Shown here: in pieces, positions 1 through 64,000 of the stretch
Numbering within the stretch: the first letter of the stretch is position 1
Layout of the letters: every line of letters begins with the position of its first letter
Assembly: GCF_050920415.1 (NCBI RefSeq)
Contig: NZ_CP169309.1
Direction: 5' to 3' (one strand)
DNA: 64,000 nucleotides
Origin: Escherichia coli
Lineage (GTDB): Bacteria; Pseudomonadota; Gammaproteobacteria; Enterobacterales; Enterobacteriaceae
Position numbers and translations under genes: made by a program
Notes under the pieces: model-generated
Told to the model about the DNA's origin: nothing
Seen by the model: the letters and a program-made list of their open reading frames with translations, nothing else
Database searches by the model: none

Positions 1-586
1 CGTTTATATCGGTCAGTACTGTATCAACGCCCTGACTTACTTCTTCATTACCTGGTTTCCGGTTTATCTGGTGCAGGCACGCGGGATGTCGATTCTGAAA
101 GCGGGCTTTGTGGCTTCCGTACCGGCGGTTTGCGGTTTTATCGGCGGCGTGTTGGGGGGGATTATTTCAGACTGGCTGATGCGCCGCACAGGTTCGCTGA
201 ACATTGCGCGTAAAACACCGATCGTAATGGGCATGTTGCTGTCGATGGTGATGGTGTTCTGCAACTACGTCAACGTTGAGTGGATGATCATCGGCTTTAT
301 GGCGCTGGCCTTCTTCGGTAAGGGCATCGGGGCGCTGGGTTGGGCAGTAATGGCAGATACCGCGCCAAAAGAGATCAGCGGTCTTTCCGGTGGCCTGTTC
401 AACATGTTCGGTAACATTTCTGGCATCGTCACGCCAATCGCAATTGGTTATATCGTTGGCACGACTGGCTCGTTTAATGGGGCGCTGATTTATGTTGGTG
501 TTCATGCCTTAATCGCGGTACTGAGCTACCTGGTGCTGGTGGGCGATATCAAGCGTATCGAGCTGAAACCTGTTGCGGGGCAATAA
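1..586 (+). CDS. gudP: D-glucarate/galactarate MFS permease, C-terminal part (5' end outside window)
   Basis: ORF 71..586 translation is hydrophobic multi-TM MFS-like; reading frame is open back to the window edge; followed directly by gudX and gudD as in E. coli. Confidence 0.8.
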
Positions 587-587
587 G

Positions 588-1928
588 ATGACGACACAAT
601 CCAGTCCTGTTATTACTGATATGAAGGTTATTCCGGTCGCCGGGCACGACAGCATGTTGCTTAATATTGGTGGTGCACATAACGCATATTTCACCCGCAA
701 TATTGTGGTACTCACCGATAACGCCGGGCATACCGGTATTGGTGAAGCGCCGGGCGGAGAGGTGATTTATCAAACACTGGTCGATGCTATTCCGATGGTG
801 TTGGGCCAGGAAGTTGCGCGCCTGAATAAAGTGGTTCAGCAGGTGCATAAAGGTAATCAGGCAGCCGATTTTGATACCTTCGGCAAAGGTGCCTGGACTT
901 TTGAATTGCGCGTTAATGCCGTGGCGGCGCTGGAAGCCGCCTTGCTAGACCTGCTAGGTAAGGCGCTGAATGTTCCGGTCTGCGAACTGTTAGGGCCAGG
1001 CAAGCAACGCGATGCTATTACCGTCCTCGGTTATCTGTTTTATATCGGTGATCGGACCAAAACCGATCTTCCTTATCTGGAAAATACGCTGGGCAACCAT
1101 GAGTGGTATCAATTGCGGCATCAGAAAGCGATGAACAGCGAAGCCGTTGTGCGTCTGGCGGAAGCTTCACAGGATCGCTATGGCTTTAAAGATTTCAAAC
1201 TTAAGGGCGGCGTGTTACCTGGCGAGCAAGAAATCGACACTGTTCGTGCATTGAAGAAACGCTTCCCGGATGCGCGAATTACCGTTGATCCCAACGGTGC
1301 ATGGCTGCTTGATGAAGCCATTTCTCTGTGCAAAGGGCTGAATGATGTTCTTACCTATGCCGAAGATCCATGCGGAGCAGAACAGGGCTTCTCCGGACGT
1401 GAAGTGATGGCGGAGTTTCGGCGGGCGACCGGCTTGCCCGTCGCGACTAATATGATCGCCACCAACTGGCGCGAAATGGGCCATGCGGTGATGCTCAATG
1501 CGGTAGATATTCCACTTGCCGATCCGCACTTCTGGACGCTTTCCGGTGCAGTTCGCGTGGCGCAGCTTTGCGACGACTGGGGGCTGACCTGGGGCTGCCA
1601 TTCCAACAACCATTTCGATATCTCTCTGGCGATGTTTACCCATGTGGGCGCGGCGGCACCGGGTAATCCTACCGCTATCGATACCCACTGGATTTGGCAG
1701 GAGGGCGATTGTCGCCTGACCCAAAATCCGCTGGAGATTAAAAACGGAAAAATTGCCGTTCCTGATGCGCCCGGTCTGGGCGTGGAACTGGACTGGGAAC
1801 AGGTACAAAAGGCACATGAGGCCTATAAACGTCTGCCTGGCGGTGCGCGTAACGACGCAGGCCCGATGCAGTACCTGATCCCCGGCTGGACCTTTGACCG
1901 TAAACGTCCCGTTTTCGGCCGTCATTGA
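588..1928 (+). CDS. gudX: glucarate dehydratase-related protein (enolase superfamily)
   Basis: ORF 573..1928; likely start at the internal ATG giving [21 protein letters not shown]; paralogous to the next ORF. Confidence 0.9.
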
Positions 1929-1948
1929 TTTTGAAAAAGGACATAAAG

Positions 1949-3289
1949 ATGAGTTCTCAATTTACGACGCCTGTTGTTACTGAAATGCAGGTCATCCCGG
2001 TGGCGGGCCATGACAGTATGCTGATGAATCTGAGTGGTGCACACGCACCGTTCTTCACGCGTAATATTGTGATTATCAAAGATAATTCTGGTCACACTGG
2101 CGTAGGGGAAATTCCCGGCGGCGAGAAAATCCGTAAAACGCTGGAAGATGCGATTCCGCTGGTGATGGGTAAAACGCTGGGTGAATACAAAAACGTTCTG
2201 ACGCTGGTGCGTAATACTTTTGCCGATCGTGATGCTGGTGGGCGCGGTTTGCAGACATTTGATTTGCGTACCACTATTCATGTAGTTACCGGGATAGAAG
2301 CGGCAATGCTGGATCTGCTGGGGCAGCATCTGGGGGTTAACGTGGCATCCCTGCTGGGCGATGGTCAACAGCGTAGCGAAGTCGAAATGCTCGGTTATCT
2401 GTTCTTCGTCGGTAATCGCAAAGCCACACCACTGCCGTATCAAAGCCAGCCGGATGACTCATGCGACTGGTATCGCCTGCGTCATGAAGAAGCGATGACG
2501 CCGGATGCGGTAGTGCGCCTGGCGGAAGCAGCATATGAAAAATATGGCTTCAACGATTTCAAACTGAAGGGCGGTGTACTGGCCGGAGAAGAAGAGGCCG
2601 AATCTATTGTAGCACTGGCGCAACGCTTCCCGCAGGCGCGTATTACCCTCGATCCTAACGGTGCCTGGTCGCTGAACGAAGCGATTAAAATCGGTAAATA
2701 CCTGAAAGGTTCGCTGGCTTATGCAGAAGATCCGTGTGGTGCGGAGCAAGGTTTCTCCGGGCGTGAAGTGATGGCAGAGTTCCGTCGCGCAACTGGCCTG
2801 CCGACCGCAACCAATATGATCGCCACCGACTGGCGGCAGATGGGCCATACGCTCTCGTTACAATCCGTTGATATCCCGCTGGCGGATCCGCATTTCTGGA
2901 CGATGCAAGGTTCGGTACGTGTGGCGCAAATGTGCCATGAGTTTGGCCTGACCTGGGGTTCACACTCTAACAACCACTTCGATATTTCCCTGGCGATGTT
3001 TACCCATGTAGCCGCTGCTGCACCGGGTAAAATTACTGCTATTGATACGCACTGGATCTGGCAGGAAGGCAATCAGCGTCTGACCAAAGAACCGTTTGAG
3101 ATCAAAGGCGGGCTGGTACAGGTGCCGCAAAAACCAGGATTGGGCGTAGAAATCGATATGGATCAGGTGATGAAAGCCCACGAGCTGTATCAGAAACACG
3201 GGCTTGGCGCGCGTGACGATGCAATGGGAATGCAGTATCTGATTCCTGGCTGGACGTTCGATAACAAGCGTCCGTGCATGGTGCGTTAA
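1949..3289 (+). CDS. gudD: D-glucarate dehydratase
   Basis: ORF 1925..3289; likely start at [22 protein letters not shown]; enolase-superfamily fold, close paralog of gudX. Confidence 0.9.
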
Positions 3290-3300
3290 GACAGAAAACC

Positions 3301-3329
3301 AAAACCGGCTCTGTCAGGAGCCGGTTTTT
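3301..3329. terminator. bidirectional rho-independent terminator between convergent gudD and barA
   Basis: aaaaCCGGCTC-tgtcag-GAGCCGGtttt: 7-bp GC stem flanked by A run upstream and T run downstream. Confidence 0.6.
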
Positions 3330-3346
3330 ACTGGATAACATATTTA

Positions 3347-6103
3347 TTACCCAAGAATTTTGCTGGCTTCGCGCGCCACATTATCCATCTCGTCCAGCAG
3401 TTCCAGAAGCTCTGGCTCCAAATCTTCTTCTTTAGTACCGCTGCGTAGCTGTTGTTCAATCAGTTGGCAGAGATTCTTCATACGCGGCACACCGCTATAG
3501 CCGCAACTGCCATGCAGTTTATGAATCAAATCAACCAGGCCTTCCGGGTTTTCTCCAACCAGCTGTTCCTCAACTTTGTTGCGAACTTCAGGCAGGAAAT
3601 CGAGTAACATTTGCAGCATATCGCGCGCTAAATCGGTTTTTCCTGCTGCCTGGCGTAGTGCCAGTTGCCAGTCGAGGGTCGCATTCGGGTTCACCACAAT
3701 TTCATTGACTTCGGGGGTCACGACGCGAGAGGAAATACCGCTGCCAGGCTTGTAGCGCAACAGCAAATTATGCAATCGTTCTTCTTCAATCGGTTTCGCC
3801 AGATAATCGCTCATCCCTGCGCCAAGCAGCTTCTCTTTTTGCCCGGCCATTGCATGCGCCGTTACCGCGATAACCGGCGTTTGTTGCTGATGTGGGAGCT
3901 GGTGGATGAGTTCGCAGGCCCGAATTCCGTCCATGTCCGGCATTTGAATATCCATTAAGATCAGATCGAACGGCATCTGTTTCGCCCGTTCAACGGCCTG
4001 ATGCCCGCTATCGCAAAGCTCTACATGTTGCACCATATCTTCCAGCAATGCGCCGATAAGTTTCAGGTTAGCGGGGTTGTCATCAACCGCCATGACTGTC
4101 ATTGCCAGCTTACTTTCATCGGTTACAGGCAAAAGCGTGTTTTGTTTGTGATGACAAAATTCCGTCAGGGCAGGGAACAGGCGCGTAGGTGTTAATGGTT
4201 TCAGCAGACACGCGCCGATACCATCTTGCTTAAGTTTTTCAGCATTGACTTGTGCATGGCAAGGAAGTGCCAGCATCAGAAAATCGGTCATCGATACCGC
4301 TTTCGCTAATCGCTCATGTTGCATTGTTAGCGGCTCGCGGAAGGTCACCGCAATGCCTAATAACATCATGTCGTAATGCGCGGGAGGCAGCGCGGAGAAC
4401 GTTGGGCTATAAACCACTTCCAGCGGCGTTTCACTTAAAATATCCAGCGTGCATTGCGCTGCTGCGGAGTTTGGTTCGACATAGGCCAGGCGCTTGCCGG
4501 CGAGGCACTGGGTGGATGGCCCTTCGATAATAATGTTCGGATTCAGATCGAGATTAATGTGGAACCAGAAAGTTGAACCGCGATTCGGCTGGCTATGGAA
4601 CGAAATATCGCCGCCCATTTCATTAACCAGTTTTTGTGTAATCACCAGCCCCAGCCCGGTGCCACCATGACGGCGGGAAATACTGGCATCAGCCTGTCGG
4701 AAGGCCTGGAATAAGCGCGATTGATCGCGTTCAGGAATACCAATGCCGGTATCCCGAATCTGCACTTCAATCTGCACTTTGGTATTACTCAGCGCACGTT
4801 TTTCTACCAGAATATCAATGTTGCCATTCTCGGTGAATTTAATTGCATTCCCTACCAGGTTAGTGATGATTTGCTGTAATCGCAGTGGGTCGCCAATTAC
4901 GTTATCGGGCACGTCGCTCTTAATATTGAGCGTCAGTTCCAGCCCTTTATCGTGAGAAGAATGTGCCAGCAGGGTAACGACTTCATCCAGCGTGCTGCGT
5001 AGTGGGAATGGAATACTTTCCAGAATCAGCTTACCTGCTTCCAGTTTCGAGAAGTCGAGAACATCATTAATAATTGCCAGCAAATTATTTGCCGAACGTT
5101 CAATCGTATTCAGGTGATCGCGCTGCGTTGGCGTTAATTCTGTTTTCAGCGTCAGGCGGGTAAAGCCAATAACACCATTCAGTGGTGTACGCAGCTCGTG
5201 TGACATATTTGCCAGAAACTCGGATTTAATACGCGCCGCTTCCTGGGCGCGCTTTTTCGCCAGATCCAACTCAACGTTCTGAATTTCCATCTGCTCCAGC
5301 GTTTCACGTAGATCGGACGTCGCCTGGTCGATATTGTGCTGCATCTCTTCGTGATAAGCTGCCAGCGACATTGCCATCGAGTTGATACCGTTTTTCAGCA
5401 TATCCAGCTCGCCGAGCATAAATCCTTCCACCCGGCTGTCGAGTTGCCCGCGACGGATGCGGTCGACGGTATTCACCATGTTGCGAATCGGACCGGTTAC
5501 ATCGCGCATTAAGCGCCAGCCAAAAATAAGCGCAATACCGATACAAAACAGCATCATCACGCTGGAAATAAAGATCTCTTTATATTGCTGCAAGCGAACC
5601 GATTTAAGATCCAGCTCAAGCGCAATATATCCCAACATATTTTGACTATTTTTGGCATCGCTACTGGGCGATTCGTCGGGGGAGTAACTCTCAGAAATAA
5701 TCGGCGTGCGGAGGATCATAATATCGCCGTCACGAGTGACAGTGAGCTGGCGAGGAAACGGCACGTTGCTGCCGAGCTGCATTGATGAGGGATCAAGATG
5801 AAAATTGGAGGTGACAAAGAGTCGGTTATTTTCATCATAAACCGAAATCGCGCGAACAATATCGGAATGGCGACGATGCAGTACGCTTATTAACTGACCG
5901 ATAGATTCGCGATTTTGCAGGCTCATGCCATATTCAGTAGAAACTGCAAGCGGCTCAATAATGCTGGCTCCGGCATCTTCCAGTTGACGCTGCAAGTCGT
6001 TATAGCGATGCACAACGAAAAAGATACTCAGCAATAAACCAATAAGGACGGTCGGTGCCAGGATCAGAATCATCATGCGTGCGCGCAGGCTGTAGTTGGT
6101 CAT
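3347..6103 (-). CDS. barA: hybrid sensor histidine kinase BarA (HAMP, HisKA/HATPase, receiver, Hpt)
   Basis: 918-aa ORF; H-box SHELRTPLN, receiver [14 protein letters not shown]-terminal Hpt region. Confidence 0.95.
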
Positions 6104-6159
6104 GGAGTTCCGTTATGGGACAATTAAGGTCACACTGTTAAATTGAGAAAGTCTCGCCA

Positions 6160-7461
6160 ATGGCGCAATTCTACTCTGCAAAACGACGCACGACGACGCG
6201 TCAGATCATAACTGTTTCAGTCAACGACCTCGACTCTTTTGGTCAGGGCGTGGCACGACATAACGGCAAAGCGTTATTTATTCCTGGATTATTGCCACAG
6301 GAAAACGCGGAAGTTACTGTTACTGAAGATAAAAAACAGTACGCCCGCGCTAAAGTCGTACGCCGGTTAAGCGATAGCCCGGAACGCGAAACGCCACGCT
6401 GCCCTCATTTTGGCGTATGCGGTGGCTGTCAGCAACAACACGCCAGCGAGGATTTACAGCAGCGAAGCAAAAGTGCGGCACTCGCCCGATTAATGAAACA
6501 CGAAGTCTCTGAAGTGATCGCCGATGTTCCCTGGGGCTATCGCCGTCGCGCGCGTTTAAGTTTGAACTACTTACCGAAAACACAGCAACTTCAGATGGGG
6601 TTTCGCAAAGCGGGCTCCAGTGACATTGTCGACGTTAAACAATGCCCCATTTTAGTGCCCCAACTTGAAGCATTGCTGCCCAAAGTCAGGGCATGCCTGG
6701 GCAGCTTACAAGCTATGCGCCATCTTGGTCATGTTGAACTGGTACAGGCAACCAGCGGCACGCTGATGATTTTGCGCCATACCGCATCGCTAAGTTCGGC
6801 AGATCGCGAAAAACTGGAACGCTTTTCGCATTCTGAAGGCCTGGATCTGTATCTCGCCCCCGATAGTGAGATACTCGAAACCGTCTCTGGTGAGATGCCC
6901 TGGTATGAGTCAAACGGGTTGCGCTTAACTTTTAGCCCGCGCGATTTTATTCAGGTCAATGCGGGTGTGAACCAAAAAATGGTAGCGCGTGCGTTGGAAT
7001 GGCTGGATGTACAACCTGAAGATCGCGTACTGGATCTGTTCTGCGGTATGGGCAACTTTACACTGCCATTGGCGACACAAGCTGCCAGTGTGGTGGGTGT
7101 AGAAGGCGTTCCGGCGCTGGTTGAAAAAGGCCAGCAGAATGCGCGTCTTAATGGCTTACACAATGTGACGTTTTATCACGAAAATCTTGAAGAAGATGTC
7201 ACAAAGCAGCCGTGGGCGAAAAACGGCTTCGATAAAGTGTTGCTGGACCCGGCGCGAGCAGGTGCCGCAGGTGTTATGCAGCAAATTATAAAACTGGAAC
7301 CTATTCGTATAGTTTATGTATCCTGTAATCCTGCAACGCTGGCTCGGGATAGCGAAGCGTTATTAAAAGCAGGATATACCATTGCGCGACTGGCGATGCT
7401 GGATATGTTCCCACACACGGGACATCTGGAATCGATGGTACTTTTCTCGCGCGTTAAATAG
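6160..7461 (+). CDS. rlmD: 23S rRNA (uracil1939-C5)-methyltransferase
   Basis: 433-aa ORF; TRAM-like N-terminus, Cys cluster [17 protein letters not shown]-binding [10 protein letters not shown]. Confidence 0.9.
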
Positions 7462-7508
7462 TTACGATTTGCCGATTTCGGCAGGTCTGGTCCCTAAAGG
7501 AGAGGACG

Positions 7509-9743
7509 ATGGTTGCGGTAAGAAGTGCACATATCAATAAGGCTGGTGAATTTGATCCGGAAAAATGGATCGCAAGTCTGGGTATTACCAGCCAGAAGTC
7601 GTGTGAGTGCTTAGCCGAAACCTGGGCGTATTGTCTGCAACAGACGCAGGGGCATCCGGATGCCAGTCTGTTATTGTGGCGTGGTGTTGAGATGGTGGAG
7701 ATCCTCTCGACATTAAGTATGGACATTGACACGCTGCGGGCGGCGCTGCTGTTCCCTCTGGCGGATGCCAACGTAGTTAGCGAAGATGTGCTGCGTGAGA
7801 GCGTCGGTAAGTCGGTCGTTAACCTTATTCACGGCGTGCGTGATATGGCGGCGATCCGCCAGCTGAAAGCGACGCATACCGATTCTGTTTCCTCCGAACA
7901 GGTCGATAACGTTCGCCGGATGTTATTGGCGATGGTCGATGATTTCCGCTGTGTGGTTATCAAACTGGCAGAGCGTATTGCTCATCTGCGAGAAGTGAAA
8001 GACGCGCCGGAAGATGAACGCGTACTGGCGGCAAAAGAGTGCACCAATATCTACGCGCCGTTGGCGAACCGTCTTGGGATTGGGCAACTGAAATGGGAGC
8101 TGGAAGATTACTGCTTCCGTTATCTCCACCCGACCGAATACAAACGCATCGCAAAACTGCTGCATGAACGCCGTCTCGACCGCGAACACTATATCGAAGA
8201 GTTTGTCGGTCATCTGCGCGCTGAGATGAAAGCTGAAGGCGTTAAAGCTGAAGTGTATGGTCGTCCGAAACACATCTACAGTATCTGGCGCAAAATGCAG
8301 AAAAAGAACCTCGCCTTCGATGAGCTGTTTGATGTGCGTGCGGTACGTATTGTCGCCGAGCGTTTACAGGATTGTTATGCCGCACTGGGGATAGTGCACA
8401 CTCACTATCGCCACCTGCCGGATGAGTTTGACGATTACGTTGCTAACCCGAAACCAAACGGTTATCAGTCTATTCATACCGTGGTTCTGGGGCCGGGTGG
8501 CAAAACCGTTGAGATCCAAATCCGCACCAAACAGATGCATGAAGATGCAGAGTTGGGTGTTGCTGCGCACTGGAAATATAAAGAAGGCGCGGCAGCTGGC
8601 GGCGCACGTTCGGGACATGAAGACCGAATTGCCTGGCTGCGTAAACTGATTGCGTGGCAGGAAGAGATGGCTGATTCCGGCGAAATGCTCGACGAAGTAC
8701 GCAGCCAGGTTTTTGACGACCGGGTGTATGTCTTTACGCCGAAAGGCGATGTCGTTGATTTGCCTGCGGGATCAACGCCGCTGGACTTCGCTTACCACAT
8801 CCACAGTGATGTCGGACACCGCTGCATCGGGGCAAAAATTGGCGGGCGCATTGTGCCGTTCACCTACCAGTTGCAGATGGGCGACCAGATTGAAATTATC
8901 ACCCAGAAACAGCCGAACCCCAGCCGTGACTGGTTAAACCCAAACCTCGGTTACGTCACAACCAGCCGTGGGCGTTCGAAAATTCACGCCTGGTTCCGTA
9001 AACAGGATCGTGACAAAAATATTCTGGCAGGGCGGCAAATCCTTGACGACGAGCTGGAACATCTGGGGATCAGCCTGAAAGAAGCAGAAAAACATCTGCT
9101 GCCGCGTTACAACTTCAATGATGTCGACGAGTTGTTAGCAGCGATTGGTGGCGGGGATATCCGTCTCAATCAGATGGTGAACTTCCTGCAATCGCAATTT
9201 AATAAGCCGAGTGCCGAAGAGCAGGATGCCGCCGCGCTGAAGCAACTTCAGCAAAAAAGCTATACGCCGCAAAACCGCAGTAAAGATAACGGTCGTGTGG
9301 TGGTAGAAGGTGTCGGCAACCTGATGCACCACATCGCGCGCTGCTGTCAGCCGATTCCTGGAGATGAGATTGTCGGTTTCATTACCCAGGGGCGCGGTAT
9401 TTCAGTACACCGCGCCGATTGCGAACAACTGGCGGAACTGCGCTCCCATGCGCCAGAACGCATTGTTGACGCGGTATGGGGCGAGAGTTACTCCGCCGGA
9501 TATTCGCTGGTGGTCCGCGTGGTGGCTAATGATCGTAGTGGGTTGTTACGTGATATCACGACCATTCTCGCCAACGAGAAGGTGAACGTGCTTGGCGTTG
9601 CCAGCCGTAGCGACACCAAACAGCAACTGGCAACCATCGACATGACTATTGAGATTTACAACCTGCAAGTGCTGGGCCGCGTGCTGGGTAAACTCAACCA
9701 GGTGCCGGATGTTATCGACGCGCGTCGACTGCATGGGAATTAA
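7509..9743 (+). CDS. relA: GTP pyrophosphokinase ((p)ppGpp synthetase I)
   Basis: 744-aa ORF; RelA/SpoT synthetase domain, TGS and ACT C-terminal domains. Confidence 0.95.
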   Translation: MVAVRSAHINKAGEFDPEKWIASLGITSQKSCECLAETWAYCLQQTQGHPDASLLLWRGVEMVEILSTLSMDIDTLRAALLFPLADANVVSEDVLRESVGKSVVNLIHGVRDMAAIRQLKATHTDSVSSEQVDNVRRMLLAMVDDFRCVVIKLAERIAHLREVKDAPEDERVLAAKECTNIYAPLANRLGIGQLKWELEDYCFRYLHPTEYKRIAKLLHERRLDREHYIEEFVGHLRAEMKAEGVKAEVYGRPKHIYSIWRKMQKKNLAFDELFDVRAVRIVAERLQDCYAALGIVHTHYRHLPDEFDDYVANPKPNGYQSIHTVVLGPGGKTVEIQIRTKQMHEDAELGVAAHWKYKEGAAAGGARSGHEDRIAWLRKLIAWQEEMADSGEMLDEVRSQVFDDRVYVFTPKGDVVDLPAGSTPLDFAYHIHSDVGHRCIGAKIGGRIVPFTYQLQMGDQIEIITQKQPNPSRDWLNPNLGYVTTSRGRSKIHAWFRKQDRDKNILAGRQILDDELEHLGISLKEAEKHLLPRYNFNDVDELLAAIGGGDIRLNQMVNFLQSQFNKPSAEEQDAAALKQLQQKSYTPQNRSKDNGRVVVEGVGNLMHHIARCCQPIPGDEIVGFITQGRGISVHRADCEQLAELRSHAPERIVDAVWGESYSAGYSLVVRVVANDRSGLLRDITTILANEKVNVLGVASRSDTKQQLATIDMTIEIYNLQVLGRVLGKLNQVPDVIDARRLHGN

Positions 9744-9752
9744 TCATGCATA

Positions 9753-9790
9753 GCTGGATATGGCATCAGCCGTATCCAGCGGTATCTTTT
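9753..9790 (+). terminator. hairpin downstream of relA (possible terminator)
   Basis: GCTGGATA-12 nt loop-TATCCAGC followed by ggtatctttt; the T tract is weak. Confidence 0.4.
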
Positions 9791-9838
9791 ACTCGAAGGT
9801 ATTACACCTGACAGACCCGCAATTTTCAGGACATTCTA

Positions 9839-10630
9839 ATGAATCAAATCGACCGTTTGCTCACTATTATGCAGCGCCTGCGCGACCCGGAAAACGGCTG
9901 CCCGTGGGATAAAGAGCAGACATTTGCCACCATTGCACCTTACACCCTTGAAGAAACCTACGAGGTGCTGGACGCCATTGCCCGTGAAGATTTTGACGAT
10001 CTGCGCGGTGAACTCGGCGATCTGCTGTTCCAGGTGGTGTTTTACGCACAAATGGCCCAGGAAGAAGGGCGCTTTGACTTTAATGATATTTGCGCTGCGA
10101 TTAGCGATAAATTAGAGCGTCGCCATCCGCATGTTTTTGCTGACAGTTCTGCCGAAAACAGTCGTGAAGTGCTTGCCCGTTGGGAGCAAATCAAAACCGA
10201 AGAGCGCGCGCAGAAAGCGCAGCATTCGGCGCTGGACGATATTCCTCGTAGTTTACCGGCTTTAATGCGTGCGCAAAAAATCCAGAAACGTTGCGCCAAC
10301 GTTGGCTTCGATTGGACGACGCTTGGTCCGGTAGTCGATAAAGTCTACGAAGAGATCGACGAGGTGATGTACGAGGCGCGGCAGGCTGTTGTCGACCAGG
10401 CTAAACTGGAGGATGAAATGGGTGACCTGCTGTTTGCCACGGTCAACATGGCCCGCCATTTAGGGACAAAAGCAGAGATTGCACTACAAAAAGCCAATGA
10501 AAAATTCGAGCGCCGTTTTCGCGAAGTGGAGCGTATTGTTGCCGCGCGTGGACTGGAAATGACAGGTGTAGACCTCGAAACAATGGAAGAAGTCTGGCAA
10601 CAGGTAAAACGGCAGGAAATTGATCTCTAA
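9839..10630 (+). CDS. mazG: nucleoside triphosphate pyrophosphohydrolase MazG
   Basis: 263-aa ORF; tandem MazG domains with EExYE-type motifs (LEETYEVLDAI, YEEIDEVMYE). Confidence 0.9.
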   Translation: MNQIDRLLTIMQRLRDPENGCPWDKEQTFATIAPYTLEETYEVLDAIAREDFDDLRGELGDLLFQVVFYAQMAQEEGRFDFNDICAAISDKLERRHPHVFADSSAENSREVLARWEQIKTEERAQKAQHSALDDIPRSLPALMRAQKIQKRCANVGFDWTTLGPVVDKVYEEIDEVMYEARQAVVDQAKLEDEMGDLLFATVNMARHLGTKAEIALQKANEKFERRFREVERIVAARGLEMTGVDLETMEEVWQQVKRQEIDL

Positions 10631-10842
10631 GGGAATTACGTGGTCAAGCGCGATTTGTGTCATTTTTTAAATGACAAGCGCTTGATTTGCGTCAAAAACA
10701 TTTACCCCAAAGGGGCTATTTTCTCACTCCTGATTTCAATGGTGAGCTGGCGAAGAGGAGGGATAATGAAAGTTTGTGGCACAGGTCATGTTCGGGTATA
10801 CTGCTTTCCCGTCCTGGTTATTCCATCGTCTTTTCAACCTAA

Positions 10843-12495
<1,653 letters not shown>

Positions 12496-12514
12496 GTAAA
12501 AAAGTTAGAACGGC

Positions 12515-12545
12515 AACGCGTACCCAGGGTACGCGTTGTTTGTCT
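12515..12545 (+). terminator. hairpin in pyrG-eno spacer (possible attenuator or processing site)
   Basis: AACGCGTAC-ccagg-GTACGCGTT followed by gtttgt. Confidence 0.35.
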
Positions 12546-12567
12546 GGAGTTTCAGTTTAACTAGTGA

Positions 12568-13881
<1,314 letters not shown>

Positions 13882-13900
13882 GCCTGACTTTATCTGATTT

Positions 13901-13931
13901 AAAAATGCCAGCCTTCGGGCTGGCATTTTTT
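13901..13931. terminator. bidirectional rho-independent terminator between eno and the convergent TPM gene
   Basis: aaaaaTGCCAGCC-ttcg-GGCTGGCAtttttt. Confidence 0.65.
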
Positions 13932-13940
13932 ATGGTTGAG

Positions 13941-14813
13941 TTACCAGCGACCGGAAGCACCGCCACCGCCAGAAGAACCGTCACCTCCGCTAAATCCGCC
14001 ACCACTTGAGCCGCCACCAGAACCGCCGCTGTCTGAATGATAACTTCTACCTGATGCTTTTTTCTGTGGGACACATAACCAGGTAAAGACCATAATGATG
14101 GTGAAAGTAAAAAAGAAGGAAAATACAGCAATGGAAAAAGTTTGATCGGAGAACAGGAATAAATCTATAAGATAGACTGTTGAAATACAAACACTGCTTT
14201 TAAATGCCCGACAAAAATTATTGCCTTGATGAAAAAACCAGAAAGGGAAGAACATCACTGCAAATACCCAAAAAATAGCAAAGTAGTAATGATCACTGGA
14301 AGACGCTGATTCACTTTCTGAAGGATTAGACGAATATTGGTGTTGTGAAGTGAGTTGGTTATTCAAAGCGATTATAGCTAACTCTCATCCCTTAGCTAAT
14401 TTTTGTTTTTTAAAGGCGGGTATCATGATGTTACGGATGATATTGCCAGCCAGAGCATCGGTTACCTTTTCTTCCAGCCCATAACCTACCTGAATGCGGA
14501 CAGTTCGATCCGACCAGGCAACAACGATCAGTATCCCATCATTACGTTTGGCATCTCCTAAACGCCAATTGTCAAAAACCCTTGTAGCATATTGTTCAAT
14601 AGAATCGCCTCCGGTGGATGGCACTATTAATACAGCGACCTGTGCCCGTGTTTTTTGTGTAATATCCTGCAGCTGTTGTGTCAGTGATTGTTGTTCAGAC
14701 GTGCTTAAGGTACCAGTAATATCGGTCACCTGTTGGCGCAGCTCCGGCACAGCAATTTGCTGGGCAAGCACAGGAAGGCACCATAAAGTGAGTAGAAAAA
14801 GGATTATACGCAT
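13941..14813 (-). pseudogene. YgcG-like TPM-domain membrane protein, copy 3, interrupted by an in-frame TGA
   Basis: ORFs 14385..14825 (signal peptide + TPM domain) and 13941..14366 (TM helices + Gly/Ser tail ...GGGGASGRW) are in the same frame, separated only by TGA at 14385..14387 and 6 sense codons; the downstream ORF begins with TTG, not ATG. Confidence 0.6.
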
Positions 14814-14818
14814 AACGA

Positions 14819-15966
14819 TCACCAACGGTCGGATGAACCGCCACCGCCAGAAGAACCGCCGCCACCGCGGAAAGAGTTTTTCGACGAAGAACGAGAATGA
14901 GCATTACGATTCCCCGTTTTCTTGTTGCTTTTATGCCCTGATCCCAGTTTAAGATTGCCAGTAAATTTGGCCACAATGATCAGCAGAACGATGCCAGCAA
15001 TGGTTATTGGGCCGATAAAATGATCAATTAGCCCAATAATTGTTGAGATGAACGCAATATCTTTATTACTGGCGAATACCAGGCACCATCCCACAACAAT
15101 TATCAGCAGCACGACAAACAATGAATTTCGTCCTGATTCACGAACCTGCGGAGCCTTCTTTTGTTTTTTCACTTTAGCGTTTTTATTTTGGGGGGCCAGC
15201 ATCATAGGAAATGTGCGGCATATATTAAAAACTACCGCGAGACGCTGCCAGCAGATTGCTGCGAAAAATAAACTAAAACAAACGACCGATACCCGCCGAA
15301 TGATGACATCGTCCTGAAAGGAGAAAAACCAGACCATAGGAGTAATCATCGATATCATCCATATGCCAGGCCCGGGACGGCTGGTAAATCGCCAGAGGAC
15401 AACGATGGCAACGATCATCAGTAATGTCCAGGCAAGACATGGCAGCGAGCGTTGCGGATTAGCAAACAGATGATTGGCTAAAGCATCCAAAGGGCTAAGA
15501 TTCGCTTTTATATAGGTAAACTGTGCGATGCCTTCAATTCCCTGCGTTAACCCGGAGAAGAGATTATTTTTTTGAATTCCGGTTGCATATGGTAATGAAC
15601 AATTTGCGCAGCTTGTTCCGGTGGCAGCATCTCTTCCAGTCCATGCCCAATCTTCATTGACGCCAGCCCTTCCGGCCAAACGACGAGAATTAAGATACCT
15701 TCGCCGTACCGCTTCTCTCCAACAGGTTTCCAGTGATATAACCCGTAGCTTTGCGAGGCTGCAAGTTTAATGTCTTTACCCCCAGTGGTCAGCGTTACCA
15801 ACACGGCAACCTGAAAGTGGTTTTGCTGCTCGAGAGTCTGTAATTGTTGAGTTAAAGCAGTTTGTTCTTCTGTCGTTAATGTCCCGGTTAAGTCAGTTAC
15901 TGAAGGCAATTGTTCAGCGAATGCCTGGAAACCACATAGCATCAGAAGTAAGAGAAAAATACGCAT
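14819..15966 (-). pseudogene. YgcG-like TPM-domain membrane protein, copy 2, frame-shifted at an A7 run
   Basis: ORF 15547..15966 (signal + TPM domain) and ORF 14819..15679 (5 TM helices + tail ...[15 protein letters not shown]) overlap in different frames; similarity to the intact paralog continues across the shift (LFSGLTQGIEGI vs LAGGLQKGISDI); switch point is the T7/A7 tract at 15567..15573. Confidence 0.6.
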
Positions 15967-15980
15967 TTCAATTCCTTTTG

Positions 15981-16919
15981 TTACCAGCGCCCGGAGGCGC
16001 CACCGCCGCCAGATGAACCGCCGCCGCCGCTGAAATTATCATTGTCAAAAGAGGATGAAGAGGAAGATGACGACGATGATGAAGAACGCCTGGAGGCCGA
16101 GTTACTTCTTTCGTAATGTGACGGTCGGTTGGCACTGCGCATCGAATCCCGAACCTTTTTGCCGAAGGGGGTAAAAGCGATGGCGACAGCCAGGAACGGT
16201 GTGGCGAAGCAGAGTAATGTTGCGAGTACTCCCCAGCTTCCGCTGAAACCTGCTATAGGTAAAACAAAGGCCAGTACAATAGCTGTGAAGCAAATTAGTC
16301 CCAGCGTTTTGACATATCCTCTGGCGGAAATAAAGGTCAGTACTATTGCCCAGACTAACAAAGCCCACCAACCGCTAAAGGGCAAAGGGTGATCGGTCGG
16401 TGTTATCGCTTCTAAATTATTCCCCGTCAGACGATTATCAATATCGCTTATTCCCTTTTGCAAGCCGCCAGCAAGGTCGCCATTTTTAAATGCCGGAATA
16501 ATACTGTTGCGAATAATTTTCCCGGACTGCGCATCCGTAATAACGCCTTCCAGTCCGTAACCGATTTCAATACGCACGGTATGATCCTGCCAGGCGACTA
16601 ACAGTAGAACGCCATCATCGCGGTCTTTATCTCCGGGTTTCCAGCTATCGAATACCCGCGTTGCGTACTGCTCGATGGTTTCATCGCCTGTGGTTTCAAC
16701 CACTAACACGACCAGTTGTGCGTGGCTTTTTTGCGTCAGCTCTTTAATCTGATTGGTCAACGTATTTACTTCATCGTTCGTCAATTTGCCGGTTAAGTCA
16801 TTCACATACCTGGGTGATTCAGGCACTGGAATTTGTATGGCAAACACAGATGAACAAAAGAAAGCCATAAGGAAGATAAAATTTCGCACAGGACTTCCTC
16901 GCTTAATGAGCATTAGCAT
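15981..16919 (-). CDS. YgcG-family TPM-domain membrane protein, intact copy (312 aa)
   Basis: signal peptide, TPM domain, 3 TM helices, poly-Ser tract, C-terminal [15 protein letters not shown]; probably the ygcG ortholog but which copy is orthologous cannot be decided from sequence alone. Confidence 0.8.
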   Translation of the reverse strand: MLMLIKRGSPVRNFIFLMAFFCSSVFAIQIPVPESPRYVNDLTGKLTNDEVNTLTNQIKELTQKSHAQLVVLVVETTGDETIEQYATRVFDSWKPGDKDRDDGVLLLVAWQDHTVRIEIGYGLEGVITDAQSGKIIRNSIIPAFKNGDLAGGLQKGISDIDNRLTGNNLEAITPTDHPLPFSGWWALLVWAIVLTFISARGYVKTLGLICFTAIVLAFVLPIAGFSGSWGVLATLLCFATPFLAVAIAFTPFGKKVRDSMRSANRPSHYERSNSASRRSSSSSSSSSSSSFDNDNFSGGGGSSGGGGASGRW

Positions 16920-17505
16920 TCTGGCTAAAATCTATTGTTGGGGTTTTACTCACAGCGGCGACATCATCCGGTAAATAATTTTTCTTCGGTGTGTAATCCA
17001 TGACTTTTGCGGTTAACACTGCGGGGAATTTGCGGATAGTGACATTATATTGTTCGATGGCTTTAATATATCTTCCTCGCGCAACGGCAATTCGATTTTC
17101 ACTTCCTTCGAGCTGTACCATCAAATTTTGATAGAGTTCCTGGGCCTTTAGCTCAGGGTAACGTTCACTAATTATCGTTAACTGACCGAGAGTGCGAGAC
17201 ACCTGCGCCTGGGCCTGTTGCCAGACTTGTAATTTTTGTTCATCCCCCGGAGTTTGCTGAAGATCGCTACTGGCGCGATTAGCCTGACTACGTGCCAATG
17301 TTACGGCTTCCAGTACCTCTTGTTCATGGCTGGAATAACCTTTAATACTAGCGACAAGATTAGGAATAAGATCGGCGCGACGTTGATATTGATTTAATAC
17401 CTCAGACCAGGAAGCGTTAACCTGCTCATCATAGGTTTGAATATCGTTATATCCACAGCCTGATAAATTGAAAATAAATATAATTACGATGAATATTCTG
17501 AGCAT
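16903..17505 (-). CDS. LemA-family lipoprotein
   Basis: 200-aa ORF with lipobox (FNLSGCGY) and LemA-like coiled region; its 3' end overlaps the start of the TPM gene (translational coupling). Confidence 0.8.
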   Translation of the reverse strand: MLRIFIVIIFIFNLSGCGYNDIQTYDEQVNASWSEVLNQYQRRADLIPNLVASIKGYSSHEQEVLEAVTLARSQANRASSDLQQTPGDEQKLQVWQQAQAQVSRTLGQLTIISERYPELKAQELYQNLMVQLEGSENRIAVARGRYIKAIEQYNVTIRKFPAVLTAKVMDYTPKKNYLPDDVAAVSKTPTIDFSQNANAH

Positions 17506-17677
17506 GGTTAAATTCCTTTTAATTAATTCCTTAAAACATAATACGCCACTTCATTTTATTCTTTATGATCTAATCCACTTTTTGCCTTAAACCTGCCTGT
17601 AACAGAATGTTAATAAGACATGATTGTTGTGGCAGGATCTGCAATAATTAACAATTATCCACTTCACAGAGAATGCT

Positions 17678-18349
17678 ATGCAGTACCCGATTAACGAGAT
17701 GTTCCAGACCCTGCAAGGTGAGGGTTACTTTACCGGCGTCCCCGCCATTTTTATTCGTTTACAGGGATGCCCGGTCGGCTGTGCCTGGTGCGACACCAAA
17801 CACACCTGGGAAAAGCTTGAGGATCGGGAAGTCTCCCTTTTCAGCATTCTGGCGAAGACCAAAGAGAGTGATAAGTGGGGGGCGGCGAGCAGTGAAGATT
17901 TGCTGGCTGTCATTGGTCGTCAGGGATACACCGCGCGGCATGTGGTGATTACGGGTGGTGAGCCTTGCATTCATGATTTGCTGCCACTGACTGACCTGCT
18001 CGAAAAGAACGGTTTTAGCTGCCAGATCGAAACCAGCGGTACTCATGAAGTACGCTGCACGCCGAATACCTGGGTTACCGTATCGCCAAAGCTGAACATG
18101 CGCGGCGGCTATGAAGTGTTGTCACAGGCACTGGAGCGAGCCAACGAAATCAAGCATCCAGTGGGACGCGTACGTGATATTGAAGCACTGGATGAACTAC
18201 TGGCAACGCTGACCGATGATAAACCACGAGTCATTGCACTGCAGCCAATTAGCCAGAAGGACGATGCCACACGTTTGTGCATTGAAACCTGTATTGCGCG
18301 TAACTGGCGTTTATCGATGCAAACACATAAATATTTAAATATTGCCTGA
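17678..18349 (+). CDS. queE: 7-carboxy-7-deazaguanine synthase (radical SAM)
   Basis: 223-aa ORF; Cys motif CPVGCAWC; MQYPINEMFQTLQGEGYFTG. Confidence 0.92.
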   Translation: MQYPINEMFQTLQGEGYFTGVPAIFIRLQGCPVGCAWCDTKHTWEKLEDREVSLFSILAKTKESDKWGAASSEDLLAVIGRQGYTARHVVITGGEPCIHDLLPLTDLLEKNGFSCQIETSGTHEVRCTPNTWVTVSPKLNMRGGYEVLSQALERANEIKHPVGRVRDIEALDELLATLTDDKPRVIALQPISQKDDATRLCIETCIARNWRLSMQTHKYLNIA

Positions 18350-18539
18350 TTAAACATTTATAAGCGTTATAAATGGGTGGAACCTGTAAAGACTTCCACT
18401 CATTTATATTCTTTGTCGCCTCTGAAAAAACTCCATTTTGCCCATTCTGGACTAATCATTATCATTCTCTACAAATTCTCTGGCGTTAATTTTTCGTTGG
18501 AGTGAAAATTATTGCAGTGAAGTTTGGTAGATTTTAGTG

Positions 18540-18687
18540 GGTATAGAGTTATTTTAAATATTTACTTTTTTAATCAATGGATTAAGTGTTCTTTAACATA
18601 ATGGATGTGTTGTTTGTGTGATCCTGTAAAGTTGGTAGATTGTGACTGGCTTAAAAAATCATTAATTAATAATAGGTTATGTTTAGA
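18540..18687 (+). promoter_or_regulatory. putative leader of the queE-proximal CRISPR array
   Basis: AT-rich sequence immediately 5' of the first repeat, same polarity as the repeats. Confidence 0.4.
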
Positions 18688-18899
18688 GAGTTCCCCACGT
18701 CAGCGGGGATAAACCGCTATACGAAGTTATTAGGTCCGAAGAGGAGTTGAGTTCCCCACGTCAGCGGGGATAAACCGTTTACGTGTTATCGCGCACCGGC
18801 GACGGTGTGGAGTTCCCCGCGCCAGCGGGGATAAACCGATTCAGCAAATAGCGAATTTCATAAATATGATGTGTTCCCCGCGCCAGCGGGGATAAACCA
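18688..18899 (+). CRISPR. type I-E CRISPR array, 4 repeats / 3 spacers (ygcE-queE array)
   Basis: 29-bp repeats at 18688, 18749, 18810, 18871 with 32-bp spacers (period 61); repeats 1-2 are the variant GAGTTCCCCaCGtCAGCGGGGATAAACCG, repeat 3 is canonical, repeat 4 is degenerate (GtG..., terminal a). Confidence 0.9.
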
Positions 18900-19352
18900 C
18901 CATATAACCCGTTATCTCTTTCTCAAGTTTTTATATTAGCTGTACTTGTAATAAGCAACATATCCACATAACACCTCATGTTCAAAATAGTTCCCCATGC
19001 CAGATAAGTTCACAATTATCGATACAAAAAATCAAATTTAATCAAAGTGTTATATGTATAATCCTTAAACCGTTAAGAAATTTTAATATATTATTTTTTT
19101 AATATTAATTAATGCCTGTTAATTTTTTCTTTAGAATAACAGTGTATTTTTTAAGCTTGTTATTCATTGATTAAGTAATAAATCTGGAAGTTTGTCTTTG
19201 TTTTGAGGCTAATGAGTGGTTTTACATAACCGCCTCTATACGCTGTTGATGAATAGTTCTTATGAATAAAGATATCCAGTTCATACTTTAAGTGAAAATT
19301 GATAAAGTGCGATTCGTATTGTCTTTTATTCTAAAGACATCGAGTGTAGTTA

Positions 19353-19490
19353 ATATTCCTTGTAAAAACAGGGATAAACCGAACTAGTTAAAGTTTTTAT
19401 TATGTTCCCTGCATCAGCGGGGATAAACCGGACTTGTTATCATTTTTTAAGTTGTCGAACTTATGTTCCCCGCGCCAGCGGGGATAACCA
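19353..19490 (+). CRISPR. degenerate CRISPR remnant (2-3 decayed repeats)
   Basis: repeat-like units ending at 19381, 19430 and 19490 (atGTTCCCtGCatCAGCGGGGATAAACCG; atGTTCCCCGCGCCAGCGGGGATAACCA) with one 32-bp spacer 19431..19462. Confidence 0.6.
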
Positions 19491-19536
19491 TTCAGGTATG
19501 TTCAGGCCGGGCAGTTTCCCGCCCGGTCTTCCTCAC

Positions 19537-21015
19537 TTACGCATTCGACCAGCTCTGGATCGAATCTGCATTCCCCAACTCACCATGCATCACTTCATAC
19601 GATTTTTTCAGGATCACATCAGTGTGTTTGGTTAGGTCTTTGAAAATGCCTTTATTCATCGCGTCGTAGCGTTTGGCATTGCTCTCAATCGGCATAAAGA
19701 TATCTTTCACGCGAACCATTTTGTCGACAGCCGTTGCGTAATCCGGGTATAGCCCCAGACCTACCGCTGTATTAATCGCGGCCCCCAGACTTGCGCAACC
19801 ATTAATGGCGTTACGGCGTGCCGGAAGGTTGAACACGTCGGCAAAAATCTGCATAAACAGATCGCTGTTCGAACCACCGCCAGTAATGATCACATGTTTC
19901 GCAAAGTGATTCATTTCATGACACATATTGTCGTAATTGTTCTTCAGCGTCAGCGCCACGCTTTCCAGTATCGAACGATAAATCCATGCGTAATCCATGC
20001 TGGAATCAAAGCCGATCATAATCCCGCGTTTGTAGGGTTCCCACGGGTTGGTCAGCCAGTCCAGCACCGTCATCAGACCATTACAGCCAGGCGGCACACA
20101 ACAAGCTTTTTTGTTGAGCAAATCTTCCGGTGAAAGATCCTGCGCCCTGGCATCCTGAATTAACGACTCGCCTAACATGTCGCGTAGCCAGCTCACCGTC
20201 CACATGCCTTTGCGAATACCGTAACCTTCATACAGCAAGGTTTGCGGAATAGAAGACATAATCGGCCAGTACGCTACCGGATCTTTCGGCAGTGCTTTGC
20301 CGTTCATCATCAGCGCGATGTAGGTACCAAGAGAAATTACCGCAGTTTCATCATCCAGTAACCCGGCTCCCAGTGCTTCTACCGGTTTATCACTGGTGGT
20401 ACAAACAACCGGCAGCCCAGCCGGGAAATGTGTCGCCAGCGCGGCTTGTGGTGTGATATGCCCAAGAACAGTGCCCGGCATTTGCACATCAAAAAGCATC
20501 TGTCGGGGAATATTAAACTTCTCCATTACCGCGGTATCTTCGCTCCATGCCCAGGTCTTATAATCCACCGGCCACTGACCAAAATAGTTGGCGATATTGT
20601 CTTTAAACTCGCCGGTTAAACGGTGTGTCAGATAACCTGAAAAAGAGGTGACATATGCCACATCAGGATTGGTGTGCTCGTAGGGACGTGTTACGCGTGC
20701 ATCCTGCCAGCTAATCAACGGCGCAGCTGGCGTGCCATCGGCTTTCAATAACGCACGGCAGCAACGGATAGATCCCAGACCAATGCCGACAATATCTTCT
20801 TTATTCCCGGCAAACTGGCTCATCAAATCGTGACCGGCAAAACATAATGATGCCCATAAATCGTCATCAGGATGTTCTGCGGTATCGGCATCTGGCGTGC
20901 GCATCGGCTGCAATAAGCCTTTGCCTTCGCATACCACATTACCTTCCAGATCGTACATCACCACTTTTGTGCTCTGACTTCCGCCATCAATCCCTATGAT
21001 GTATTTTTTCGACAT
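19537..21015 (-). CDS. ygcE: FGGY-family carbohydrate kinase
   Basis: 492-aa ORF; N-terminal IGIDGGSQSTKVV sugar-kinase motif. Confidence 0.85.
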   Translation of the reverse strand: MSKKYIIGIDGGSQSTKVVMYDLEGNVVCEGKGLLQPMRTPDADTAEHPDDDLWASLCFAGHDLMSQFAGNKEDIVGIGLGSIRCCRALLKADGTPAAPLISWQDARVTRPYEHTNPDVAYVTSFSGYLTHRLTGEFKDNIANYFGQWPVDYKTWAWSEDTAVMEKFNIPRQMLFDVQMPGTVLGHITPQAALATHFPAGLPVVCTTSDKPVEALGAGLLDDETAVISLGTYIALMMNGKALPKDPVAYWPIMSSIPQTLLYEGYGIRKGMWTVSWLRDMLGESLIQDARAQDLSPEDLLNKKACCVPPGCNGLMTVLDWLTNPWEPYKRGIMIGFDSSMDYAWIYRSILESVALTLKNNYDNMCHEMNHFAKHVIITGGGSNSDLFMQIFADVFNLPARRNAINGCASLGAAINTAVGLGLYPDYATAVDKMVRVKDIFMPIESNAKRYDAMNKGIFKDLTKHTDVILKKSYEVMHGELGNADSIQSWSNA

Positions 21016-21041
21016 GATTTTTCTCCTGTAATTTTCTGGAC

Positions 21042-22319
21042 TTACTTGTTGCTAGCCATTGCGGGGGCGCTATCAGCAGTACGAATTTTTTGGAACAGCA
21101 AAAAGGTAAAGACGATCACCATGGCAAGCGCCGCCATGCCCATCAGCCACATATTGCGGTAGGCTTCTGCCGCGGGCAGGGTGTCTTGCCAGTGGCCGAT
21201 AATTGGGTAAACGAAGACATCCGGCAGAAATCCAATCACCGAACAAATACCTACCGTGGTGCCCATAATGTAAGACGGTGTTCTCGCTTCGCCAGGGCAG
21301 GCCCAGTACAGCCCGCGTGAGGCGTAACAGGTGAATCCCAGAAGTAAAATCAGACCAATCCCCATCGCGACCGATTGCGGGTTAGAGTTCGTGATGAGCA
21401 GGGCAGTTAACGCCAGCAGGCCGAGTACGGAAAGGATTTGGATCACGCGGGTAGGGGATTTCACTTTGCTGTAGGTGGTGATAATGCCACCAAGTGGGCC
21501 GCACAGTGCGCGGAAGATTTTGTTGATCACAATCCCCATGTAGCTCGCCGCCACCAGCGACATGCCGTACATTTCGGTCAGATAGTTGGTGGAGTAACTC
21601 AGAATGGCGTAGATGGTGAAGACGCCAAAAATCACCATGCTGCAGTACCATGTGGTGCTGATGCGCAAAACGGCAAGGATGTCGCTAAGCTGGAATGACT
21701 GTTTTTCTTCGTTATTGGCATTGCGCAGGTTGTTGTTATCGCTAACAAAAAACCAGCACAGAATCCCCAATAAAATGTAGACCACACTATAGATGATAAT
21801 GACCGTTTTCAGGCTGGCGCTGTCATCCGGTGCAAAGCGAGAAAAGACCCACATGGTAAACACCGCCAGCGACATTACACCGACGCCGCGCAGCCCTTCC
21901 ATCCAGCCCATAATTTTCCCCTGCTCGCTATGATCGCCAAGCAACGATGCGGCTTTAATCGACACCGACCACAGCATTAAAATCGTCGTTATCGCAAAGG
22001 CGACCTGAATACAGAGCATTACCCACAGCGGTGGATACGTTGCCATTAACAGACCCAGCAATCCGGTAATGATCATCGCGGAAGTAATCATTTTGCGGTG
22101 TGAAAATTTATCGGCAATAACGCCGCTGGGGGCATAAAGAATAATAGCCGCAATACCAAAGGTACTCATTATTAAACCTATCTCGGTATTGCTGAATCCC
22201 ATAAATTTCGCCATGGGAATTTGATAAATATAACGTAAATAAGCCAGGTCGAAACTAACGCCGCCGCTAAAACTAATTATCGCGAGGGTTATCCAACGGC
22301 GATATGAGTTGTGTTGCAT
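21042..22319 (-). CDS. yqcE: MFS transporter
   Basis: 425-aa ORF, about 12 predicted TM segments; position between ygcE and ygcW. Confidence 0.8.
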   Translation of the reverse strand: MQHNSYRRWITLAIISFSGGVSFDLAYLRYIYQIPMAKFMGFSNTEIGLIMSTFGIAAIILYAPSGVIADKFSHRKMITSAMIITGLLGLLMATYPPLWVMLCIQVAFAITTILMLWSVSIKAASLLGDHSEQGKIMGWMEGLRGVGVMSLAVFTMWVFSRFAPDDSASLKTVIIIYSVVYILLGILCWFFVSDNNNLRNANNEEKQSFQLSDILAVLRISTTWYCSMVIFGVFTIYAILSYSTNYLTEMYGMSLVAASYMGIVINKIFRALCGPLGGIITTYSKVKSPTRVIQILSVLGLLALTALLITNSNPQSVAMGIGLILLLGFTCYASRGLYWACPGEARTPSYIMGTTVGICSVIGFLPDVFVYPIIGHWQDTLPAAEAYRNMWLMGMAALAMVIVFTFLLFQKIRTADSAPAMASNK

Positions 22320-22440
22320 ATCGTATTCCCATTTGTAATAGACAAAAAAAAGAGAAAAGTAAGCCGCCCTTTCAGGTGGATTACTTTTCTCAGGTCTCTA
22401 GTAATTGCAGTAAGAAATAACATGGAAAGCAGTGGTGTTG

Positions 22441-22456
22441 TGTGAGAGTAATCACG
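22441..22456. promoter_or_regulatory. candidate CRP site (TGTGA-N6-TCACg)
   Basis: tgtgagagtaatcacg in the divergent yqcE/ygcW intergenic region. Confidence 0.45.
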
Positions 22457-22497
22457 CTTCTGCTTTTTAAAATTATTTGACAATTCGAATATCACAC

Positions 22498-22513
22498 TGT
22501 GATTACGATCACA
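22498..22513. promoter_or_regulatory. candidate CRP site (perfect TGTGA-N6-TCACA)
   Basis: tgtgattacgatcaca about 125 bp upstream of the ygcW start. Confidence 0.5.
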
Positions 22514-22637
22514 TTAGCACTTATTCCCTTATGATAAAAATTATCTCCAGTTACCAGAGATAATGAGAAAGGTAACTTCCCTCTCGCGGGGGAAGTTACC
22601 TTTCTTTTTTTTTGCCTTACGGAAATTGGAGCTAACT

Positions 22638-23423
22638 ATGTCAATCGAATCTCTCAATGCGTTCTCAATGGATTTTTTCTCCCTGAAAGGTAAAACCGCA
22701 ATTGTTACCGGCGGGAATAGCGGTTTAGGCCAGGCATTTGCCATGGCGCTGGCAAAAGCAGGCGCAAATATCTTTATTCCAAGTTTCGTTAAAGATAATG
22801 GCGAAACAAAGGAAATGATTGAAAAACAGGGTGTTGAGGTGGACTTCATGCAGGTGGATATCACCGCAGAAGGCGCGCCGCAGAAGATAATTACCGCCTG
22901 TTGTGAACGTTTCGGCACCGTCGATATTCTGGTTAACAATGCCGGTATATGTAAGCTGAATAAGGTGCTGGATTTCGGTCGTGCCGACTGGGACCCGATG
23001 ATTGACGTGAACCTGACCGCCGCATTCGAGTTAAGCTACGAAGCGGCAAAAATTATGATCCCGCAGAAAAGCGGTAAAATCATTAATATCTGTTCACTGT
23101 TTTCTTACTTAGGTGGTCAATGGTCACCTGCTTATTCTGCCACTAAACACGCCCTTGCCGGATTTACCAAAGCCTATTGCGATGAATTAGGTCAATATAA
23201 TATTCAGGTAAATGGTATTGCCCCAGGATATTACGCTACCGATATCACCCTGGCGACACGCAGTAATCCAGAAACCAATCAGCGCGTTCTTGATCATATT
23301 CCAGCAAACCGTTGGGGCGATACTCAGGATTTAATGGGCGCAGCCATATTTCTCGCAAGTCCGGCATCGAATTATGTCAACGGGCATTTATTAGTGGTTG
23401 ATGGCGGTTATTTAGTGCGCTAA
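22638..23423 (+). CDS. ygcW: short-chain dehydrogenase/reductase (KduD/gluconate-dehydrogenase-like)
   Basis: ORF 22563..23423; start moved to the ATG preceded by GGAG (MSIESLNAF); TGGNSGLGQ Rossmann motif and YSATKHAL catalytic motif. Confidence 0.85.
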   Translation: MSIESLNAFSMDFFSLKGKTAIVTGGNSGLGQAFAMALAKAGANIFIPSFVKDNGETKEMIEKQGVEVDFMQVDITAEGAPQKIITACCERFGTVDILVNNAGICKLNKVLDFGRADWDPMIDVNLTAAFELSYEAAKIMIPQKSGKIINICSLFSYLGGQWSPAYSATKHALAGFTKAYCDELGQYNIQVNGIAPGYYATDITLATRSNPETNQRVLDHIPANRWGDTQDLMGAAIFLASPASNYVNGHLLVVDGGYLVR

Positions 23424-23492
23424 TCCATAACGGTGGTTTCTGATTTCTTTTATTAATGACTATTCCATTTTTATTATCAGGAAGGAATTACT

Positions 23493-24947
23493 ATGTCTTT
23501 ATCTCGCGCAGCGATTGTCGACCAGCTAAAGGAAATTGTTGGTGCAGATCGCGTAATTACCGATGAAACGGTATTGAAGAAAAACAGTATTGATCGTTTT
23601 CGTAAATTTCCGGATATTCATGGTATTTATACTTTGCCTATTCCGGCAGCGGTCGTAAAACTCGGTTCCACAGAGCAAGTGTCCCGTGTGCTGAATTTTA
23701 TGAATGCACACAAAATTAACGGTGTGCCGCGTACCGGGGCTTCCGCTACCGAAGGTGGGCTGGAAACCGTTGTGGAAAACTCGGTGGTGCTCGACGGCTC
23801 TGCCATGAATCAAATCATTAATATTGATATTGAGAATATGCAGGCCACGGCGCAATGCGGTGTTCCGCTGGAAGTGCTGGAAAACGCGTTGCGTGAAAAA
23901 GGTTACACCACGGGGCACTCTCCGCAGTCAAAACCGTTGGCACAGATGGGTGGACTGGTGGCGACCCGTAGTATTGGGCAGTTCTCCACACTCTACGGCG
24001 CAATCGAGGATATGGTCGTTGGCCTGGAAGCAGTACTGGCTGATGGCACCGTGACACGCATTAAAAACGTGCCACGACGCGCGGCGGGTCCGGACATTCG
24101 TCACATCATCATCGGCAACGAAGGCGCATTGTGCTATATCACTGAAGTCACTGTGAAAATCTTTAAATTCACTCCGGAAAACAACCTCTTCTACGGCTAT
24201 ATCCTGGAAGACATGAAAACCGGCTTCAACATCCTGCGTGAAATCATGGTGGAAGGATATCGTCCGTCGATCGCTCGTTTGTATGACGCTGAAGATGGCA
24301 CCCAACACTTCACCCATTTTGCCGACGGAAAATGCGTGCTGATCTTTATGGCTGAAGGTAACCCTCGCATTGCGAAGGCGACGGGCGAAGGGATTGCTGA
24401 AATCGTGGCACGTTACCCGCAATGCCAGCGCGTGGACAGCAAGCTGATCGAAACCTGGTTTAACAACCTGAACTGGGGACCGGATAAAGTGGCTGCCGAA
24501 CGTGTGCAGATCCTCAAAACCGGCAACATGGGCTTTACCACCGAAGTGTCCGGATGCTGGAGTTGCATACACGAAATCTACGAAAGCGTTATTAACCGTA
24601 TTCGTACCGAGTTCGCGCACGCCGACGACATCACCATGCTGGGCGGTCACTCCTCTCATAGCTATCAGAACGGCACCAACATGTACTTCGTCTACGACTA
24701 CAACGTCGTTGACTGTAAGCCGGAAGAGGAAATCGACAAGTACCACAATCCGCTCAACAAAATCATCTGCGAAGAAACCATTCGCCTCGGCGGTTCGATG
24801 GTGCACCACCACGGTATCGGTAAACATCGCGTTCACTGGAGCAAACTGGAACACGGCAGCGCGTGGGCATTGCTGGAAGGGCTGAAAAAACAGTTCGATC
24901 CTAACGGTATTATGAATACGGGTACTATCTATCCGATTGAAAAATAA
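23493..24947 (+). CDS. ygcU: FAD-linked oxidase (PCMH-type FAD-binding domain)
   Basis: 484-aa ORF with FAD-binding-4-like N-terminal domain. Confidence 0.85.
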   Translation: MSLSRAAIVDQLKEIVGADRVITDETVLKKNSIDRFRKFPDIHGIYTLPIPAAVVKLGSTEQVSRVLNFMNAHKINGVPRTGASATEGGLETVVENSVVLDGSAMNQIINIDIENMQATAQCGVPLEVLENALREKGYTTGHSPQSKPLAQMGGLVATRSIGQFSTLYGAIEDMVVGLEAVLADGTVTRIKNVPRRAAGPDIRHIIIGNEGALCYITEVTVKIFKFTPENNLFYGYILEDMKTGFNILREIMVEGYRPSIARLYDAEDGTQHFTHFADGKCVLIFMAEGNPRIAKATGEGIAEIVARYPQCQRVDSKLIETWFNNLNWGPDKVAAERVQILKTGNMGFTTEVSGCWSCIHEIYESVINRIRTEFAHADDITMLGGHSSHSYQNGTNMYFVYDYNVVDCKPEEEIDKYHNPLNKIICEETIRLGGSMVHHHGIGKHRVHWSKLEHGSAWALLEGLKKQFDPNGIMNTGTIYPIEK

Positions 24948-25040
24948 TGTGTCAGGCAGCGTTTCGCGATGACGGGGCGTTGTCTTTTCGGCTTCTCAAC
25001 CGGGAAGCCGTTCTTATTACCGGACAATGAAGGGGTAAAG

Positions 25041-26378
25041 ATGAACACTTCACCGGTGCGAATGGATGATTTACCGCTTAACCGTTTTCACTGTCGAATT
25101 GCTGCGCTGACTTTCGGCGCACACCTGACCGACGGTTATGTTCTCGGCGTCATTGGTTACGCCATAATTCAGCTTACTCCAGCCATGCAACTGACGCCGT
25201 TTATGGCGGGAATGATTGGTGGCTCGGCGCTACTTGGCCTGTTTATCGGCAGCCTGGTTTTGGGGTGGATCTCCGACCATATCGGGCGGCAAAAAATCTT
25301 CACCTTCAGCTTTATGCTGATTACGCTCGCCTCGTTCCTGCAATTTTTTGCCACCACGCCAGAGCATCTTATTGGACTGCGCATTTTGATCGGCATTGGG
25401 CTGGGAGGTGATTACTCAGTAGGTCACACCTTGCTGGCTGAATTTTCCCCGCGCCGCCATCGCGGTATTTTGCTGGGCGCTTTCAGCGTGGTGTGGACCG
25501 TAGGTTATGTGTTGGCAAGTCTTGCCGGACATCACTTAATTAGCGAAAGCCCCGAAGCCTGGCGATGGTTACTTGCATCGGCGGCATTTCCTGCCCTGTT
25601 GATTACGTTGTTACGTTGGGGAACGCCAGAATCGCCACGCTGGCTACTGCGCCAGGGGCGTTTTGCAGAAGCTCACGCTATCGTGCATCGCTATTTTGGT
25701 CCCCATGTTTTACTGGGCGATGAAGTGGCAACGGCGACCCATAAACACATCAAAACCTTGTTCTCTTCGCGCTACTGGCGGCGCACGGCGTTTAACAGCA
25801 TCTTCTTTGTCTGCCTCGTGATCCCGTGGTTTGTGATTTATACCTGGCTGCCAACTATCGCCCAGACTATTGGACTGGAAGATGCGCTGACTGCCAGCCT
25901 GATGCTTAATGCGTTGTTAATTGTGGGCGCGCTGCTGGGATTAGTTCTGACGCACCTGCTGGCACATCGCAAATTTTTGCTGGGAAGTTTTTTGCTGCTG
26001 GCGGCAACGCTGGTAGTGATGGCCTGTTTGCCTTCTGGCAGTTCATTAACGCTGCTGCTTTTTGTTCTCTTCAGCACCACCATTTCGTCAGTCAGTAATC
26101 TGGTGGGCATTTTGCCTGCGGAAAGTTTTCCTACTGACATTCGCTCGCTGGGTATCGGTTTTGCCACTGCCATGAGTCGGTTGGGGGCGGCGGTAAGTAC
26201 TGGCCTGCTGCCGTGGGTGCTGGCGCAGTGGGGAATGCAAGTCACCTTATTGCTCCTGGCGGCAGTGTTGTTGGTTGGTTTTGTTGTGACCTGGCTATGG
26301 GCACCAGAAACCAAAGCACTCCCGCTGGTGGCGGCGGGAAATGTAGGAGGTACGAATGAACATTCTGTTAGCGTTTAA
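25041..26378 (+). CDS. ygcS: MFS transporter
   Basis: ORF 24969..26378; likely start at MNTSPVRMDD preceded by GAAGGGG; 12-TM profile. Confidence 0.8.
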   Translation: MNTSPVRMDDLPLNRFHCRIAALTFGAHLTDGYVLGVIGYAIIQLTPAMQLTPFMAGMIGGSALLGLFIGSLVLGWISDHIGRQKIFTFSFMLITLASFLQFFATTPEHLIGLRILIGIGLGGDYSVGHTLLAEFSPRRHRGILLGAFSVVWTVGYVLASLAGHHLISESPEAWRWLLASAAFPALLITLLRWGTPESPRWLLRQGRFAEAHAIVHRYFGPHVLLGDEVATATHKHIKTLFSSRYWRRTAFNSIFFVCLVIPWFVIYTWLPTIAQTIGLEDALTASLMLNALLIVGALLGLVLTHLLAHRKFLLGSFLLLAATLVVMACLPSGSSLTLLLFVLFSTTISSVSNLVGILPAESFPTDIRSLGIGFATAMSRLGAAVSTGLLPWVLAQWGMQVTLLLLAAVLLVGFVVTWLWAPETKALPLVAAGNVGGTNEHSVSV

Positions 26379-27135
26379 AGCCGAACCGGATGCCGGAATG
26401 CTGGCGGAAAAAGAGTGGCAGGCAGCGGCTCAGGGTAATAGCGGACCGGATGTTTCGCTTCTGCGAAGTTTACTCGGTGCTGATGAACAGGCTGCCGCCG
26501 CGCTGCTGTTGGCGCAGAGAAAAAACGGTATGTCGATGTCTTTAACCGCGTTGAGCATGGGGGATGAACGGGCGTTGCACTGGCTGCGCTATCTCATGGC
26601 TCTTGGGTTTGAGGAAGCTGTATTGCTGGAGACGGCGGCAGATCTGCGCTTTGCGCCGGAATTTGTCGCTCGCCATATTGCCGAATGGCAGCGCCAGAAT
26701 CCGCTGGATCTGATCATTACTGGCTGCCAGAGCAGCGAAGGGCAGAACGGGCAAACGCCATTTTTGCTGGCGGAAATGCTGACTTGGCCCTGCTTTACCC
26801 AGGTGGAGCGTTTTACTCTCGACGCACCGTTTATCTCGCTCGAACAGCGTACTGAACATGGATTACGCTGTTGTCGGGTTCGCTTGCCTGCGGTGATTGC
26901 CGTGCGCCAGTGTGGCGAGGTGGCCTTGCCAGTACCGGGAATGCGCCAGCGAATGGCTGCGGGGAAAGCTGAAATTATCCGCAAAACTGTTACTGCTGAA
27001 TCGCCAGCGATGCAGTGCCGGCAACTGGAAAGGCCAGAGCAACGACGCGGTGCAACGCTTCTTGATGGGCAAACGGTAGCAGAAAAAGCGCAAAAGCTAT
27101 GGCAGGACTATTTACGCCAAAGGATGCAGCCATGA
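26356..27135 (+). CDS. ygcR: electron-transfer flavoprotein beta-subunit-like (FixA-like)
   Basis: 259-aa ORF; overlaps the end of ygcS and the start of ygcQ. Confidence 0.8.
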   Translation: MNILLAFKAEPDAGMLAEKEWQAAAQGNSGPDVSLLRSLLGADEQAAAALLLAQRKNGMSMSLTALSMGDERALHWLRYLMALGFEEAVLLETAADLRFAPEFVARHIAEWQRQNPLDLIITGCQSSEGQNGQTPFLLAEMLTWPCFTQVERFTLDAPFISLEQRTEHGLRCCRVRLPAVIAVRQCGEVALPVPGMRQRMAAGKAEIIRKTVTAESPAMQCRQLERPEQRRGATLLDGQTVAEKAQKLWQDYLRQRMQP

Positions 27136-27992
27136 ATATCGCCATTGTGACAATAAATCAGGACCATGCCGCAATAGCGGGCTGGCTGGCGGAGCAGGAT
27201 TTCAGCGGCAGCACATTAACGCACTGGCAAATCGAGCCGCAGCCGATGGTCGCGGAACAGGTGCTGGATGCGCTGGTAGAACAGTGGCAGCGAACGCCTG
27301 CGGACGTTGTTCTCTTTCCGCCGGGAACGTTTGGTGATGAACTGTCGACACGGTTGGCCTGGCGATTACATGGTGCAAGCATCAGCCAGGTGACTTCGTT
27401 AGATATTTCAACCGGAAGCGTACGCAAATCCCACTGGGGAAATGCGCTAACGGCGACGCTGCAAACAGAAAAACGCCCGCTATGCCTCTCCCTGGCGCGT
27501 CAGGCGGGAGCAGATAAAAACGCCTCGTTGCCCCCGGGTATGCAGCAACTGAACATTGTCCCAGGTGCGCTTCCCAGCTGGCTGGTTAGCATAGTGAACC
27601 TGAAAAATGTTACCCGCGACCCATTAGCTGAGGCCAGACGGGTGCTGGTGGTGGGGCAGGGCGGAGAGGCAGATAACCAGGAAATCGCTATGCTGGCAGA
27701 AAAGCTGGGAGCCGAAGTGGGCTACAGTCGGGCACGAGTGATGAACGGTGGCGTTGATGCTGAAAAAGTGATTGGTATTTCAGGACATCTGCTGGCACCT
27801 GAGGTGTGCATTGTTGTTGGCGCTTCCGGCGCAGCAGCGTTAATGGCGGGCGTACGCAATAGCAAGTTTGTGGTGGCGATTAATCATGACGCCAGCGCAG
27901 CGGTATTTTCACAGGCAGATGTTGGCGTGGTTGATGACTGGAAAGTGGTGCTGGAGGCACTGGTGACAAACATTCACGCAGATTGCCAATAA
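27132..27992 (+). CDS. ygcQ: electron-transfer flavoprotein alpha-subunit-like (FixB-like)
   Basis: ORF 27099..27992; start taken at MNIAIVTINQD. Confidence 0.8.
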   Translation: MNIAIVTINQDHAAIAGWLAEQDFSGSTLTHWQIEPQPMVAEQVLDALVEQWQRTPADVVLFPPGTFGDELSTRLAWRLHGASISQVTSLDISTGSVRKSHWGNALTATLQTEKRPLCLSLARQAGADKNASLPPGMQQLNIVPGALPSWLVSIVNLKNVTRDPLAEARRVLVVGQGGEADNQEIAMLAEKLGAEVGYSRARVMNGGVDAEKVIGISGHLLAPEVCIVVGASGAAALMAGVRNSKFVVAINHDASAAVFSQADVGVVDDWKVVLEALVTNIHADCQ

Positions 27993-27994
27993 CG

Positions 27995-28105
27995 TGTTGC
28001 CGGATGATCCTGCCTACGGTTCTTGCCAGGGGACTTGTAGGCCTGATAAGACGCGTCAAGCGTCGCATCAGGCGCTGAATGTCGGATGTGGCGTGCAGCC
28101 TACAA
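27995..28105. repeat. REP/BIME palindromic elements
   Basis: GCCGGATG... and GTAGGCCTGATAAGACGCG...CGCATCAGGC motifs typical of E. coli REP units. Confidence 0.65.
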
Positions 28106-28138
28106 ATCACACAAATTCAATTCGTTACGATTATCTCG

Positions 28139-28714
28139 TCAAAGCAATTTTTTCGCTAACGTCCAGACCCCGGTATTCGTGGTAGAAAGCGCCACTACAC
28201 CGGCGTTAATCGCATTACGCGCATCTTCTTCATCGCACACCAGCCCGCCAGCAATCAGCGGCTGGTGGATTTTCTCCGTTACCCAGCCCAGCACTTTAGG
28301 CATACAGCCTGGCAGAATTTCAATACAATCAGGATTCGATTGCGCAACCTGCTTATCAATGTTGTGAAAAGAAATCGAGTCGACAATAAACAAGCGATGA
28401 ATACAGAAAAAGCCTTCCGCTCTCGCCGCTTTTAGCATTGACGCTTTGGTACTGATAATGCCGTCCGCCTCGGTCACCAGTTTCAGAAACTGAATTACTA
28501 CTTCTTTATTTGACGCGCCTTCCAGCAAATCGACATGAATAAAAGCATATTTTCCGGCGTTCTTAATCTTTTTGACGATATGACTGATGGTGCAAATATT
28601 GCCGTATAACACGGAAATAAACTGGCATTCAGAATCGATTGCCAACTGCAGGCTGGCATTATCTTTAACGGCAGCAATCACCGGATTCTGGCGGAGCAGG
28701 TGTAAGAGGGGCAT
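28139..28714 (-). CDS. ygcP: GlpP-like antiterminator-family protein
   Basis: 191-aa ORF; position and size match ygcP. Confidence 0.8.
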   Translation of the reverse strand: MPLLHLLRQNPVIAAVKDNASLQLAIDSECQFISVLYGNICTISHIVKKIKNAGKYAFIHVDLLEGASNKEVVIQFLKLVTEADGIISTKASMLKAARAEGFFCIHRLFIVDSISFHNIDKQVAQSNPDCIEILPGCMPKVLGWVTEKIHQPLIAGGLVCDEEDARNAINAGVVALSTTNTGVWTLAKKLL

Positions 28715-28730
28715 AAATTATCCTTATTAT

Positions 28731-28991
28731 TTATCCAAAGCGGTAGATGATGCCGAATCCGGAAGGCGGATAGCGCCACTGTTGCAGTGTTTTTTCATCG
28801 CACAGCAAACGGCAGGTGCCACACTCCAGACAATTACGATAATCAACGTGCAAATCACCTTCCGGTGTGAGCGAAAAAAGACCAGCCGGACAAGCGTTAA
28901 TCAACCGTTCTGCCGTCTGGCGCTCAACGGAGTCAGCCGGAACAATATGTGGCGCATCAGCAGCGCGCCAGAGATTACGGGCTACAGACAT
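28731..28991 (-). CDS. ygcO: ferredoxin-like protein (FixX-like)
   Basis: ORF 28731..29027; Cys cluster CLECGTCRLLC; start taken at MSVARNL. Confidence 0.75.
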   Translation of the reverse strand: MSVARNLWRAADAPHIVPADSVERQTAERLINACPAGLFSLTPEGDLHVDYRNCLECGTCRLLCDEKTLQQWRYPPSGFGIIYRFG

Positions 28992-30253
28992 CGAATACTC
29001 CTGACAACATCGCCCGCCAGATGCCACAGGCCATGACGACGTAAATGACGCCAGAGCAACTGGCGCAGCGGCGGAACAGGTTTATCACCCTGATCCCATA
29101 AATCGCGGGAAATATCCTGCATTAACGCAGGCCACTTACGGTACCAGCCCGGGCGTTGCAAAAGCGCCGGAACATGCTGATAGCGCTGTAGAACATCCCA
29201 CAGCAGGCTGCGCTCTACGTTGTAATGATAAAGCGGAAACAGATTTTGCGGCTCGCGGTGCTGGCAGGCGCTTATCAGCGTTTGTGCCGCCGCCTGTGCG
29301 CCAGCCAGCGCCATATCCATGCCGCGCACGGAAATTCCGGTATTGACGCAACTGCGCAACGCATCGCCCAGCAGCAGCCAGCCGTTACCGGCGTATTGCA
29401 CCGGCATACTGTGCAAGCCACCTTCTGGCACCAGATGCGCACCATACTCCAGTGATTCCGTGTTTTTGATAAGCGGGCGCACTGCCGGATGCGTTTTAAA
29501 GCGAGCCAGCAGCTCGCTTGCCGGAACACGACTTTGCGTAAGTGAAGAGAGCGGGCAAACAATCCCTAACGAGAGCGTTTGTTGATTAGTATAAAGAAAT
29601 GCGCCGTCGGGTAAGTCATCACAGATTCCGCCGCTGAACAGCAACGCTGCGCCTTCGTTATTCTCCAGATGAAAACGTTCTTCAATAGCGGATGTTTCCA
29701 GTGACAGAACTTCTTTAATCCCCAACGCCATCACTTCGCCAGCAGGACGAGTCACTAACCCGTGACGCTCAGACAGGACGCTGTTGGCACCTTCTGCCAG
29801 CACCACATAACGGGCGCGGAGAATATCGTCACCACAAATAACGCCGCAAACTCTGCCTTTTTCTTCATACAGTGCATCCACCGTCGTACCGGGGATGCAT
29901 TCGACACCTTCTTTTTCGGCTTCGGCAACCAGCCACGGATCGAATCGCGCACGTAATACACTCCAGGATTCACCGCCGGGCTGTAAGCTGGAAAACGTCG
30001 TTGCGCCATCCGGCGTTAGCAGAGAAAGACTTTCGTGAGTGATGCGTCGTTCAAGAGGCGCGGTCAGGTGAAACTGAGGGAGGAGTTCCGCGAGCGCATG
30101 GGTGTATAAACGCCCGCCGGAAAGGTTTTTACTGCCGGGAATTTCAGCGCGTTCCAGTAACAGAACGGATAAACCTGCCCGCGCGCAGCGTAAAGAACAA
30201 GCGGTGCCTGCTATACCCGCACCAATAATAATAATGTCGCAGTCGTCTTCCAT
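28982..30253 (-). CDS. ygcN: FAD-dependent oxidoreductase (FixC/ETF-QO-like)
   Basis: ORF 28982..30283; dinucleotide-binding motif IIIIGAGIAG right after the internal Met chosen as start. Confidence 0.8.
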   Translation of the reverse strand: MEDDCDIIIIGAGIAGTACSLRCARAGLSVLLLERAEIPGSKNLSGGRLYTHALAELLPQFHLTAPLERRITHESLSLLTPDGATTFSSLQPGGESWSVLRARFDPWLVAEAEKEGVECIPGTTVDALYEEKGRVCGVICGDDILRARYVVLAEGANSVLSERHGLVTRPAGEVMALGIKEVLSLETSAIEERFHLENNEGAALLFSGGICDDLPDGAFLYTNQQTLSLGIVCPLSSLTQSRVPASELLARFKTHPAVRPLIKNTESLEYGAHLVPEGGLHSMPVQYAGNGWLLLGDALRSCVNTGISVRGMDMALAGAQAAAQTLISACQHREPQNLFPLYHYNVERSLLWDVLQRYQHVPALLQRPGWYRKWPALMQDISRDLWDQGDKPVPPLRQLLWRHLRRHGLWHLAGDVVRSIRCL

Positions 30254-30330
30254 GTCATGCCCCAGATATCCAGAGCGCAACACCCTAACATAGCGTTACT
30301 TAAGGGAAATTGACCGCCGACACACTCTTA

Positions 30331-30696
30331 TCATTCGCCGCGATAGATGCAACCTGCGGTGCAGGTTTCTTTCACCATAACCGCACTTAACAGCGGAACA
30401 ACCGGTTTAACCTGATCCCAAATCCATTTTGCTAAAACCTCGCTGGTCGGGTTTTCCAGGCCAGGAATATCATTGAGATAATAGTGATCGAGGCGATCAT
30501 AGGTTGGTTTAAATGCCGCTTTCAGTTCAGCGAAATCGATAATCCAGCCCGTATGCGGATCGACTTCCCCGGTAATTTCCAGTCGCACCATAAAGGAATG
30601 CCCGTGCAGGCGACCACATTTATGTCCTTCCGGGACGTGTGGTAAGCGGTGAGCGGCTTCGAAGGTGAAATCTTTAAATAACGTGGTGGACATCAT
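30331..30696 (-). CDS. queD: 6-carboxy-5,6,7,8-tetrahydropterin synthase
   Basis: ORF 30331..30780; start taken at [35 protein letters not shown] (PTPS fold, CxxxHGH zinc motif). Confidence 0.88.
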
Positions 30697-31011
30697 AATT
30701 TCTCTACATGACGATAAAACCGCCGTAGAGTACCGGAAAGGCTGTTTTTTCGCATTATCTAAAACGACTTTGTTGCGCAAAATCGCTGATTTATCTTAAT
30801 GATTGGTTAAATTCATTTGTTTTTCATTGGGTTGGTTAATCTGTTTTGTTGTTAAAGACTATTGCTAAAACAGGTTAGTCGATTTGGTTATTAGTTATCG
30901 CTATCCCGTCTTTAATCCACACCGTTCACCCCGTTAACCTTACCTTCTCTTCTGTTTTATGGGCGCTGACAGGGCGCAGAAACAGCTTTGCTTACTGGAA
31001 CATAACGACGC

Positions 31012-32817
31012 ATGACGACACAGGTCCCACCTTCCGCGTTGCTTCCGTTGAACCCGGAGCAACTGGCACGCCTTCAGGCGGCCACGACCGATTTAACTCC
31101 CACCCAGCTTGCCTGGGTTTCTGGCTATTTCTGGGGCGTGCTCAACCAACAGCCTGCTGCGCTTACAGCGACGCCAGCGCCCGCCCCCGCCGCAGAAATG
31201 CCGGGTATAACTATTATCTCCGCTTCGCAAACCGGCAATGCGCGCCGGGTTGCTGAAACATTACGCGATGATTTATTAGCGGCAAAACTGAACGTTAAGC
31301 TGGTGAACGCGGGCGACTATAAATTCAAACAAATCGCCAGCGAAAAACTGCTCATCGTGGTGACGTCAACGCAAGGTGAAGGGGAACCGCCGGAGGAGGC
31401 CGTCGCGCTGCATAAGTTCCTGTTCTCCAAAAAAGCGCCGAAGCTGGAAAACACCGCGTTTGCCGTGTTTAGTCTCGGCGATAGCTCTTATGAATTTTTC
31501 TGCCAGTCCGGAAAAGATTTCGATAGCAAGCTGGCGGAACTGGGCGGTGAACGCCTGCTCGACCGTGTCGATGCCGATGTTGAATACCAGGCCGCTGCCA
31601 GCGAGTGGCGCGCCCGCGTGGTAGATGCTCTTAAATCGCGTTCGCCTGTCGCGGCACCTTCGCAATCCGTCGCTACTGGCGCGGTAAATGAAATCCACAC
31701 CAGCCCGTACAGCAAAGACGCGCCGCTGGTGGCGAGCCTTTCGGTTAACCAGAAAATTACTGGGCGTAACTCTGAAAAAGACGTTCGCCATATCGAAATT
31801 GACCTGGGCGACTCTGGCCTGCGTTACCAGCCTGGCGATGCGCTGGGCGTCTGGTATCAGAACGATCCGGCGCTGGTGAAAGAACTTGTCGAATTGCTGT
31901 GGCTGAAAGGCGATGAACCTGTCACCGTCGAGGGCAAAACGTTGCCTCTGAACGAGGCCCTACAGTGGCACTTCGAACTGACCGTCAACACCGCCAACAT
32001 CGTTGAGAACTACGCCACGCTTACCCGCAGCGAAACACTGCTGCCGCTGGTGGGCGATAAAGCGAAGTTACAGCATTACGCCGCGACCACGCCGATTGTC
32101 GATATGGTGCGTTTCTCTCCTGCGCAGCTTGACGCTGAAGCCCTGATTAACTTGCTGCGCCCGCTGACCCCGCGCCTGTACTCCATCGCCTCCTCGCAGG
32201 CGGAAGTCGAGAACGAAGTACACGTCACCGTTGGTGTGGTGCGTTATGACATTGAAGGCCGCGCCCGTGCTGGCGGTGCCTCCAGCTTTCTTGCGGACCG
32301 TGTGGAAGAAGAGGGCGAAGTCCGCGTATTTATCGAACATAACGACAACTTCCGCCTGCCCGCTAACCCGGAAACGCCGGTGATTATGATTGGCCCAGGC
32401 ACCGGCATCGCGCCATTCCGCGCCTTTATGCAGCAACGCGCCGCTGACGAAGCGCCGGGCAAAAACTGGCTGTTCTTCGGCAACCCACACTTTACCGAAG
32501 ATTTCCTCTACCAGGTGGAGTGGCAGCGCTACGTCAAAGAGGGCGTGCTGACGCGTATCGATCTTGCCTGGTCGCGCGATCAAAAAGAAAAAATTTACGT
32601 ACAAGACAAAATGCGCGAACAGGGCGCAGAGCTGTGGCGCTGGATCAATGACGGTGCCCACATTTATGTCTGCGGCGACGCTAATCGCATGGCGAAAGAC
32701 GTTGAACAGGCACTTCTGGAAGTGATTGCCGAATTTGGTGGCATGGACACCGAAGCGGCGGATGAATTTTTAAGTGAGCTGCGCGTAGAGCGCCGTTATC
32801 AGCGAGATGTCTACTAA
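31012..32817 (+). CDS. cysJ: sulfite reductase [NADPH] flavoprotein alpha subunit
   Basis: 601-aa ORF; flavodoxin and FAD/NADPH reductase domains; [17 protein letters not shown]. Confidence 0.96.
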
Positions 32818-34529
32818 TGAGCGAAAAACATCCAGGGCCTTTAGTGGTCGAAGGTAAACTGACAGACGCCGAGCGCATGAAGCTTGAGAGCAACTACCTG
32901 CGCGGGACCATTGCGGAAGATTTAAACGACGGTCTGACCGGCGGCTTTAAGGGCGACAACTTCCTGCTGATCCGTTTCCACGGTATGTATCAGCAGGATG
33001 ACCGCGATATCCGCGCCGAACGTGCTGAACAGAAGCTGGAACCGCGTCATGCGATGCTGCTGCGCTGCCGTCTGCCGGGTGGGGTGATCACCACTAAACA
33101 GTGGCAGGCAATTGATAAATTCGCCGGTGAAAACACCATTTATGGCAGCATTCGCCTGACCAACCGCCAGACGTTCCAGTTCCACGGCATTCTGAAAAAG
33201 AACGTCAAACCGGTGCACCAGATGCTGCACTCGGTCGGTCTTGATGCGCTGGCGACCGCCAACGACATGAACCGTAATGTACTCTGCACCTCGAACCCAT
33301 TTGAATCTCAGTTGCACGCGGAAGCGTATGAGTGGGCGAAGAAAATCTCTGAACATCTGCTGCCGCGTACCCGCGCCTACGCGGAGATCTGGCTCGATCA
33401 GGAAAAAGTCGCCACCACTGACGAAGAACCGATCCTCGGTCAGACCTATCTGCCGCGTAAATTCAAAACCACGGTAGTGATCCCGCCGCAGAACGATATC
33501 GATCTGCACGCCAACGACATGAACTTTGTGGCGATCGCGGAAAACGGCAAGCTGGTGGGCTTCAACCTGCTGGTGGGTGGTGGGCTTTCTATCGAACACG
33601 GCAACAAGAAAACCTACGCCCGCACGGCGAGCGAGTTTGGCTATCTGCCACTGGAGCATACGCTGGCGGTGGCGGAAGCGGTCATTACCACTCAGCGTGA
33701 CTGGGGTAATCGTACTGACCGTAAAAACGCCAAAACCAAATACACGCTGGAGCGCGTGGGGGTCGAGACGTTTAAAGCAGAAGTGGAACGTCGCGCGGGG
33801 ATCAAGTTCGAACCGATCCGTCCGTATGAATTTACCGGTCGCGGCGATCGTATCGGCTGGGTAAAAGGGATCGACGACAAATGGCACTTGACGCTGTTTA
33901 TCGAAAATGGCCGAATTCTTGATTATCCGGGACGTCCGCTGAAAACCGGCCTGTTGGAGATCGCAAAGATCCACAAAGGTGATTTCCGCATTACGGCGAA
34001 CCAGAATCTGATCATCGCCGGTGTACCGGAAAGCGAGAAAGCGAAGATTGAGAAGATCGCCAAAGAGAGCGGATTGATGAATGCCGTCACGCCGCAGCGC
34101 GAAAACTCAATGGCCTGCGTGTCATTCCCGACTTGCCCGTTGGCGATGGCGGAAGCGGAGCGTTTCCTGCCGTCGTTTATCGATAACATCGATAATTTAA
34201 TGGCGAAACATGGTGTCAGCGATGAGCATATCGTGATGCGTGTAACAGGCTGCCCGAACGGTTGTGGTCGCGCGATGCTGGCGGAAGTGGGCCTGGTGGG
34301 TAAAGCGCCTGGGCGCTACAACCTGCATCTTGGTGGCAACCGCATTGGGACACGTATCCCACGGATGCATAAAGAAAACATCACCGAGCCGGAAATCCTG
34401 GCGACGCTTGATGAACTGATAGGGCGCTGGGCGAAAGAACGTGAAGCGGGTGAAGGCTTCGGCGACTTTACGGTGCGTGCGGGCATCATTCGCCCGGTGC
34501 TCGATCCGGCGCGTGATTTGTGGGATTAA
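32817..34529 (+). CDS. cysI: sulfite reductase hemoprotein beta subunit
   Basis: 570-aa ORF; siroheme/4Fe-4S Cys motifs ([21 protein letters not shown]). Confidence 0.96.
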
Positions 34530-34554
34530 TATGAATTGCCGCTTCAACTCGGTT

Positions 34555-34640
34555 TTGTTGGCCTGATAAGCGAAGCGCCATCAGGCACTGTGACACCTTT
34601 TGCCGGATGTGGCATAAACGTCTTATCCGGCCTACTTAAC
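34555..34640. repeat. REP/BIME palindromic elements
   Basis: GGCCTGATAAGCGAAGCGCCATCAGGC and TGCCGGATGTGGCATAAACGTCTTATCCGGCCTAC. Confidence 0.65.
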
Positions 34641-34665
34641 CCGCAAGGCAAACAGTGAGGAATCT

Positions 34666-35400
34666 ATGTCCAAACTCGATCTAAATGCGCTGAACGAACT
34701 GTCGAAGGTAGATCGCATTCTGGCGCTGGCGGAAACTAACGCCGAGCTTGAAAAACTGGATGCTGAAGGCCGCGTCGCCTGGGCGCTGGATAATCTGCCC
34801 GGTGAATATGTGCTTTCTTCCAGCTTCGGCATTCAGGCGGCGGTGAGCCTGCATCTGGTGAATCAGGTTCGCCCGGATATTCCGGTGATCCTCACCGATA
34901 CGGGTTATCTGTTCCCTGAAACCTACCGCTTTATTGACGAGTTAACGGACAAACTCAAGCTCAACCTGAAAGTGTACCGCGCTACCGAAAGCGCTGCCTG
35001 GCAGGAAGCACGCTACGGCAAACTGTGGGAACAGGGCGTTGAAGGCATTGAAAAGTACAACGATATCAACAAAGTCGAACCGATGAACCGGGCGCTGAAA
35101 GAACTAAACGCGCAAACGTGGTTTGCTGGCCTGCGCCGTGAACAATCCGGCAGCCGCGCTAATTTACCGGTGCTGGCAATTCAGCGTGGTGTATTCAAAG
35201 TGCTGCCGATTATCGACTGGGATAACCGAACTATTTATCAGTACCTGCAAAAACATGGCCTGAAATATCATCCATTATGGGACGAAGGATATTTATCGGT
35301 CGGTGATACCCATACAACCCGTAAATGGGAACCTGGTATGGCGGAAGAAGAAACGCGTTTCTTTGGCTTAAAAAGGGAATGTGGGCTGCACGAAGGGTAA
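34666..35400 (+). CDS. cysH: phosphoadenosine phosphosulfate reductase
   Basis: 244-aa ORF; PAPS reductase family, C-terminal ECGLH motif. Confidence 0.95.
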
Positions 35401-35417
35401 ATATTGCCGGATAAAAT

Positions 35418-35455
35418 AAACGCCTCTGTCAGAAATGATGGGGGCGTTTTTATTT
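35418..35455 (+). terminator. putative cysH terminator
   Basis: AAACGCC...GGCGTTTTTATTTT hairpin with T tract. Confidence 0.5.
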
Positions 35456-35757
35456 TGCGAGCCGCATTCCGGCATTTAAACGTGAATATAGCAGGGGAAA
35501 TCAACAGTTATAGAATGGCGTCGGGTGCTTGAGGCTGTCTGGCGTTAAGCATTCGCGAGGTTCCAGATGGACAAAAGCCCCAGGCGATATATCTATCAAC
35601 CTGAGGCTCGCGTTCGAACGTAGCAATTCGGATGTTAGTCTCTTCTTTGCAGGGAGGCAAGACATGTGTATATCACTGTAATTCGATATTTATGAGCAGC
35701 ATCGAAAAATAGTCCACTGATATCATCGATAATACTAAAAAAACAGGGAGGCTATTA

Positions 35758-38424
35758 ATGGAACCTTTTAAATATATATGTCATTACTGGGGGAAATCCT
35801 CAAAAAGCCTGACGAAAGGAAATGATATTCATCTGTTGATTTATCATTGCCTGGATGTTGCAGCTGTTGCAGATTGCTGGTGGGATCAATCAGTCGTACT
35901 ACAAAATGCTTTTTGCCGAAATGAAATGCTATCAAAACAGAAGGTGAAAGCCTGGCTGTTATTTTTCATTGCCCTTCATGATATCGGAAAGTTTGATATA
36001 CGATTCCAATATAAATCAGCAGAAAGTTGGCTGAAATTAAATCCTGCAACGTCATCACTTAATGGTCCATCAACACAAATGTGCCGTAAATTTAATCATG
36101 GTGCAGCCGGTCTGTATTGGTTTAACCAGGATTCACTTTCAGAGCAATCTCCCGGGGATTTTTTCAGTTTTTTTGATGCCGCTCCTCATCCTTATGAGTC
36201 CTGGTTTCCTTGGGTAGAGGCCGTTACAGGACATCATGGTTTTATATTACATTCCCAGGATCAAGATAAGTCGCGTTGGGAAATGCCAGCTTCTCTGGCA
36301 TCTTATGCTGCGCAAGATAAACAGGCTCGTGAGGAGTGGATATCTGTACTCGAAGCATTATTTTTAACACCAGCCGGGTTATCTATAAACGATATACCAC
36401 CTGATTGTTCATCATTGTTAGCAGGTTTTTGCTCGCTTGCTGACTGGTTAGGTTCCTGGACCACAACGGATACCTTTCTATTCAAAGAAGATGCACCTTC
36501 AGGCATACAAGCGCTAAGAAAATATTTTCAGGATAGACAACAGGATGCGTGTCGGGTACTGGAGTTGAGTGGCCTTGTATCAAATAAGCGTAGTTATGAC
36601 GGCGTACATGCCTTACTGGACAATGGCTATCAACCAAGACAATTACAGGTGTTGGTTGATGCTCTTCCTACAGCTCCCGGGCTGACGGTGATTGAGGCAC
36701 CTACGGGATCAGGTAAAACCGAAACAGCGCTGGCCTATGCCTGGAAACTTATTGACCAACAACTTGCGGATAGTGTTATTTTTGCCCTCCCTACACAAGC
36801 TACTGCAAATGCAATGCTCAGCAGAATGGAAGCGAACGCGAGCCGTTTATTTACCTCCCCAAATCTTATTCTTGCTCATGGTAATTCACGTTTTAACCAC
36901 CTTTTTCAATCAATAAAATCACGCGCATTTACTGAGCAGGGGCAAGAAGAAGCGTGGGTTCAGTGTTGCCAATGGTTGTCACAAAGCAATAAGAAAGTGT
37001 TTCTTGGGCAAATAGGAGTTTGCACGATTGATCAGGTGTTGATATCGGTATTGCCAGTTAAACACCGCTTTATCCGTGGTTTGGGAATTGGTCGAAGTGT
37101 TTTAATTGTTGATGAAGTTCATGCTTACGACACGTATATGAACGGCTTGCTGGAGGCTGTGCTCAAGGCTCAGGCTGATGTGGGGGGGAGTGTTATTCTT
37201 CTTTCCGCAACTCTACCAATGAAACAAAAACAGAAACTTCTGGATACTTATGGTCTGCATACAGATCCAGAGGAAAATAACTCCGCATATCCACTCATTA
37301 ACTGGCGAGGTGTGAATGGTGCGCAACGTTTTGATCTGTTAGCTCATCCAGAACAACTCCCGCCCCGCTTTTCAATTCAGCTAGAACCTATTTATTTAGC
37401 TGACATGTTACCTGACCTTACGATGTTAGAGCGAATGATCGCAGCGGCAAACGCGGGTGCACAAGTCTGTCTTATTTGCAATTTGGTTGACGTTGCACAA
37501 GTATGCTACCAACGGCTAAAGGAGCTAAATAACACGCAAGTAGATATAGATTTGTTTCATGCACGCTTTACGCTGAACGATCGTCGAGAAAAAGAGAATC
37601 GTGTTATTAGCGATTTCGGAAAAAATGGGGATCGAAATGTTGGACGAATACTTGTCGCCACGCAAGTCGTGGAACAATCGCTCGACGTTGATTTTGATTG
37701 GTTAATTACCCAGCATTGTCCCGCAGATTTGCTTTTCCAACGATTGGGCCGTTTACATCGTCATCATCGCAAATATCGTCCCGCTGGTTTTGAGATTCCT
37801 GTTGCCACCATTTTGCTGCCTGATGGCGAGGGTTACGGACGACATGAGCATATTTATAGCAACGTTAGAGTCATGTGGCGGACGCAGCAACATATTGAGG
37901 AACTTAATGGAGCATCCTTATTTTTCCCTGATGCTTACCGGCAATGGCTGGATAGCATTTACGATGATGCGGAAATGGATGAGCCAGAATGGGTCGGCAA
38001 TGGCATGGATAAATTTGAAAGCGCCGAGTGTGAAAAAAGGTTCAAGGCTCGTAAGGTTCTGCAGTGGGCTGAAGAATATAGCTTGCAGGATAACGATGAA
38101 ACCATTCTTGCGGTAACGAGGGATGGGGAAATGAGCCTGCCATTATTGCCTTATGTACAAACGTCTTCAGGTAAACAACTGCTCGATGGCCAGGTCTACG
38201 AGGACCTAAGTCATGAACAGCAGTATGAGGTGTTAGCACTTAATCGCGTCAATGTACCCTTCACTTGGAAACGTAGTTTTTCTGAAGTAGTAGATGAAGA
38301 TGGGTTACTTTGGCTGGAAGGGAAACAGAATCAGGATGGATGGATCTGGCAGGGTAATAATATTGTTATTACCTACACTCGGGATGAAGGGATGACCAGA
38401 GTCATCCCTGCAAATCCCAAATAA
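35758..38424 (+). CDS. cas3: type I-E Cas3 HD nuclease / SF2 helicase
   Basis: 888-aa ORF; HD motif (LHDIGKF), Walker A APTGSGKTE, DEVH box (IVDEVHAYD). Confidence 0.96.
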   Translation: MEPFKYICHYWGKSSKSLTKGNDIHLLIYHCLDVAAVADCWWDQSVVLQNAFCRNEMLSKQKVKAWLLFFIALHDIGKFDIRFQYKSAESWLKLNPATSSLNGPSTQMCRKFNHGAAGLYWFNQDSLSEQSPGDFFSFFDAAPHPYESWFPWVEAVTGHHGFILHSQDQDKSRWEMPASLASYAAQDKQAREEWISVLEALFLTPAGLSINDIPPDCSSLLAGFCSLADWLGSWTTTDTFLFKEDAPSGIQALRKYFQDRQQDACRVLELSGLVSNKRSYDGVHALLDNGYQPRQLQVLVDALPTAPGLTVIEAPTGSGKTETALAYAWKLIDQQLADSVIFALPTQATANAMLSRMEANASRLFTSPNLILAHGNSRFNHLFQSIKSRAFTEQGQEEAWVQCCQWLSQSNKKVFLGQIGVCTIDQVLISVLPVKHRFIRGLGIGRSVLIVDEVHAYDTYMNGLLEAVLKAQADVGGSVILLSATLPMKQKQKLLDTYGLHTDPEENNSAYPLINWRGVNGAQRFDLLAHPEQLPPRFSIQLEPIYLADMLPDLTMLERMIAAANAGAQVCLICNLVDVAQVCYQRLKELNNTQVDIDLFHARFTLNDRREKENRVISDFGKNGDRNVGRILVATQVVEQSLDVDFDWLITQHCPADLLFQRLGRLHRHHRKYRPAGFEIPVATILLPDGEGYGRHEHIYSNVRVMWRTQQHIEELNGASLFFPDAYRQWLDSIYDDAEMDEPEWVGNGMDKFESAECEKRFKARKVLQWAEEYSLQDNDETILAVTRDGEMSLPLLPYVQTSSGKQLLDGQVYEDLSHEQQYEVLALNRVNVPFTWKRSFSEVVDEDGLLWLEGKQNQDGWIWQGNNIVITYTRDEGMTRVIPANPK

Positions 38425-38838
38425 CTTCGGGAATGATTGGTATCAATGACGATAACAAGACCAATAACGGTTTATCCCTACTTAAGTAGGGAAGGTGCAC
38501 AATGTACATCTTCTTTTAATTTCCCGGTATGAGATTTTATATTCACAGTATGAATATTTTATGTAATAAAATTTATGGTAATTATTATAACTAAAAATTT
38601 CTTTGATAATAAAACGAATAACTTGCAGATTTGAAATGCATGCATTATTGTCTTTAAACAATTCAACACATCTTAATATATGCATAGGTTAATTGTATTA
38701 AACCAATGAATATATTTTTGCAGTGAATGTGATTATTGAATTAATTACGCCGTATTTTTTCTTTGTTTTTACCGATAACGGAAGTGTGCCGACGTATAGA
38801 AATGCAGGAGAAATGTCGGAGCATATGAAGGAGAACAA
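38425..38838. promoter_or_regulatory. cas3-casA intergenic region holding the casA operon promoter (H-NS/LeuO-controlled in K-12)
   Basis: very AT-rich 414-bp spacer directly upstream of casA; the regulatory role is from established K-12 knowledge, not read from the sequence. Confidence 0.55.
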
Positions 38839-40347
38839 ATGAATTTGCTTATTGATAACTGGATCCCTGTACGCCCGCGAAACGGGGGGAAAGTCCAAAT
38901 CCTAAATCTGCAATCGCTATACTGCAGTAGAGATCAGTGGCGGTTAAGTTTGCCCCGTGACGATATGGAACTGGCCGCTTTAGCACTGCTGGTTTGCATT
39001 GCACAAATTATCGCCCCGGCAAAAGATGACGTTGAATTTCGACATCGCATAATGAATCCGCTCACTGAAGATGAGTTTCAACGACTCATCGCGCCGTGGA
39101 TAGATATGTTCTACCTTAATCACGCAGAACATCCCTTTATGCAGACCAAAGGTGTCAAAGCAAATGATGTGACTCCAATGGAAAAACTATTGGCAGGGGT
39201 AAGCGGCGCGACGAATTGTGCATTTGTCAATCAACCGGGGCAGGGTGAAGCATTATGTGGTGGATGCACTGCGATTGCGTTATTCAACCAGGCGAATCAG
39301 GCACCTGGTTTTGGTGGTGGCTTTAAAAGCGGTTTACGTGGAGGAACACCTATAACCACCTTCGTATGTGGGATCGATCTTCGCTCGACGGTGTTACTCA
39401 ATGTCCTCACAATACCTCGTCTTCAAAAACAATTTCCCAATGAATCAAATACGGAAAACCAACCTACCTGGATTAAGCCTGTCAAGCCCAATGAATCTGT
39501 GCCAGCTTCGTCAATTGGGTTTGTCCGTGGCTTATTCTGGCAACCAGCGCATATTGAATTATGCGATCCCATTGGGATTGGTAAATGTTCTTGCTGTGGA
39601 CAGGAAAGCAATTTGCGTTATACAGGTTTTCTTAAGGAAAAATTTACCTTTACAGTTAATGGGCTATGGCCCCATCCGCATTCCCCTTGTCTGGTAACAG
39701 TCAAGAAAGGGGAGGTTGAGGAAAAATTTCTTGCTTTCACCACCTCCGCACCATCATGGACGCAAATCAGCCGAGTTGTGGTAGATAAGATTATTCAAAA
39801 TGAAAATGGAAATCGCGTGGCGGCGGTTGTGAATCAATTCAGAAATATTGCGCCGCAAAGTCCTCTTGAATTGATTATGGGGGGATATCGTAATAATCAA
39901 GCATCTATTCTTGAACGACGTCATGATGTGCTGATGTTTAATCAGGGGTGGCAACAATACGGCAATGTTATAAACGAAATAGTGACTGTTGGTTTGGGGT
40001 ATAAAACAGCCTTACGCAAGGCGTTATATACTTTTGTGGAAGGTATTAAAAATAAAGACTTTAAAGGGGCTGGAGTCTCTGTTCATGAGACTGCAGAAAG
40101 GCATTTCTATCGACAGAGTGAATTATTAATTCCCGATGTATTGGCGAATGTTAATTTTTCCCAGGCTGATGAGGTAATAGCTGATTTACGAGACAAACTT
40201 CATCAATTGTGTGAAATGCTATTTAATCAATCTGTAGCTCCCTATGCACATCATCCTAAATTAATAAGCACATTAGCACTCGCCCGCGCCACGCTATACA
40301 AACATTTACGGGAGTTAAAACCGCAAGGAGGGCCATCAAATGGCTGA
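38839..40347 (+). CDS. casA: Cascade large subunit Cse1
   Basis: 502-aa ORF, first gene of casABCDE-cas1-cas2. Confidence 0.95.
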   Translation: MNLLIDNWIPVRPRNGGKVQILNLQSLYCSRDQWRLSLPRDDMELAALALLVCIAQIIAPAKDDVEFRHRIMNPLTEDEFQRLIAPWIDMFYLNHAEHPFMQTKGVKANDVTPMEKLLAGVSGATNCAFVNQPGQGEALCGGCTAIALFNQANQAPGFGGGFKSGLRGGTPITTFVCGIDLRSTVLLNVLTIPRLQKQFPNESNTENQPTWIKPVKPNESVPASSIGFVRGLFWQPAHIELCDPIGIGKCSCCGQESNLRYTGFLKEKFTFTVNGLWPHPHSPCLVTVKKGEVEEKFLAFTTSAPSWTQISRVVVDKIIQNENGNRVAAVVNQFRNIAPQSPLELIMGGYRNNQASILERRHDVLMFNQGWQQYGNVINEIVTVGLGYKTALRKALYTFVEGIKNKDFKGAGVSVHETAERHFYRQSELLIPDVLANVNFSQADEVIADLRDKLHQLCEMLFNQSVAPYAHHPKLISTLALARATLYKHLRELKPQGGPSNG

Positions 40348-40822
40348 TGAAATTGATGCAATGGCTTTATATCGAGCCTGGCAACAGCTGGATAACGGAG
40401 CATGTGCGCAAATTAGACGTGTTTCAGAACCTGATGATTTACGCGATATCCCTGCGTTTTATCGGTTGGTGCAACCTTTTGGTTGGGAAAACCTGCGTCA
40501 CCAACAGGCTCTTTTGCGCATGGTGTTTTGCCTGAGCGCAGGAAAGAATGTCATCCGACATCAGGATAAAAAACCGGAGCAAACAATAGGTATCTCGTTG
40601 GGAAGAGCTTTAGCCAATAGTGGAAGAATTAACGAGCGCCGTATCTTCCAATTGATTCGGGCTGACAGAACAGCCGATATGGTCCAGTTACGTCGATTGC
40701 TTGCTCACGCCGAACCCGTACTTGACTGGTCATTAATGGCCCGGATGTTGACCTGGTGGGGAAAGCGCGAACGCCAGCAACTTCTGGAAGATTTTGTATT
40801 GACCACAAACAAAAATGCGTAA
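40340..40822 (+). CDS. casB: Cascade small subunit Cse2
   Basis: 160-aa ORF overlapping casA by 8 bp. Confidence 0.95.
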   Translation: MADEIDAMALYRAWQQLDNGACAQIRRVSEPDDLRDIPAFYRLVQPFGWENLRHQQALLRMVFCLSAGKNVIRHQDKKPEQTIGISLGRALANSGRINERRIFQLIRADRTADMVQLRRLLAHAEPVLDWSLMARMLTWWGKRERQQLLEDFVLTTNKNA

Positions 40823-40834
40823 GGAAACCTCTCA

Positions 40835-41926
40835 ATGTCTAATTTTATTAATATCCATGTCCTGATCTCTCACAGCCCTTCATGTCTGAACCGCGACGAT
40901 ATGAACATGCAGAAAGACGCTATTTTCGGCGGGAAAAGGCGAGTAAGAATTTCAAGTCAAAGCCTTAAACGTGCGATGCGTAAAAGTGATTATTACGCAC
41001 AAAATATTGGTGAATCCAGTCTCAGAACAATTCATCTTGCACAATTACGTGATGTTCTTCGGCAAAAACTTGGTGAACGTTTTGAGCAAAAAATCATCGA
41101 TAAGACATTAGCTCTGCTCTCCGGTAAATCAGTTGATGAAGCTGAAAAGATTTCTGCCGATGCGGTTACTCCCTGGGTTGTGGGAGAAATAGCCTGGTTC
41201 TGTGAGCAGGTTGCAAAAGCAGAGGCAGATAATCTGGATGATAAAAAGCTGCTCAAAATTCTTAAGGAAGATATTGCCGCTATCCGTGTGAATTTACAGC
41301 AGGGGGTTGATATTGCGCTTAGCGGAAGAATGGCAACCAGCGGCATGATGAGTGAGTTGGGAAAAGTTGATGGTGCAATGTCCATTGCGCACGCGATCAC
41401 GACCCATCAGGTTGATTCTGATATTGACTGGTTCACCGCCGTAGATGATTTACAGGAACAAGGTTCTGCACATCTGGGAACACAGGAATTTTCATCGGGT
41501 GTTTTTTATCGTTATGCCAACATTAACCTTGCTCAACTTCAGGAAAATTTAGGCGGCGCCTCCTGGGAGCAGGCTCTGGAAATTGCAACCCATGTTGTTC
41601 ATATGCTGGCAACAGAGGTCCCTGGAGCAAAACAGCGTACTTATGCCGCTTTTAACCCTGCGGAGATGGTAATGGTTAATTTCTCCGATATGCCACTTTC
41701 TATGGCAAATGCTTTTGAAAAAGCGGTGAAAGCGAAAGATGGCTTTTTGCAACCGTCTATACAGGCGTTTAATCAATATTGGGATCGCGTTGCGAATGGC
41801 TATGGTCTGAACGGAGCTGCTGCGCAATTTAGCTTGTCTGACATGGACCCAATTACTGCTCAGGTTAAACAAATGCCTACTTTAGAACAGTTAAAATCCT
41901 GGGTTCGTAATAATGGCGAGGCGTGA
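40835..41926 (+). CDS. casC: Cascade backbone subunit Cas7e
   Basis: 363-aa ORF; [22 protein letters not shown]. Confidence 0.95.
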
Positions 41927-41928
41927 AC

Positions 41929-42603
41929 ATGAGATCTTATTTGATCTTGCGGCTTGCTGGGCCAATGCAAGCCTGGGGGCTGCCGACCTTTGAAGGAACG
42001 CGACCTACCGGAAGATTTCCGACCCGAAGCGGGTTATTAGGGCTACTCGGGGCTTGTCTTGGGATCCAACGTGATGATACTTCTTCATTACAGGTGTTAT
42101 CAGAGAGTGTGCAATTTGCAGTGCGTTGCGATGAACTCATTCTTGACGATCGTCGTGTGTCTGTAACGGGGTTGCGTGATTACCATACAGTCCTTGGAGC
42201 GCGAGAAGATTACCGTGGTTTGAAAAGTCATGAAACGATTCAAACATGGCGCGAATATTTATGTGATGCCTCCTTTACCGTCGCTATCTGGTTAACACCA
42301 CAGGCAACGATGGTTATGTCAGAACTTGAAAAAGCAGTATTAAAGCCTCGGTATACACCGTATCTGGGGCGGAGGAGTTGTCCGCTAACACAACCGCTTT
42401 TTCTCGGGACATGTCAGGCGTCGGATCCTCAGAAGGCGCTATTAAATTATGAGCCCGTTGGCGGCGATATTTATAGTGAGGAATCAGTTGACGGGCATCA
42501 TTTAAAATTTACGGTGCGCGACGAACCGATGATCACCTTACCTCGACAATTTGCTTCCCGGGAATGGTATGTGATTAAAGGAGGTATGGATGTATCTCAG
42601 TAA
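41929..42603 (+). CDS. casD: Cascade subunit Cas5e
   Basis: ORF 41923..42603; start taken at MRSYLILRLAGPMQAWG. Confidence 0.92.
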   Translation: MRSYLILRLAGPMQAWGLPTFEGTRPTGRFPTRSGLLGLLGACLGIQRDDTSSLQVLSESVQFAVRCDELILDDRRVSVTGLRDYHTVLGAREDYRGLKSHETIQTWREYLCDASFTVAIWLTPQATMVMSELEKAVLKPRYTPYLGRRSCPLTQPLFLGTCQASDPQKALLNYEPVGGDIYSEESVDGHHLKFTVRDEPMITLPRQFASREWYVIKGGMDVSQ

Positions 42604-43189
42604 AATCATCATTGCCAGGGCCTGTAGCAGGGATCTTTACCAACTTCACCAGGGATTATGGCATTTATTTCCAAATAGACCAGATGCTGCTCGTGATTTT
42701 CTTTTTCATGTTGAGAAGCGAAACACACCAGAAGGCTGTCATGTTTTATTGCAGTCAGCGCAAATGCCTGTTTCAACTGCCGTTGCGACAGTCATTAAAA
42801 CTAAACAGGTTGAATTTCAACTTCAGGTTGGTGTTCCACTCTATTTTCGGCTTCGGGCAAATCCGATCAAAACTATTCTCGACAATCAAAAGCGTCTGGA
42901 CAGTAAAGGGAATATTAAACGCTGTCGGGTTCCGTTAATAAAAGAAGCAGAACAAATCGCGTGGTTGCAACGTAAATTGGGCAATGCGGCGCGCGTTGAA
43001 GATGTGCATCCCATATCGGAACGGCCACAGTATTTTTCTGGGGAAGGTAAAAATGGAAAAATCCAAACGGTTTGCTTTGAAGGTGTGCTCACCGTCAATG
43101 ACGCATCAGCGTTAATGGATCTTATACAGCAAGGTATTGGGCCAGCCAAATCGATGGGATGTGGTTTGCTATCTTTGGCTCCACTGTGA
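42590..43189 (+). CDS. casE: Cas6e crRNA endoribonuclease
   Basis: 199-aa ORF; MYLSKIIIARA... Confidence 0.95.
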   Translation: MYLSKIIIARACSRDLYQLHQGLWHLFPNRPDAARDFLFHVEKRNTPEGCHVLLQSAQMPVSTAVATVIKTKQVEFQLQVGVPLYFRLRANPIKTILDNQKRLDSKGNIKRCRVPLIKEAEQIAWLQRKLGNAARVEDVHPISERPQYFSGEGKNGKIQTVCFEGVLTVNDASALMDLIQQGIGPAKSMGCGLLSLAPL

Positions 43190-43204
43190 TTGAGGTGTAA
43201 TAAA

Positions 43205-44408
<1,204 letters not shown>

Positions 44409-44513
44409 AAACAAAGAATTAGCTGATCTTTAATAATAAGGAAATGTTACATTAAGGTTGGTGGGTTGTTTTTATGGGAAAAAATGCTTTAAGAACAAAT
44501 GTATACTTTGAGA
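44409..44513 (+). promoter_or_regulatory. CRISPR leader
   Basis: AT-rich about 105 bp between the cas2 stop and the first repeat. Confidence 0.7.
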
Positions 44514-45701
44514 GAGTTCCCCGCGCCAGCGGGGATAAACCGCTCGCGTATACTCTCTGCCAACGTCTCCAGATGAGTTCCCCGCGCCAGCGGGGATAAA
44601 CCGGCGGGATTATCGGCACTGACGTCGGCGCTGTGGAGTTCCCCGCGCCAGCGGGGATAAACCGGGTCGCTTCCATATATGAACCTTGAGGATTAGGAGT
44701 TCCCCGCGCCAGCGGGGATAAACCGGTTCCATGCACTGCCCGCAGTGTCAGCCGTACGAGTTCCCCGCGCCAGCGGGGATAAACCGGTAAATCATACGTT
44801 GGCATCAGTATTTTTCTCGAGTTCCCCGCGCCAGCGGGGATAAACCGACTCCGCGCCATTTGAGAATTCTCAGTTCTGCGAGTTCCCCGCGCCAGCGGGG
44901 ATAAACCGCTACTGCTGTCAGACGGCAGGGCAAAACAGCGGAGTTCCCCGCGCCAGCGGGGATAAACCGGACGTGCGGATGCTGTTTCTGGTTTTACCTC
45001 CGAGTTCCCCGCGCCAGCGGGGATAAACCGTTTTTTCTCAGCGTCTGGCAGAGCTAATCGCCGAGTTCCCCGCGCCAGCGGGGATAAACCGGTGTCAAAT
45101 TTCATGTAATTGATGATCCAGCTGAGTTCCCCGCGCCAGCGGGGATAAACCGGGTATTTCTCGTTAACACGGTCGTATCAAAACGAGTTCCCCGCGCCAG
45201 CGGGGATAAACCGAGGGGTTGCAACCATAGCCCTTAGTTGATTGCGAGTTCCCCGCGCCAGCGGGGATAAACCGCCAGTGGATTTTAATAAACTCTCCAG
45301 CGAGCAGAGTTCCCCGCGCCAGCGGGGATAAACCGTTCGCCACGTCAGGCGTGATTTCCTGCACTGAGAGTTCCCCGCGCCAGCGGGGATAAACAGGGCG
45401 CGTCTGCGCCCGCTAGGACTCGTGTCAAGAGTTCCCCGCGCCAGCGGGGATAAACCGGGAGTTCAGACATAGGTGGAATGATGGACTACGAGTTCCCCGC
45501 GTTAGCGGGGATAAACCGCCCGGTAGCCAGGTTTGCAACGCCTGAACCGAGAGTTCCCCGCGCCAGCAGGGATAAATCGGCAACGACGGTGAGATTTCAC
45601 GCCTGACGCTGGTGTTCCCCGCATCAGCGGGGATAAACCGGGCGCACTGGATGCGATGATGGATATCACTTAGAATTCCCCGCCCCTGCGGTAGAACTCC
45701 C
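44514..45701 (+). CRISPR. type I-E CRISPR array, 20 repeats / 19 spacers
   Basis: 29-bp repeat GAGTTCCCCGCGCCAGCGGGGATAAACCG at 44514 and every 61 bp to 45673; 32-bp spacers; variants in repeats 15 (AAACaG), 17 (GCGttAGC), 18, 19 and a degenerate terminal repeat. Confidence 0.97.
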
Positions 45702-45721
45702 AGCTCCCATTTTCAACCCCA

Positions 45722-46759
45722 TCAAGACGCCTTCGCCAGTTCCTTCACTAGCGGTAGCATTATCCGCATAACGTCACGGCAGCGACGTTCTATTCTTCCA
45801 GGAAGCGCCTTATCAATATGCTGTTGATTATCAAGCCTTACATCATGCCAGCTATTTCCCGCCGGGAAGGCCGGTGTTTTTGCGCGTTGCTGATAACCAT
45901 CCTTATTTCCAAGATTCCAGTTGGTCGCCTCCACCGAAAGTACCGCAATACCGGCTTTGTCGAAAACTTCTGCATCGTTACAACACCCAGTGCCTTTCGG
46001 ATAGTTTTTATTCAAACCTGGATTTGTTGTCGCTGCAATCCCATGATTATGCGCAATTGCCAGCGCTCGATCACGGGTTAATTTCCTGACAGCCTCTGGT
46101 GTATTTACACCACTATTAAAATACAATTTATCGCCAACAATTAAGTTATCGAGATTAATCACCAGCAGCGTATTTTTCTTTTCAGTATCGCTCATGCGCT
46201 TGAGTAAATTCTCAGCGCCTAATTTCCCTTCTTCTTCTCCACTGGTTGCCACAAAACGAATACCATACTCGGTAGGCGTATTTTTCAGACGTTCAGCCAG
46301 TTCCAGCATGACACCTAAACCTGCGGCGTTATCATCCATTCCTTGTAATGTCAGCCCGCCGAGATTGGCATCGGCGTCGGCATCGCTCAGTGGAGCGTAC
46401 GTATCAAGATGCGCCATAATAATGATCTGCTGCGGCGCTTTGCCTTCATGAGCGGCAATCACCGTACTTCCCGTCACGTTGTGCCAGTTTTTGCGGTTAT
46501 CGCGGGCGGTGTAAATATATCGGCTATTAAATGTCCGAATATCACTGCGATAACCCATCTGTTGAAACTGTTGGCGAATATAATCGGCAGATAACATTTC
46601 TGCAGGAGTTCCGGTCATGCGTCCCGGAAAGAAAGTAGCAATATGTCGTGCCTGTGTATTAGCAAAATCACCAGGTTTAGGTGACGAGGCGTGTACGGGG
46701 AGAATAAAGCATACGCCGAGCGCCAGGGCAGCGGTACGGTGGCGCAATGCGGAAAACAT
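45722..46759 (-). CDS. iap: alkaline phosphatase isozyme conversion aminopeptidase
   Basis: 345-aa ORF with signal peptide and M28-type peptidase region; located between the CRISPR array and cysD. Confidence 0.9.
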   Translation of the reverse strand: MFSALRHRTAALALGVCFILPVHASSPKPGDFANTQARHIATFFPGRMTGTPAEMLSADYIRQQFQQMGYRSDIRTFNSRYIYTARDNRKNWHNVTGSTVIAAHEGKAPQQIIIMAHLDTYAPLSDADADANLGGLTLQGMDDNAAGLGVMLELAERLKNTPTEYGIRFVATSGEEEGKLGAENLLKRMSDTEKKNTLLVINLDNLIVGDKLYFNSGVNTPEAVRKLTRDRALAIAHNHGIAATTNPGLNKNYPKGTGCCNDAEVFDKAGIAVLSVEATNWNLGNKDGYQQRAKTPAFPAGNSWHDVRLDNQQHIDKALPGRIERRCRDVMRIMLPLVKELAKAS

Positions 46760-47010
46760 AGTGAGTCCTTAAATACCATGCAAATTTTTTTACCGCCATA
46801 GTATGAAACTGCCGCTGCGCTAAAACAATTTCAAATCTTCCTAAACGCCCGAAATCCGGTGCCTTAAGCACTTTTTGATATTAGCTTTGCCAAATCGTTA
46901 TTCCGTTAAGGAACTACTCATTCTAATTGGTAATTTCATTCGTTCTCTTACGCTCCCTATAGTCGAAACATCTGATGGCAAGAAAATAGCGGTATTGCAA
47001 AGGAACGGTT

Positions 47011-47919
47011 ATGGATCAAAAACGACTTACTCACCTGCGGCAACTGGAGGCGGAAAGCATCCACATTATTCGCGAGGTGGCGGCAGAATTCTCAAATCCG
47101 GTGATGCTCTACTCTATCGGTAAAGATTCCAGCGTCATGCTGCATCTGGCGCGCAAGGCGTTTTATCCGGGTACGCTGCCTTTCCCTCTGCTGCATGTTG
47201 ATACTGGCTGGAAATTCCGCGAGATGTATGAGTTTCGCGATCGTACGGCTAAAGCCTATGGCTGCGAGTTGCTGGTGCATAAAAACCCGGAAGGCGTGGC
47301 GATGGGGATTAATCCATTCGTACACGGCAGCGCAAAACATACCGATATTATGAAAACCGAAGGTTTGAAGCAGGCGTTGAACAAGTACGGTTTTGATGCC
47401 GCCTTCGGTGGCGCACGTCGTGACGAAGAGAAATCCCGCGCTAAGGAGCGAATCTACTCTTTCCGTGACCGCTTCCATCGCTGGGACCCGAAAAATCAGC
47501 GCCCGGAGCTGTGGCACAACTACAACGGGCAAATTAACAAAGGCGAAAGTATCCGCGTTTTCCCGCTCTCTAACTGGACCGAGCAGGATATCTGGCAATA
47601 CATCTGGCTGGAAAATATCGACATTGTCCCGCTGTATCTCGCTGCTGAACGTCCGGTTCTGGAACGCGACGGTATGTTGATGATGATTGATGACAACCGT
47701 ATCGACCTGCAACCGGGCGAAGTGATTAAAAAACGGATGGTGCGTTTCCGTACGCTGGGCTGCTGGCCGCTGACCGGCGCGGTGGAGTCAAATGCGCAAA
47801 CACTACCGGAAATCATCGAAGAGATGCTGGTTTCCACCACCAGTGAACGTCAGGGGCGCGTGATTGACCGCGACCAGGCGGGATCCATGGAGCTGAAAAA
47901 ACGTCAGGGGTATTTTTAA
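47011..47919 (+). CDS. cysD: sulfate adenylyltransferase subunit 2
   Basis: 302-aa ORF; PAPS-reductase-like fold. Confidence 0.95.
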
Positions 47920-47920
47920 G

Positions 47921-49348
47921 ATGAACACCGCACTTGCACAACAAATCGCCAATGAAGGCGGCGTCGAAGCCTGGATGATTGCGCAACAACATAAAAGCCT
48001 GCTGCGTTTTCTGACCTGTGGTAGCGTCGATGACGGCAAAAGTACCCTGATTGGTCGCCTGCTGCACGATACCCGCCAAATCTACGAAGATCAGCTCTCA
48101 TCACTGCATAACGACAGTAAACGTCACGGCACCCAGGGCGAAAAGCTGGATCTGGCACTGCTGGTGGACGGCCTGCAAGCTGAGCGCGAACAGGGCATCA
48201 CTATTGATGTGGCCTACCGCTATTTCTCTACCGAGAAGCGTAAATTTATTATCGCCGACACCCCAGGGCACGAGCAGTACACCCGCAATATGGCGACTGG
48301 CGCATCGACATGCGAACTGGCGATCTTACTGATCGATGCCCGTAAAGGCGTGCTCGATCAAACGCGTCGTCACAGTTTTATCTCCACGCTGTTGGGTATC
48401 AAACATCTGATCGTGGCGATCAACAAAATGGATCTGGTGGATTACAGCGAAGAGACGTTCACCCGCATTCGTGAAGATTATCTGACCTTTGCCGAGCAGT
48501 TGCCGGGTAATCTGGATATTCGCTTTGTGCCGCTCTCCGCGCTGGAAGGCGACAACGTGGCTTCGCAAAGTGAAAGCATGCCGTGGTACAGCGGTCCGAC
48601 ACTACTCGAAGTACTGGAAACCGTGGAGATACAGCGAGTGGTGGATGCCCAGCCAATGCGCTTTCCGGTGCAGTACGTTAACCGCCCGAATCTTGATTTT
48701 CGTGGCTACGCCGGAACGCTGGCATCCGGTCGCGTGGAAGTCGGGCAACGAGTCAAAGTGTTGCCTTCGGGAGTGGAGTCAAACATTGCGCGGATCGTGA
48801 CTTTTGATGGCGATCGCGAAGAAGCCTTTGCCGGAGAAGCGATCACCCTGGTGCTAACGGATGAGATCGACATCAGCCGTGGTGATCTGCTGCTGGCGGC
48901 AGACGAAGCGCTACCGGCAGTGCAGAGCGCGTCGGTGGATGTGGTGTGGATGGCGGAACAGCCACTTTCCCCTGGACAAAGCTACGACATCAAAATTGCC
49001 GGTAAGAAGACGCGTGCCCGTGTTGATGGTATTCGCTATCAGGTTGATATTAATAACCTTACTCAACGCGAAGTTGAAAATCTGCCGCTAAACGGCATTG
49101 GTTTGGTGGATCTCACTTTTGACGAGCCGCTGGTGTTAGATCGTTATCAGCAAAACCCGGTTACTGGTGGGCTGATTTTTATCGATCGCCTGAGCAATGT
49201 GACCGTGGGTGCCGGTATGGTGCACGAGCCAGTTAGCCAGGCTACTGCTGTGACATCTGAATTCAGTGCATTCGAACTGGAATTGAATGCCCTGGTCCGT
49301 CGTCATTTCCCGCACTGGGGCGCTCGCGATTTACGGGGAGATAAATAA
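47921..49348 (+). CDS. cysN: sulfate adenylyltransferase subunit 1 (GTPase)
   Basis: 475-aa ORF; GTP-binding motifs [18 protein letters not shown]. Confidence 0.95.
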
Positions 49349-49953
49349 TGGCGCTGCATGACGAAAACGTCGTCTGGCATAGCCACCCAGTAACTCCGCA
49401 ACAACGCGAACAGCACCACGGTCATCGTGGTGTTGTGCTGTGGTTTACCGGCCTCTCTGGTTCCGGTAAATCAACCGTCGCGGGGGCGCTGGAGGAGGCG
49501 TTACATAACCTTGGTGTCAGTACGTATTTGCTGGATGGCGACAACGTCCGCCACGGCTTATGCAGCGATCTCGGTTTTAGCGATGCCGATCGTAAAGAGA
49601 ATATCCGTCGCGTCGGTGAAGTGGCGAATTTAATGGTTGAAGCTGGACTGGTGGTGCTGACCGCGTTTATCTCGCCACACCGCGCCGAACGCCAGATGGT
49701 CCGCGAACGCGTAGGAGAAGGGCGTTTTATCGAAGTGTTTGTCGATACGCCGCTGGCGATTTGCGAGGCCCGCGATCCAAAAGGCTTATATAAGAAAGCA
49801 CGTGCCGGTGAACTGCGTAACTTTACGGGAATAGATTCCGTTTACGAAGCACCTGAATCGGCAGAAATTCATCTCAATGGTGAACAATTAGTAACAAATT
49901 TGGTACAGCAATTATTAGATCTGTTGAGACAGAACGATATTATCAGATCCTGA
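49348..49953 (+). CDS. cysC: adenylyl-sulfate kinase
   Basis: 201-aa ORF; P-loop GLSGSGKST; start overlaps the cysN stop. Confidence 0.95.
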
Positions 49954-50002
49954 GACACCACCGGGTTTCCATGCCCGGTTCGTCAAAGTAACAGGATCAA
50001 AT

Positions 50003-50326
50003 ATGCGTAATAGCCATAACATTACACTAACAAATAACGACAGCCTTACTGAGGATGAAGAAACCACATGGTCACTGCCAGGTGCTGTGGTTGGTTTTGT
50101 CTCCTGGTTATTTGCGCTGGCGATGCCGATGTTGATTTATGGCTCTAACACGCTGTTCTTCTTTATCTACACCTGGCCTTTCTTTCTGGCACTGATGCCT
50201 GTCGCGGTGGTGGTGGGGATTGCACTGCATTCATTGATGGACGGAAAGCTACGCTACAGTATTGTTTTCACCCTTGTGACAGTCGGCATTATGTTTGGCG
50301 CACTGTTTATGTGGCTACTGGGCTAA
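50003..50326 (+). CDS. ygbE: inner-membrane protein YgbE
   Basis: 107-aa ORF with 3 TM helices. Confidence 0.8.
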   Translation: MRNSHNITLTNNDSLTEDEETTWSLPGAVVGFVSWLFALAMPMLIYGSNTLFFFIYTWPFFLALMPVAVVVGIALHSLMDGKLRYSIVFTLVTVGIMFGALFMWLLG

Positions 50327-50519
50327 TTTGTACTTTCCCGTCTCCTCTGTTCATAATTCAAACCGTAACGAATAATGAGATTATGTTCTGCACGCCCTGG
50401 GTATACGTAACAATGGACAAATGTGGTACATTTGCCCGCGTTGTCGCGGTATCCCCAACAGAGGATGTAGAGTCGTCTTCGGATGCATGGGATGATGATG
50501 CCGTTTTTCAGGGGGCAGG

Positions 50520-50831
50520 ATGGGTAAACTAACGCTGCTGTTGCTGGCTATTCTGGTCTGGCTACAGTATTCGCTGTGGTTCGGTAAGAACGGTATACAT
50601 GACTATACCCGCGTCAATGATGATGTGGCGGCACAGCAAGCTACAAACGCGAAACTTAAAGCGCGAAACGATCAACTTTTTGCCGAAATTGACGATCTCA
50701 ATGGCGGCCAGGAGGCGCTCGAAGAGCGTGCGCGTAATGAACTCAGCATGACCAGGCCGGGCGAAACTTTTTATCGTCTGGTGCCTGACGCGTCGAAACG
50801 CGCACAGTCTGCGGGGCAAAACAATCGATAA
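50520..50831 (+). CDS. ftsB: cell division protein FtsB
   Basis: 103-aa ORF; N-terminal TM helix plus coiled coil. Confidence 0.9.
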
Positions 50832-50849
50832 ATCAGCCCGGGAATTAAC

Positions 50850-51560
50850 ATGGCAACCACTCATTTGGATGTTTGCGCCGTGGTTCCGGCGGCCGGATTT
50901 GGCCGTCGAATGCAAACGGAATGTCCTAAGCAATATCTCTCAATCGGTAATCAAACCATTCTTGAACACTCGGTGCATGCGCTGCTGGCGCATCCCCGGG
51001 TGAAGCATGTCGTCATTGCCATAAGTCCTGGCGATAGCCGTTTTGCACAACTTCCTCTGGCGAATCATCCGCAAATCACCGTTGTAGATGGCGGTGATGA
51101 GCGTGCCGATTCGGTACTGGCAGGTCTGAAAGCCGCTGGCGATGCGCAGTGGGTATTGGTGCATGACGCCGCTCGTCCTTGTCTGCATCAGGATGACCTT
51201 GCGCGATTGTTGGCGTTGAGCGAAACCAGTCGCACAGGGGGGATCCTCGCCGCACCGGTGCGCGATACCATGAAACGTGCCGAACCTGGCAAAAATGCCA
51301 TTGCTCATACCGTTGATCGCAACGGCTTATGGCACGCGCTGACGCCGCAATTTTTCCCTCGTGAGCTGTTACATGACTGTCTGACGCGCGCTTTAAATGA
51401 AGGTGCGACTATTACCGACGAAGCCTCGGCGCTGGAATATTGCGGATTCCATCCGCAGTTGGTCGAAGGCCGTGCGGATAACATTAAAGTCACGCGTCCG
51501 GAAGATTTGGCACTGGCCGAGTTTTACCTCACCCGAACCATCCATCAGGAGAATACATAA
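50850..51560 (+). CDS. ispD: 2-C-methyl-D-erythritol 4-phosphate cytidylyltransferase
   Basis: 236-aa ORF; [12 protein letters not shown]. Confidence 0.95.
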
Positions 51561-52039
51561 TGCGAATTGGACACGGTTTTGACGTACACGCCTTTGGCGG
51601 TGAAGGCCCAATTATCATTGGTGGCGTACGCATTCCTTACGAAAAAGGGTTGCTGGCGCATTCTGATGGCGACGTGGCGTTACATGCACTGACCGATGCA
51701 TTGCTTGGTGCAGCGGCGTTGGGGGATATCGGCAAGCTGTTCCCGGATACCGATCCATCATTTAAAGGGGCCGACAGCCGCGAATTGCTGCGCGAAGCCT
51801 GGCGTCGTATTCAGGCGAAGGGGTATACCCTCGGTAACGTCGATGTCACTATCATCGCTCAGGCACCGAAGATGTTGCCGCATATTCCACAAATGCGCGT
51901 GTTTATTGCCGAAGATCTCGGCTGCCATATGGATGATGTTAACGTGAAAGCCACTACTACGGAAAAATTAGGATTTACCGGGCGTGGGGAAGGGATTGCC
52001 TGTGAAGCGGTGGCGCTACTCATTAAGGCAACAAAATGA
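51560..52039 (+). CDS. ispF: 2-C-methyl-D-erythritol 2,4-cyclodiphosphate synthase
   Basis: 159-aa ORF; [12 protein letters not shown]. Confidence 0.95.
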
Positions 52040-53065
52040 TTGAGTTTGATAATCTCACTTACCTCCACGGTAAACCGCAAGGTACCGGGCTGCTGAAAGC
52101 CAATCCGGAAGACTTTGTGGTGGTGGAAGATTTGGGCTTTGAGCCTGATGGTGAAGGTGAGCATATTCTGGTTAGAATCCTCAAAAACGGCTGTAATACC
52201 CGTTTTGTGGCGGATGCACTGGCGAAATTCCTGAAAATTCATGCCCGTGAAGTCAGCTTCGCTGGGCAAAAAGACAAACATGCTGTTACGGAACAGTGGT
52301 TATGCGCTCGCGTGCCAGGCAAAGAGATGCCCGATCTCAGTGCTTTTCAACTGGAAGGTTGTCAGGTGCTGGAGTATGCGCGGCACAAGCGTAAGCTGCG
52401 TTTAGGGGCGCTGAAAGGTAACGCTTTTACCCTGGTACTCCGCGAAGTGAGCAATCGTGATGACGTTGAACAACGTCTGATCGATATTTGCGTAAAAGGT
52501 GTACCGAACTACTTTGGTGCCCAACGTTTTGGTATTAGCGGCAGCAACTTGCAGGGTGCGCTGCGCTGGGCGCAAACCAATACTCCGGTGCGTGATCGCA
52601 ATAAACGGAGTTTTTGGTTGTCGGCAGCCCGCAGTGCGTTGTTTAATCAGATTGTTGCTGAGCGCCTCAAAAAAGCAGACGTTAATCAAGTTGTTGACGG
52701 CGATGCGCTACAATTAGCCGGACGTGGCAGCTGGTTTGTTGCCTCCAATGAAGAACTGGCGGAATTACAGCGTCGCGTCAACGATAAAGAGCTGATGATT
52801 ACTGCTGCATTGCCGGGCAGTGGCGAATGGGGAACTCAGCGTGAAGCGCTGGCATTCGAACAAGCAGCTGTCGCCGAAGAAACTGAATTGCAAGCCTTAC
52901 TGGTGCGCGAAAAAGTTGAAGCCGCGCGCAGAGCGATGCTGCTGTATCCGCAACAATTAAGCTGGAACTGGTGGGATGACGTCACCGTAGAAATCCGTTT
53001 CTGGCTTCCGGCAGGCAGTTTTGCGACCAGCGTTGTCAGGGAACTTATCAACACAACAGGTGATT

Positions 53066-53085
<20 letters not shown>
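52036..53085 (+). CDS. truD: tRNA pseudouridine13 synthase
   Basis: 349-aa ORF. Confidence 0.9.
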
Positions 53086-54447
<1,362 letters not shown>

Positions 54448-54586
54448 AACGTGAGGAAATACCTGGATTTTTCCTGGTTATTTTGCCGCAGGTCAGCGTA
54501 TCGTGAACATCTTTTCCAGTGTTCAGTATGGTGCCTTGCACGGTAATTATGTCACTGGTTATTAACCAATTTTTCTTGGGGGATAA

Positions 54587-55726
54587 ATGAGCGCGGGAAG
54601 CCCAAAATTCACCGTTCGCCGCATTGCGGCTTTGTCACTGGTTTCGCTATGGCTGGCAGGCTGTTCTGACACTTCAAATCCACCGGCACCGGTCAGCTCC
54701 GTTAATGGCAATGCGTCTGCAAACACCAATTCTGGTATGTTGATTACGCCGCCGCCGAAAATGGGGACGACGTCTACAACGCAGCAACCGCAAATTCAGC
54801 CGGTACAGCAGCCACAAATTCAATCTGCACAACAACCGCAAATCCAGCCGGTGCAGCCAGTTGCTCAGCCGCCGGTACAGATGGAAAACGGACGCATCGT
54901 CTACAACCGTCAGTATGGGAACATTCCGAAAGGCAGTTATAGCGGCAGTACATACACCGTGAAAAAAGGCGACACACTTTTCTATATCGCCTGGATTACT
55001 GGCAATGATTTCCGTGACCTTGCTCAGCGCAACAATATTCAGGCACCATACGCGCTGAATGTAGGTCAGACCTTACAGGTGGGTAATGCTTCCGGTACGC
55101 CAATCACTGGTGGAAATGCCATTACCCAGGCCGATGCAGCAGAGCAAGGAGTTGTGATCAAGCCTGCACAAAATTCCACCGTTGCTGTTGCGTCGCAACC
55201 GACAATTACGTATTCTGAGTCTTCGGGTGAACAGAGTGCTAACAAAATGTTGCCGAACAACAAGCCAACTGGGACCACGGTCACAGCGCCTGTAACGGTA
55301 CCAACAGCAAGCACAACCGAGCCGACTGTCAGCAGTACATCAACCAGTGCGCCTATCTCCACCTGGCGCTGGCCGACTGAGGGCAAAGTGATCGAAACCT
55401 TTGGTGCTTCTGAGGGGGGCAACAAGGGGATTGATATCGCAGGCAGCAAAGGACAGGCAATTATCGCGACCGCAGATGGCCGCGTTGTTTATGCCGGTAA
55501 CGCGCTGCGCGGCTACGGTAATCTGATTATCATCAAACATAATGATGATTACCTGAGTGCCTACGCCCATAACGACACAATGCTGGTCCGGGAACAACAA
55601 GAAGTGAAGGCGGGGCAAAAAATAGCGACTATGGGTAGCACCGGAACCAGTTCAACACGCTTGCATTTTGAAATTCGTTACAAGGGGAAATCCGTAAACC
55701 CGCTGCGCTATTTGCCGCAGCGATAA
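54587..55726 (+). CDS. nlpD: murein hydrolase activator NlpD (LysM + M23)
   Basis: 379-aa ORF; lipobox LAGCS, QQPQIQ repeats, LysM and degenerate M23 domain; known to harbour the rpoS promoter in E. coli. Confidence 0.92.
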
Positions 55727-55788
55727 ATCGGCGGAACCAGGCTTTTGCTTGAATGTTCCGTCAAGGGATCACGGGTAGGAGCCACCTT

Positions 55789-56781
55789 ATGAGTCAGAAT
55801 ACGCTGAAAGTTCATGATTTAAATGAAGATGCGGAATTTGATGAGAACGGAGTTGAGGTTTTTGACGAAAAGGCCTTAGTAGAAGAGGAACCCAGTGATA
55901 ACGATTTGGCCGAAGAGGAACTGTTATCGCAAGGGGCCACACAGCGTGTGTTGGACGCGACTCAGCTTTACCTTGGTGAGATTGGTTATTCACCACTGTT
56001 AACGGCCGAAGAAGAAGTTTATTTTGCGCGTCGCGCACTGCGAGGAGATGTTGCCTCCCGCCGCCGGATGATCGAGAGTAACTTGCGTCTGGTGGTAAAA
56101 ATTGCCCGCCGTTATGGCAATCGTGGTCTGGCTTTGCTGGATCTTATCGAAGAGGGCAACCTGGGGCTGATCCGCGCGGTAGAGAAGTTTGACCCGGAAC
56201 GTGGTTTCCGCTTCTCAACATACGCAACCTGGTGGATTCGCCAAACGATCGAACGGGCGATTATGAACCAAACCCGTACTATTCGTTTGCCGATTCACAT
56301 CGTAAAGGAGCTGAACGTTTACCTGCGAACCGCACGTGAGTTGTCCCATAAGCTGGACCACGAACCAAGTGCGGAAGAGATCGCAGAGCAGCTGGATAAG
56401 CCAGTTGATGACGTCAGCCGTATGCTTCGTCTTAACGAGCGCATTACCTCGGTAGACACCCCGCTGGGTGGAGATTCCGAAAAAGCGTTGCTGGACATCC
56501 TGGCCGATGAAAAAGAAAACGGCCCGGAAGATACCACGCAAGATGACGATATGAAACAAAGCATCGTCAAATGGCTGTTCGAACTGAACGCCAAACAGCG
56601 TGAAGTGCTGGCACGTCGATTCGGTTTGCTGGGGTACGAAGCGGCAACACTGGAAGATGTAGGTCGTGAAATTGGCCTCACCCGTGAACGTGTTCGCCAG
56701 ATTCAGGTTGAAGGCCTGCGCCGTTTGCGCGAAATCCTGCAAACGCAGGGGCTGAATATCGAAGCGCTGTTCCGCGAATAA
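55789..56781 (+). CDS. rpoS: RNA polymerase sigma factor RpoS (sigma-38)
   Basis: ORF 55753..56781; start taken at [18 protein letters not shown] (330 aa); full length with no internal stop; codon 33 encodes Glu. Confidence 0.96.
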
Positions 56782-56796
56782 GTAAGCATCTGTCAG

Positions 56797-56832
56797 AAAG
56801 GCCAGTCTCTTATGAGGCTGGCCTTTTTCTTT
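56797..56832 (+). terminator. rpoS rho-independent terminator
   Basis: AAAGGCCAG-loop-CTGGCCTTTttcttttg. Confidence 0.7.
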
Positions 56833-56901
56833 TGTATGGGGAGTTGGTGTGTTTCGTCGCCTGGATAAGACACGTCAGCGTCCCATCCGGCAATCAACAT
56901 C

Positions 56902-57309
56902 CTATTTGCTCATCATCTTGCGCACCAGCTGCATAAACAGCTCCTGCTCTTCTCCACTCAAACGCCCCAAAAATTCCTCATCCACACTGTCGCCAATCGG
57001 TATCGCCGCAGCAAGTACCTTTTCTCCTTCGGCAGTCAGCCAGACAAAGCGTCGCCGCTTATCAGCGGTGTCATGTTCACGTCTGACTAAGCCACGATTT
57101 TCCATTCTTGCCAACATTTCTGCCAGCGTTGCTTTGGTGCTGACGGCTGCTTCCATCAGTGCCACCTGTTCGATACCAGGTTTATCAGCAATGGCGCGCA
57201 TCACCGCGTACTGTGGTTTGGTCAGGTCAGGTAACTCGTGCTGCCAGCGGGCCGTATGCTGCTGAAAAAGCTGTCGTAACTGATGGAACGCTTTATTTCG
57301 TAACGCCAT
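56902..57309 (-). CDS. MarR/SlyA-family transcriptional regulator
   Basis: 135-aa ORF with winged-helix MarR signature; divergent from the decarboxylase operon. Confidence 0.8.
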   Translation of the reverse strand: MALRNKAFHQLRQLFQQHTARWQHELPDLTKPQYAVMRAIADKPGIEQVALMEAAVSTKATLAEMLARMENRGLVRREHDTADKRRRFVWLTAEGEKVLAAAIPIGDSVDEEFLGRLSGEEQELFMQLVRKMMSK

Positions 57310-57424
57310 GTAAACTCCGGGCTAATTCTCTGTCGCTATCATAGCGGTTTTTCAGTGACGAAGAAGATGTTGTTACTTTTCAATCCTTGCCGCTGTGGAA
57401 ATGAAGGAGTATGTTAATAATAAC

Positions 57425-57438
57425 GTTCGTATACGAAC
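57425..57438. promoter_or_regulatory. perfect 14-bp palindrome, candidate MarR operator
   Basis: GTTCGTATACGAAC about 18 bp upstream of the ubiX-like start, in the divergent promoter region. Confidence 0.45.
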
Positions 57439-57455
57439 AATTAAGATAGTAAGCA

Positions 57456-58049
57456 ATGAAACTGATCGTCGGGATGACAGGGGCTACCGGTGCGCCTCTT
57501 GGTGTGGCATTACTGCAAGCGCTGCGGGAGATGCCGAATGTCGAGACTCATCTGGTGATGTCGAAGTGGGCGAAAACCACTATTGAACTGGAAACGCCTT
57601 ACAGCGCTCGCGATGTTGCCGCCCTCGCTGACTTCAGCCATAACCCGGCGGATCAGGCTGCGACCATCTCTTCCGGCTCCTTTCGTACCGACGGCATGAT
57701 CGTTATTCCATGCAGTATGAAAACGCTCGCCGGTATCCGCGCTGGTTACGCCGATGGTCTCGTAGGGCGCGCGGCGGACGTCGTGCTCAAAGAAGGCCGC
57801 AAACTGGTGCTGGTGCCGCGTGAAATGCCGCTTAGCACCATCCATCTCGAAAATATGCTCGCACTTTCGCGCATGGGCGTGGCGATGGTGCCGCCGATGC
57901 CTGCCTTTTATAACCATCCCGAAACGGTAGATGACATTGTCCACCACGTGGTAGCCCGCGTGCTGGATCAATTTGGCCTCGAACATCCTCACGCCAGGCG
58001 CTGGCAAGGGTTGCCGCAGGCCCGGAATTTTTCTCAGGAGAATGAATAA
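57456..58049 (+). CDS. ecdB: UbiX/Pad1-family flavin prenyltransferase (decarboxylase subunit B)
   Basis: 197-aa ORF; MKLIVGMTGATGAPLG flavoprotein motif. Confidence 0.85.
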   Translation: MKLIVGMTGATGAPLGVALLQALREMPNVETHLVMSKWAKTTIELETPYSARDVAALADFSHNPADQAATISSGSFRTDGMIVIPCSMKTLAGIRAGYADGLVGRAADVVLKEGRKLVLVPREMPLSTIHLENMLALSRMGVAMVPPMPAFYNHPETVDDIVHHVVARVLDQFGLEHPHARRWQGLPQARNFSQENE

Positions 58050-59476
58050 TGGCATTTGATGATTTACGCAGCTTTTTACAGGCGCTCGACGACCAGGGGC
58101 AATTGCTGAAAATCAGCGAAGAGGTGAATGCCGAGCCGGATCTGGCTGCCGCTGCCAACGCCACCGGGCGTATCGGCGACGGCGCGCCCGCGCTGTGGTT
58201 TGATAATATTCGCGGCTTTACCGATGCGCGCGTGGCGATGAACACCATCGGCTCCTGGCAGAACCACGCGATTTCCCTCGGGCTGCCACCGAACACACCG
58301 GTTAAAAAACAGATTGATGAGTTTATCCGCCGCTGGGATAACTTTCCCATTGCCCCGGAACGCCGCGCCAATCCTGCCTGGGCGCAGAACACCGTCGATG
58401 GCGACGAGATCAATTTGTTCAATATCCTGCCGCTGTTTCGTTTAAACGATGGCGATGGCGGTTTCTATCTCGACAAAGCGTGCGTGGTTTCCCGCGATCC
58501 GCTCGATCCGGATAACTTCGGCAAGCAGAACGTCGGCATCTATCGCATGGAAGTGAAGGGTAAGCGTAAGCTCGGCCTGCAACCGGTGCCGATGCACGAT
58601 ATCGCCCTGCATCTGCATAAAGCAGAAGAGCGCGGTGAAGATCTGCCGATTGCGATCACGCTCGGTAACGATCCGATCATCACCCTGATGGGCGCCACCC
58701 CGCTGAAATATGATCAATCGGAGTACGAAATGGCGGGCGCACTACGCGAAAGCCCGTACCCGATCGCCACCGCCCCGCTGACCGGTTTTGATGTGCCGTG
58801 GGGCTCGGAGGTGATCCTCGAAGGGGTAATCGAAAGCCGTAAACGCGAGATTGAAGGGCCGTTCGGTGAATTTACCGGCCACTACTCCGGCGGGCGCAAC
58901 ATGACCGTGGTGCGCATCGATAAAGTCTCTTACCGCACCAAACCGATTTTTGAATCGCTCTATCTCGGTATGCCGTGGACCGAAATCGACTACCTGATGG
59001 GGCCAGCCACCTGTGTGCCGCTGTATCAGCAACTGAAAGCCGAGTTCCCGGAAGTGCAGGCGGTGAACGCTATGTACACCCACGGCCTGCTGGCGATTAT
59101 CTCCACCAAAAAACGCTATGGCGGCTTTGCCCGCGCAGTGGGCCTGCGTGCGATGACCACGCCGCACGGTCTGGGTTATGTGAAGATGGTGATTATGGTC
59201 GATGAAGACGTTGACCCGTTCAACCTGCCGCAGGTGATGTGGGCGCTCTCGTCGAAAGTGAACCCGGCAGGCGATCTGGTGCAACTGCCGAATATGTCCG
59301 TGCTGGAACTCGACCCAGGCTCAAGCCCGGCGGGGATCACCGATAAGCTGATTATCGACGCCACCACGCCTGTCGCCCCGGACAACCGTGGCCACTACAG
59401 CCAGCCGGTGGTGGACTTACCGGAAACCAAAGCCTGGGCTGAAAAACTGACCGCTATGCTGGCCGCACGTAAATAA
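58049..59476 (+). CDS. ecdC: UbiD-family (hydroxyarylic acid) decarboxylase subunit C
   Basis: 475-aa ORF with UbiD family signature; start overlaps the ubiX-like stop. Confidence 0.85.
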   Translation: MAFDDLRSFLQALDDQGQLLKISEEVNAEPDLAAAANATGRIGDGAPALWFDNIRGFTDARVAMNTIGSWQNHAISLGLPPNTPVKKQIDEFIRRWDNFPIAPERRANPAWAQNTVDGDEINLFNILPLFRLNDGDGGFYLDKACVVSRDPLDPDNFGKQNVGIYRMEVKGKRKLGLQPVPMHDIALHLHKAEERGEDLPIAITLGNDPIITLMGATPLKYDQSEYEMAGALRESPYPIATAPLTGFDVPWGSEVILEGVIESRKREIEGPFGEFTGHYSGGRNMTVVRIDKVSYRTKPIFESLYLGMPWTEIDYLMGPATCVPLYQQLKAEFPEVQAVNAMYTHGLLAIISTKKRYGGFARAVGLRAMTTPHGLGYVKMVIMVDEDVDPFNLPQVMWALSSKVNPAGDLVQLPNMSVLELDPGSSPAGITDKLIIDATTPVAPDNRGHYSQPVVDLPETKAWAEKLTAMLAARK

Positions 59477-59486
59477 GGAGAACAAG

Positions 59487-59723
59487 ATGATTTGTCCACG
59501 TTGTGCCGATGAACAGATTGAAGTGATGGCGAAATCGCCGGTGAAAAATGTCTGGACGGTCTACCAGTGCCAGCATTGCCTTTATACCTGGCGCGATACT
59601 GAACCGCTACGCCGCACCAGCCGCGAACATTATCCCGAAGCCTTCCGCATGACGCAGAAAGATATTGATGACGCGCCGATGGTGCCGAGCATCCCGCCGC
59701 TGCTGGCGGAAGGTAAGCGCTAA
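59487..59723 (+). CDS. ecdD: small decarboxylase subunit D (zinc-ribbon-like)
   Basis: 78-aa ORF with CPRC...CQHC motif, third gene of a B-C-D decarboxylase operon. Confidence 0.7.
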   Translation: MICPRCADEQIEVMAKSPVKNVWTVYQCQHCLYTWRDTEPLRRTSREHYPEAFRMTQKDIDDAPMVPSIPPLLAEGKR

Positions 59724-59726
59724 ATA

Positions 59727-59757
59727 AAAGGTCCGATGCCCATCGGACCTTTTTATT
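59727..59757. terminator. bidirectional terminator between ecdD and ygbN
   Basis: AAAGGTCCGATG-cc-CATCGGACCTTTttatt. Confidence 0.6.
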
Positions 59758-59761
59758 AAGG

Positions 59762-61126
59762 TCAAATTACCGCCCATACGCACCAGGTAATTAAGAATCC
59801 GGTAAAACCGAGAATGGTCGTTAACACTGTCCAGGTTTTCAGACCGTCTGCTACCGACAACCCCAGATATTTGGTCACAATCCAGAACCCTGAGTCATTA
59901 ATATGTGACGCGCCAAGCCCACCAAAGCAGGCTGCCAGCGTCACCAATACGCACTGAATCGGATTCAATCCCATCACCGCTTCTGAGAGTAACCCGCCGG
60001 TTGTCAGGATTGCTACGGTTGCTGACCCCTGCGATGCACGCAGCGCCAGTGAAATAATAAATGCGGCTGGTAACAGAGGCAGGTCAATCATTTGTAGCAT
60101 GTTGGCAAGGGCTTTGCCGACGCCCGATTCCACCAGCACTTTGCCAAATACCCCTCCAGCACCAGTAACCAAAATCACTACCGCCGCAGTGGGAAGGGCT
60201 GAGCCCATAATGTCGCTGGTGTGTTGTAAGCTCCAGCCGCGACGTAAAGCCAATAACCAGAATGCCAGCACCAGCGCAATCATTAGAGCTACCATTGGTG
60301 AGCCGATCAGCTGTAGCGTACCAAGCAGGGGATGCGAAGGCGGCATCAGTGTTGCGGAAACCGTACCCGCCATGATAATCGCGATAGGAATAACAATTAG
60401 CGAGGTGACCAGCGCGACGCCCGGTGGATTTATTTTATCGCTTAATTTTGTCGCGCCTTCCTCACTGGCCGGAGCCAGTTGCATCTGTTCCAGTACTTCC
60501 ACCGACATCGCATATTGGCGCTTATTGATTATTTTCGCTGCAAAGTAGCCAACAATCCCTACGGGAATAGAAATCGCAATACCGATGATGGTTAGCCAGC
60601 CGATGTCTGCGTGGAGTAACCCCGCTGCGGCGACAGGGCCTGGATGCGGCGGTACCGCCACATGAACAGTTAGCATGATTCCAGCGACAGGCAGGCCAAA
60701 TTTGAGTGGCGATATTTTGGCAACCTTGGCAAAACCGTAAATGATTGGCGCAAGAATAATAAAGCCGACATCAAAGAAGACGGGAATACCGAGGAAGAAC
60801 GCTGCCAGAGTCAGCGCAGCGATAGTTCGTTTGTCACCTAACTTGCGACTGAAATAATTAGCCAGTGACTCTGCACCACCAGAGTGTTCGATCATACGCC
60901 CCAGCATAGCGCCCAGACCAATAATAATAGTGACGGAACCAAGCACACCGCCCATCCCGGCGATCATCACTTTACCCACTTCGCCCGCCGGTATACCCGC
61001 CGCAAGTGCGACTAACAGGCTGACGAGGAGCAGAGCAACGAATGGTTGTACCTTTGCCTTGATGACCAGCAGCAACAGCATGATTACGCCAGTTAACGCA
61101 ATGCATAACAATGTAATTGTGGACAT
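59762..61126 (-). CDS. ygbN: GntP-family permease
   Basis: 454-aa ORF, multi-TM GntP profile. Confidence 0.85.
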   Translation of the reverse strand: MSTITLLCIALTGVIMLLLLVIKAKVQPFVALLLVSLLVALAAGIPAGEVGKVMIAGMGGVLGSVTIIIGLGAMLGRMIEHSGGAESLANYFSRKLGDKRTIAALTLAAFFLGIPVFFDVGFIILAPIIYGFAKVAKISPLKFGLPVAGIMLTVHVAVPPHPGPVAAAGLLHADIGWLTIIGIAISIPVGIVGYFAAKIINKRQYAMSVEVLEQMQLAPASEEGATKLSDKINPPGVALVTSLIVIPIAIIMAGTVSATLMPPSHPLLGTLQLIGSPMVALMIALVLAFWLLALRRGWSLQHTSDIMGSALPTAAVVILVTGAGGVFGKVLVESGVGKALANMLQMIDLPLLPAAFIISLALRASQGSATVAILTTGGLLSEAVMGLNPIQCVLVTLAACFGGLGASHINDSGFWIVTKYLGLSVADGLKTWTVLTTILGFTGFLITWCVWAVI

Positions 61127-61213
61127 GGGAAACCCTGTCTGAAAGTTATAGTTAACCTACCCCTCCGTAGATGGGGGGATGTATGGGTACGTTGTAATTA
61201 GGGATTTAACGAA

Positions 61214-61990
61214 TTAGCGCCAGGCGTCAAACCAGCCAAGCCCTTCTTCGGTGAGGCCACGAGGTTTATATTCACAACCGATCCAGCCCTGATATCCCAC
61301 CTCATCGAACAGGCGGAACAGCCACGGATAGTTGATTTCTCCATCGTCCGGTTCATGTCGATCAGGTAGTCCGGCAATTTGTACGTGCGCATATTTCCCG
61401 GCGTAGTCGCGGATTAAATGCGTCAGGTTGCCATCTACTTTTTGCGCATGAAAAGTATCTAGTTGAATAAACACGTTATCTCGCGCAACTTCTTCAACAA
61501 TAGCCAGTGCCTGATACTGGCTGGAGAAGAGATAATGAGGCTTAACGCCGGGGCTGAGTGCTTCAACTAATATTCGCTTGCCGTGTGGCGCAAAGCGGTC
61601 GGCAGCGTAGCGGAGATTATCGATAAATACTGCCCTGTACCGTTCAGCATCTTCGCCAGCGGGCACGACGCCTGCCATCACATGGACTTGTTCACAATTG
61701 AGCGCCAATGCATATTCCAGTGCCAGGTCGATGTCTGCGTGTGCTTCGTGCTCACGTCCGGGAAGGGCGGATAATCCCCATTCCCCCGCATTAATATCTC
61801 CGGGAGCGGTATTGAACAGCGCCAGTGTCAGATGGTTTTGCTCCAGTTGCTTTTGGATTTGCAGGGTGGAGTAGTTATAGGGAAACAGAAATTCCACAGC
61901 ATCGAACCCGGCTTTTCGCGCTGCGGCGAAGCGTTCAATAAAAGGCACTTCGGTGAACATCATGGATAAATTAGCTGCAAAACGAGGCAT
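61214..61990 (-). CDS. ygbM: hydroxypyruvate-isomerase-like TIM-barrel isomerase
   Basis: 258-aa ORF; [21 protein letters not shown]. Confidence 0.85.
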
Positions 61991-61994
61991 TGCA

Positions 61995-62633
61995 TTAACT
62001 CCTTAATTCCGCAATTTCACCTGCGGTCAGATAACGGATCGGGCGGTCACCGAGAATAAAAATCAGCTTTGCCGTTTCCTCCAGCTCTTCCATATTGTTG
62101 GCGGCTTCTTGCAGGCTTTCACCGCAAACCACTGGGCCATGATTTGCCAGTAAAAAAGCCTGATTGTCTGCTGCCAGTTCCGCCAGATCCTGTGCGATGC
62201 GTTTATCGCCCGGTCGGTAATAAGGCACCAGCGGGATATTTCCCATCCGCATCACCACGTATGGTGTGAACGGACGAATAACGTTGCTGCTGTCCAGCCC
62301 TTGCAGGCAGGAAAGCGCCGTCGACCATGTGCTGTGCAAATGCACCACCGCTTTACAGCGCGGATTGTTGCGATACAGCGCCAGATGAAAGAGCACCTCT
62401 TTCGAGGGTTTGTCACCACTTAACCATTCGCCATCCGCGGCGACTTTGGAAAGCCGCTGCGGATCGAGATTGCCCAGGCATGAACCTGTCGGTGTCGCCA
62501 GTAAATTCCCGTCAGGTAAAAGCAGCGACAGATTGCCAGCCGAACCGGTTGCATAGCCGCGCTGAAAGAATGAACTGGCAATCCGCGTCATCTCCTCTCG
62601 CAAAGACTGCTCTACTTTTGCGAAATCGCTCAT
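61995..62633 (-). CDS. ygbL: class II aldolase/adducin-family protein
   Basis: 212-aa ORF. Confidence 0.85.
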
Positions 62634-63892
62634 GATAAAAACTCTCTTTGGGCTCGTGAAAAAAAGGCTTCATCACCGAAGTTGCCAGATTTAAGGGCGA
62701 GTGAGACAGGCTTATCCAGTGCGTTTACCCACGGCACGCCGGGGGAAATGGTTGGGCCAATATGAAACCCTTTTATTCTCAGGCTCTGTGTGACTACGCC
62801 GGAGGTCTCACCGCCTGCGACAATAAAGCGTGTCACGCCTTCCGCTGCTAACCGCGCCGCTAGTTGAGAAAACAGTGTTTCTACTGCCTGACTGGCTTTT
62901 TGTGCACCGTATTGCTGTTGAATTGCTGCCAATGCGTCAGTGCTGGCGGTGGCAAAAACCAGTGGAGCAAGTACACCTTCCTGGCCCAGAACCCACTCTG
63001 CCAGCTCGTGTGCATAAGCGGCCAGAGTTTCGGTTGAGAGGCAGCGTGCCACATCAACTTCACGGGCTGGTGCAATTTGACGGTAATGTGCTACCTGGCG
63101 GTTGGTCATTTGAGAGCATGAACCGGAGAGCACTACGCCGCGCCCAGCGAGCGGATGCCCTGCTTTGCGAGCCTGGTTACCGTTTTCTTGCGCCCACTGC
63201 CGGGCAAGGCCAATCGCCAGACCAGAACCGCCCGTTACCAGTGGGGCATCGCGCAAGGCTTCCCCCTGAATTTCCAGATGGTGTTCGGTCAGCGCATCAA
63301 GCACCGCGTAGCGGTAGCCCTCTTGCTGTAAGCGAGCCAGCTCTTGACGAACGGCATCCACACCTTGTTCGAAAACATGTGCCGAAACGACGCCGCAGCG
63401 CCCTGTGGATTGCGCTTCAACCAGACGGGGAAGATAGCTGTCGGTCATGGGATTTACCGGGTGATGGCGCATCCCGGATTCGGCCAGCAGTTGATTCATT
63501 ACGAACAAATACCCCTGATAAACCGTACGTCCGTTGACCGGCAGGGCCGGAGAGAAGACCGTAAACGGCGTGTCGAGAGCATCCATTAATGCATCGGTAA
63601 CCGGGCCGATATTACCTTTCGCCGTACTGTCGAAAGTAGAGCAGTATTTGAAATAGATCTGTTTGCAACCTTGCTGTTGCAACCAGCTCAGAGCCGCCAG
63701 CGATTGCTGTGTGGCTTCAACCACCGGACAGGAACGCGTTTTCAGGCTGATCACCAGTGCGTCGATTGCTTCCGGCATTTTACCTGTTGGAACACCGTTA
63801 ATTTGTACCGTTGGTAGACCGTTTTCCACCAGAAAACTGGCGATATCCGTCGCGCCGGTAAAATCATCGGCGATAACGCCAATCTTGATCAT
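62630..63892 (-). CDS. ygbK: four-carbon acid sugar kinase family protein
   Basis: 420-aa ORF; MIKIGVIADDFTGATD. Confidence 0.85.
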   Translation of the reverse strand: MIKIGVIADDFTGATDIASFLVENGLPTVQINGVPTGKMPEAIDALVISLKTRSCPVVEATQQSLAALSWLQQQGCKQIYFKYCSTFDSTAKGNIGPVTDALMDALDTPFTVFSPALPVNGRTVYQGYLFVMNQLLAESGMRHHPVNPMTDSYLPRLVEAQSTGRCGVVSAHVFEQGVDAVRQELARLQQEGYRYAVLDALTEHHLEIQGEALRDAPLVTGGSGLAIGLARQWAQENGNQARKAGHPLAGRGVVLSGSCSQMTNRQVAHYRQIAPAREVDVARCLSTETLAAYAHELAEWVLGQEGVLAPLVFATASTDALAAIQQQYGAQKASQAVETLFSQLAARLAAEGVTRFIVAGGETSGVVTQSLRIKGFHIGPTISPGVPWVNALDKPVSLALKSGNFGDEAFFSRAQREFLS

Positions 63893-64000
63893 GATTTCGC
63901 TCCCGGTAGAGTGATGCCAGAGAAAATCTTGATAACTGCGCTATCGTCTTCTTTCCCGTAACCCGCGTTACTGGCGCTGGTGAACATATTCAATGCTGTT
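63889..64000 (-). CDS. ygbJ: NAD-dependent dehydrogenase, C-terminal fragment (5' end outside window)
   Basis: open frame on minus strand ending in TGA that overlaps the ygbK ATG (ATGA); too short for a firm call. Confidence 0.5.
   Translation of the reverse strand, partial: TALNMFTSASNAGYGKEDDSAVIKIFSGITLPGAKS

Follow-up and report, generated by a model that had tools for sequence, protein, structure and literature searches.

Introduction

HosA of Escherichia coli, a MarR/SlyA-family repressor in use as a 4-hydroxybenzoate (4-HBA) biosensor, is encoded next to a non-oxidative hydroxyarylic acid decarboxylase (HAD) operon, whose B protein from O157:H7, named 'Pad1', was an early structure of the UbiX family. 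The locus, known from O157:H7, EPEC E2348/69 and UPEC UMN026, lies 3' of rpoS and is a textbook case of polymorphism of the mutS-rpoS region, for which a 2.9-kb segment and a 'pattern IV' structure have been described (PMC5491219, PMC4209514). Its genes appear in the literature under the names slyA/hosA-pad1-yclC, ecdBCD, kpdBCD and vdcBCD. UMN026 HosA binds 4-HBA with a Kd of 4.74 uM and is released from DNA, as seen by EMSA (PMC6261655), and HosA has been reported, with reference to earlier UMN026 work, to repress the HAD operon and to regulate its own gene (bioRxiv 10.1101/2024.04.24.590444).

Two further groups of enzymes are related to this operon. The VdcBCD, BsdBCD (YclBCD) and ShdBCD systems of Streptomyces, Bacillus subtilis and Sedimentibacter hydroxybenzoicus share its B-C-D order, its three protein families and the zinc ribbon, but they are distant orthologues under a regulator other than HosA. 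Reversible decarboxylation of 4-hydroxybenzoate or vanillate has been reported for orthologues (PMC8379154; also Lupa et al. 2005, 2008, as cited in PMC5779730). UbiX and UbiD of ubiquinone biosynthesis have the same folds as B and C, and there too a UbiX-type protein makes prenylated FMN (prFMN) for a UbiD-type decarboxylase.

Here we analyse a window of 64,000 nucleotides of E. coli DNA (RefSeq assembly GCF_050920415.1, contig NZ_CP169309.1), in which a sequence-only reading had noted a MarR-type regulator and a decarboxylase operon downstream of rpoS. The present analysis established what the genes encode and how close their products are to characterised proteins, that the operator is present and conserved, the synteny of the locus and how frequent it is in the population; the HosA ligand, repression and the roles of the subunits are taken from the literature.

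Results

Position of the locus and comparison with K-12

The left neighbour of the locus is rpoS (55789-56781, plus strand), which scored 604.6 bits against the NCBIfam RpoS model (cut-off 394) and whose longest open reading frame begins at 55753; the right neighbour is ygbN (59762-61126, minus strand), a GntP-family transporter gene with 827.5 bits against NCBIfam PRK09821 (cut-off 524). For both neighbours these identities accord with RefSeq annotation, in the case of rpoS that of the near-identical strain MFDS1022581. The interval 56782-59761 is thus bounded exactly by the stop codons of rpoS and ygbN. K-12 MG1655 has 93 bp in this place, with ygbN directly after rpoS, and junction alignment with MG1655 places 8 bp of K-12 sequence (CTGTGCAC) where the window carries 2,895 bp (56828-59722), which correspond to the published '2.9-kb' segment. 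The sequence-only reading was therefore right that in K-12 ygbN directly follows rpoS, with neither the regulator nor the BCD genes at this position. Equally well founded was the description of the rpoS downstream region as a polymorphic hotspot, as at least three alternative contents exist there, the K-12 type, the B2 type and that of the window. The B2-type filling (c3302-c3304, 'pattern III') likewise lies between the rpoS terminator and ygbN; it agrees with the window over the initial ~55 bp behind rpoS and, further on, in a REP-like stretch, but its genes, which code for an MBL-fold hydrolase and a protein of the flavodoxin family, are unrelated to those found here. The window matches the EPEC-type 'pattern IV', with ygbN on the far side. 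In O157:H7-type strains the decarboxylase locus is also found 3' of rpoS, but these strains lack ygbI-N, so that D abuts pphB-mutS, whereas in the window D is followed by ygbN.

Terminators, repeats and promoter

Strong terminators had been proposed to bound the operon on both sides. Both are real by folding, but they cannot serve as borders of an island, as K-12 keeps the two of them; the variable segment, in other words, lies between the hairpins and includes neither. The intrinsic terminator of rpoS (56795-56828, plus strand), found by terminator scan and by folding, has a fold of -25.1 kcal/mol (z = -5.05) and is present within the 93-bp K-12 intergenic region, outside the variable segment. 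On the right, the BCD operon and ygbN converge on a bidirectional terminator hairpin that they share (59726-59754); its folding energy is -17.7 kcal/mol for the plus strand and -17.3 for the minus strand (z = -4.6 and -4.2), and on this side 39 of 39 nucleotides are identical to K-12. The terminator scan did not report this hairpin, in our view because an A/T extension uses up the T-tail, and it was folding that confirmed it.

A palindromic element (56863-56891, minus strand) follows the rpoS terminator and precedes the hosA 3' end; it is the one match to a REP-style pattern that was written from the window's own sequence (0 expected in shuffles). The element is a candidate REP-like sequence by its resemblance to the REP consensus; at its left end, the B2-type allele has a similar sequence. 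A search of the whole window at Rfam gathering thresholds returned nothing in or near the locus, its only match being the sok RNA at 35.5 kb. A strict scan of 56500-60000 yielded no sigma-70 promoter, and the BCD promoter may lie at 57387-57415, where a candidate TTGCCG-17 nt-TATGTT matches at 8 of 12 positions by eye.

HosA and its operator

The regulator gene (56902-57309, minus strand) encodes a protein identical at 131 of 134 residues to PDB 8AGA, 'Transcriptional regulator HosA' (E = 2e-82), with six further PDB entries matching likewise, and it differs at 3 residues from the crystallised EPEC protein. Its matches to MarR-family NCBIfam models stay below their cut-offs, as expected for a distinct subfamily. 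The gene is transcribed divergently from BCD across a control region of 146 bp (57310-57455), read directly from the sequence, and this region holds the published HosA operator: GTTCGTATACGAAC (57425-57438), a 14-bp sequence of perfect palindromic symmetry that lies 17 nt before the start codon of B. The palindrome is contained in one published HosA binding-site oligo, and its flanking bases are common to two others (supplement of PMC6261655). No second site within 5 mismatches of GTTCGTATACGAAC was found in 57250-57470. The operator sequence GTTCGTRYRCGAAC is conserved at a similar place in nearly every related locus, and among the loci compared HosA with the GTTCGTRYRCGAAC operator occurs only in Enterobacterales and in one Vibrio locus. 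In gene content, operator and position 3' of rpoS, the window thus carries the same locus as O157:H7, EPEC E2348/69 and UPEC UMN026.

The decarboxylase subunits

The operon spans 57456-59723 on the plus strand. B (57456-58049), a gene for a UbiX-type flavin prenyltransferase, scored 312.2 bits against the VdcB model NF041206 (cut-off 290) and 257.4 against the UbiX family (cut-off 188), and its product is identical at 196 of 197 residues to PDB 1SBZ, the O157:H7 'Pad1'. C (58049-59476), the start of which overlaps the stop of B by 1 nt, encodes a UbiD-family, prFMN-dependent hydroxyarylic acid decarboxylase with 790.1 bits over residues 4-469 against the VdcC model NF041204 (cut-off 650), and aligns end to end over 469 residues with PDB 7AE4_A, ShVdcC (E = 2.3e-160, 537.6 bits). 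The motifs NVGIYR (NVGxYR), MHD, SEYE and EGPFGEF are kept between C and 7AE4_A, and on established knowledge of UbiD and Fdc1 we take them to be the Glu-Arg-Glu (ERE) triad and the Mn/prFMN site. D (59487-59723), a small gene for a zinc-ribbon activator of C, reached 120.4 bits against the VdcD model NF041205 (cut-off 30) and matched ShdD, PDB 7AE4_a, though only at E = 2e-10. Cys3, Cys6, Cys28 and Cys31 of D form two CxxC knuckles and are numbered as the Zn ligands of ShVdcD, which sit at the same cysteine positions in a protein required as activator (PMC8379154). That a regulator stands divergent from a B-C-D operon of the non-oxidative hydroxyarylic acid decarboxylase type, as the sequence-only reading had proposed, is therefore borne out: the open reading frames lie where they had been placed, NCBIfam and PDB matches agree on what they encode, and B, C and D all exceed the VdcB, VdcC and VdcD cut-offs, an identification made by sequence. 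Purifying selection on C is strong: within E. coli its alleles are 93.5-96% identical in nucleotides and 98.9-99.6% in amino acids. The common E. coli C-D alleles differ from that of the window at 5-6% of nucleotides with 98.9-99.6% identity of the proteins.

Distribution

Of 5,426 complete E. coli genomes, 2,380 (~44%) carry the segment and 1,592 have the D-ygbN junction as in the window. Beyond this species, rpoS-hosA-(B)CD-...-mutS was the gene order in 46 of 80 species-representative loci, assigned without exception to Enterobacteriaceae and belonging to Citrobacter, Klebsiella, Enterobacter, Kluyvera, Leclercia, Kosakonia, Atlantibacter, Franconibacter, Pseudocitrobacter and other genera, and the cluster is inverted in place in 5-6 more species loci (Salmonella, Phytobacter). 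Because the same rpoS-adjacent order recurs across genera, the position of the cluster predates Escherichia.

Discussion

We conclude, with a probability of roughly 0.92, that this is the known HosA/non-oxidative HAD locus, an old resident of the rpoS-mutS interval that is deleted in K-12. The locus is real, ordinary and already known, and finding it again adds no new function. If it works as the literature suggests, a HosA dimer of the MarR family would sit on GTTCGTATACGAAC just upstream of B and block transcription of BCD, hosA itself would also be repressed by HosA, and binding of 4-hydroxybenzoate would cause HosA to leave the DNA. The UbiX-type B protein would prenylate reduced FMN to prFMN, the zinc ribbon of D would keep C in its active state, and C with prFMN would carry out the reversible decarboxylation of 4-hydroxybenzoate to phenol or of vanillate to guaiacol. 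From its sequence, this particular BCD allele is predicted to be active.

The point on which our analysis departs from the sequence-only reading is polarity, as the cluster had been described as inserted between rpoS and ygbN. An islet acquired horizontally in the lineage of the window would account for the presence of the segment in fewer than half of E. coli genomes and for the alternative contents of the site, and its G+C of 0.56-0.59, against 0.48-0.54 in the flanks, could alone suggest a foreign origin; C and D, moreover, do move between genera. We nevertheless consider such an acquisition unlikely, given the same place and orientation beside rpoS in 46 of the 80 species loci and inversion in place in the 5-6 others. 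No integrase or transposase open reading frame was found in 56782-59761, flanking direct repeats were not seen when the junctions were read by eye (the tool search covered inverted repeats), and no true-plasmid carriage emerged, the matches of the plasmid search being mislabelled chromosomes or very large replicons. In hosA and B, Escherichia is monophyletic (100/100) and has diverged roughly in parallel with rpoS. Shigella, furthermore, lies within E. coli in the established taxonomy, and a derivation of hosA from Shigella is for this reason uninformative on the matter. That derivation is the argument of a 2024 preprint in favour of horizontal acquisition (bioRxiv 10.1101/2024.04.24.590444), whereas the title of Herbelin et al. 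2000, 'Gene conservation and loss...', as cited in PMC5491219 and PMC4209514, agrees with loss. Judged by synteny, then, the K-12 state is the derived one, a putative deletion of 2,895 bp that left both terminators, and the ygbI-N block is a lineage-specific addition of Escherichia. The strain of the window would have retained the cluster along with the ygbI-N block, and K-12 together with about 36% of E. coli strains would have lost it through the 2.9-kb deletion between the two terminators. Because C-D recombines between genera, simple retention in the lineage of the window is indistinguishable from a renewed gain by homologous recombination. The correction of polarity matters since K-12 is often used as the reference; P1 transduction of rpoS alleles from K-12, in fact, silently deletes these four genes (PMC5491219).

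The identity of the enzyme could also be disputed. B and C might be a spare UbiX/UbiD pair of the ubiquinone pathway, acting on 3-octaprenyl-4-hydroxybenzoate and not on free phenolic acids: they share the superfamilies of UbiX and UbiD (257 bits against the UbiX family, 419 against the UbiD family TIGR00148), and C matches E. coli UbiD structures at E ~5e-48. Set against this are the UbiD equivalog model PRK10922 (NF008175), on which C reaches 176.3 bits where 788 are needed, as compared with 790.1 over 650 for VdcC, the presence of a D subunit specific to the Vdc/Bsd/Shd type, a regulator that senses free 4-HBA (PMC6261655), and the dispensability of the locus in 56% of strains; this identity is accordingly very improbable, and the locus differs from the ubiquinone genes in having D, in its predicted action on free phenolic acids and in being dispensable and strain-variable. 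We give equally little credence to a phenylacrylic (cinnamic/ferulic) acid decarboxylase of the Pad1/Fdc1 type, which the old name pad1 implies. The historic annotation as 'pad1' and 'phenylacrylic acid decarboxylase' (PMC5491219), a match to yeast PAD1 (1.2e-63) and matches to Fdc1 structures speak for it; C, on the other hand, scores 537.6 bits against ShVdcC and only 82-99 bits against Fdc1, Pad1 and UbiX are prenyltransferases and not decarboxylases (PMC5779730), and the effector of the operon is reported to be 4-HBA (PMC6261655). A HAD operon of the Vdc/Bsd/Shd type remains our preferred identification.

Within this known locus, one result may be new. The C-D alleles of Escherichia and Pseudocitrobacter form one mosaic pool (bootstrap 100/100), and it is probable that C-D, and not hosA, B or rpoS, are exchanged between these two genera by short-tract homologous recombination. 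The synonymous diversity of C-D is unusually high. The strong conservation of C, which reaches 97% of amino acids across genera, may lower the sequence barrier to recombination between genera and, with the nearby mutS hotspot, could give rise to a local island of trans-genus gene flow in an otherwise vertical locus. Such exchange would be a small case of strongly conserved genes serving as entry points for inter-genus recombination. Contamination of assemblies as the source of the Pseudocitrobacter result was considered and rejected, as the alleles come from three separate species assemblies on contigs of 42-435 kb, with Pseudocitrobacter flanks 70-82% identical to E. coli and no C allele identical to any sampled E. 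coli allele. The closest sampled relative of the C gene of the window is that of Pseudocitrobacter vendiensis, and the C-D allele of the window matches a single one of the 5,426 E. coli genomes.

Gene content and distribution among E. coli strains

Between rpoS (55789-56781, plus strand) and ygbN (59762-61126, minus strand), which encodes a GntP-family transporter, the ORF listing and NCBIfam place a MarR-family gene, hosA (56902-57309, minus strand, 135 aa), and three plus-strand genes, namely the UbiX-type B (57456-58049, 197 aa), the UbiD-type C (58049-59476, 475 aa), whose start overlaps the B stop codon by 1 nt, and D (59487-59723, 78 aa). The feature is real, and the genes lie where a sequence-only reading had put them, in an interval, 56782-59761, bounded exactly by the stops of rpoS and ygbN. 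The rpoS terminator (56795-56828) is a real hairpin folding at -25.1 kcal/mol, while that at 59726-59754, with about -17.5 kcal/mol on each strand, can act for both the BCD and the ygbN transcript, which converge on it. The strong terminators that the same reading saw on both sides thus do fold, but K-12 keeps both as well.

As that reading had also stated, K-12 lacks these genes at this position: in the alignment with MG1655, the K-12 reference, 93 bp separate rpoS from ygbN. The first 46 bp past rpoS, terminator included, and the last 39 bp ahead of ygbN, bidirectional hairpin included, are kept in K-12, and the variable DNA, 56828-59722 in the window (2,895 bp), comes down to 8 bp there. 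Of 5,426 complete E. coli genomes, at least 80% of the segment is present in 2,380, the D-ygbN junction of the window in 1,592, and the K-12-type rpoS-ygbN junction in 1,948. In O157-type strains pphB-mutS comes after the segment and ygbI-N is absent, and in B2 strains the slot is filled by unrelated genes. The window arrangement corresponds to pattern IV, the EPEC E2348/69 type, among the four (I-IV) published for the o454-nlpD region (PMC4209514), and the same segment has been described as a "2.9 Kb sequence harboring hosA, pad1 and yclC" 3' of rpoS (PMC5491219). A REP-like palindromic element lies at 56863-56891 (minus strand), between the rpoS terminator and hosA, and the B2-type filling has a related copy at its left end (L003, about 9140-9175), which suggests a left border common to both allele types. 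Insertion sequences occur within the locus of some strains (L089, 1212-1670; search match H69, strain 2015C-3163): in one, a transposase gene of the IS200/IS605 type separates rpoS from hosA, and in another the C gene is split by an IS3-family element.

Insertion or deletion

The segment had been read as inserted between rpoS and ygbN, and its polarity is the sole correction that our results call for. When one genome per species was searched with the C protein as query, 80 loci were obtained, and in 46 of these the order rpoS(+) hosA(-) [B] C D(+) was found, usually with mutS(-) next, in Citrobacter, Pseudocitrobacter, Klebsiella, Enterobacter, Kluyvera, Leclercia, Lelliottia, Kosakonia, Atlantibacter, Franconibacter, Mangrovibacter, Cedecea and Pluralibacter. 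The rpoS-mutS position of the cluster is therefore older than Escherichia. Moreover, no mobility genes were found in the segment by ORF listing, no flanking direct repeats by inspection of the junctions and an inverted-repeat search, and no plasmid carriage by a search of plasmids. An insertion is therefore most likely the wrong way round, and K-12 most likely represents a deletion, the segment having been lost there rather than gained by the window strain; ygbI-N, in turn, is most likely an Escherichia-specific addition. This polarity is in keeping with the title of the 2000 paper by Herbelin et al. Salmonella (arizonae, diarizonae) and Phytobacter have the complete hosA-BCD cassette in reverse orientation between mutS and rpoS, so that D, not hosA, faces rpoS (L021, L024, L026, L048, L051), and in Pantoea, Erwinia, Rahnella and others the cluster is unlinked to rpoS. 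In several loci of Enterobacter, Klebsiella, Leclercia and Lelliottia, rpoS and hosA lie ~2.6 kb further apart (L017, L022, L025, L029, L032, L037, L045, L046, L063; gap about 2200-4830), and the slot directly 3' of rpoS is therefore variable there too.

Gene identity and regulation

This feature is already known in detail, from structures and ligand to operator and population distribution. NCBIfam and PDB matches bore out the identification of a MarR-type regulator with a B-C-D decarboxylase. The regulator is HosA, with 131 of 134 residues identical in crystallised HosA (PDB 8AGA and six other entries), and B matches PDB 1SBZ at 196 of 197, a structure of that kind being cited as Pad1 of E. 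coli O157:H7 (PMC3650080). B, C and D each score above the curated NCBIfam cut-offs for non-oxidative hydroxyarylic acid decarboxylase subunits B, C and D. Over its whole length C aligns with VdcC of S. hydroxybenzoicus (7AE4; E = 2e-160), the NVGxYR, MHD, SEYE and EGPFGEF motifs being conserved, and Cys3, 6, 28 and 31 of D correspond to the zinc ligands of ShVdcD. Because C failed the UbiD equivalog model (176 vs 788 bits) and its Fdc1 match was far weaker than that to VdcC, a ubiquinone paralogue and a phenylacrylate decarboxylase could both be ruled out.

A perfect palindrome, GTTCGTATACGAAC, lies in the control region at 57425-57438, 17 nt ahead of the B start codon. In the supplement of PMC6261655, this exact 14-mer forms part of one synthetic oligo, and two further HosA binding-site oligos have flanking bases, TAATAATAAC...AATTAAG, in common with the window palindrome. 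According to the same work, 4-hydroxybenzoate (4-HBA) frees HosA from its site, the Kd of HosA for 4-HBA being 4.74 uM. A 2024 preprint (bioRxiv 10.1101/2024.04.24.590444) summarises from earlier work that HosA represses both the decarboxylase operon and itself, locates its site 3' of the transcription start, and reports induction of the operon by 4-HBA. By analogy with established UbiX/UbiD biochemistry (PMC8379154, PMC5779730), B would make the cofactor prFMN, with which the C-D complex would reversibly decarboxylate 4-HBA or vanillate. In almost all related loci, which range from Escherichia to Rahnella and include one of Vibrio, GTTCGTRYRCGAAC precedes the first structural gene by ~30 nt, a clear phylogenetic footprint. 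A second operator-like site, GATCGTRTRCGAAC, occurs in many genera about 57 nt 5' of the main palindrome (L007 5318, L008 5321, L017 5320, L020 5324 and many others), and the E. coli control region holds one HosA-type site only, without this second copy. In a number of species, from Rahnella, Erwinia, Chimaeribacter, Cedecea, Pluralibacter and others, B is absent and hosA is followed directly by C-D (L041, L054, L056, L064, L066, L069, L075, L076, L078, L079, L085, L086); there, prFMN is presumably supplied by the housekeeping UbiX.

Exchange of C and D with Pseudocitrobacter

The window C-D (58049-59723) is at least 99% identical in only one of the 5,426 genomes, that of strain MFDS1022581; the second-best match is 96.7%, and 2,351 genomes stand at 90-95%. 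For hosA-B, by contrast, 2,373 genomes stand at 95-99% identity. In three Pseudocitrobacter species (L007, L008, L010; about 6001-7672), C and D are 94-97% identical to the window, against 70-71% for hosA, 80-82% for B and 78% for nlpD, with the switch where B meets C, at about 58000-58050. Four-fold degenerate sites follow suit, with differences of 0.12-0.21 for C, 0.44-0.54 for B and 0.70-0.80 for hosA, and in all other genera those for C reach 0.31-0.74. In neighbour-joining trees with 100 bootstraps, Escherichia alone formed a clade in 100/100 replicates for rpoS and B and in 0/100 for C and D, whereas Escherichia with Pseudocitrobacter formed one for C in 100/100; Pseudocitrobacter alleles were scattered among those of E. 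coli, the window being sister to P. vendiensis. Taken together, the tree, identity and synonymous-site contrasts show homologous exchange between genera confined to C-D, and these genes are a mosaic allele pool common to E. coli and the three Pseudocitrobacter species. In rpoS, hosA and B, strains N96 (L087) and 2013C-4282 (L088) are 99.7-100% identical to the window at the nucleotide level; N96 has the same D, that of 2013C-4282 is 97.9% identical, and in both strains C differs at 56-58 sites, all in nt 1-990 and in blocks, which looks like a short recombination tract within one gene. High mosaicism is known around mutS (PMC4209514). Our literature search, of limited reach, found no published account of such an exchange with Pseudocitrobacter, and the C-D recombination pattern may be new, albeit a modest curiosity.

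Other features of the window

A type I-E CRISPR array (44501-45641; 19 repeats, 61-bp period) lies 3' of cas2; it exceeds by 305 bp, or five repeat-spacer units, the array of MFDS1022581, a genome that is otherwise 99.9% identical. A sok antitoxin RNA (35523-35678, plus strand; Rfam RF01794, 97 bits) was the single match of a gathering-level Rfam search of the whole window, and alignment to MFDS1022581 places it between cysH and cas3. Lastly, ygbM (61214-61990, 258 aa) carries the RefSeq name "HPr family phosphocarrier protein" in the annotations of L001-L004, which looks like a mis-naming, as the gene lies within the otn/ltn tetronate-utilisation cluster.

Follow-up and report, generated by a model that had tools for sequence, protein, structure and literature searches.

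The 64,000-nucleotide stretch of Escherichia coli DNA analyzed here (the window; RefSeq assembly GCF_050920415.1, contig NZ_CP169309.1) carries, next to rpoS, a minus-strand regulator reading frame of 135 amino acids facing a plus-strand ubiX-like reading frame of 197 amino acids that opens at 57456 and heads a decarboxylase operon (Table 1). A GntP-family (ygbN-type) transporter gene lies downstream of the vdc genes. RefSeq annotation of other strains uses the same start codons for hosA and vdcB, and names the vdcB product 'non-oxidative hydroxyarylic acid decarboxylases subunit B'. Of 5426 complete E. coli genomes, 2404 carry the hosA-vdcB stretch, in every case as chromosomal DNA, and the locus is a hosA/vdcBCD insert in the polymorphic region adjoining rpoS. 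Over 56902-57700, only nine E. coli genomes reach 99% identity or more with the window.

Table 1. Genes and sequence features around the hosA-vdcB intergenic region, in window coordinates.
Feature	Position	Strand	Sequence or description	Support
nlpD	54587-55726		upstream neighbor	identified from translation
rpoS	55753-56781		upstream neighbor	identified from translation
hosA	56902-57309	-	MarR-family winged-helix repressor that senses 4-hydroxybenzoate	Pfam MarR E=1e-12; PDB 8AGA match
Second conserved block	57336-57345		CTATCATAGC, within the 13-bp odd palindrome CGCTATCATAGCG (57334-57346)	candidate hosA -10 (TATGAT, minus strand)
Inferred operon -35	57387-57392	+	TTGCCG	CTTG conserved in cross-genus alignment; 17-bp spacer of the best sigma-70-like match in 65/71 regions
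Inferred operon -10	57410-57415	+	TATGTT	ends 9 nt before the palindrome
HosA operator O1	57425-57438		GTTCGTATACGAAC; 5-bp arms GTTCG/CGAAC, 4-bp YRYR center	same sequence as published HosA oligos and genomic allele; arms invariant in 71 intergenic regions
vdcB, operon gene 1	57456-58049	+	ubiX-like flavin prenyltransferase	NCBIfam VdcB NF041206, 312 bits (cut-off 290)
vdcC	58049-59476	+	UbiD-family decarboxylase subunit C	NCBIfam VdcC NF041204, 790 bits (cut-off 650); Pfam UbiD N-terminal, core and C-terminal domains
vdcD	59487-59723	+	small subunit D	NCBIfam VdcD NF041205, 120 bits (cut-off 30)

The two divergent units are separated by 146 bp (57310-57455), and within this region lies the perfect 14-bp palindrome GTTCGTATACGAAC (57425-57438), in the context ...TAATAATAAC GTTCGTATACGAAC AATTAAGATAGTAAGCA ATG... 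It stops at 14 bp, where the flanking letters C and A do not pair. A preliminary description of this DNA had picked out the palindrome as a candidate operator about 18 bp upstream of the ubiX-like start codon; its coordinates, sequence and geometry were correct, and the gap to the vdcB ATG measures 17 nt.

At the scale of the whole window, which contains six perfect palindromes of at least 14 bp against 4.55 expected from first-order Markov simulations, the palindrome does not stand out; 98.5% of those simulations gave at least one. The two longest in the window are TCCCTACTTAAGTAGGGA (18 bp, 38475-38492) and AAGAAACGCGTTTCTT (16 bp, 35348-35363). Within the 146-bp intergenic region alone, the probability of a perfect palindrome of at least 14 bp is ~0.011 (20,000 shuffles). 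Since the window-wide statistics fail to single out the site, the argument against chance rests on this local probability and on conservation, and the palindrome statistics by themselves are only suggestive. Searching the 64-kb window for other matches to the 14-mer at up to three mismatches returned none; an arms-only search (GTTCGNNNNCGAAC, up to one mismatch) returned one extra match, carrying one mismatch, which is within chance expectation.

The preliminary description had assigned the palindrome to an unnamed MarR-like regulator encoded next to it. A PDB sequence search revealed that this protein is identical at 130 of 134 residues (97%, E=2e-82) to entry 8AGA, 'Transcriptional regulator HosA', and that it matches six further PDB HosA entries, with PcaV as the next-best match (E=5e-16). 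From its sequence, then, the MarR-family gene beside the palindrome is identified as hosA. None of the four residues that differ from the crystallized protein falls in the recognition helix or the wing. Across 81 homologs no change occurs in the recognition helix (S57-M65) or in the wing motif DKRRRF, while the C-terminal third averages 65% identity; the invariance of the DNA-reading elements matches that of the box arms described below.

The palindrome is the published HosA operator, an element already known rather than a new one. Cao et al. (2018; PMC6261655) placed a palindromic '14-bp TFBS of HosA' in synthetic DNA, observed binding by EMSA and biolayer interferometry with an apparent Kd of 0.09 nM under the assay conditions, and released HosA from the site with 4-hydroxybenzoate (4-HBA, p-HBA). 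Their oligos have the form TAATAATAAC-site-AATTAAGA, the T_H oligo containing exactly GTTCGTATACGAAC, and those of their Table S1 the form CAGAGGCGTATTTTAATAATAAC-site-AATTAAGAGAATAAACA..., with the same flanks as the window. Liang et al. (2019; PMC6694116) transferred only CGTTCGTATACGAACA into unrelated DNA (dsDNA(HosA)-F), a string identical to window positions 57424-57439, and found that HosA shifts it, that p-HBA releases the protein and that close p-HBA analogs do not. EMSA, biolayer interferometry and ITC have thus been published for a sequence identical to the site in the window (PMC6261655, PMC6694116), so that the gel shift with and without a phenolic acid proposed in the preliminary description already exists for this exact sequence. 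A full-text literature search for the 14-mer found no paper, because the sequence is printed only in supplementary tables.

Both biosensor papers (PMC6261655, PMC6694116) cite Roy & Ranjan 2016 (Biochemistry 55:1120, pmid 26818787). As summarized in two 2024 preprints (10.1101/2024.04.24.590444 and 10.1101/2024.06.07.597875), that study places a palindromic HosA site downstream of the operon transcription start and reports that HosA represses both the HAD (hydroxyarylic acid decarboxylase) operon, in vivo, and hosA itself, the auto-inhibition being repeated in the second preprint; according to the 2024 summary, 4-HBA binds HosA, disrupts its binding to DNA and induces the operon.

The arrangement of the promoter relative to the box is consistent with this account. 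A stock promoter scan with a 9-of-12 threshold returned nothing in 56700-57800, so we relied on a cross-genus alignment and a relaxed scan instead. The alignment displays, in order, CTTG(C/T)C, a 17-bp spacer, TAnnTT, 9-10 nt and the box, and in 59 of 71 intergenic regions the relaxed search gives this same arrangement as its best match, the -10 ending 9-10 nt ahead of the box. In the window the corresponding promoter, TTGCCG-17-TATGTT, scores 8 of 12. It would start vdcBCD transcription near 57422, so that the operator would cover about +4 to +17, in agreement with the position 'downstream to transcriptional start site' given in the preprint summaries. The window allele departs from other E. 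coli outside the box: its predicted -10 (57410-57415) reads TATGTT as compared to TATTTT in most E. coli (compared with loci L081 and L082), and before the vdcB ATG (57444-57450) it reads AAGATAG as compared to AAGAGA(A/G) in the others. The latter is a weak Shine-Dalgarno region, in contrast to the strong GAGG at this place in most other genera.

In the favored mechanism, a HosA dimer would set one winged-helix domain on each of the arms GTTCG and CGAAC. With the site beginning ~3 nt past the predicted vdcBCD start, bound HosA would block initiation or promoter escape by RNA polymerase; 4-hydroxybenzoate, a substrate of the decarboxylase, binds HosA and takes it off the DNA, which would induce the operon.

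To place the site in a comparative frame, we scanned one genome per species and obtained 80 hosA loci, with HosA identity running from 99% down to 58%, from Escherichia, Citrobacter, Salmonella, Klebsiella, Enterobacter, Kluyvera, Kosakonia, Lelliottia, Leclercia, Phytobacter, Atlantibacter, Rahnella, Erwinia, Leminorella and Mangrovibacter. A box with at most one arm mismatch precedes the first vdc gene in 79 of the 80. At 70 loci vdcB diverges from hosA across an intergenic region shorter than 300 bp; 66 of these have perfect GTTCG...CGAAC arms with the box 15-24 nt (usually 15-19) before the vdcB ATG, and the other four, all Rahnella, have it ~35-36 nt upstream, three of them with ATTCG as the left arm. 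Anchoring 71 intergenic regions on the box revealed 1.97 of 2 bits per position in the arms and 1.44 in the center, as compared to 0.50 and 0.58 in the flanks. The center is TATA in 29 regions, TACA in 22, TATG in nine, TGTA in seven, CATA in three and TGTG in one, and is always YRYR. Invariant arms around a YRYR center give the recognition code GTTCG-YRYR-CGAAC, and would correspond to a half-site model of 5-bp arms and a 4-bp spacer. The box is a dyad-symmetric inverted repeat with base-specific conservation of its half-sites, as expected of a MarR-family operator that takes a winged-helix dimer.

Nine loci were at first scored as lacking vdcB, which raised the notion that HosA controls other genes there. 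We rejected it: at eight of the nine (L046, L061, L062, L065, L071, L076, L078 and L080) the operon begins with vdcC, with no vdcB beside hosA, and the box is kept. The single exception is L077 (Rahnella perminowiae, 2600-3000), the only locus with a hosA homolog and no vdc genes, as covered by its 6.4 kb. Its divergent neighbor is a 496-aa membrane transporter-like ORF, and where the box would normally stand there is only the decayed sequence ATTCTCATAAGAAC, with four mismatches, making this locus a natural control for the link between box and operon. At L066 (Enterobacteriaceae bacterium LSJC7, 2403-3000) the intergenic region has grown to 598 AT-rich bp, and a perfect GTTCGTATACGAAC box sits 16 nt before vdcB and ~570 bp from hosA, a geometry that argues for the operon as the primary target of the box. 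The box tracks the decarboxylase operon, not hosA. Control of the operon through the box is well supported: the box lies just past the predicted start, keeps a fixed distance of 15-19 nt before gene 1 in most loci, and stays with vdcB when the region expands to 598 bp.

One genome in the survey contributed two hosA loci. The metagenome-assembled genome 'Citrobacter sp. HRGM_Genome_0066' has one, 99% identical to the window, on a 6-kb contig (L001, DXKH01000072.1), and a second (L014) that is 78% identical and Citrobacter-like; the likely reason is a contig of E. coli origin misplaced in this assembly during binning.

Could the palindrome act mainly as RNA? With a start near 57422 it would be transcribed, and it could form a 5' stem-loop of the vdcB mRNA or, on the minus strand, a terminator-like hairpin (flagged by a pattern scan at 57439-57424), affecting stability, translation or termination. 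The predicted fold has a 5-bp stem and a UAUA loop, yet it is no better than that of shuffled sequence (MFE -6.5 kcal/mol, z = 0.06; 98 of 200 shuffles at least as stable), and no minus-strand gene runs into the site that would need termination. Experiments show directly that protein binds the site as double-stranded DNA (PMC6261655, PMC6694116), and invariant arms with no compensatory changes in 71 regions are the signature of sequence-specific recognition by a protein, not of a conserved helix. Finding neither excess stability nor covariation, we rejected a structured RNA or intrinsic terminator, and consider a mainly RNA-level role very improbable.

A 12-codon ORF with its ATG at 57411 (57411-57449; ATG TTA ATA ... 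TAG; peptide MLIITFVYEQLR followed by the stop) crosses the palindrome, its stop lying 6 nt short of the vdcB ATG. We dropped it as a leader peptide: its ATG stands 1 nt after AAGGAG and upstream of the predicted transcription start, and it is probably not transcribed or expressed because its ATG precedes that start.

It is still less probable that the main user of the site is a different factor, such as a SlyA/MarR paralog or a GntR-type protein with a GT-N-TA-N-AC core, and that binding by HosA is incidental. E. coli encodes several MarR/SlyA paralogs (weak NCBIfam matches), and the GTATAC at the center of the palindrome, which we take to resemble the cores of other dimeric helix-turn-helix families, counts in favor of such a factor. 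Against it, 79 of 80 loci combine the box with hosA and the vdc operon, and the box decays where the operon is missing; the window holds no second match to the 14-mer within three mismatches, the lone extra arms-only match being within chance; and HosA binds with high affinity in vitro. As for the idea that the palindrome arose by chance in AT-rich intergenic DNA and does nothing, palindromes of this length are as frequent in the window as expected, but the low probability for the intergenic region alone joins arms that remain invariant across genera while HosA identity drops to 58% and the flanks fall to ~0.5 bits per position, and this conservation together with the published experimental binding refutes it. 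We therefore regard the palindrome, almost certainly, as the HosA operator of the vdcBCD operon, blocking polymerase just after the start and released by 4-hydroxybenzoate.

Whether the same box governs the regulator gene as well was part of the preliminary description, which had proposed repression of both units. The operon half of that proposal stands on conserved geometry; control of hosA through the same site, to which second-hand citations of Roy & Ranjan 2016 and a weak promoter match point, is tentative. We found two weak minus-strand candidates for the hosA promoter. The first, TTAATT-16-TATTAT, would have the box fall exactly in its spacer, and auto-repression through the box would then be explained. 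The second is a TATGAT -10 at 57343-57338, in the conserved CTAT(C/G)ATA(G/A)C block near hosA. In 45 of 71 intergenic regions this core of CGCTATCATAGCG is found at a distance of 26-29 nt (mostly 27-28) from the hosA ATG. It reads TATSAT on both strands, and may serve as the hosA -10 or be bound by another factor. A pattern scan also flags 57332-57348 as a plus-strand terminator-like hairpin with a T-run.

In about 38 of the 70 loci, an imperfect second HosA-like box, O2, accompanies O1. Typically GATCGTGTACGAAC, and GGCCGTATACGAAC in Klebsiella, it occurs in Klebsiella, Enterobacter, Kluyvera, Lelliottia, Leclercia, Pseudocitrobacter and others (including loci L006, L008, L017, L018, L024, L026, L034, L036, L041-L044, L048-L056, L060 and L063). 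Its position is 56-57 bp upstream of O1, with 4 nt between its end and the predicted -35, and 66-99 nt (mostly 82-99) from the hosA ATG. At up to two arm mismatches it is absent from the Escherichia, Citrobacter and Salmonella loci, including the window, where the aligned position (~57368-57381, TGTTGTTACTTTTC) is degenerate and gives no match at that threshold. Intergenic regions in these three genera are often shorter, about 145-172 bp as compared to about 170 in loci with O2. A tentative scenario, which we hold to be possible but on balance doubtful, is that two HosA boxes bracketing the promoter (O1 at ~+4, O2 abutting the -35) were the ancestral layout and that O2 was lost in Escherichia, Citrobacter and Salmonella. 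If O2 is functional, the system of E. coli, which alone has been studied, would represent a derived form with one operator and a different repression strength or cooperativity, and this lineage-specific box, a detail possibly unreported, could matter when HosA-based sensors or promoters are moved between hosts.

Among known systems, the HosA operator of the hosA/HAD locus (vdcBCD, alias ecdBCD) of E. coli UMN026 shares with the window the regulator, the 14-bp sequence, the immediate flanks, the position between hosA and vdcB and the rpoS neighborhood; nothing material differs, the window allele and the one common in E. coli being distinct only in the DNA around the box. More remote parallels, which are functional analogs and not of the same family, come from other MarR-type regulators. 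PcaV is a MarR repressor whose hold on a palindromic operator is broken by a hydroxybenzoate-type ligand. This protocatechuate-responsive protein of Streptomyces coelicolor (PDB 4FHT, 4G9Y) is the next-closest solved structure and, by sequence, a distant relative; it targets the pca ring-cleavage genes, whereas the target of HosA is a UbiX/UbiD decarboxylase. The association of MarR, UbiX and UbiD genes recurs in the Streptomyces bagremycin and ferroverdin clusters, where the MarR regulators BagL/FevM stand beside UbiX/UbiD-type BagM/BagN. Families of this gene set are also the best NCBIfam matches of the window's regulator (88.5 bits, cut-off 230) and of vdcB (342 bits, cut-off 420), and these scores fall under the cut-offs, so the window genes are not members; moreover, the bag and fev genes belong to biosynthetic clusters, whereas vdc is a catabolic or detoxification operon. 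MarR at marO and SlyA, in E. coli and Salmonella, likewise place a winged-helix dimer on a promoter-overlapping inverted repeat, with binding weakened by phenolic ligands as is general in the family. HosA is weakly similar to these families (27 bits, equivalog cut-offs 120-240). Its box has 5-bp arms, a 4-bp center and a single site in E. coli, whereas marO has two sites.

These results add nothing to the biology of E. coli itself, in which the HosA/4-hydroxybenzoate switch is characterized well enough for commercial-style biosensors. They do indicate that a true operator was recognizable from sequence alone, with position, partner protein, target operon and ligand class all correct, and they contribute a comparative view of 80 species-level loci, a recognition code, the tracking of the operon by the box and the lineage-specific second box.

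The printed oligos of Cao et al. 2018 (PMC6261655) contain irregularities. Most rows of Table S1 give the site as the 15-mer GTTTCGTATACGAAC, with an extra T, while the text of the paper states 14 bp. We rejected the 15-mer as a real variant: the identical string appears on both complementary oligos, and the 14-mer is what E. coli strain 7/2 carries, a genome with the same flanks as the Cao et al. oligo. A typographical or PDF/text-extraction error is the likely origin. The F0 oligo is likewise printed without one A before the ATG, and such errors in Table S1 matter to anyone copying the oligo sequences.
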